From Squalus acanthias (lineage: Eukaryota), in contig CM059432.1 of assembly GCA_030390025.1 (NCBI GenBank), forward strand, positions 43,464,001 through 43,528,000: a DNA stretch of 64,000 nucleotides, read 5' to 3'. The notes below the pieces were generated by a model. That model searched no databases. It saw only the letters and a program-made list of their open reading frames with translations, and was not told the origin of the DNA. The translations under genes and the position numbers were made by a program. This document shows positions 1 through 64,000 of the stretch, piece after piece (within the stretch, counting starts at the first letter, position 1; each line of letters opens with the position of its first letter).

Positions 1-29
1 GCAGTGGCGCAAAACGGACGGTATCGAAT

Positions 30-115
30 CGGTCGCCCGATGTAGCAGCGCCTGATACTCCAGTTCCATTGCAGTCACTGGTACTGAATATCGGGCGCTG
101 TGTATAACGGGCAGG
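30..115. mobile_element. Degenerate palindromic MITE-like fragment
   Basis: Imperfect inverted repeat cagcgcctgata...tatcgggcgctg around a central ttccattgcagtcactgg. Confidence 0.45.
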
Positions 116-458
116 CCCAAGACACATTTCTAGGCTGATGTGTCTAGGAATGTTGATGGAGGAGTCTGGGATGTTGGCTAATAGAAATAACTGAGTGCAG
201 CTATGTCAGTCTGTTGCAGGACTAATTTTTGAGACAGTTCTTGCAATCTGGGCACCAATCATCAGTTGTTGTTGAGAATTTTGCAGGGTCACCTGGGCTG
301 GAATTACTTGACTCTGATCCGATGCCTGGTCACTGCCAAAAGGACAATCCAATATTTCTCATTGTTCTGTTTTATATTGGTTGTTTTCGAACTGTGGCTT
401 GTTAGGCCACCTCAGAGAGCATTAAGAGTCAACCACAATTTGTCAGACTCTTGCCTCC

Positions 459-495
459 ATATATATATATATATATACATATAAATATATATATA
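459..495. repeat. (TA)n microsatellite
   Basis: atatatatat... with two interruptions. Confidence 0.9.
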
Positions 496-518
496 CTTGT
501 TTTGTGCTTTTTTTTGTT

Positions 519-574
519 TGTCTAGGACTAACAAGTCATTACTGAACTCAGTATTGACTTGTTAGTTCTAGACA
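519..574. repeat. Near-perfect 27-bp inverted repeat (hairpin)
   Basis: tgtctaggactaacaagtcattactga-ac-tcagtattgacttgttagttctagaca; 25/27 complementary. Confidence 0.85.
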
Positions 575-1319
575 GGAATAATTAAAAAAAAAATCTAAGT
601 GGATCTTTAATTTATTACAAACTACCAAGGATCACACTATCTTCCTTTTGCATGGTAAATCTTTGATTTTGTATATTTCAAATAAACTTGTGCTGAGCTA
701 GTTAGCTCCATAATAATGGACTGATCAGCATTGAAATGTATGATACTTGTGTCTCCTGTTTGCTAATCAGATTGGTGCTGCATACAGCTTCCTACCAGTG
801 CCGTCGCCATGACAACCACCTTGGTTGTTCCAGGTCTGGTAGAACACTTGCTTTCGTGCTGCATATTACTACTGGGGCAACACTGCGTCTTTTCATGTGC
901 ATATGGCTGCAGAGCTCCAGTGTGGAATTGCAGCCAAATGCAATCTATGCTTTACAACATGATGCTACAGCAGTGGTGGGCAAAATACAGCCCATGGGCC
1001 ATATCTGGTCCACCAAGTCATTCTATCCAGCCCACTGGACGGGACAGAAATAGAACGCAAGCCGGAGCTCGAGCTACACATTAGTCACTTCCACTTCTCA
1101 TGGGTCAGAGACGGACCCGAACTGTAGCCAGGAAACACACCGTAATAATTCAATTTATCAATTCGCAAAAGCGATTCTCCCCAGCCTGATCTTCAAGGGA
1201 TCCGTTCCGCTTCTGGGCCCCAATGGCAGATGTCCATACCCTGAATGCACTGCGTACTCGAACATACCCTATCATTTTAGAGTCGCGTCATGGCTGCTCA
1301 TCTCCATCTCTCCTTTATC

Positions 1320-1430
1320 AAAGAGACTGGCACTGTATCTTTCCTCTCCCTGTACTCCGAGTATGAAGGCAGGGGGGTTCTCATCGCCGTCTTAGACACT
1401 GGAGTGGATCCCGGAGCTCAAGAACTCCAG
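1320..1430 (+). pseudogene. TPP2: Fragment of tripeptidyl-peptidase II 5' coding region ([37 protein letters not shown])
   Basis: Matches the recalled TPP2 N-terminus [37 protein letters not shown], including the subtilase catalytic Asp motif LDTG; no further TPP2 sequence seen. Confidence 0.85.
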
Positions 1431-1682
1431 ATAATGGCACGCGATTATAGATACTGCGCATGCCTCACTGCTTATAGAGCAGCGTGTTTAGTCTGCCACC
1501 AGTTTTGTGGTCAATATTGTTTCTGTCATAATGGAGGGCTCTTCATTTCAACCTTGCTGTTGCAGGGGAACCATGATGTGGGCTTATTTCTGCTCACTGG
1601 GTCAGTGTTTATGCTAATTGGAACTTCTGTTGCGTCTGGACTGTGCTGAGGCTGATAAAGGGTTTTGCACACTGTATCACTT

Positions 1683-2468
1683 AGAATCATAGAATGGTTA
1701 CAGCACAGAAGAAGGCCATTCGGCCCTTCGAGCCCGTGCCAACTCTATGCAAGAGCACTTCAGCTAGTCCCACTCCCCGGCCCTTTCCCCATAGCCCTGC
1801 AATTTTTTTCCTTCAGGTACTTATCCAATTTGCTTTTGAAAGCCACGATTGAGTCTGCCTCCATCACCCTTGCATTCCAGATCCTAACACTTGCTGTGTA
1901 AAAAAGCTTTTCCTCATGTCGCCTTTGGTTCTTTTGCCAGTCACCTTAAATCTGTGTCCTCTGGTTTTCGACCCTTCCGCCAATAGGAACAGTTTCTCTC
2001 TATCTACTCTGTCTAGACTCCTCATGATTTTGAACACTTCCATCAAATCTCCTCTCAAAGTTCTCTGCTTTAAGGAGAATAACCCCAGCTTCTCCAGTCT
2101 ATCCACGTAACTGAAGTCCCTCATCCCTGGAACCATTCTTGCAAATCTTTTCTGCATCCTCTCTAAGGCCTTCACATCCTTCCTAAAGTGCAGTGCCCAG
2201 AATTGGACACAATACTCCAGTTGAGGTCGGACCAGTGTTTTATAAAGGTTCTTCATAACTTCCTTGCTTTTGTACTCTATGCCTCTATTTATGAAGCCCA
2301 GGATCCCATATGCTTTTTAACCGCTTTCTCAGCCTTCCCTGCCACTTTCAACGATTTGTGCACATATACCCCCAGGTCTCTCTGTTCATGCACCCCCTTT
2401 AGAATTGTACCCTTTAGTTTTTATTACCTCTCCTCGTTCTTCCTACTGAAATGTATCACTTCGCACTT
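1683..2468 (-). mobile_element. CR1 LINE 3' fragment nested in the hAT element
   Basis: ORF 1864-2256 LYKTLVRPQLEYCVQFW...LRGDL...TRGH is CR1 ORF2 C-terminus; typical 3' tail. Confidence 0.9.
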
Positions 2469-2648
2469 CGAGAATAGCCTCGTACAGAGGTATCCTTGAA
2501 ATCAGATAGCAAAATAAGGAACAATGGATACCTGCATGGGGTACTGGAAATAACATAGCAAACAGCCAGCTGCACAGTCAGATATGTAACCCCTGTATGT
2601 TTTCAAAGACAGTGCAAATGTAGCTGGTTGGTTTCAAAAGCTCTTACT

Positions 2649-2859
2649 CAGGGGTGGCCAATTATTTGGGCTGGAGGGGCACTTAACAATACTGCACGCG
2701 CAGTATCTCTTCCAGCTGCAGGAGCTGGTGAGAGGCTTGTGCGGGACCTCATGATTGGTGTGCGGCCGCGCACCTTAGGGGGAACTTTGGTGTGCGGCCC
2801 TCAACAGCTCGCCAAAACTTGTTAAGTGGCCCTCCAGCCCAAATAATTGCCCACCCCTG
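2649..2859. mobile_element. hAT MITE-like module with 40-bp inverted repeats forming the right end of the 971-2859 element
   Basis: 2649-2688 vs 2820-2859 match as reverse complements at 38/40. Confidence 0.85.
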
Positions 2860-3070
2860 TGCTACAGCAATCCATGCTGACTAGCATCCCATCACGATGA
2901 AAAGAGCCTGTGCAAAAATGCAGCTTCCAAGGGCAGCAAATAACTCATTGTGTTGTCAGGCCACTTTTGTTATTTGCTTATTCATTCATCTGTAAGGTCA
3001 GCGGGGTCTAGCAGTTCTCCCTATGTGGCTGCGCTGACTGATATTGTTTTGTGTGTCATTCTTCTTGCAG

Positions 3071-3252
3071 GCCAACCTGCCCCTGCTGCAGAGGGAGCTA
3101 CTTCACTGCGCGCGCTTGGCCAAGCAGAACCCGGCACAGTACCTCGCACAGCATGAGCAGCTGCTGCTGGATGCCAGCACCACCTCACCCGTCGACTCCT
3201 CCGAGCTGCTGCTTGATGTTAATGAAAATGGGAAAAGGCGAACTCCAGACAG
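3071..3252 (+). CDS. RUNX1T1: RUNX1T1 (ETO/MTG8) internal coding exon, end of NHR1/TAFH region ([25 protein letters not shown]...KRRTPD)
   Basis: Acceptor ttcttgcag| and donor AG|gtgaga; peptide matches the ETO family as recalled; 182 nt with phase 2 fits the next exon. Confidence 0.95.
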
Positions 3253-3859
3253 GTGAGACAAATGGCAGCAATTTATCAACAGAATGGTTTCTTTTAGAAC
3301 CGAAATGTATCTGCGCAGATGCATCATGGGGGCAAAAAAGCATGCGAATGAATGCTGACTTGTGCTTTTTCTTCCTTAAATTGCAACAGCTTGTTGTCAA
3401 CTGTGGAAATTAATTCTGAGTCAGGAAGCTTTTTTTTCCTTTCTTCTTTGTTGAGTTAATTAATGAACCCGTGGTACTGTGTTTAATCCTATCTCTAATC
3501 TTTTTATGATGGCAAGAGATGAGTAACTAGGAAAATGCTGGTTTAAGGGAAACAACTGACAGTTTTGCTGCTTCTCTTCCTGCATATGGTCAGCTATGGA
3601 TGAGTAGCTACAGCGAGGTTCTGAGTCCATTAAAATAGCTCATTAAAAAGATCAATCTGTTTCTGTTTCTGCACTATCCTAGGGATGCATCAGTCATTGT
3701 ACCTAACAAAATTTGACATTGGTATATAAGAGTAAATATGGTATCTACTTGAAATAGAATTTGGCAATATTGGAGTTAGGAGAGCTCCATGCTAATAAAG
3801 GAATGCTTTGTAAGCTTCTTGTCTTGGATTTATATTTGATCACCTTGCCTATTTTGCAG

Positions 3860-4110
3860 AACCAAAGAGAATGGCTACGATCGTGAGCCTTTGCACTCAG
3901 AGCATCCCAGCAAGCGGCCCTGCACTATAAGCCCCAGCCAACGGTTTAGTCCAAATAATGGGTTATCCTACCAGCCCAACGGCCTGCCTCACCCAACACC
4001 ACCCCCACCTCAGCACTACCGTCTGGATGATATGGCCATGGCTCACCTCTACAGGGATTCATACAGACATCCCAACCACAGGGACCTCAGGGACAGGAAT
4101 AGACCTCTCG
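3860..4110 (+). CDS. RUNX1T1: RUNX1T1 coding exon ([26 protein letters not shown]...RDRNRPL)
   Basis: attttgcag| ... CTCG|gtgagt; 251 nt; near-identical to human RUNX1T1 peptide as recalled. Confidence 0.95.
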
Positions 4111-4480
4111 GTGAGTATCAGTAGTGGGTCTTTGTCACCGCATGCAAAAACTTATAAAATAACCGTTCCATTTTCTTGATTTATTGTCAGCTGAACTGCC
4201 AAAGGCACGATAATGTACTAGATATCTAAAAGGATGAGTCGTGTTGGGATGATATATGTTTATTATTACTAGTGAACATTGCAAGTGCAATGGGCCAAGG
4301 CTTGCCTATAGACATTTGTGGTAAACTGGTGTGTTTGCTGAAGGATGGATGTGTCACTTTTATGTCAGTGATGAGAATTGCAGGGATGGTGGTGAGTTAC
4401 TTGATGGATAATATAAAAAAATGGCATGTTTTCCAGCAGAATAGCTTTGGAAGTCTGAAATTATTTTCCACTGTTGGCAG

Positions 4481-4566
4481 GGATGCATGGCACCCGTCAA
4501 GAAGAAGTGATTGATCATAGACTAACGGATAGGGAATGGGCAGAGGAGTGGAAGCACCTTGATCAT
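4481..4566 (+). CDS. RUNX1T1: RUNX1T1 coding exon, start of NHR2 ([29 protein letters not shown])
   Basis: ctgttggcag| ... GATCAT|gtaaga; 86 nt; translated manually, this frame is not in the ORF track. Confidence 0.95.
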
Positions 4567-5011
4567 GTAAGAAAATAAATCAATTTACTGAAAAGCTAAC
4601 CTGAAGGGAAACAACTGCAATTTTATATTTACACTAACAGATATTTTGTGTGTTTGTTCTTTAAAGTCTGAATGATTAATAATATAATTTAGTGCTATTT
4701 ATGCTTTAGAGCTGAATACTGGAAATTTGTGTCCTGTGTAAATGCTAACATTATGTAAATATGCAACATTTTTTTTAAAATTAATTTTTCATTTTCTGAT
4801 TACTAAAGGATGCATCTCTTTATCATAATTGCACTTTAAAAGTATTTAAATCTATTAAAGCTTGACTGAATGTTAGCTTCCAAGTTTGGAACAGTAATGG
4901 TATGATTAACATTTAGTAACTGTTTATGTTGTTCTGATGTAACTTTATTATATGTAGAAGTATGTGATCAGTTTTAGTGGCTCACTGATGTACCTTGCTG
5001 TGTTGTTTCAG

Positions 5012-5210
5012 CTTTTAAACTGTATCATGGACATGGTAGAGAAGACGAGGCGGTCACTAACGGTCCTTCGGCGCTGTCAGGAAGCTGACCGTGAGGAGCT
5101 TAATTACTGGATTAGGCGATACAGTGATGCGGAGGATATTAAAAAAGGTAGCGGCAGCAGCAGCCATTCCAGACAACAGAGTCCTGTGAATACAGATCCT
5201 GCCCAACTAG
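5012..5210 (+). CDS. RUNX1T1: RUNX1T1 coding exon, NHR2 oligomerisation domain ([39 protein letters not shown]...)
   Basis: tgtttcag| ... CTAG|gtaaca; 199 nt. Confidence 0.95.
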
Positions 5211-5889
5211 GTAACAGTCATTAGGTACCATAACCTACTCTTTAATGTGGCGCAGTAAAGCTTATAATGCTACCGTTACACTGTAAATCTGGGGCTGACT
5301 TCACATCAATATAAATTCAGCACTAACACTTCTAAACCCATAACCGGTACACCTAAACTGCCTCATCCATCTAAGTGGGTGATCTGACACTATTGTTGCT
5401 TTGTGCTAGCTCCAGAAAACAGCTGAAGCTGTCATTGGACTTCAGAAATCCAACCTCTTGCCCCCCCACCCCCCACCCCCCGCATACCCCTAGGCTGATC
5501 GACATGTGTCAGTTGACCGATTAAAGCGTTTGCAGTCAGATGAAGCAGCCGTACACACTGGGTCCTCCAGTTCCCTCTGAACCTGACGACAGATGGACAT
5601 GATCAGTGCTGGTCAGGGAAACAGAAAAATACAGGAAGCTATTGCTATGAGTTAGTGTAACTATGTGGGCATGAGTGAGTCGGTGCCGTTGAATGTGCCT
5701 CATTCTTACAGGTGCCCTGAGATATGACAATGGAATGAAATAGTTTATTGGTTGCCATGTGCCACTCTCTCATTTGCCCTGGGAAGTTCCCAACACTGCA
5801 CACAGTGTTGAAGGGAGTCATCTACTGAAAAAACATTTATGAAGTTACCCAGAAATGGCTTTGTTCACAGTACTTTTTTTCTTTTCTAG

Positions 5890-5955
5890 ATTCCCATCGG
5901 GAGTTCCTTCACAGGCCATCTGGCCATCTGCCGGAGGAAATATGGAAAAAAGCTG
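5890..5955 (+). CDS. RUNX1T1: RUNX1T1 short coding exon (DSHREFLHRPSGHLPEEIWKKA)
   Basis: Polypyrimidine tract + ttttctag| ... GCTG|gtaaat; 66 nt, phase 1-1; found by manual reading. Confidence 0.93.
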
Positions 5956-5992
5956 GTAAATGCTATTACGGGAAGGAGGGTGGGGGCAGAGG

Positions 5993-6012
5993 GTGTGTGT
6001 GTGTGTGTGTGT
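5993..6012. repeat. (GT)n microsatellite
   Basis: gtgtgtgt run just 3' of the 66-nt exon. Confidence 0.85.
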
Positions 6013-9000
6013 ATGTATCTCAATAACTGTTACAGTATGGTGAATTATCATTAATCTCCACATTAAATAAAAATCACCTGGGACATTACCTCTTTAAGGA
6101 AAGCCATGGTTTGAGTGATCATAAGAGACAGTTATAATTCTAAAAAAAAAATGGGAGATTGTCTGTTTTTCTCTTGGTAGCAAAATTATGGGAACTTGTG
6201 GTTCTGAAACCTGATTTCTGAAAATTCAGTTTCATGAACCGTTATTGATCAAGGAGTAAAATGAGCATTTTGTTGTTTTGTATTGTATCCCCATGATCTT
6301 CCCCACATTGCACTGCACAAATGACTCTACTTTAGGCCATGTCTTCAGTTTGTTTTCTCATCAGCAGCAGTTAATGTCTTTGATATCTGCCACACTGGCA
6401 AGAAATTTGACTCACTGTTTTATCAACTAACTGTAATATAAACAGTCTTAAACACAAACCTAGGTGCTGGGCTCAAAGAGGAAGTTTTGTCAGTTTGTTT
6501 GAGCTGCTTGAGTTTAATTAGTAATTTTAGTCTGGAAAGTGTGCTTTCTTTTATCAGCACCATCTTCAATTGCAATCTATTAAAATTGGACTGATCCTAG
6601 TTCACTACTCTGTGACGGCCCACTCCTGGCATTAAAACTTGCCAAAGATGCTGTCCAGCAATTGACTCCAATGATACCTGCCTCTGTGATTGTCCATTGT
6701 CACAGATCTATCCCCAAATGTGCAGCCTGTTTCTAATTTGGCAATAGTGACCAACTCACCTGCTGGAAGGCAATCATCGGCACCCAGGATGTTAAAGATT
6801 GTGTCATCGTGGTGCAGAGACCCCTTAGCCTAAAGGTGGTCTATCGCTAGGTGCCATAGGAAATCGATTATTAATAGGGAGCCTTTGGAAAACGTCTTTA
6901 AAGAAGCACTGGCCAAGTCCCATCCTGTTTCAGCTCATTGGCTAGGGGAGAGGTTGAGTGGCGGTGTCTCCACATTCCATGCAACTTAATTCATCATTGG
7001 TCACAGATTGGCCCTTCCCTTGAGTTCATTCAATAGTCTGGTATCCACAAAACGTGACTCAATAAACGAGGGGCAGCTACCCTATTATTATGTGTATTCC
7101 CTTCTGCAATTCTGTGGAGTGTTTTTCTTGACTGTCTTAAGGGTGCATGGCTAGGACCCTAATGAGCAAGGAGGAGCAGAACATGCTATTTGCTAGAGCC
7201 TTTAAAAGGATATCACCCAGAGAGGAAAACTTATTACATTGTGGTGCCCCAAAATATGGGAGGCTTTCTGCTAATCCTGTATCTGTGTCCTGGAGGAAAG
7301 GATCATTTAGATGGTTTGGTTGTCAGATAAACTAACTGCTGGTGGCCCAAGCAATGCATACTAACACACCCGAATAAGGGAAATCCACAGGAAGTACCTT
7401 GGGTTCAACATTGGCAGAGTTCATCAGCCATACAGATGATTACTATTAAGCCTAACATTGATCTAAGGTTATTACCAAGCGTCTGTCTCATGGCAGTAGC
7501 CTCCCTGAAACAGTAGTGGTTTCACATTTACATCTATCTGGTTTCTTATGGCAGGCTCATCAAAGATGGTCGATGTAACAATTCAACAGCCTCTGACACT
7601 GCTGGAGTGACTGGAATTTATAATTACTGGATCTAATGCCCACTTCGCCTCGACATAGGCCATGCTCTCGATAAATGCTCAGTTTCACATGAGTGAGGGC
7701 AGCAGCTGCATTCTGCCAGATAGGTTTGTCACCATACACCCTAAATGCTTCCAAATCTAGGCAAAGTATAGAATATGGGCACTGGGCTGCAAGCGGGTCC
7801 TGAATCTGACAGGAGCTGCCATCTTTCTGATTCTGCATGCAAAGCTTTTTATGCAGCATCTTCAGCAGAACCTCCTTGCACAGTGGTAGGTGCTTTCTCC
7901 CATCTGTCCTGGGACACCACAGTAGAAAGAATGTCCAATATCTGCCAGTGATAATCGTACAGCTAACAATTTCTACAAGTCCTACAGCTTTCTTTTACTG
8001 TCATGAGCTTTTGTGGCCAATGCCAGTCTGTCACAGGATGGGGTTTCACTTTAAATTACAGGAGGTTTTAGGACCCCTCTGCTATATATCTCCTGGTACA
8101 TAACAACCTTGGCTCTGGGCTGTGTAGTTGGCCCAAGGATAGTTCAGGAATACAGTCTACAGCAGGACATGGAGAGTGTAGACTGACAACATAACTGTCA
8201 ACTATTTCAACAGGCAAGATGGAATCCACTTCTGCACCTCTTCACTGATTCTGTGAAGATATGGTATTGGTGCAGTGTGAGCTCCATTTCATTGCGTGAA
8301 TTGACCCCTTTCATTGTAGTGGTCAATTTATTTATTGTCAGATAGGGTTATCTGGAACTCCCTCACAGCCTGTCCTTCATTTCTCACTATGTTCTTCTGT
8401 GGCTTGAAGCTACTTCCATTTTTTTGTTTGTTTGAATGTTCTTAAGCACAAGGGTCTTAATGCTGCTGCTTTCAGACAAAGAACTGAGGGTGCGGCCTCT
8501 AGCAGGATCTGCCATACAGTGGAGCAGGGGAAGATCATGTGATTGCCTCTTTATGAAAAGCAATGTCCCAGATGATCTTTTTCCATGTCGCAAAGGTGTA
8601 CATTTTATTCATATTTTATATAGAGCTGAACTCGAAAGAGTGAAATAAACCCTTCCAAAGGTGGGTAGGTAATTATAATTTCTCATCTTATAAGATTAAG
8701 AAACATAATATGTCATAAACTGCATATTTTAGTTTATCGCACAATAGTCTACGTCTACATTTCTCTGGCTCATTGAGTATTGTCACCATCTGGCGTGGTA
8801 CTGAGCCATTTGAGATCAGGAAGGTCCGAGGTTCAATTGTTGGTCTCTGCTAGGTCAGCTGATCACTATTTTGAACAGCTTACCAACACTTGCAAGTGAA
8901 GAATGTCCATTTTGGATTAGGTACAAGAGGGCTACCAGTGCCTGTATGAATTACTGCATTCGGCGGGGGGGTAGCAGGTGGGAGCGCAAGCACAGAGAAT

Positions 9001-10489
9001 TGAACAAGGAGAAATAAAAAGTCTGTAAACCTGGTTAATTTCATTCTGAAAATATTTATTCTGTATTCATTCTGTGACTGCAAGTAGTTTAGCTGACTGG
9101 TTTTGTGTGCTAGTGTGCCCTTTCTCATTGTACACTTTTGTGCGCGATGATGATGTCAAGGTACCCATATATTTTTTTTAGTCTGATAATTAATGTGCAT
9201 TCTTTGAACAGCCCTCATTTACAGTGTAAATCAAAAACTGGACAGTGGATTGAATTAATTTTATTTTTTTTATTTGGTGAGGCACCGAATCTTAAAGGGT
9301 CAGAGAGTGGCACATGCCTAATTTAGGTTGACATACTGATTTTTAAAAAAACGTATTGTAGCATGAGGTTTGTCTATGTATGGAATTGTTGTTCCAGTCT
9401 TTTGAAGGAAAGTTAAATGCTTATTTGTAATTTGCAGGAATTATTCAAGCACATTACTGACATCCCACCAAATCTCTTTACTGATCCCATGTGCCAGTGA
9501 GGCTCGAATGGAAATGCATAATTTTAATATAAATTGCCTGATTTGCATAGACAATTAGTCAAGCTACAGTTCTGATCGTAAGCAAAATTGTTTTCCTGTT
9601 TTGCCATTGAGCGAGAATTTCAATTCACCTTGAATATTTACAGAAAAATTGACACAGATTAGAGGATTGAAGGTGATTTTTTTAAAAACAACGTATCTGT
9701 GTATGTGCAGAATTAATCTATATTTGTAAAATGGTGCACTTTATATGCAGAAGATTACATTGAAAAATGGGCCCAAAACCCATGTGCACAATATATGCAA
9801 GTGTGCATAATGGCTACATTTTTTAATTAAAGTGTATATCAAAGTAATATTTCCATATAATATGCGCTACTTTACGAGTTTGAAAAGGACCCCAAGCCAG
9901 GGTCACATTAAATATGAGTGTGTTGCATCTGGTGAATGTTGTATGCAAAAAAAGTGTGAATTTTAATAGATATGAAAGCAACATGCCAAGCCTATCTTAA
10001 CAAAGCCAACAGTGTGGTGCAACCTACATTGAGAAGTTGTACCATAGTTGATAATCATAGGGAGTATTACATATATTCCTATATATTTTCATATCTGCTG
10101 CAGCAGGGGTGTATGTACTTATGTTAATCAAATAATTTTCACAATGCATTTTTTTCTTAAGTCAATAAAATGGCATGAAAAATTATTAAGCATATAGTGA
10201 AACACTTCCATAAAACATGACATGATCAGTTCTAATAGGGTGTTAATTTGTGCAATATTCCAGCTAATAATTAGTTCTTATTAAATATTGCATTCATCAT
10301 TGTCACTTAGCTTTTGTAAGTGAGGAAATTATAATGGATAAAAGTAATTGTGGAGGAGTGTGCTATCCTTTTGATAATTACACCAGTTAATTTTTAATGA
10401 AAGATATTTATTGAGTTACTCCTTGTTATTTTGGGCACAACGATATTGGACGGAATGTGTGAACTGATTAGGCATTTTCTGTTTTACAG

Positions 10490-10680
10490 AAGAGGCTGTG
10501 AATGAAGTGAAGCGCCAGGCAATGTCTGAGTTGCAGAAAGCTGTGTCAGAAGCAGAGAGGAAGGCCCATGACATGATTGCTACAGAGAGAGCCAAAATGG
10601 AGCGCACTGTAGCGGATGCGAAAAGACAAGCTGCTGAAGATGCACTCGCAATTATTAACCAGCAGGAGGATTCCAGTGAG
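10490..10680 (+). CDS. RUNX1T1: RUNX1T1 coding exon, NHR3 ([39 protein letters not shown]...QQEDSSE)
   Basis: gttttacag| ... GAG|gtagaa; 191 nt. Confidence 0.95.
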
Positions 10681-11316
10681 GTAGAATCTCCCGTTACTTC
10701 CAATTCTTGGTTGAGAAATCAAATTTAGTTGTGATGTGTTCTGGGTACATGGAACCAAAAAAATGCTCTCCTTCCAACACACTCCTGTCAAGTGCAGCAG
10801 GAGTGTGATGGAAGGGCTGGAAATTAGGACATGACATGAATAGACTGGGTTCTTGTCTTCCTGCCAGTTTCTCCATTTTGGAATGGAGGCGCTGACCACC
10901 ACAATCAAGGGCACCAGCATAAGATAGGGCATGGCCAGGGGTGTAGAATCCCAGGCTGGGACTTTCCTTGTCCCTGGCCTAGTGGAAGAACAATAGGCTG
11001 GTACAGCGAGTAAGCAGGCCTCTAATTAGCAGATGTGGGATCTACTTGGGGATCCAGGCCTATGGATTTTTTTTCTGATTCTTTTTCTGAATGCACTAGC
11101 TTATGCTGGGGTATGACCCCCATGAAGTTCAACCTTCCTGTACTTTTTCTATTGGCTAGTCTTCATGATTGAACCCAGACAGTAAGACTTGCCATGCTAT
11201 CATAGTAGAGCTTTAATTTATGAGGGGGGGAGGTAAGGAGGGAAGGAAGCCCAGAATGGCTAAGCTTTTTTGATAAGAATGATCCTGTGTGAAACAGCAA
11301 TGAATCAGAAATAAAA

Positions 11317-11446
11317 GGGGTGAATTTGGTCCTCTCCAGTAGTGCAACCTCGCTTCAATGGAAAATAAAATGGGTGCAATGTAAATCAGGCTGCCATTTC
11401 GCTACGAGTCTGTTTTGTGCTACTGGCGCTGACCAATTTCATCCCC
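11317..11446. mobile_element. Short Harbinger-type MITE
   Basis: TIRs ggggtgaatttggtc / gaccaatttcatcccc; AAA on both flanks (3-bp TSD). Confidence 0.6.
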
Positions 11447-35080: not shown

Positions 35081-37240
35081 GTCCTGGGACCCTCATCCTC
35101 CAGGATCGCGACCCTCTTCTCCCTGCAATTTACCTTGCTGGCGACTACCCCGGCCCAATCTTGAGGCTTCAATCCAGTAAGCTGCATCAGGACCCCGGTC
35201 AAATTTAAAGGAGGCCAGGGCCTCAAAATCACAGGGGCCTCTTTGCCGCTGGAATAGGCGACCAACCAGCTTGTTCCGCCGGTCGATCAACCAAAAGTCA
35301 AAATCGACCCCTTGGTATTAAAGCAAATGTGTCACATGGATAGGAAGTCGATTAAAGGACAGAAAACAAAGACTTGTGGTTAATGGATATTTTTTGGACT
35401 GATTGGATGTAAACAGTGTTGGGACCATTGCTGTTCTCAATTTATATGTAAATAAACTCAAGTGTAAATGGCATAATATCAACATTTTCAGATAACACAC
35501 AATAGGGGATATTGTTAACTGAAAATGGACTGTAAGAGACTCCAGGAGGACATAAACAGGGTGTAGATTGGGAAGATAAATGTCAAATGAAATTTAATGT
35601 GGAGAAATGCAAGGTTATGTATTTTAGCAGGAAGAATAAAAAGTTAAAATATACAGTAAATGTTAACATTTTTAACACATCTATCATATTACCCTGTAAT
35701 CTATGTTGTTCTAACAAAGGAAGACCCAATTTGTGCATCCTGCGTTGCTTCATGACATGCTCATAGACTCTGGTTTCTGCCTCCACATTTGTTTTGCCTT
35801 CGCTTGTTTTTTGGCAGGCACTTACTTTGCTCCTGACAGTTATGGGAAAGGATGAAAGATATCTTTCAAATATTTGCAGCCTTTGGAAAAGCTGAAGCAA
35901 TTTCTTTGCTTCATACATGAGCACTTACCTTCAAGTGGCCACATCCCTTTAAATAGTCCTTTTAAGGACAAGTACCTCTGCCCACCGCCCCCAACTTTGG
36001 TGAGCTCCCAAACCAGGCTCAATAGCGGCTGAGAGCATGGCTAATTAGGGCTGATGCCAGGAATTTCTGCAAAGTTGGTCTTGCAGGATGTCAATGAGCA
36101 CTCGGCTCGCTTTGTTCTGGTTCTCTATTTTAGTGCCAGGACTGGAAAACCAACACTATTGAATTCTTGGCTCCATGGGTGTGGGTTGCAGTGCAATATC
36201 TTACGAGATTGGCCATTATTCATGTATGAGCTTTGACAGTGGATGTGACCAGGGTGTTTGACCACAGGAGCATCACAGGTGAGCCTGATCCTAGCCTTTA
36301 TAGCATATCCTCACACAGACAATGCCAGCAGGAGCTACTGAATAGTGATTAGGATTGCCTGATTTTCATTTCCCTATCGCAGAGATGCTGATGCCAATTG
36401 TAGGACCCTTACTGCTGTCTCCACTAAAATCATCTAATTTAGTACAAATTGCAGATCAATCCTGGGCTATTCTGGTCTGTATGGTTGAGCTACTTCCTGG
36501 ATAAAATCAGAGTCATTAAGGTACTGAATAAAATAGGCTTTCAGTAGTAGTTAGAGCACAGAAGTAATTCTAATTCTATTTTTTTTTTAAAACACTACAC
36601 TAAAGTAGAATAGGGTAGGAATTCAAATTACCAGGAGGACATACCGGGTGCAACCTTATAAAGGATGTGATTAAATGAGTATACATCATACAGATACAGT
36701 AGATGGAAGGATTTGTCAGTGGGAAAAAAATTTAAGAATGCAAAGATAGGAACACTTAAGGAAAAAGTTGCTGCTACAAGGTATATCCTGCTGCATAATA
36801 CGCATTCAAAGTATTGAGATTGTGTGAGGGGAATGAATCCTAGATGTCACGCATAGGTCGCGCACAGCATTAATATAAGACTATCTGGAATCTTGGCAGG
36901 CAAATGTGTATTTGGAAAATTTAGACTATAGTTTAATCAAGCCATGATATTTTATGTGTCTGTGTCTGAAATTATTCATGCTGAATCATTTTAAGAACCA
37001 GCATTTGAGCCAGCTCCAATAGCACTTACTTATTGAACACATCTAAGGGACTAGGGCTCAAACTCGGGTTTGATTGATGCTGAGGCAAATGATGATTTTG
37101 CCACATATTGCTTAGGCATCAGTAGGAGGATGGGAAAATGGTATTAGTACACTTCTCATGTAGGTCTATTGGGTTGGCAAAGAAGCACTTTGACTGTCCA
37201 GGATAAGTTGTGCTGATCAAATGGTTCTATTTGTCTTGAA

Positions 37241-37690
37241 GTGTCAGCTGTGGCTCAGTGGGTAGTACCCTCGCTCTGAGTCAGAAGGTTGTGGGTTCAT
37301 GTCCCACTCCAGAGACTTGAGCACAAAAATCTAGGTTGACACTCCAGTGCAATACTGAGGGAGTCAGAGGTGCAGTCTTTTGGATGACACGTTAAACCAA
37401 GGCCCTGTCTGCCCTCTCAAGTGGATGTAAAAGATCCCATGGCACTATTTTGAAGAAGAGCAGGGGAGTTATCCCCGTTGTACTAGTCAATATTTATCCT
37501 TCAATCAACATCACTAAAAACAGATTATCTGGTCATTATCACATTGCTGTTTGTGGGAGTTTGCTGTGCACACATTGGCTGCCACATTTCCTACATCACA
37601 ACAGTGACTACACTTCAAAAAGTATTTCATTTGCTGTAAAGCGCTTTGGGATGTCCGGTGGTCATGAAAGGCGATATATAAATGCAAGTT
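37241..37690 (+). mobile_element. Full-length DeuSINE (SacSINE1-like; tRNA head, Deu core, L2-like tail)
   Basis: A box tggctcagtggg, B-box-like gggttcatgtccc; taaaagatcccatggcact; tail aaggcgatatataaatgcaagt. Confidence 0.8.
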
Positions 37691-38867
37691 TTTTGCTGAG
37701 TAAAAATGGTAGCATAAATGAGAAGAGATAAGTCAACAAGTGGAAATGTGGAAAATTACAGTTAAAATAATTGAAATTCAAGCATAACGTTAAGCCCAAT
37801 ATTAACTATACATGAAGCAGATCGACAATCGGGAACAACATACTAATCTCATTAATCTGGCATGTTTAGTCTTACAGCAAACGAATGGCTGCCAGTGGCT
37901 TGTTTCTGATCGGATTCCCCGTTGGCACGACTCTCCAACTTTCTTGAACTAAGCAGTTAAATAGAACTTCGATTAAAAATGTTTCTCTATAATCATTGCA
38001 ATAGGGCTAATTTGAACATATTTTTCACTCTTCCTCCAGCATGGGGTATATTTTCCTCTTCAGCGGTAAACCCACCAGCACTGTGGTGGGTGGGCTTTGT
38101 GACCACCCATGACCCATGACACTGACCTAGCAGGTTTTTCTTGGACCAGCCAATTTAAGTATTACTGGGTAGGTTACAACAGGTTTTCTAAGAAGCCTGC
38201 TTGGGGGTTGGGATGGAGGGGGTGAGTGGGAGTTGGGAGGGGATGAGTGGGGGGTGGGGGGCATTGGAATCAGAGGAAAGTTATTTTTGCAGGCTCTGGT
38301 TGTCAATAGCAGTGGATGCTGGCTGGCTGCCTCTGGGGGAGCTGCAGCTGTCCTTGAATTTAAAAAAATTTAAATTTCTTGTACTGGCTGAGTACAATTC
38401 TATGACCAACTGCACAAGTCTTCTAAAGGTATTTAAAATTTAAACCCAACCACTGCCTCTTTAGCAATGCAGCATAGCGCAACACAGTGGCCCAGTATTG
38501 CAAAGGAGTTAATGAAGGAAAATATATCAGATGATATATTTCCTTCATTTACACAATGTTTCAACACACCTGCATATTTAATGCACTCTATCACTTATGG
38601 AGGGAAGTACCAGCAGTTGCAGGGATCAGCAGGGAGCTGGCAAAATGGCTCCCTTGCCATTTCCCTTCCTCATCCACCCCAATACCACTGTAAAATGGTC
38701 AGTAAAGGGGAGTAAACTCTAGTCAATAAGTCAAAAATAAACATTGTACTAACTATTTCAAATTAAAAAAAAGATATTGATCTATTTCTTGGTACTATTT
38801 ATGTTTATCTCTGTGAAGCACTTTAGAATATTTTATTTTAATAAAGGCACAATATAAGTGTAATCCT

Positions 38868-39040
38868 TACATAGAATCAACAGCACAGAAACAGGCCATT
38901 CGGCCCAATTGGTCTATGCCGGCGTTCATGCTCCACACGAGCCTCCTCCCACCCCTCTTTATCTAACGCTATTAGCATATCATTCTATTCCTTTCTATTC
39001 TTTTCTCCCTCATGCTTATCTAGGTTCCCCTTAAATGCAA
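38868..39040 (-). mobile_element. CR1-type 3' tail fragment
   Basis: catagaatcaacagcacagaaacaggccattcggccc. Confidence 0.6.
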
Positions 39041-39275
39041 ATTTATCTGATGTTTTACAAAAATTGTTTACAAAACCTCTTTTTTTATATTCTGCTTCTG
39101 CTCTCTCAACCTCTCGCCATTTAAATTCTCCATCAGATAATGGAAGTACCCACCATTCTTTTCCATCTGTCTCCCTAGTATTTATCTCAATCTGTTTAAT
39201 CTGCCTCAACCATTCAGTTGTCTCTCAAGGTCTGAAAATCCAGGGAAAAAACAGGAAGCTGTAAATACTCTGCAA

Positions 39276-41762
39276 GTCAGTCTGTGGCTCAGTTGGTAGC
39301 ACACTCCCCTCTGAGTCAGAAGGTTGTGGGTTCAAGTCCCACTCCAGGGACTTGAGCACAAAAAACTAGGCTGACACTCCAGTGCCGAGGGAGTGCTGCG
39401 CTGTCGGAGGTGCCGTCTTTCGGATGAGACGTTAAACCGAGGCCCCGTCTGCTCTCTCAGATGGATGTAAAAGATCCCATGGCACTATTTCGAATAAGAG
39501 CAGGGGAGTTATCCCCAGTGTTCTGGCCAATATTTCTCCCTCAATCAACATAATAAAAACAGATAATAATAAGAACATAAGAAATAGGAGCAGGAATAGG
39601 CCAATTGGCCCCTCGAGCCTGCTCCACCATTCAATAAGATCATGGCTGATCTGATCCTAACCACCAATCTACTATCACAGAACCATCTCCTGAACCTAAC
39701 AGAATTGGACACACGAAATAGGAGCAGGATCAGGCTACACGGCCCCTGGGCCCGCTACGCTACCCACAGGGCCATGACCGATCCGAACCTAGACTCATGT
39801 CCAAATTCCTGCCCGCTCCCCGTAACCCTTAATTCCCTTTACTTCCAGGAAACTGTCTATTTCTGTTTTAAATTTATGTAATGATGTAGCTTCTACAGCT
39901 TTTTGGGGCAGCATATTCCATGGACCTACCACCCTCTGAGTGAAGTAGTTCCTTCTCATCTCAGTTTTGAAAGAGCAGCCCCTTATTCTAAGACTATGCC
40001 CCCTAGTTCTAGTTTCACCCATCATCGGGAACATCCTCCCCACATCCACCCGATCCAACCCCTTCACAATCTTATATGTTTCAGTAAGATCGCCTCTCAT
40101 TCTTCTGAACTCCAATGAGTAGAGTCCCAATCTACCCAACCTCTCCTCATATGTCCATCCCCTCATCCCCGGGATTAACTGAGTGAACCTTCTTTGTACT
40201 GACTCGAGAGCAAGTATGTCTTTTCTTAAGTATGGACACCAAAACTGTATGCAGTATTCCAGGTGCGGTCTCACCAATACCTTGTACAACTGAAGCAATA
40301 CCTCCCTATTTTTATATTCTATCCCCCTAGCAATGAAAGCCAACATTCCATTGGCCTTCTTAATCACTTGCTGCACCTGCATACTAACCTTTTGAGTTTT
40401 GTGCACCAGGACCCCCAGATCCCTTTGTACTTCAGTACTTTCCAGTTTCTTGCCATTAAGATAATAACTTGCTCTACTATTTTTCCTGCCAAAGTGCATA
40501 ACCTCACACTTTCCAGTATTGTATTCCATCTGCCAAATCTCTGCCCACTTACTTAGCCTGTCTATGTCCCCTTGCAGATTTTTTATGTCCTCCTCACTCA
40601 CTACTTTCCCTCCCATCTTAGTATCATCTGCAAACTTTGATATGTTACACTCGGTCTCCTCCTCCAAATTGTTAATATAGATTGTAAAGAGTTGGGGACC
40701 CAGCACTGACCCCTGCGGAACACCGCTAGTTACTGATTGCCAGTCTGAGAATGAACCATTTAACCCAACTCTCTGCCTTCTGTTAGATAGCCAATCCTCT
40801 ATCCATGCCAGAATATTACCCCCAATCCCGTGATTTTTTATCTTAAGCAATAATCTTTTGTGTGGCACCTTGTCAAATGCCTTTTGGAAGTCTAAGTACA
40901 CCACATCCACTGGTTCCCCTTTATCCACCCTGTATGTTACTTCCTCAAAGAACTCCAGCAAATTTGTCAAACATGACTTCCCCTTCATAAAACCATGCTG
41001 ACTTTGTCCTATTAAATTATGATTATCCAAATGTCCCGTTACTGTCTCCTTAATAATGGACTCCAAAATTTTACCTACCACAGATGTTAGGCTAACTGGT
41101 CTATAGTTTCCAGCCTTCTGTCTTCTGCCCTTTTTAAATAAGGGTGTTACATTAGCAGTTTTCCAGTCTGCCGGGATCTTTGCTGAGTCCAGGGAGTTTT
41201 GGAAAATTATTACCAATGCATCCACAATCCCTACCGCCACTTCCCTCAAGACCCTAGGATGTAAGCCATCAGGTCCAGGTGATTTATCCGCCTTGAGTCC
41301 CATTATTTTACCGAGTACCACTTCCTTAGTGATTTTGATCGTGTTTAGCTCCTCCCCCCCTATAGCCCCCTGTTTGTCCAGTGTTGGGATATTCTTAGTG
41401 TCCTCTACTGTAAAGACTGATACAAAATATTCATTCAGTATATTTGCCATCTCCATATTTCCCACCATTAATTTCCCAGTCTCATCCTCTAAGGGACCAA
41501 CATTTACTTTAGCCACCCTTTTTCTTTTTATATAACTATAAAAACTCTTACTATCTGTTTTTATATTTTTTGCTAATTTACTTTCTTAATCTATCTGGTC
41601 ATTTTCACATTGCTTTTTGTGGGAGCTTGCTGTCTGCAAATTGGCTGCCACGTTTCCCACATTACAACAGTGACTCCACTTCAAAAGTACCTCATTGGCT
41701 GTAAAGCGCTTTGAGACGTCCGGTGGTCATGAAAGGCACTGTATAAATGCAAGCTTTTCTTT
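39276..41762 (+). mobile_element. DeuSINE split by a CR1 insertion (halves 39276-39563 and ~41592-41762)
   Basis: The two halves join into the same sequence as 37241-37690. Confidence 0.8.
39564..41590 (-). mobile_element. Young 5'-truncated CR1 with an uninterrupted 573-aa ORF2 RT portion (39795-41516)
   Basis: KSPGPDG, NYRPVSLTS, GVPQGSVLGP, KFADD all in one open frame. Confidence 0.95.
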
Positions 41763-43899
41763 TAAGACCCTATGTCGACTGACTTGACATTGTATTTTCA
41801 TTGCAGCCCTGGCAGCTTGTATTAGGCTACAGTTAGCTGACTTCTGAGAAAAGATGAGACTCTGAGCTTTATTAGAAAAGGAAATCAGTTGGTTGGCAGA
41901 ATAACCCACTCATAAGGATTATTCGGTAAATTCAAACGTTTGGTTCAGGTTTGGTTTTGGAGAATTGAAATATGGTGCTCCAAAGGGTGCTGAATGCCCA
42001 CAGAACAGCAGCACAGCAAGGATTTACTGGACTGGATACCATCTGAAATGGGGTCGTATAGCAGCGTAGAATGAAGCAAAATCTGCTGGTGAGATCTGTT
42101 GCTGCCTTATCGCCCCACCTGAATTTCCTGCTTCTGCTGGAGTGCCTGCAAGTGCCAATGGGATGGAGGGGGAATCCTCAGCCCTGTCCCATTTCCATTA
42201 TGTCCGTTCCACTTATCGCCACTTCCCAGGATCGCCATGTGCAAGGTGGCAGTGGGCTTGGAATAGGGGCTGTAGTGGCCCGAAGGTATGGAATGGAGGG
42301 AGCAGGTCTAATAGAGGCCTCCTCTCCCTCCATATAGGCCTACAAGGCTGCAGCTCCCCTAACCTTTGGGGCTCTTCTGCCCCTTTAAAGTCTTGGCCGC
42401 CTCTTCTAGTGCTGTAGCAGAGGTCGCGCAGCACTATTGCCGGGGTTTTGAGGCTGGGCACGAGATGCATAATCAATGACCCCTGACCCTTGAAAATGGG
42501 TCAGAGTTGGGCAGAGTTGGAGGGATGGGAAAAAAAGTCTCGCCTCAAATCTATTCTCTCCCAAAGAGTAGAATCCTGCCCAATGCTGTCAGGTGAGGAG
42601 GGAAGAAGATTTGTTGTGAAAATTGGCAAGGTACAAAATACAGTACACAATCTCTTGGTTTCTCTTCTCTCAAATTAATGGGGGGAAAAATTTGAATATA
42701 ACTCAAAATATCATTATTGTACCAATCAATATAAATTTTGCCAGAGAATTTATAGTATTGCACTGCAGAAATTGGTAAACCTTTGCTGTATAGTTTTTAA
42801 TTTCCCCCAGAAGATCCTGGTGGGCTTAATCATAAAATTAAAAATGACTTTTGTGACAAGAGAAACTCCATTTATTAATGAAGCCAGGATCCAAGTGGAT
42901 GCCTGTGCCTCCACCTCAAATAACCATCAGTGAATGAAAAAGTGTAAGCAGGAATGGGTGACATCACCAGTAATTTGCTATAATGATGATGTTGCTGACG
43001 TTAGGACAAGATTTGATGGTAGTCACATTTCCAATGCTGGACAGGATTTTGTTTCTTATATTCAGGCTTCATTGGTGAACTTGTATATGATGAATGTTTT
43101 GATTTTGATTTCTGCATATGCCAAAGTTTTGTGACTTGGATGAAAAATGTGCACGCTCTGTGTATAGAGCCGGACAGAAATTATGCCAATCACTAGCATG
43201 TGCTTGCAGCTATCTCTACTCATCATGAGCAGCATTACTGAAAGGAAACTAATGATTCTGCATGGGTAGGCTGTCCCACTGGATAATAAACTGGTTTTAC
43301 TTTTTACTGAATCAAAGCCCGAGAGCTTGTGTAGAAAATGAGATGGGATTTGTTTTCATCCAAAAAGTGAAAAGAACAGACAAATGTCCAAGCATTTCTG
43401 AATGTGCAAGATTAAAAAGTTGTCCTTTTGGTAATAGGTGTATAAAAGGTGTAAATTTTAGAAGGTATGCATTTCGTTTTGTTGCATTCTTTGAAAATGC
43501 CATTTACCGCAAAACTTACCGTAGCCTAACTGAAGCATCCGATAATGTAAATGTGATGAGCATAACCTCTGAAACACAGACTTCTTGAAGCATAACATTT
43601 GAATGCACAACACAGGAAAAGTCTCCTCACAAGGATTCAATTGACATAAGGCGAGCTCTAATTGTGCAGATTCTAAACTAGACATATTACATTAGAAACC
43701 TGTTGTAGGCAGTGGGCAAAATGTTATTTCTAACCAGAACTGAATATAATGGAATCACTATTTATGCTATAATACTACTAGTATGAAATGATGCCTTGAG
43801 GTGCTGGAATCTAAGCAACAGCATGTATGGGAATCGTGCCAAGTACTTTTCAACTCTTTGGAAGTGAGTACCCATGCTAAAATTTAATTGCAAAGCAAT

Positions 43900-44656
43900 G
43901 GGCCATATTTTCCGATCGGAGTCTTCCTGCGTGCGGAGGCCTCCAATCTGGAAAAAATCTACGGACTTACCTGAGGGCTCCCGAGGTCCGGACACTTCCG
44001 CTCCTCGGCCTCTCCAACTCGAAATGTGCAGGGCCCACATTTCCCAGGGGTGCATGTGGTTCATAAGCATCCCTGGGATCACGTGGGCCATGGGGAGCCA
44101 GTCAAAGAAGGGAATCTCCCTTCATACACTTGACAGATAGACCTGTCAAATATATGAATGGAGATCACCCCAAAAACACTTTAAAACATTAAATACATTA
44201 TTTTTTTAATCACATTTTTAAAATTAGTTGAAATTACAATAAATTAAATATTTTAAACAAATTTAATTTTTTTGAAAAAAATAATTAAAGTTTTTTACGG
44301 GGCTAAAAATAAACTTACCTTTTTTAAAGTATTTTTAAATGATAAATGAGTGAAAACATTGTTTTTTTAATTTTTTTCAAATCTTATGCTGCTAAAAGCA
44401 GGCCTTATGCCTGCTTTTACCAGGCATAAGATTTCTAAGGGTTTTCTGCAGGCAGAAGTTCTCCAGAAAGCGGAACTATCCACCTGCAGAGGCCCTTCTA
44501 CAGGGCAGGCGTCCGATCGGTCAAGAGCATTCTTGACAGATTGGAAATGCCGGTTTTCAGCGCATGAGCTTCGCATGCCTGAAACCGGCATTTCCGATGT
44601 CCCTACGGGTGTGTACACAGCTCGTACACACCCGTAGGGATCGGAATATACGGCCC
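43900..44656. mobile_element. MITE (probably Harbinger-type)
   Basis: TIRs gggccatattttccgatc / gatcggaatatacggccc; AT-rich core; TSD not clean. Confidence 0.65.
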
Positions 44657-44679
44657 ATAATGTTTTAAAAATTAAGTTG

Positions 44680-46000
44680 GTTGAGTGGTGAAATGCATTG
44701 GAGATCCAGAGTGGCGGAATGTGGTTTGTGCCAGCAATTCTTCACATGGTGAGTCCTTAATGTATTGTCAGATGGAGGTCAGACGCTTCACCACAGGGCG
44801 AGGATATCAGAGGATGACTCAGCCTCGGCCACTCTCACAAATCTCCTGGCCAATATTGCAGAACCGTTTTGGCAGGACCTTGGGGCCAGAGATTGTCTCC
44901 TTGCTCACTGTCTTCTTTCTCCTTCCATAGAAGGAGGTCAACACCTTCTATCTCTTAATAGGGAATGTAGGCCCTTGACATTCCAAGGATTTATCCTTAA
45001 TCTATGGCATCTACTACGGTTGGTATGCATAAAAAATTTAGTTGGGCTGGGTCCTGAATTAACATCGCTATTCACCAGCTCTTTTGCATGGAGAACAGAA
45101 TTAGAACAATATTTTCCTAACTTAATGAAGTTTCCTATTAAATATTTGAAAAATCTAACAGTTCCACTCACCCCCATCTTCACTCCCTGACTGGTCTGGT
45201 GCTGATTCTATATTCTGATCTGAATTCCGAGAAGCAGGTTTGCTGTGATACACTGAGCACTTTGAGTGGTTGATCGACTGTCGAGTCATCAGTCACTGCT
45301 GCTCAGTGCTCTTTTGGGAAGAAACTGCTCACTGCGTCAGCCCCTATTTAATTAATTTTAAAAATCAGTCTCTGCATCTAGTGATAAAAACAGGCTTACA
45401 GCAGCTATTGGATAGATTCCCAGATGTGCCAGGTGCCATACCCAACCTTTTTATCCCACAAAACACGTTTGACCGGGTCATATTCTATATGGTGATCCAG
45501 AAGCTCTGGCTGTAAATCATCATAAACAAGATTCTCTTCTTTTGCCAGTTCAGATTTCCCATCTCTGTTGTTTCTCAAAGGACATTATCTGCATTTGGAA
45601 AAAATGCAAAGTGAATCATGAAGTTCCCCCCCACCCCCAGCTTGAACCATTAGAGCAGGCAGCCAGGGTCCAACGTATATGGTCGATCTGCCTCTTCCAA
45701 AATGCCAAAAACACAAATATTAATGAAGCTGTATCTTTTTTTCAGGTCATCAAATGTTCTAGCTTTTCTTCGAGACTAATGAGAGTATTTACATAATAAA
45801 AGTGGTCCTCTGCTACTTCCAGGGAATACTCAGCCGTACAATCTGTTAGTTTTATTTCACTCATTTCAGCAGTTAACTTGGTCATATTAGCAGCCATTTC
45901 AGGTCTGATGTCCCTGATTTTGGCCAGGACAGTTATAGAAATCAACATCTACAGGTCTTTAGCCATATTCCCCAGCTCCTCTGCATCAGCGAGTTTTAAT
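44680..46000 (-). mobile_element. Highly degenerate L1-clade LINE (ORF1 coiled coil/C-terminus and start of APE endonuclease)
   Basis: RINPWNVKGLHS resembles the APE N-terminal WNVKGL; coiled-coil ORF 45742-45948; ILVYDDLQPELL...VKRVL resembles L1 ORF1 C-terminus. Confidence 0.5.
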
Positions 46001-47630
46001 GTCTCTAATGTGAGATTTCATTGAACATGAAGTTTTCATCCTGACTGCAATGCATATTTGCCATTTGCCAGCTGGCTAATCTGGGTCTCAACTGCATTTC
46101 TTCCCCTTTCCTTACCATCAAGAAAAGTCAATATTTACACCACGTTATTATTTTATGTGAACTTTTTCTCCCATTTTGAGTTACTTTTTCTCAGTTCTCT
46201 ACCTGTTTCTTTGCGATAAAAGCTATTCCTTTGCTGAAGAATAGGTAAGCAACCTACTCTCAGGCCTGTGTTTCCAGGGCTTTTGAGGCTCCTGGTGAGA
46301 TGTGCAGGCTGATCGTGCCTGCGATTTCCTTTTCTGTGAGCAACACTTTGCCTCCACCAGTACACAGCCCTGATAACCAAGATTGGAAAGCCACCATGTG
46401 GGGAACTGCAGCTGAAAGCCAGCATCCTATAGCTCATTTGCACAATGCTTTGAAGCATCAACATCTTGAGTCACTGACTGCGAGGTGCCCTGTTCCAGTA
46501 ATTGCACACAAAAATCAGACACCCTCTTTCACTTTGGCTTATGACAGGATTGTCTGCTGCTCCAATAGGAACAAAGCCCAAGATACCATAGCACATTTAT
46601 TTTGTAAACAGAATTATCAGTAAGGAAATGTCCCCCAAAGCACACATTGATATGAATAAATATGGAACTAGACAGCTACATATACATCAAGGATAATTTA
46701 CTGGTTTTCACACCTCGCAGCAAGCCTTACCCACCAGAAGAGCCTATCAGACATTTTGCATGTGATGCATGATTTTCCGACTATTAATGGTGGGGAAAAT
46801 CATTGGCAACATGTGCCCAAAACTGTGATATGTACCCGCTTCGGACAACGCTCCCCACCGGTAACATTGTCCGAAAATTACCCCAATGCACACGCGCACA
46901 CATACAACATATGCAGCTTCACTCGAATGTATCAGACAAGGATTCCATCACATGTTTAGGCCAATGAGTCTCCTAGACTGCAGCATGCAATCATTGAAAT
47001 CAGCTGTACTGTAACTGAAGGTGTCTGGCCAAGGAATTTAAGCCATTATGATCATGTTACTCAATTCACGTCTGGAACACAATTTATGCCAAAAGCTTTT
47101 TCACAGTAGCTATAGGCAGATGTAAAATAACTTAAGGTTTCAAATGCAACTTTAAAAAAAAATCAGCCGATGGCAACATTTAGTCAATGCACATTAATAA
47201 AATGGTCAGAACATAACCCTTTTTAAAAAAAAAAAACTATCCTTAATATAATTGGACCGTTTGACAAGCACTTTGGTTTTTGGCGGCAAAATAAGAATAC
47301 ATTTAACTATCTAAAGAGATTATTTTCCTCTACTGCCAATTCCCATGTATGAGGCAGACTTGCTATCGTTCAATCACACTCTCTAGACAATTTTGCTAAA
47401 CAAATGTTAATTGGAGATTTGAAAAATGGTAAGATTGTTATCATGAAGCTATAATTACACTTTCTGGAACAGTATCAGTAAATTGCTAGTTGTCTGTGAA
47501 TGACAACAAATAGGACTCATCTTCTATTTTACAGACTGAGAAAGACTATGCAAAACAAAACCTTTATAACTCTACCTAAAGCTTGTGTTCCCACATCATC
47601 ATTTAGTTCTCTTTCATAGACAAAGACATT

Positions 47631-48161
47631 GGCCGGAATATTCCCCTAAAAAAAAATGGTGGGTTTGGAGCGTGGGGGCAGTTAAATTGTTAAAAATGGG
47701 ATTCCCGACTTGATCCCGCCTCCAACCCGCCCACTTCTGGCTTTGCCGGAGACGGGACAGGGGGTGGGCGACCAACCCACTCCCAGGGGGTGGAACGTCA
47801 ATTTAAATATTATATTGAGACTGGAAGCCTCTCTCCCCCCCTCTCTCGATACTCTCTCCCCCCCTCCCGATTCCTGACCCCAGCCAATCCTCTCCCCACC
47901 CCCCCCCCCACCCCAATCCCCGACCCCAGCCAATCCTCTCCCTCCTCCCAATCCCTGACCCCTGCTGATTGCCACTTCACCCTCCCGCAAACCCTCCCCC
48001 GGACCGGCCCCTCACTTCTGAGGCCTACCCGCCCGCAGCCAGCCATCCTTTCAATCTGGCTGGCTGTGGGCGAGAATCCAAGGCCTCGCGTTCAATTCAG
48101 GCCCTGCCACCTCAGAGGCCCCCCCCGGTCCCAACCCGCCTCCCTTGAGAAAATTCCGGCC
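47631..48161. mobile_element. MITE with C-rich internal repeats
   Basis: TIRs ggccggaatattc / gaaaattccggcc; flanks att/gtt. Confidence 0.65.
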
Positions 48162-48702
48162 GTTGAAAGATGCCTTATGAGCTACACAGGAATGACAAAG
48201 CCACTGCAAAAATGGCGAAAAGGCAGATGGAAAACCTGCCTATGTTTATAATAGTATTTTTACTTACCAATTCAAAAAAGCTGCTTTATATTCTAGTCAA
48301 TTTTTATTGTTCCCTTTACAAAGCTTATTATTCTCAGTTATTTACATTTTCATTTTTTTGTTCTACTTCCCGCAGTGGAGTTGTAGTATTTCCTTAAAGA
48401 TACAAAAGGGTTTGAATTTCCGCAGGGGTTCTTCTGATCATTCACTGTAACGTTGGTGGAAAATCCATAGAAACCCCAGAGTTTATGCCACTTTTCAAAC
48501 TTTCCACCAAAGTTACAGTGAACGATCGGAAGAACTCCCATAGAAATTTAACCCCATGTACTTTGGCCTAAAAATCCCATGCCGTTTTCACTGTAATTTC
48601 AGTATAAAATCTGCGCAAGTAAATTTTTTGGCAGCAGAATGAGGCAGATGCTCCTTTGCCCCAAAATCGACCCACCGGAATTCCCTTGCACTTATTGACA
48701 CT

Positions 48703-49235
48703 TATCTGAGGAAGGATGTTCTTGCCATGGTGAGAGTGCAGCGAAGATTCACCAGACTGATACCTGGGATGGCAGGAATGACATATGAGGAGAGATTGGG
48801 TCGATTGGGCTTATATTCGCTGGAGTTTAGAAGAATGAGAGGGGATCTCATTGAAACTTATAAAATTCTAACAGGACTAGACAGACTAGATGCAGGAAGG
48901 ATATTCCTGATGGCGGGGGAGTCCAGAACCAGGGGTCACATTCTAAGGATAAAGGGTAAGCCATTTAGGACTGAGATGAGGAGGAATTTCTTCACCCAGA
49001 GAGTGGTGAACCTGTGGAATTCTCTACCACAGAAGGCAGTTGAGGCCAATTCATTAAATATATTCAAGAAGGAGATAGATATATTTCTTAAGGCTAAAGG
49101 GATCAAGGGATATGGGGAGAAAGCAGGGACAGGGTACTGAATTTGGATGATCAGCCATGATCTCATTAAATGGAGGAGCAGGCTTGAGGGGCCGAATGGC
49201 CTACTCCTGCTCCTATCTTCTATGTTTCTATGTTT
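48703..49235 (+). mobile_element. CR1 3' fragment
   Basis: ORF 48727-49140 nearly identical to the C-terminus of ORF 54337-54987; tail ttctatgtttctatgttt. Confidence 0.92.
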
Positions 49236-50339
49236 CCCGCAATCTAACTAACAAGTTCCAAGTGAGCTAATTTACACAAGTTATAATGAAGGCCAGTGAG
49301 AGTGAAACTCCACGTTTCCTGCTTTTACACTCGCAATGTGCTCAGGGCAAGTTAGACTGAGAATTATGAGGCACAGGTGTTACTAAGATAGCTGAGACAG
49401 GCAGAAGAGAGAAGTTGGAGAGTTTCAGTAATGATTTCTGCAGCTGGGAATGACTTTTTGCAACTTTTTTTGGCATTCTGCCTACACGCACCTGGACTTG
49501 CCGTTCACAGTTTCTGACAGTGTGAGAATACTGGGAGATTTTCATCCTTCTTTTCCCCAGCCCCAACTTCCCCCCATCCCCCTCCCACCTGCTATGAGGG
49601 CGACTCAGGAGCAGGTATGAGATTTCCTCTGACCATACCCTTGTATGCCATTATAATGGAGGAGGAGAATTCACACAGGATGGTGTAAAGGAGAGTCAGG
49701 CAGCATTTAAGGAGGATGGGCTCAACCATATATTAACCCCCCACCCCCATAGAATATTTAGGCAACACAGCTGTATGACACTAAACTCCAAGAATAATAA
49801 AGCATGACATACATTCACATTTTATTTTATTACAACAAACTCCAAAATGAACACAAGCCAATCTATTCTTTCCTAACACCATGCTTCCTCTGGGCATCTA
49901 CATGTACCTTTCCTTCTATTCTAGTGCACAAGGTGCAACCTGAGTGCCAGTATCGCAAGATGTCGTTGGCTGCTCATGTTCTACAAAAGGGTTATTGGAC
50001 TGAGGGACCCTCCTCTCATGACAGCTTGCTCCTTGTAGGGCGCCACTGCTGGCTGCATCTCTGGGGCTTGTACCTGGGCATCCTGGTTGGTCTTGTCTCC
50101 TACATTTCACTGGTGTGGTGCTCTGAGGGGAGGAAGGCCAGAGGCCTGGCATGTGTTGCTGTTCTAAGAGATGGCAACCTCAGGCAGGTCAATTCCAGCC
50201 ATAGCCATTCCACTGGGGTCCACTTCTCTTCCTCATTATCTTCATCTTCCTTCTCTTACTCCTCTGGTACCCTTTATTGCTGTGGTGGATCTTCAGGAAA
50301 GGAGGGTACAATGGGTGAGCATTATCCCTTGCGATTTAA

Positions 50340-50940
50340 AAAAAAAATCATTTATGGGATGTAGGCATCACTGGCAAGGCCGGCACTTTATTGTCCATCC
50401 CTAGTTGCCCAGAGAAGGTGGCGGTGGGTCTTCTTGAACTGCTGCAATCTGCACGGTCGCACAATGCTGTTAGGAAGGGAGTTCTATGACTTTGACCCAG
50501 CGACAATGAAAGAACGGTGATATATGTCCAAGTCAGGATATATTACAGCAGTGACTACACTTCAAAAGTACTTCATTGTCTGTAAAGCACATTGGGACAT
50601 CCTGAGGTCATGAAAGGTGCTATAAAAATGCAAATTCTTTCTTTCTTTAGTGTGTGAGTTGGAGGGGAACTTGGTGGTGTTGGCGTTCCCATGCACCTGC
50701 TGCCCTTGTCCTTCTAGGTGGTGGAGGTCAAGGGGAGGTAGAGGTGGTTAGGCTCTCTCTTGTTCAAGATGCCCATTGCCTGACACTTGTGTGGCACAAA
50801 TGTTGCGATTTATCAGCCCAAGCCTGGATGTTGTCCAGTCCCTGTTGCATGCAGGCATAGACTTCATTATCTGAGGAATTGCAGATGGAGCTGAGCACTG
50901 TAATTATCAGTAACAGCTCCACTTCTGATCTTATGATGAA
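50340..50940 (-). mobile_element. Fragments of the 14161-type LINE with an inserted SINE tail (~50540-50645)
   Basis: tttatgggatgtaggcatcactggcaaggcc is the reverse complement of the 16165-16205 tail. Confidence 0.65.
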
Positions 50941-52269
50941 GGAAAGGTCATTGCAAAGATGTCAGACAGTCTATTCCTAGCTTTGCCATGAACTGAACCT
51001 AGTTCATACTGAGATCTTAAACTAACCTTATAAAATTATTTCTGTTTGCTTCAATTTTTTCAGGTTAGAATAAGAAATGGTCATCTGTTAAAGTAGTACA
51101 GCATTTGTGAATGAAAAAGTAAAGCACTTCAGTATAGGTCAAGTGCTTCACATTGTGACTGGTAATGTTTCAGCATTTGGATGGATTCACTACTGCGTAG
51201 AATGCTGCGACACACAGATATCTTGAATTACTCAAGATCCCAACAAACCATGGTTAAGCAAAGTGGATTTCCAATTTCTTGACTACTTCTAACAATTACC
51301 TAAAATTCCTCATTCATTAAAAAAAGTTGAAAAATTAATGACAACGGCCCGGAATTTGCAGTCAGCGACAAAGCAAAGGCGTTCGCCGCTGACCCTGAAG
51401 AAAGCTGCCCACAAAGATTCTGTGATCTCTGTGGCTAGAAGTTTGCCTTTTTCGATGTGCAAGTGAGATCAATGTAATATCATGGGGATCCCCTGGAGTG
51501 CTCTGCTGTGACGTCAGCAAGCTGTCTAAGCAACCGATCACAATGCAGAATTCTCACAGACAGGGAACCAGGAAGTGAAGAAGTTGCTTTTATTCAGACT
51601 TTTTAAAAATGTTACAGAGGGTAAAACAAAGATTGGGGCTCTCACATGGGGAAAAGGTAAACCTGAGATAAATATGAACAAGCTTTTAAAAAATAATTTA
51701 AAAAATGTTTTTTTAAAGTTTCTTAAAAATTGTAATTTTTATCATAATGGAGAAATTTGACACTCCACACAATTAAAATTAGTTTTTCAGGGCTATAACG
51801 TTTGTTTACCAGTCAATACACTGTTAAAACCCCAGTTACACCTAATCCAACAAGGCCTAACTTTTAATGGGGTATTTAACAGCGATATTACCAGTGAAAA
51901 GCCCAGGTTTTTGTCAGTTTCACTGATTACACTGACTGGGGGCGGGAAGGCACAACGCAGCCAGTGTTGGAGCAGTGAATGATTGACCACAACTTCATGA
52001 TTTCCGCATTTAGATGCACATGCGCTACATCCTGAAGTTGTGGTCAGATTCAAAGGGGTAATAACAGCGAACGCTGAATTAATCTTAAGATATCCTGAGT
52101 TTAAGGAGCACATACAGTGACAAACATCTGCCCACACTGTAGTCCATCCTCCATGTTCAGTAGATATACATGTATCATGCAGCTAGAGTGTGCTAGAAGG
52201 ATTTGCTATGCAAAGCCGTTTTAAAGTTTCAGCAGGACAGCAGTTTTAGATGTAAATTGCAGTTGCTGT

Positions 52270-53850
52270 GGGACGGAATTTTCCAGGGGGTCAGCGGGCG
52301 GGATTGGTGGTTGGTCAGGTGGGAAAGTGTTTTTTTTTCACAGCGGGTCAGGAACCCACTGTCAACCCACCGCCACGTGCCTTTCCCGATGTCGGGTCTG
52401 TCAGCGCTGAGCAAACCTGACAGGCAGCAGCGGGCGACCCAATTCAGGTAATTAGTGGCTTGTTTAGAGCAACTTAAGAATGATTTTCAGCTTATCTTTT
52501 GCAATTGACAGCTCGCCCACTGGGTCCACGCTGGTCGTGGACCATGTCTGTCAAGCTGAGGCAGGAGTTCAGTGGCCATTGAATCAGCTGTTGAGTTGAC
52601 AGCTTCAAATGTAAAGTAAAAGCTCCCGCCTTACAGAGATATCTTCCCTCAGCCACAAGTTGTTCCTCACTGCATTTCCACAACAGATTCCCCATGCTGC
52701 AAGTCTTTACACAAGTCTCCATCCAGTTGAACTCACTGTTAACAGATCGCTTCTGTCAGTTGTACTTCGCCTGCCATCTATTCCATCAGCATGGGTGCCC
52801 TTTATACTCTCTCACCTTGGTCCTCAGAATCCCACCACGATCAGCCCCAACACCAGGAGCACCAGGCACACCAGCAGCACCAACAACACCAACCTTCTCT
52901 GCAATCAACTGATGCTGCACAGGACACAAGGCATCAGCACCCGACCACTTTGCTGCCCGGGAGGCCAGGGATGGCCTCACCATGGCCAGATTTACTTCAC
53001 TTGACGCTGTACATCCTGGTTGCCACATGATGCGCCAGATTGACACCACCCCACACCAACACCATAAAGCATCCCTACAATGCCCAAGCCATACCTTTCA
53101 CACTCATCGCCATTGCGGGGTGGGGTTGGCAGGGTGGGGGGGGGTTACCGTTATGTCTCACCATTCACTGCAACTCACTAAGCCACTTCCAAAGGTGCAC
53201 ACAAATCTGTTCAAGAACGCAAAGTGTTGAAAATAAAGGTTTCAACGTTTGACACCACATTAACAGAAACTTTACATGAACATTGCATAAAACACCCCAG
53301 TGCCTACCCTTGTGTGTTGTTAGTTGGTATGATTGCACTAGCAGGAGGGTGAGTGTGAGGGGTGGCCTAGTGAGATGGGGATGTGATAATGTAGATAGAG
53401 AGGGATGGGTGGAGGTGCAAGGTAAGTTGCTGTGAGTAAGGATGTGCAGGAGTAGGGTAGGGAAGGCAGAGTGATGGGGATGTGATGAGTGGCACAGCAG
53501 GATGAGGTTGAGTGTGGCTTTGTACTAATGTTTCGTGATCTACTGAGCGCATTGAAACGTTTGTGGCACTGCACCAAGGTCCTCCTGACCACATCCCTGC
53601 TTGTGTCCTCCACTGCAATGTGCAACCAGGCTGTGTTGATCTCCTGGGGAGGTCTCTTCCGCCCATCGGAAGGGAAGAGGACCTCCCTGCGTGCTGTAAC
53701 TCCCTCCATAAGCATATGGAGGGAGTCATGGGAGAGCCTGGGTGCAGTCCTGCACCTTTGTGCAGTGCCTGTCAGTATTTGCAGCACCTCAATGCTGTAG
53801 AACACTAACAACACAAATGTCAAAATAAAGTTGGCTATGGTCCCTTTAAG
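52270..53850. mobile_element. Deleted/degenerate second Harbinger family member (Myb-like exon on - strand, ~53520-53770)
   Basis: APRLSHDSLHMLMEGVTARREVLFPSDGRK...AWLHIA...RTLVQCHKRFNAL; TIR-like gggacggaattttcc at 52270. Confidence 0.7.
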
Positions 53851-56800
53851 AATTCTAAATTAGAGGCATTGGGGGATTGGGAGGCATGCATGAAGGCTTC
53901 GCTTGCAGATCTGCTGAGGTGGACAATATTATGGTGGTGGAAGTAGGTGGTGGCCTACGATGGATCCTTGGGAGAATTTTTAGGTGATGGTGCTGGTATC
54001 CGAAGAGTTGCTATTCCCACAGATACCCTGGATATGGATGGATATGTATGAGTGCAACCAATCAAGGATAGTCCCTTGGAGTTCAACAGTGGAGGAGAGA
54101 CATTGGAGGAGGGTGGTGTGGTCAGGCATGTTGAAAACTGTAGAGCGGTCGAGAGAATGAGAAGGGATAAAGCACCATGGTCACACTGACCGAGAATGTC
54201 ATACATAACTTTTGTTAGGACCATTTTGGTGCTGTACATAGAAACATAGAAACATAGAAGATAGGAGCAGGAGTAGGCCATTCGGCTCCTCGAGCCTGCT
54301 CCGCCATTCAATGCGATCATGGCTGATCATCCAAACTCAGTACCCTGTCCCTGCTTTCTCCCCATATCCCTTGATCCCTTTAGCCTTAAGAAATATATCT
54401 AACTCCTTCTTGAATATATTTAATGAATTGGCCTCAACTGCCTTCTGTGGTAGAGAATTCCACAGGTTCACCACTCTCTGGGTGAAGAAATTCCTCCTCA
54501 TTTCAGTCCTAAATGGCTGACCCCTTATCCTTAGACTGTGACCCCTGGTTCTGGACTCCTCCGCCATCGGGAACATCCTTCCTGCATCTAGTCTGTCTAG
54601 TCCTGTTAGAATTTTATAAGTTTCAATGAGATCCCCTCTCATTCTTCTAAACTCCAGCGAATATAAGCCCAATCGACCCAATCTCTCCTCATATGTCATT
54701 CCTGCCATCCCAGGTATCAGTCTGGTGAATCTTCGCTGCACTCCCTCCATGGCAAGGACATCCTTCCTCAGATAAGGCGACCAAAACTGCACACAATACT
54801 CAAGGTGTGGTCTCACCAAGGCCCTGTACAACTGTAACAAGACATCCTTGCTCCTGTACTCGAATCCTCTCGCTATGAAGGCCAACATACCAGTTGCCTT
54901 CTTAACCGCCTGCTGCACCTGCATGCTTACCTTCATCAACTGGTGCACAAGGACACCCAGGTCTCGTTGCACTTCCCCTTTTCCCAATCTATTGCCGTTC
55001 AGATAATAATCTGCCTTCCGGTTTTTGCCACCAAAGTGGAGAACATCTTATTGATCCACATTATACTGCATCTGCCATGCATCTGCCCAATCACCCAACC
55101 TGTCCAAATCATACTGGAGTTTCTCAGCATCCTCCTCACAGCACAAACGCCCACCCAGCTTTGTGTCGTCTGCAAACTTGGAGATATTACATCTAGTTCC
55201 CTCGTCTAGATCATTAATATATATTGTGAATAACTGGGGTCCTAGCTCCTATCCCTGCGTTACCCCACTAGTCACTGCCTGCCACTTGGAAAAAGACCCG
55301 TTCATTCCAACTCTTTGCTTCCTGTCTGCCAACCAGTTTTCTATCCAAGTCAGTACCTTACCCCCAATCCCATGTGCTTTAACTTTGCACGCTAATCTCT
55401 TATGCAGGACCTTATCGAAAGCCTTCTGAAAGTCCAAATACACCACATTCACTGGTTCTCCCTTATTTATTCTACCAGTTACATCCTCAAAAAATTCCAG
55501 TAGATTAGTCAAGCATGATTTACCTTTTGTAAATCCATGTTGACTTTGTCCGATCCTGTCACTGTTTTCCAAGTGCTCTGCTATTGCATCTTTTATAATG
55601 GACTCTAGCATTTCCCCCACTATCGATGTCAGGCTTACCAGTCTATAATTCCCCGTTTTCTCTCTACCACCTTTTTTAAATAGTGGGGTTACATTAGCTA
55701 CCCTCCAATCCATGGGAACTGTTCCAGAGTCTATAGAATTTTGGAAGATGACCAGCAATGCATCTACTATTTCTAGGGCCACTTCCTTAAGTACCCTAGG
55801 ATGTAGATTATCAGGCCCTGGGGATTTATCAGCCTTCAATCCCGTCAATTTCCCTAACACCATTTCCCTACAAATACTGATTTCATTCAGTTCCTTCCTC
55901 TCATTAGACCCTATGTTCCCTGACATCTCTGGGAGGTTATTTGTGTCCTCCTTTGTGAAGACAGAACCAAAGTATGTATTTAATTGGTCAGCCATTTCTT
56001 TGTTCCCCATTATAAATTCCCCTGATTCTGACTGCAAGGGACCCATGCTTGACTTCACCAATCTTTTTCTCTTCACATATCTATAGAAGCTTTTACAGTC
56101 AGTTTTTATGTTCCCTGCAAGCTTACTCTCATACTCTATTTTCCCCCTCTTAATTAACCCCTTTGTACTCCTTTGCTGAATCCTAAACTGCTCCCAATCC
56201 TCAGGTTTGCTGCTTTTTCTGGCGAATTTATATGTCCTCTCCTTGGATTTTATGCTATCCCTAATTTCCCTTGTTAACCACGCTTGAGTCACCTTTTTTG
56301 TTTTATTTTTATGCCAAACAGCGATGAACAAATTCTGTAGTTCATCCATGCGATCTTTAAATGTTTGCCATTGCCTATCCACCGTCAACCCTTTAAGTAA
56401 CGTTCCCCAATCCATCCTAGCCAACTTGCGCCTCGTACCATCGTAATTTCCTTTATTTAAATTCAGTACCCTAGTCTCTGAGTCAACTACTACTTCACTC
56501 TCCATCTTAATGAAGAATTCTATCATATTATGATCACTCCTCCCCAAGGGGCCTCGCACAACAAGATTGCTAATGAATCCTTTCTCATTACATAATACCC
56601 AGTCTAAGATGGCCTGATCTCTAGTTGGTTCCCCGACATATTGGTCCAGGAAACCATCCCGTATACACTAGAGGAATTCCTCTTCCACAGTATTGTTACT
56701 AATTTGGTTTGCCCAATCTGTATGTAGATTAAAATCACCCATGATAACTGCTGTGCCCTTATTGCACACATCTCTAATTTCCCGTTTAATACCATCCCCA

Positions 56801-57130
56801 ACCTCAGCATTACTGTTTGCGGGTCTCTATACAACTCCCACTAACATTTTCTGCCCCCTGGTATTTCTCAGCTCTACCCATACAGATTCCACATCATCAG
56901 AGCTAATATCCTTCCTTACTATTGTGTTAATCTCCTCTTTAACCAGCAATGCTACCCCACCTCCTTTTCCTTTTTGCCTGTCCTTCCTGAATATTGAATA
57001 CCCCTGAATTCCCAGCCTTGGTCACTGTAGCCATGTCTCCGTAATCCCAATTATATCATATCCGTTTACATCTATTTGCGCAGCTAATTCATCTACCTTA
57101 TTACGAATGCTCCTCGCATTAAGACACAAA

Positions 57131-57903
57131 GGGGGAAAAATTCAGCTGCTTGCGCCTCCCGTTAGCGCCTTAAATGGGCGCTAATGGGGCGTAAAGCAGC
57201 TAACGCCCGGGCGCAGCGCCGCCCACGCCTCCCGAAAAATTTAGTGGGAGGTTAGCGGCGGCGGCAGCCGGTAGCGCCCTGTGGCGCTGCGCCGCCGGCG
57301 ATGACGTCATCGCCGTGCGCAGCGCCCCGCTCGCGCCCCGGCCGTGATCTTCAGTCGCGCCCCCTGATTTACCGCCAGACGCTATGTCCGACGGGTTCAG
57401 GGGGGCGTACGTGCGGCCGGGGCGGCGATATTTAAAGGGGAGGTGGCAGGCGGCCATTTTTGTTGCTGGCCGCCTGCCAGCACCTGCCCCCGTTGCTGTC
57501 CCCGGCCCCCGTGAAGCCCCCCCACCGTGAAGTGCCGGCTGCGCTCCAAGAGCCCGGCACTTCTCTTGAGTGCCGGGCTCTTTTGCCGGCACTCCCGATC
57601 CCTGGGAGCCCAGCTGGGCCCCGGTTCGCGCTGCGCAAGGCCCCTCCCCTTTAAGAAGGGGAGGAAGGCCTGCAATACCGCGGCGCGACGTGCCGCAGCG
57701 CATGGCGCTGCGGCACGTAGCGCCAGGATATTCACTCGCAGCGCCCCAAGAGGGATGCGGGGTGCTTCCAGTTGCGCCCCGCTTCCCTCTTGGGGCGCAA
57801 CCACTGAGGTTCCGGCGCGGGGCCGCTAATTTTTTCGGGGCGCTAAAAGTCGCGCCCCGGCGAGGTTAGCGCCCCAAATGGGGCGCGACTCAATTTTTAC
57901 CCC
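57131..57903. mobile_element. Non-autonomous Harbinger element, CpG-rich
   Basis: TIRs gggggaaaaatt / aatttttacccc; TSD AAA; splits the CR1 endonuclease motif LKALCLNARSI. Confidence 0.88.
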
Positions 57904-57936
57904 AAAGCCTTCAGGCTTGTTTTTTTAACACTCTTA

Positions 57937-58829
57937 GGGGTAAAAATTCACTTGGTTGCGCCACCCGTTAGCGCCTTAAGAGGGCGCTAATGGGGCGCAA
58001 AGCCGCTAACGCCCGGGCGCAGCGATGTTTGCGCCGCTCGAGAACTTAACTTGAGATTGTGCGGCGGCGCTAAAACTTACCGCTGCGACCACCTGCGCGC
58101 GCAGATTGTGACGTCATTCCATGGTGCAACGCCCTTGGGGCGCCCCGTAGCGGAAATTGAGTGGCGCCCCCTGCCTTACCGCCTGGCGCTTCCAACGACC
58201 AGAAGACTGGAACGCTATCAATCGCTGTGGGGCTGGGGGGGGCGCTATTTAAAGGGGGCCTCTTCCTGTCTTTTATTGTTGGTGGCATTTTTGAACTACG
58301 CATTCTGAGAGAGAGAGGGAGAGACTTCTGGAGAGATTCAACGTTGTGTGAAGGAGTTTTGGGTACTGAGCAGCACTTTGCAGGTTCATTTTGATTTGCC
58401 ATTCCTTGTATCGATTTAGCAGAGACCGTGGGAGCTGCACTCTGAGCTCTTTGCCTGATGCTCTCCATTGTTCTTTCCAGCACATTTGATGTGCAAGTCT
58501 CTCCAGGCCGAGATTCAAGGCAGCAATGAACAGGATGTGGATGGAAAGCAAGATTAACCATCCCCTTTAAGAACTGGCCCATGCCATTGTGTGTGTGTTC
58601 CATTGCTGACTGACATTACATGAGCTTCGCCAGCGCTCCGAGTTAGCGCCTCACTGCTCGGCCTTTGCGCCTTAAGGGAGGTGTGCAGCGCCTGCTTTAG
58701 CGCTCCACTCACCACCCGGGGCGGTAAAAGTGAAGTTTCCCGTCAGTGCCGATAATTAGCGCCAGGCGCTAATATTTGCGTCCGGATGATATTTGCGCCC
58801 CAAATGGGGCGCGACCTAATTTCTACCCC
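57937..58829. mobile_element. Internally deleted Harbinger related to 29528-33586, in opposite orientation
   Basis: TIRs ggggtaaaaatt / aatttctacccc; TSD TTA; left part matches rc of 33190-33586 and right part matches rc of 29528-29790. Confidence 0.9.
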
Positions 58830-58985
58830 TTAGACCTTTTAGAATTATTGTTTACTGTGGCCATGTTTGATTTACACCCTTGATTTCTCTGACTTCCACT
58901 TTTGCTTTTCTCCTTCCTGTCTTTTGCTTCTATCCTTGCTTCCCTTTCCTCTGTCTCCCTGCACAGGTTCCCAACCCCTGCCATT

Positions 58986-59935
58986 TTATTTTGAACCCTC
59001 CCCAACAGCACTAGCAAACACTCCCCCTAGGACATCGGTCCCGGTCCTGCCCAGGTGCAAACTGTTCAGTTTGTACTGGTCCCACCTCCCCCAGAACCGG
59101 TTCCAATGTCCCAGGAATTTGAATCCCTCCCCCTTGCACCATTCTTCTAGCCACGTATTCATCTGAAATGTCCTTCTATTTCTACTCTGACTAGTACGTG
59201 GCACTGATAGCAATCCTGAGATTACTACCTTTGAGGTCCTATTTTTTAATTTACCTCCTAACTCCCTATATTCAGCTTTTAGGACCTCATCCCATTTTTT
59301 ACCTATATCATTGGTACCTATATGCACCACGACAACTGGCTGTTCACCCTCCCCCTCCAGAATGCCCTGTAGCCGCTCCGAAACATCTTGACCCTTGCAC
59401 CAGGGAGGCAACATACCATCCTGGAGTCTCGTTTGCGGCCGCAGAAATGCCTATCTATTCCCCTTACAATAGAATCCGCTATCACTATAGCTCTCCTGCT
59501 CTTTTTCCTCCCATCCTGTGCAGCAGAACCACCTATGTTGCCAGGAAGTTTGTTGCTGCTGCCTTCCCCTGATAAGCCATCCCCCTCAACAATATCCAAA
59601 GTGGTATATCTGTTTGAGAGGGGGATGGCCACAGGGGACCCCTGCACTACCTGCCTGCGCCTACTACTCTGCCTGGCGGTCACCCATTCCCTTCCTGCCT
59701 GTGCAGCCTTTACCTGCGGTGTGACCAACTCATTAAATGTGATATCCACGACGTCCTCAGCATCGCGAATGCTCCAGTATGTATCTATTCGCAGCTCCAG
59801 CGCCGCAATACGGTTTGCCAGTAACTGCAGCTGGATACACCTCCCGCACAGTTGGTCGTCAGGGACACAGGAAGTGTCCCTGATTTCCCACATAGTGCAG
59901 GAGGAGCATGCCACGGGGCTGAGCTGTGCTGCCAT
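58986..59935 (-). pseudogene. CR1 ORF1p: zinc finger/leucine zipper + SGNH esterase (one frameshift near 59395)
   Basis: CSSCTMWE...CGRC; VIADSIVRG; VHIGTNDI; NSLHL. Confidence 0.85.
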
Positions 59936-60744
59936 GACTTAACCTTTAATTAATTTAAATTAAATTAAATCAAATCAATACCACCAATTACACTACAATT
60001 AAATGATATACTCAAGGGCCCTTGTTTACTAGCACTCCCCATTACACAACAGAGACCTTAGAAACTATAACCACAAAATTAAGACCTTCTAAACTTTATA
60101 AATTATTAACCTTAACTGTCAAACTATAGAGTAGTATAAATACTCACCTGGCCGTACTCACCCAATCAGCTGCTTCCTCTTGCCCACGTCACTTTTTGAA
60201 TCATGACGTGGTTCTGGAACGCCGCCGCCGGTCTGTGAGATTGGTAAGCCTCTGAAAGAAAGCCCGCGAAAGTGAGTTTAAGTACTCACTGTACCGCCGC
60301 TCTCTGCTCCTCCTGACACTGGCCTCTGTAAGCAACGTGGAATCCTGACTGGAGATAATCAAACAAGGAGTTGCATGAAAAATGGTCAGAGATCTGGGAG
60401 GTGACAATGCGTTCAAGGAACTTCAAAAGGAAAGAAGGTTGGATATAGGGCGATAGTTAACATGGACAGAGAGGCTGATGATGGCTGTTTTTAAAGGTGC
60501 TGAGAGGGGGCTATTTACATTATCAATTAGCATGGGGTCAGGAAGGGATGTTTAATGGCCCTGAGCTTAGTGGACATGAGGTCAAGTGAGCAAGAGGTAG
60601 GTCTCATGGATGTGATGTGCTTGGAGAGGTTTGAAGAGATGGAGCAAAACTAGAGATGGAGAGAGAGACAGTGAGGTTCTGTCTTTGGTTAGGGTGTCCC
60701 TGAGTATCAACTAAGGTGACTCTTGTTTCCCTAACTATATAAGA

Positions 60745-62666
60745 CAATGATGTGGAGATGCCGGCGTTGGACTGGGGTGGACAAAAATGAGAAGTCGCAC
60801 AACACCAGGTTATAGTCCAACAGATTTATTTAATTTTACAAGCTTTCGAAGCAGTTCGCTCCTTCGTCAGGTAAGTTAGCAATGAGAGAATCTCCCAGAA
60901 TTCACAATTTAAACCCAGACAAAATCTATTCACATTATTCCCTACAACAAAGAGCACAGCCAAGACAATGAGATGTGTCCCAGGGGGTCCAACGTGTCAA
61001 ACCACCTGCTGGCTGCATATCCTGTCAATTTGTGTTCTTGTGTTAGTCTTTTTAAAAAAAAACACATGAGAAGACCGGCCATGATGTCAAGTCACGTTCT
61101 GTATCGTGACATGAACCCGATATCGCGATTGAGGCCATCCTCATGAGTGCGGAACTTGGCTATCAGTTTCTGCTCTATGATTTTGCGCTGTCGTGTATCT
61201 CGAAGGCTGCCTTGGAGAACGCTTACCCGCAGATCCGAGGCTGAATGCCCCTGGCTGCTGAAGTGTTCCCCGACTGGGAGGCAACCCTCCTGCCTGGCGA
61301 TTGTTGCGCGGTGTCCGTTCATACGTTGTCTCAGTGTCTGCATGGTCTCGCCGATGTACCATGCTCTGGAGCATCCTTTACTGCAACGTATCAGGTAGAC
61401 AACGTTGGCCGAGTCACATGTGTATGTACCGTGTACCTGGTGGGTAGTGTCCTCACGTGTAATGATGGTATCTGTGTCCATGATTTGGCATGTCTTGCAG
61501 AGGTTGCCGTGGCAGGGTTGTGTGGTGTCTTGGTTGCTGTTCTCCTGAATGATGGGTAATCTGCTGCGAATGATGGTACTTTTGAGGTTAGGCGGCTGCT
61601 TGAAGGCGAGTAGTGGAGGCGTGGGGATGGCCTTAGCAAGGTGTTCGTCGTCATCGATGACATGTTGAAGGCTGCGAAGAACATGGCGTAGTTTTTCCGC
61701 TCCGGGGAAGTACTGGACGACGTAGGGTACTCTGTTGGTTGTGTCCCGTGTTCGTCTTCTGAGGAGGTCTATGCGGTTTTTCGCTGTGGCCCGTCGGAAC
61801 TGTCGATCGACGAGTCGAGCGTCATATCCCGTTCTTACGAGGGCGTCTTTCAGTGTCCGTAGGTGTCCATCGCGTTCCTCCTCGTCTGAGCAGATCCTGT
61901 GTATTCGCAGGGCTTGTCCATAGGGGATGGCTTCTTTAACGTGGTTAGGGTGGAAGCTGGAGAAGTGGAGCATCGTGAGGTTGTCCGTGGGCTTGCGGTA
62001 GAGTGAAGTGCTGAGGCGTCCGTCTTTGATGGAGATTCGTGTGTCCAAGAATGAAACCGATTCTGAGGAGTAGTCCATGGTGAGTTTGATGGTGGGATGG
62101 AACCTGTTGATGCTATAGTGTAGTCCTTTCAGTGATCCTTCGCCGTGGGTCCAAAGGAAGAAGATGTCGTCGATGTATCTGGTGTACAGCGTTGGTTGGA
62201 GGTCCTGTGCAGCAAAGAAGTCTTGCTCGAACTTGTGCATGAAGATGTTGACGTATTGGGGTGCAATTTGGTCCCCATGGCTGTTCCGTGTGTTTGGGTG
62301 AAAAAATGGTTGTCGAAGGTGAAGACATTGTGGTCAAGGATGAAGCGGATGAGTTGTAAGATGGCGTCTGGAGATTGGCTGTTGTTGGTGTTGAGTACTG
62401 AGGCTGTCGCAGCGATGCCGTCATTGTGGGGGATATTGGTGTAGAGTGCCGATACGTCCATTGTGACGAGGAGTGTTCCTGGTTCAACTGGTCCATGGGT
62501 GCTGAGTTTCTGCAAGAAGTCTGTAGTGTCGCGACAGAAGCTGGGAGTTCCCTGTACGATGGGTTTCAGGATGCCCTCGACGTACCCAGAGAGGTTCTCA
62601 CACAGGGTTCCGTTGCCTGATACGATAGGACGTCCGGGTGTGTTGGCTTTGTGTATCTTTGGGAGA
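60745..62666 (-). mobile_element. Penelope-like retroelement (RT + Cys linker + GIY-YIG), 5'-truncated, one frameshift near 62260
   Basis: LPKIHK..PGRPIVS, MDVSALYTNIP, GTAMG, YTRYIDDIFF, PCHGNLCKTC, VVYLIRC...YIGET...RMNGH. Confidence 0.92.
60836..60874 (-). ncRNA. Minimal type I hammerhead ribozyme in the Penelope 3' region
   Basis: Reverse complement reads UUAC CUGACGA A GGAGC gaacu GCUUC GAAA GCUU GUAA: conserved core, stem I, stem II and palindromic AAGCUU stem III. Confidence 0.75.
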
Positions 62667-63168
62667 CAACACTTCAGGGACACCATCTGTAAATCTGCCC
62701 ACGTACCCTCCATTGGAGATAAATGATAAATCTTTAATCCCCTTCCCTCCAGTTCATATCAAATGGGAGTTTATTGCCTTGAATTTCTATATTATTAATT
62801 CTCCAAAGAATAAATACAGACACCGTGAGTGCAGTCTAGTAGTAATAAAAAACCCTGCAGAGCTGCTCTTAATTTGATCCATACATGTGAACTCCCACAG
62901 GTGGTCCGCTGTGAGGGCAGACGCTTCCCATTAATTTTTAATCAGGTGGAAACCTGGATGTTCTGGTGGGAACAGCCATGCTCTACAAACTGGTGGGATA
63001 TCCAGCAACGAGCCATTCCCACCACTAATTTGACAGAAGAGCGATTTTCTCCTCCCCCCATTTTGGTTGTTTATTCAACTTCTCATTCAGTGAAACAAAG
63101 TACAGTGCTTTCTCTGCTATTCAATGCATAAAGCATTGTTTGAAATCATTAGACAACTCCATCCCTAT

Positions 63169-63350
63169 GGCCCAGTGGGTAAATGCACCACATGGTATAG
63201 TGCTGTGATGTGTTGACCAGAAAGGTTCCAGTTGAAATATTGGCCAGTGCTGAGTTAGCTGATCTCAGCAGCAATCTGACTGCTACAAATGGCCTCAGCA
63301 GCCTTGCTTTATGAGGGAAAAGCTCGGCCAGTGTTCCCACTGATGATTGT
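63169..63350 (+). mobile_element. Old tRNA-derived SINE-like repeat; related degenerate copies at ~8770-8865 (+) and ~36200-36490 (-)
   Basis: ggcccagtgggtaaatgca...accagaaaggttcc...gtgctgagttagctgatctcag shared between copies. Confidence 0.45.
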
Positions 63351-63377
63351 GCATAGTTGTGCCTACTAGAAGCTCAT

Positions 63378-63558
63378 GGCCTAAATTTCCATCTTCATTG
63401 CATGAGCAGTAATCTGGTGCAGTGGTTTGCCCACCATTATGGAATCCATCCAATATTCATTCCACTGAAATTAATGGAAGAAAATCGGGTGGGTTCTATA
63501 ACAGGCAGGCAATCCATTTTGCCAGATTACCGCCCAAGAGGTGGATTACAATTTACCC
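63378..63558. mobile_element. Palindromic MITE
   Basis: gcagtaatctgg...ccagattaccgc arms around ttccactgaaattaatggaa; ends ggcctaaattt / aatttaccc. Confidence 0.55.
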
Positions 63559-64000
63559 TCATATGCTTGGACCTTGAGTGAGAATTGTAAAGGCTTCCAT
63601 AGCCCAGTGACACTCACTATTCTGCTACACAACTGAGAAATGCCGACTTGAATGAACTGAATGCCTGTAGTTAACCGTTGTACCAAACCCCAGGATCAGT
63701 CACTGCCTTTAGGTTACTACCGGTAGGAGGAGAAAGCTAGAAATGGTTGGAGGAATGAGGAAAAAGTGATTTGATCGTACATCCATCCTCCAGTTTCATC
63801 CATTGTCTTAGCTGTCTTTTAATAAAAAGGTCACAAAGTAGGAGGGGATTTTCTTCTTAAATTATGTTGGTTTGCAATGCATAACTCAGGTGCTAAGTGA
63901 TAACTAATTTGGCAGGGACCCATTTCTGCCCCTGTAATAATCTTAGCATGTTACTTCCGTCCCGATGCCAGAGATGCCTGCCCAAAAATGCACGGGCATA

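Follow-up and report, generated by a model that had tools for sequence, protein, structure and literature searches.

An element with hAT-type ends in an intron of RUNX1T1

The window, a stretch of 64,000 nucleotides from the 3.7-Gb genome of Squalus acanthias, covers part of a gene for CBFA2T1 (RUNX1T1): the exon at 3861-4109 encodes a sequence 92% identical to the protein of that name and 77% identical to CBFA2T3, and protein comparison placed another RUNX1T1 exon at 3071-3252 on the forward strand. Between the latter exon and a RUNX1T1 exon about 7.1 kb before the first base of the window sits an element inserted in sense orientation to the gene, so that the predicted location within a RUNX1T1 intron is borne out by the flanking exon. 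The element is enclosed by a perfect 8-bp duplication, TGCTACAG, which occupies 963-970 and recurs identically at 2860-2867, with TA at its positions 4-5. Directly inside lie 13-bp inverted repeats (971-983 and 2847-2859; one mismatch between them), ends that we take to be of the Charlie/MER58 type. The original prediction, based on the window alone, had described hAT-type ends with this duplication and no transposase between them, and we likewise found none in the element.

All internal features are on the forward strand unless stated otherwise. The native left end (971-1031) is common to sister elements with other cargo and meets, at a 4-bp microhomology, 5' flank/UTR sequence of TPP2 (1032-1084; host positions -65 to -13, 92% identical to TPP2 on contig C7). 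Inside the TPP2 UTR lies about 195 bp of CpG-rich cargo (1085-1279) that is found in 45 of 86 examined copies and has a CpG observed/expected ratio of 1.28 against a background of 0.44; one stretch of it resembles what we presume to be a ZNF143/Staf promoter motif. TPP2 exon 1 follows at 1280-1450 together with ~15 bp from the start of intron 1, with the ATG at 1290, the exon end at 1430, an internal deletion and a splice donor mutated from GT to AT at 1431-1432. The original prediction was thus right about the identity of the TPP2-like fragment and too narrow in its limits (1320-1430), since TPP2 sequence begins at 1032 and extends past the exon into intron 1.

An inverted-repeat comparison revealed a 15-bp inverted copy of a nested miniature inverted-repeat element (MITE), followed by about 80 bp of untraced DNA (1449-1546). 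A second captured host segment (1547-1681 and 2469-2648) is split by a 5'-truncated LINE fragment on the reverse strand (1682-2468), which we take to be CR1-like by its translation. This later insertion, with a 5-nt junction ambiguity, is confined to the window copy: copies free of it join 1685 directly to 2464, so that the element unit is 1.1 kb. Inverted-repeat comparison and copy alignment identified 2649-2689 as an inverted, reverse-strand copy of the terminal right 41 bp of the element; neither it nor the altered splice donor had been part of the original prediction. The right half of the nested MITE (2694-2789), which is whole and has its own 8-bp duplication in long copies, and the native right end (2790-2859), delimited by copies with both ends, complete the element. 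That 2649-2859 might be a separate MITE was rejected, as long copies end identically at the right and lack the inverted 41 bp. Searches of window fragments against protein databases gave no match.

The TPP2 sequence stems from genomic DNA of the host gene

The window fragment matched Drosophila TPP2 in the PDB (E 1.5e-7) and, as the original prediction had anticipated, aligned to the true TPP2 locus with its flanks, being 84% identical to the genome's own exon 1 over 131 nt and 92% identical to its 5' flank over 53 nt. Among 120 matches listed for a TPP2 exon of this genome, the top one was a Scyliorhinus protein with 89% identity. Two TPP2-like genes are present in the genome, on C7 and C6. 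Exon 1 of the C7 gene lies 8.4 kb upstream of exon 2 (79,120,827), with an ATG, an intact exon, a GT donor and no element ends, and the surrounding 50 kb contain no element end, just a 32-bp MITE piece at +12.4 kb. The C6 paralogue at 131 Mb was ruled out as donor by its 54% amino-acid identity and the lack of a DNA match. This second, diverged multi-exon gene (C6:130.98-131.08 Mb; L036-L055, L032-L035), with about 50-85% identity per exon to shark TPP2, is possibly a retained ancient duplicate. On C7, exons 1-2 (79.12 Mb) are 1.78 Mb away from exon 3 onward (77.34 Mb); N gaps at 77,341,620 and 79,110,527 point to a scaffolding error behind this split.

The longest copies of the element contain about 765 bp of TPP2 in one piece, from host position -65 to about +700, including 535 bp of intron 1. 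Their consensus is identical to host TPP2 at 708 of 744 aligned bases (63/66 in the UTR, 136/145 in the coding part and 509/533, or about 95%, in the intron). The presence of intron 1 indicates capture from DNA and excludes a retrocopy. An exon deletion of at least 16 nt was found in all 76 measurable copies among the 86 (17 nt in 43, 21 nt in 20). A tree of 45 copies and the host over +39 to +400, built without six duplicate copies and those that fall short of +380, was star-like with unsettled bootstrap values, and the host branch and the median tip were both 0.063. We infer from the common deletion and the star-like tree that there was one capture, soon followed by a burst. As judged from these copies, the TPP2 capture happened once and not at the window site, and the window copy is a late, rearranged member of the family. 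The predicted sequence of events, TPP2 capture by a transposon and insertion here, accordingly stands as to transposon capture, but the capture did not make this particular copy, whose ancestor already held the ~765 bp of TPP2.

Dispersed copies carry their own target-site duplications

A DNA query spanning 1020-1681 gave 41 matches (best 40 of 471 candidates scored), and the 39-residue TPP2 fragment gave at least 150 matches in the genome (150 scored of 395 candidates); the genuine gene accounts for one of those 150 listed, and 23 map to C26 or to contigs without a placement. At 19 other loci, similarity ends at the element termini and the LINE is absent, in line with the original proposal that a unit of ~1.1 kb, without the nested CR1, moved as one transposon. 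Both ends are present at 39 of the 86 examined loci, with target-site duplications matching at 8/8 positions in 12, at 7/8 in 11 and at 6/8 or fewer in 16. Among the 39 two-ended copies, 23 thus have a duplication of 7-8/8; in a null set of 1482 mismatched flank pairs, 7 reach this level, so that the duplications are not due to chance. Their sequences are distinct in all 23 copies, as expected from the predicted existence of further copies with different duplications, and the 13-bp repeat is kept at both ends in 23 copies.

The fourth target position is T in 20 of the 23 and the fifth is A in 22, giving a consensus nnnTAnnn; TA is also found in 27 of 32 independent left flanks. The same consensus is reported for Buster targets in PMC3517528. 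By its ends and target sites, the family is classified as a non-autonomous hAT with Buster-type target sites. Neither a transposase nor an autonomous partner was found in the element, in long copies or in the first 500 bp of 32 further left ends. A 550-bp inner segment of the long copies was considered as a transposase or exon and rejected, the best Pfam match (SelP_N, E 0.15) being taken as chance and no other match being usable.

The exact 23-base left end occurs 50 times in the genome and its reversed control not at all. Exact sequences make up 7 of 59 examined left ends, which would put the total in the genome at some 400, a coarse estimate given the bias of the sample. A single long copy recurs dozens of times together with its flanking DNA (92-96% identity) on C26 (39.7-43.4 Mb) and on unplaced contigs (L091-L093, L104); these repeats appear to mark a large duplicated array. 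Two copies (L106, C7:78.44 Mb; L111, C7:79.51 Mb) are found no more than 0.7 Mb from the donor exon of TPP2. This proximity, noticed post hoc, could be due to chance or to local hopping; in the tree, L111 does not branch basally.

Subfamilies differ in later cargo, including a second host segment

Subfamilies of the element differ in the cargo carried. The 195-bp insert and a 290-bp insert occupy the same spot in the TPP2 UTR. In one subfamily, an outer left end is followed by about 630 bp of 5' cargo, then by an 8-mer resembling a target site and lastly by a second, inner left end. The MITE nested in the right arm is flanked by its own 8-bp duplication, and two copies preserve its empty site. 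The window's subfamily comprises 24 of the 86 copies (50 candidates), in which 413 bp replaces most of intron 1.

An element-free locus on C19 (26.734 Mb) accounts for 316 of the 413 bp, with 96.2% identity to the subfamily consensus, and the match ends at the very base where the inverted 41-bp element end starts. Part of the window element is hence a second host capture, from C19, which accounts for some of the flanking DNA that had initially been left unexplained. The CpG observed/expected ratio is 0.44 in the traced C19 segment, the same as background (0.44), versus 0.77-1.28 in the untraced inserts.

Donors of the other segments, which may sit among candidates beyond those scored, were also sought. 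For the 195-bp insert, the best 40 of 193 matches (34 fetched, six recognised by their place) were all element copies, and in a second search the best 40 of 228 all covered element flanks. No donor was found for the 290-bp insert among the best 40 of 101 matches, with six further matches fetched, for the 630-bp segment among the best 40 of 264 (10 fetched; L208 carries this segment from near the left end onward), or for the 550-bp segment among the best 40 of 278 and the best 40 of 291.

Sister elements carry other cargo

Among the 50 exact left ends, 32 were new. In the 500 bp taken from each, 16 carry TPP2 DNA, one the 290-bp insert and three the 630-bp segment, while 10 have other cargo in three groups and two are minimal elements with duplications. 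The minimal elements (L228, L231), of about 48 and 212 bp, consist of the two ends alone with a near-perfect 8-bp duplication each. One type of cargo (L227:71-156 and L243:100-177, minus strand) combines a GC-rich leader with an ATG and a frame of 26 codons up to a GT donor. The tetraspanins CD9 (E 0.083) and CD81 were its sole PDB matches at E <10, and a Pfam search of the frame gave no match; the PDB matches hint at a tetraspanin-like first exon, which we assume to be exon 1 of TSPAN5/17. Non-TPP2 cargo in L236, L241 and L250 is a GC-rich segment with a GTGAGT donor at its end, and that in L222, L223, L229, L234 and L235 is a CpG-rich segment.

The copies are old and decay almost neutrally

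Fifteen copies of the window's subfamily differ from their consensus at 4.7% of non-CpG and 23% of CpG sites, the window copy at 4.1%. With the epaulette shark mutation rate of 7e-10 per generation (CI 1.4-14.1e-10; PMC10587355), a divergence of 4.7% corresponds to an age of tens of millions of generations or more, the rate being uncalibrated for Squalus acanthias. Contigs of two relatives about 1% diverged (organisms B and C) span 2835-4300 with 17 differences, and as just 25 of these bases are within the element, below the 31 required by the comparison, they weakly hint that the insertion is shared. An empty orthologous site was sought in relatives only ~1% diverged, and no such joint was seen among 15 of 206 joints listed.

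In 25 copies picked by their non-exon DNA, the nonsynonymous share of changes was 0.60 versus 0.65 ± 0.03 in simulations, 21-22 of 500 of which were as low (P 0.044), a test that ignores shared ancestry. A crude pN/pS of 0.5-0.57 was obtained for the 86 copies, which were partly picked by protein similarity. The copies thus decay near-neutrally, with a marginal nonsynonymous deficit. ATG, frame and GT donor are intact in 14 of the 25 copies; a net change of -21 nt, which regains the reading frame, is present in 18 of 25 copies of the window's subfamily, and a frameshift of -17 nt in 42 of 61 other copies. The copies are old and likely non-functional. With AT in place of the donor, splicing of the window copy into RUNX1T1 is unlikely. 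One sequencing run, guessed to be RNA, yielded short contigs dispersed over the element but no contig on RUNX1T1 exons.

Proposed history and alternative explanations

We consider it very probable that the element is one copy of a non-autonomous hAT family that took up TPP2 genomic DNA (5' UTR, exon 1 and the beginning of intron 1) and transposed with it, as a unit, to well over 100 sites, each with its own 8-bp duplication, its cargo having likely been acquired by template switching in repair or replication and its copies likely being dead. The order of events follows from the structure shared among copies. A single capture of TPP2 from -65 to about +700, with the exon deletion common to every measurable copy, was followed by nesting of the MITE in the right arm and then by entry of the CpG-rich inserts into the UTR in two separate subfamilies. 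In the window's subfamily, 316 bp of C19 DNA and the inverted element end next replaced most of intron 1; insertion into the RUNX1T1 intron in sense orientation, the CR1-like insertion and decay came last. The mover was presumably a Buster-type hAT transposase supplied in trans. The replacement in intron 1 could have arisen when a copy at the C19 site incorporated a reversed duplicate of its end and the adjoining flank before moving on, following the FoSTeST model of PMC8277862. Template switching is the likely route in view of the 4-bp microhomology at the left TPP2 junction and the inverted junctions.

Alternatively, the same family may have gained its cargo by aberrant transposition, through bypass of an end or use of the ends of two neighbouring elements. 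Such a route would suit the base-precise abutment of the C19 segment and the inverted element end, and the subfamily with the 630-bp segment looks as if a TPP2 element had jumped into a sister element and both had then moved together. However, apart from the MITE piece, no element end lies in the 50 kb around TPP2 exon 1, TPP2 joins inside the left arm at a microhomology rather than at the terminus, and both UTR inserts lack element ends. We regard aberrant transposition as a rather unlikely source of the cargo.

A different question is whether copies acquired a role. In a bolder reading, the hAT lineage would be a first-exon shuffler that repeatedly captured CpG-rich 5' ends of genes (TPP2, a tetraspanin and two or more untraced first exons that have GT donors) and spread them to hundreds of sites, some frame-restored copies now starting transcripts or splicing a TPP2 leader onto host genes; we give this little credence. 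Exaptation of some copies as alternative first exons or promoters that provide host genes with the TPP2 N-terminal peptide seems very improbable. The regained frame, the 14 copies with intact coding features, the slight nonsynonymous deficit and the CpG-rich cargo would all agree with it, but frameshifts affect most other copies, the deficit is slight and disregards common ancestry, the window copy has lost its donor, and the captured DNA upstream of the ATG amounts to 65 bp only, with an exon that has no acceptor.

Repair of a resident hAT in the RUNX1T1 intron with TPP2 DNA, that is, gap filling at a single site, is the usual origin of animal Pack-TIRs according to PMC8277862, but it is refuted by the identical internal structure at dozens of sites with differing duplications, and donor and window copy are on different contigs; its probability is negligible. 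A TPP2 retrocopy or segmental duplication with hAT-like ends by chance can likewise be dismissed, given the 535 bp of intron 1 in long copies and, for dispersed copies, similarity that stops at the inverted ends and duplications that differ, even though one copy did multiply with its flanks on C26 and unplaced contigs.

Relation to known gene-capturing transposons

The hAT family shares features of Pack-TIRs: its interior matches loci without a flanking element (TPP2 exon 1 on C7 and the C19 segment), introns are kept (533 aligned intron bases), and it transposed repeatedly to sites distal to the donor, working like Pack-MULEs. Our literature search returned no report of this element; the repeat libraries Repbase and Dfam, which may hold it unnamed, and most subscription journals were outside its reach. 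The one systematic survey of animal Pack-TIRs (PMC8277862) lists four multicopy cases (1.4%), with an example of three copies, and no Pack-TIR in elephant shark, and it concludes that inverted-repeat transposons capture genes almost exclusively through repair accidents that yield a single copy. A family such as the present one would likely escape the filter used there (unique best hit, 90% identity). Against these published animal Pack-TIRs, almost all single-copy, a high-copy, repeatedly capturing vertebrate Pack-hAT appears new, and it extends plant-style, high-copy, repeated capture by a hAT to a vertebrate. Its two traced donor loci and surviving intermediate forms make it possible to test, in the slowly evolving genomes of sharks, how cargo is captured and the bias towards 5' ends of genes. 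Without function, the family is a finding about genome evolution, not a new gene, and it can introduce hundreds of false TPP2-like fragments into shark annotation.

The closest relative in kind is Pack-hAT-N8_XT of Xenopus tropicalis, which carries the CAPSL 5' UTR (PMC8277862). Both are non-autonomous hATs with host gene 5' DNA inside, distinct duplications per copy, a donor on another chromosome and short microhomology, but Pack-hAT-N8_XT has three copies, whereas the shark family has more than 100 dispersed copies, several subfamilies and repeated captures. The bat Helitrons HelibatN3 (NUBPL) and HelibatN217 (TMBIM4) similarly bring promoter/5' UTR, first exon and part of intron 1 to high copy number in a vertebrate, with sequential captures and a bias to gene 5' ends (PMC4224331); they are rolling-circle elements, in contrast to the inverted ends and 8-bp duplications found here. 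In Pseudocercospora fijiensis, a hAT spread sequence of a housekeeping gene, histone H3, to hundreds of dead copies, but that case (PMC6710886) is fungal, RIP-inactivated and includes a complete hAT, while the shark family is non-autonomous and carries a vertebrate first exon. Buster-family hAT MITEs (Mar) have the same CAG(G/T)GG ends, 8-bp nnnTAnnn duplication and lack of coding capacity (PMC3517528); the shark element differs in its interior of host DNA and offers no transposase to place on the hAT tree. Finally, zebrafish hAT-N22_DR is another vertebrate hAT consensus listed with incorporated host protein sequence (PMC3597677).
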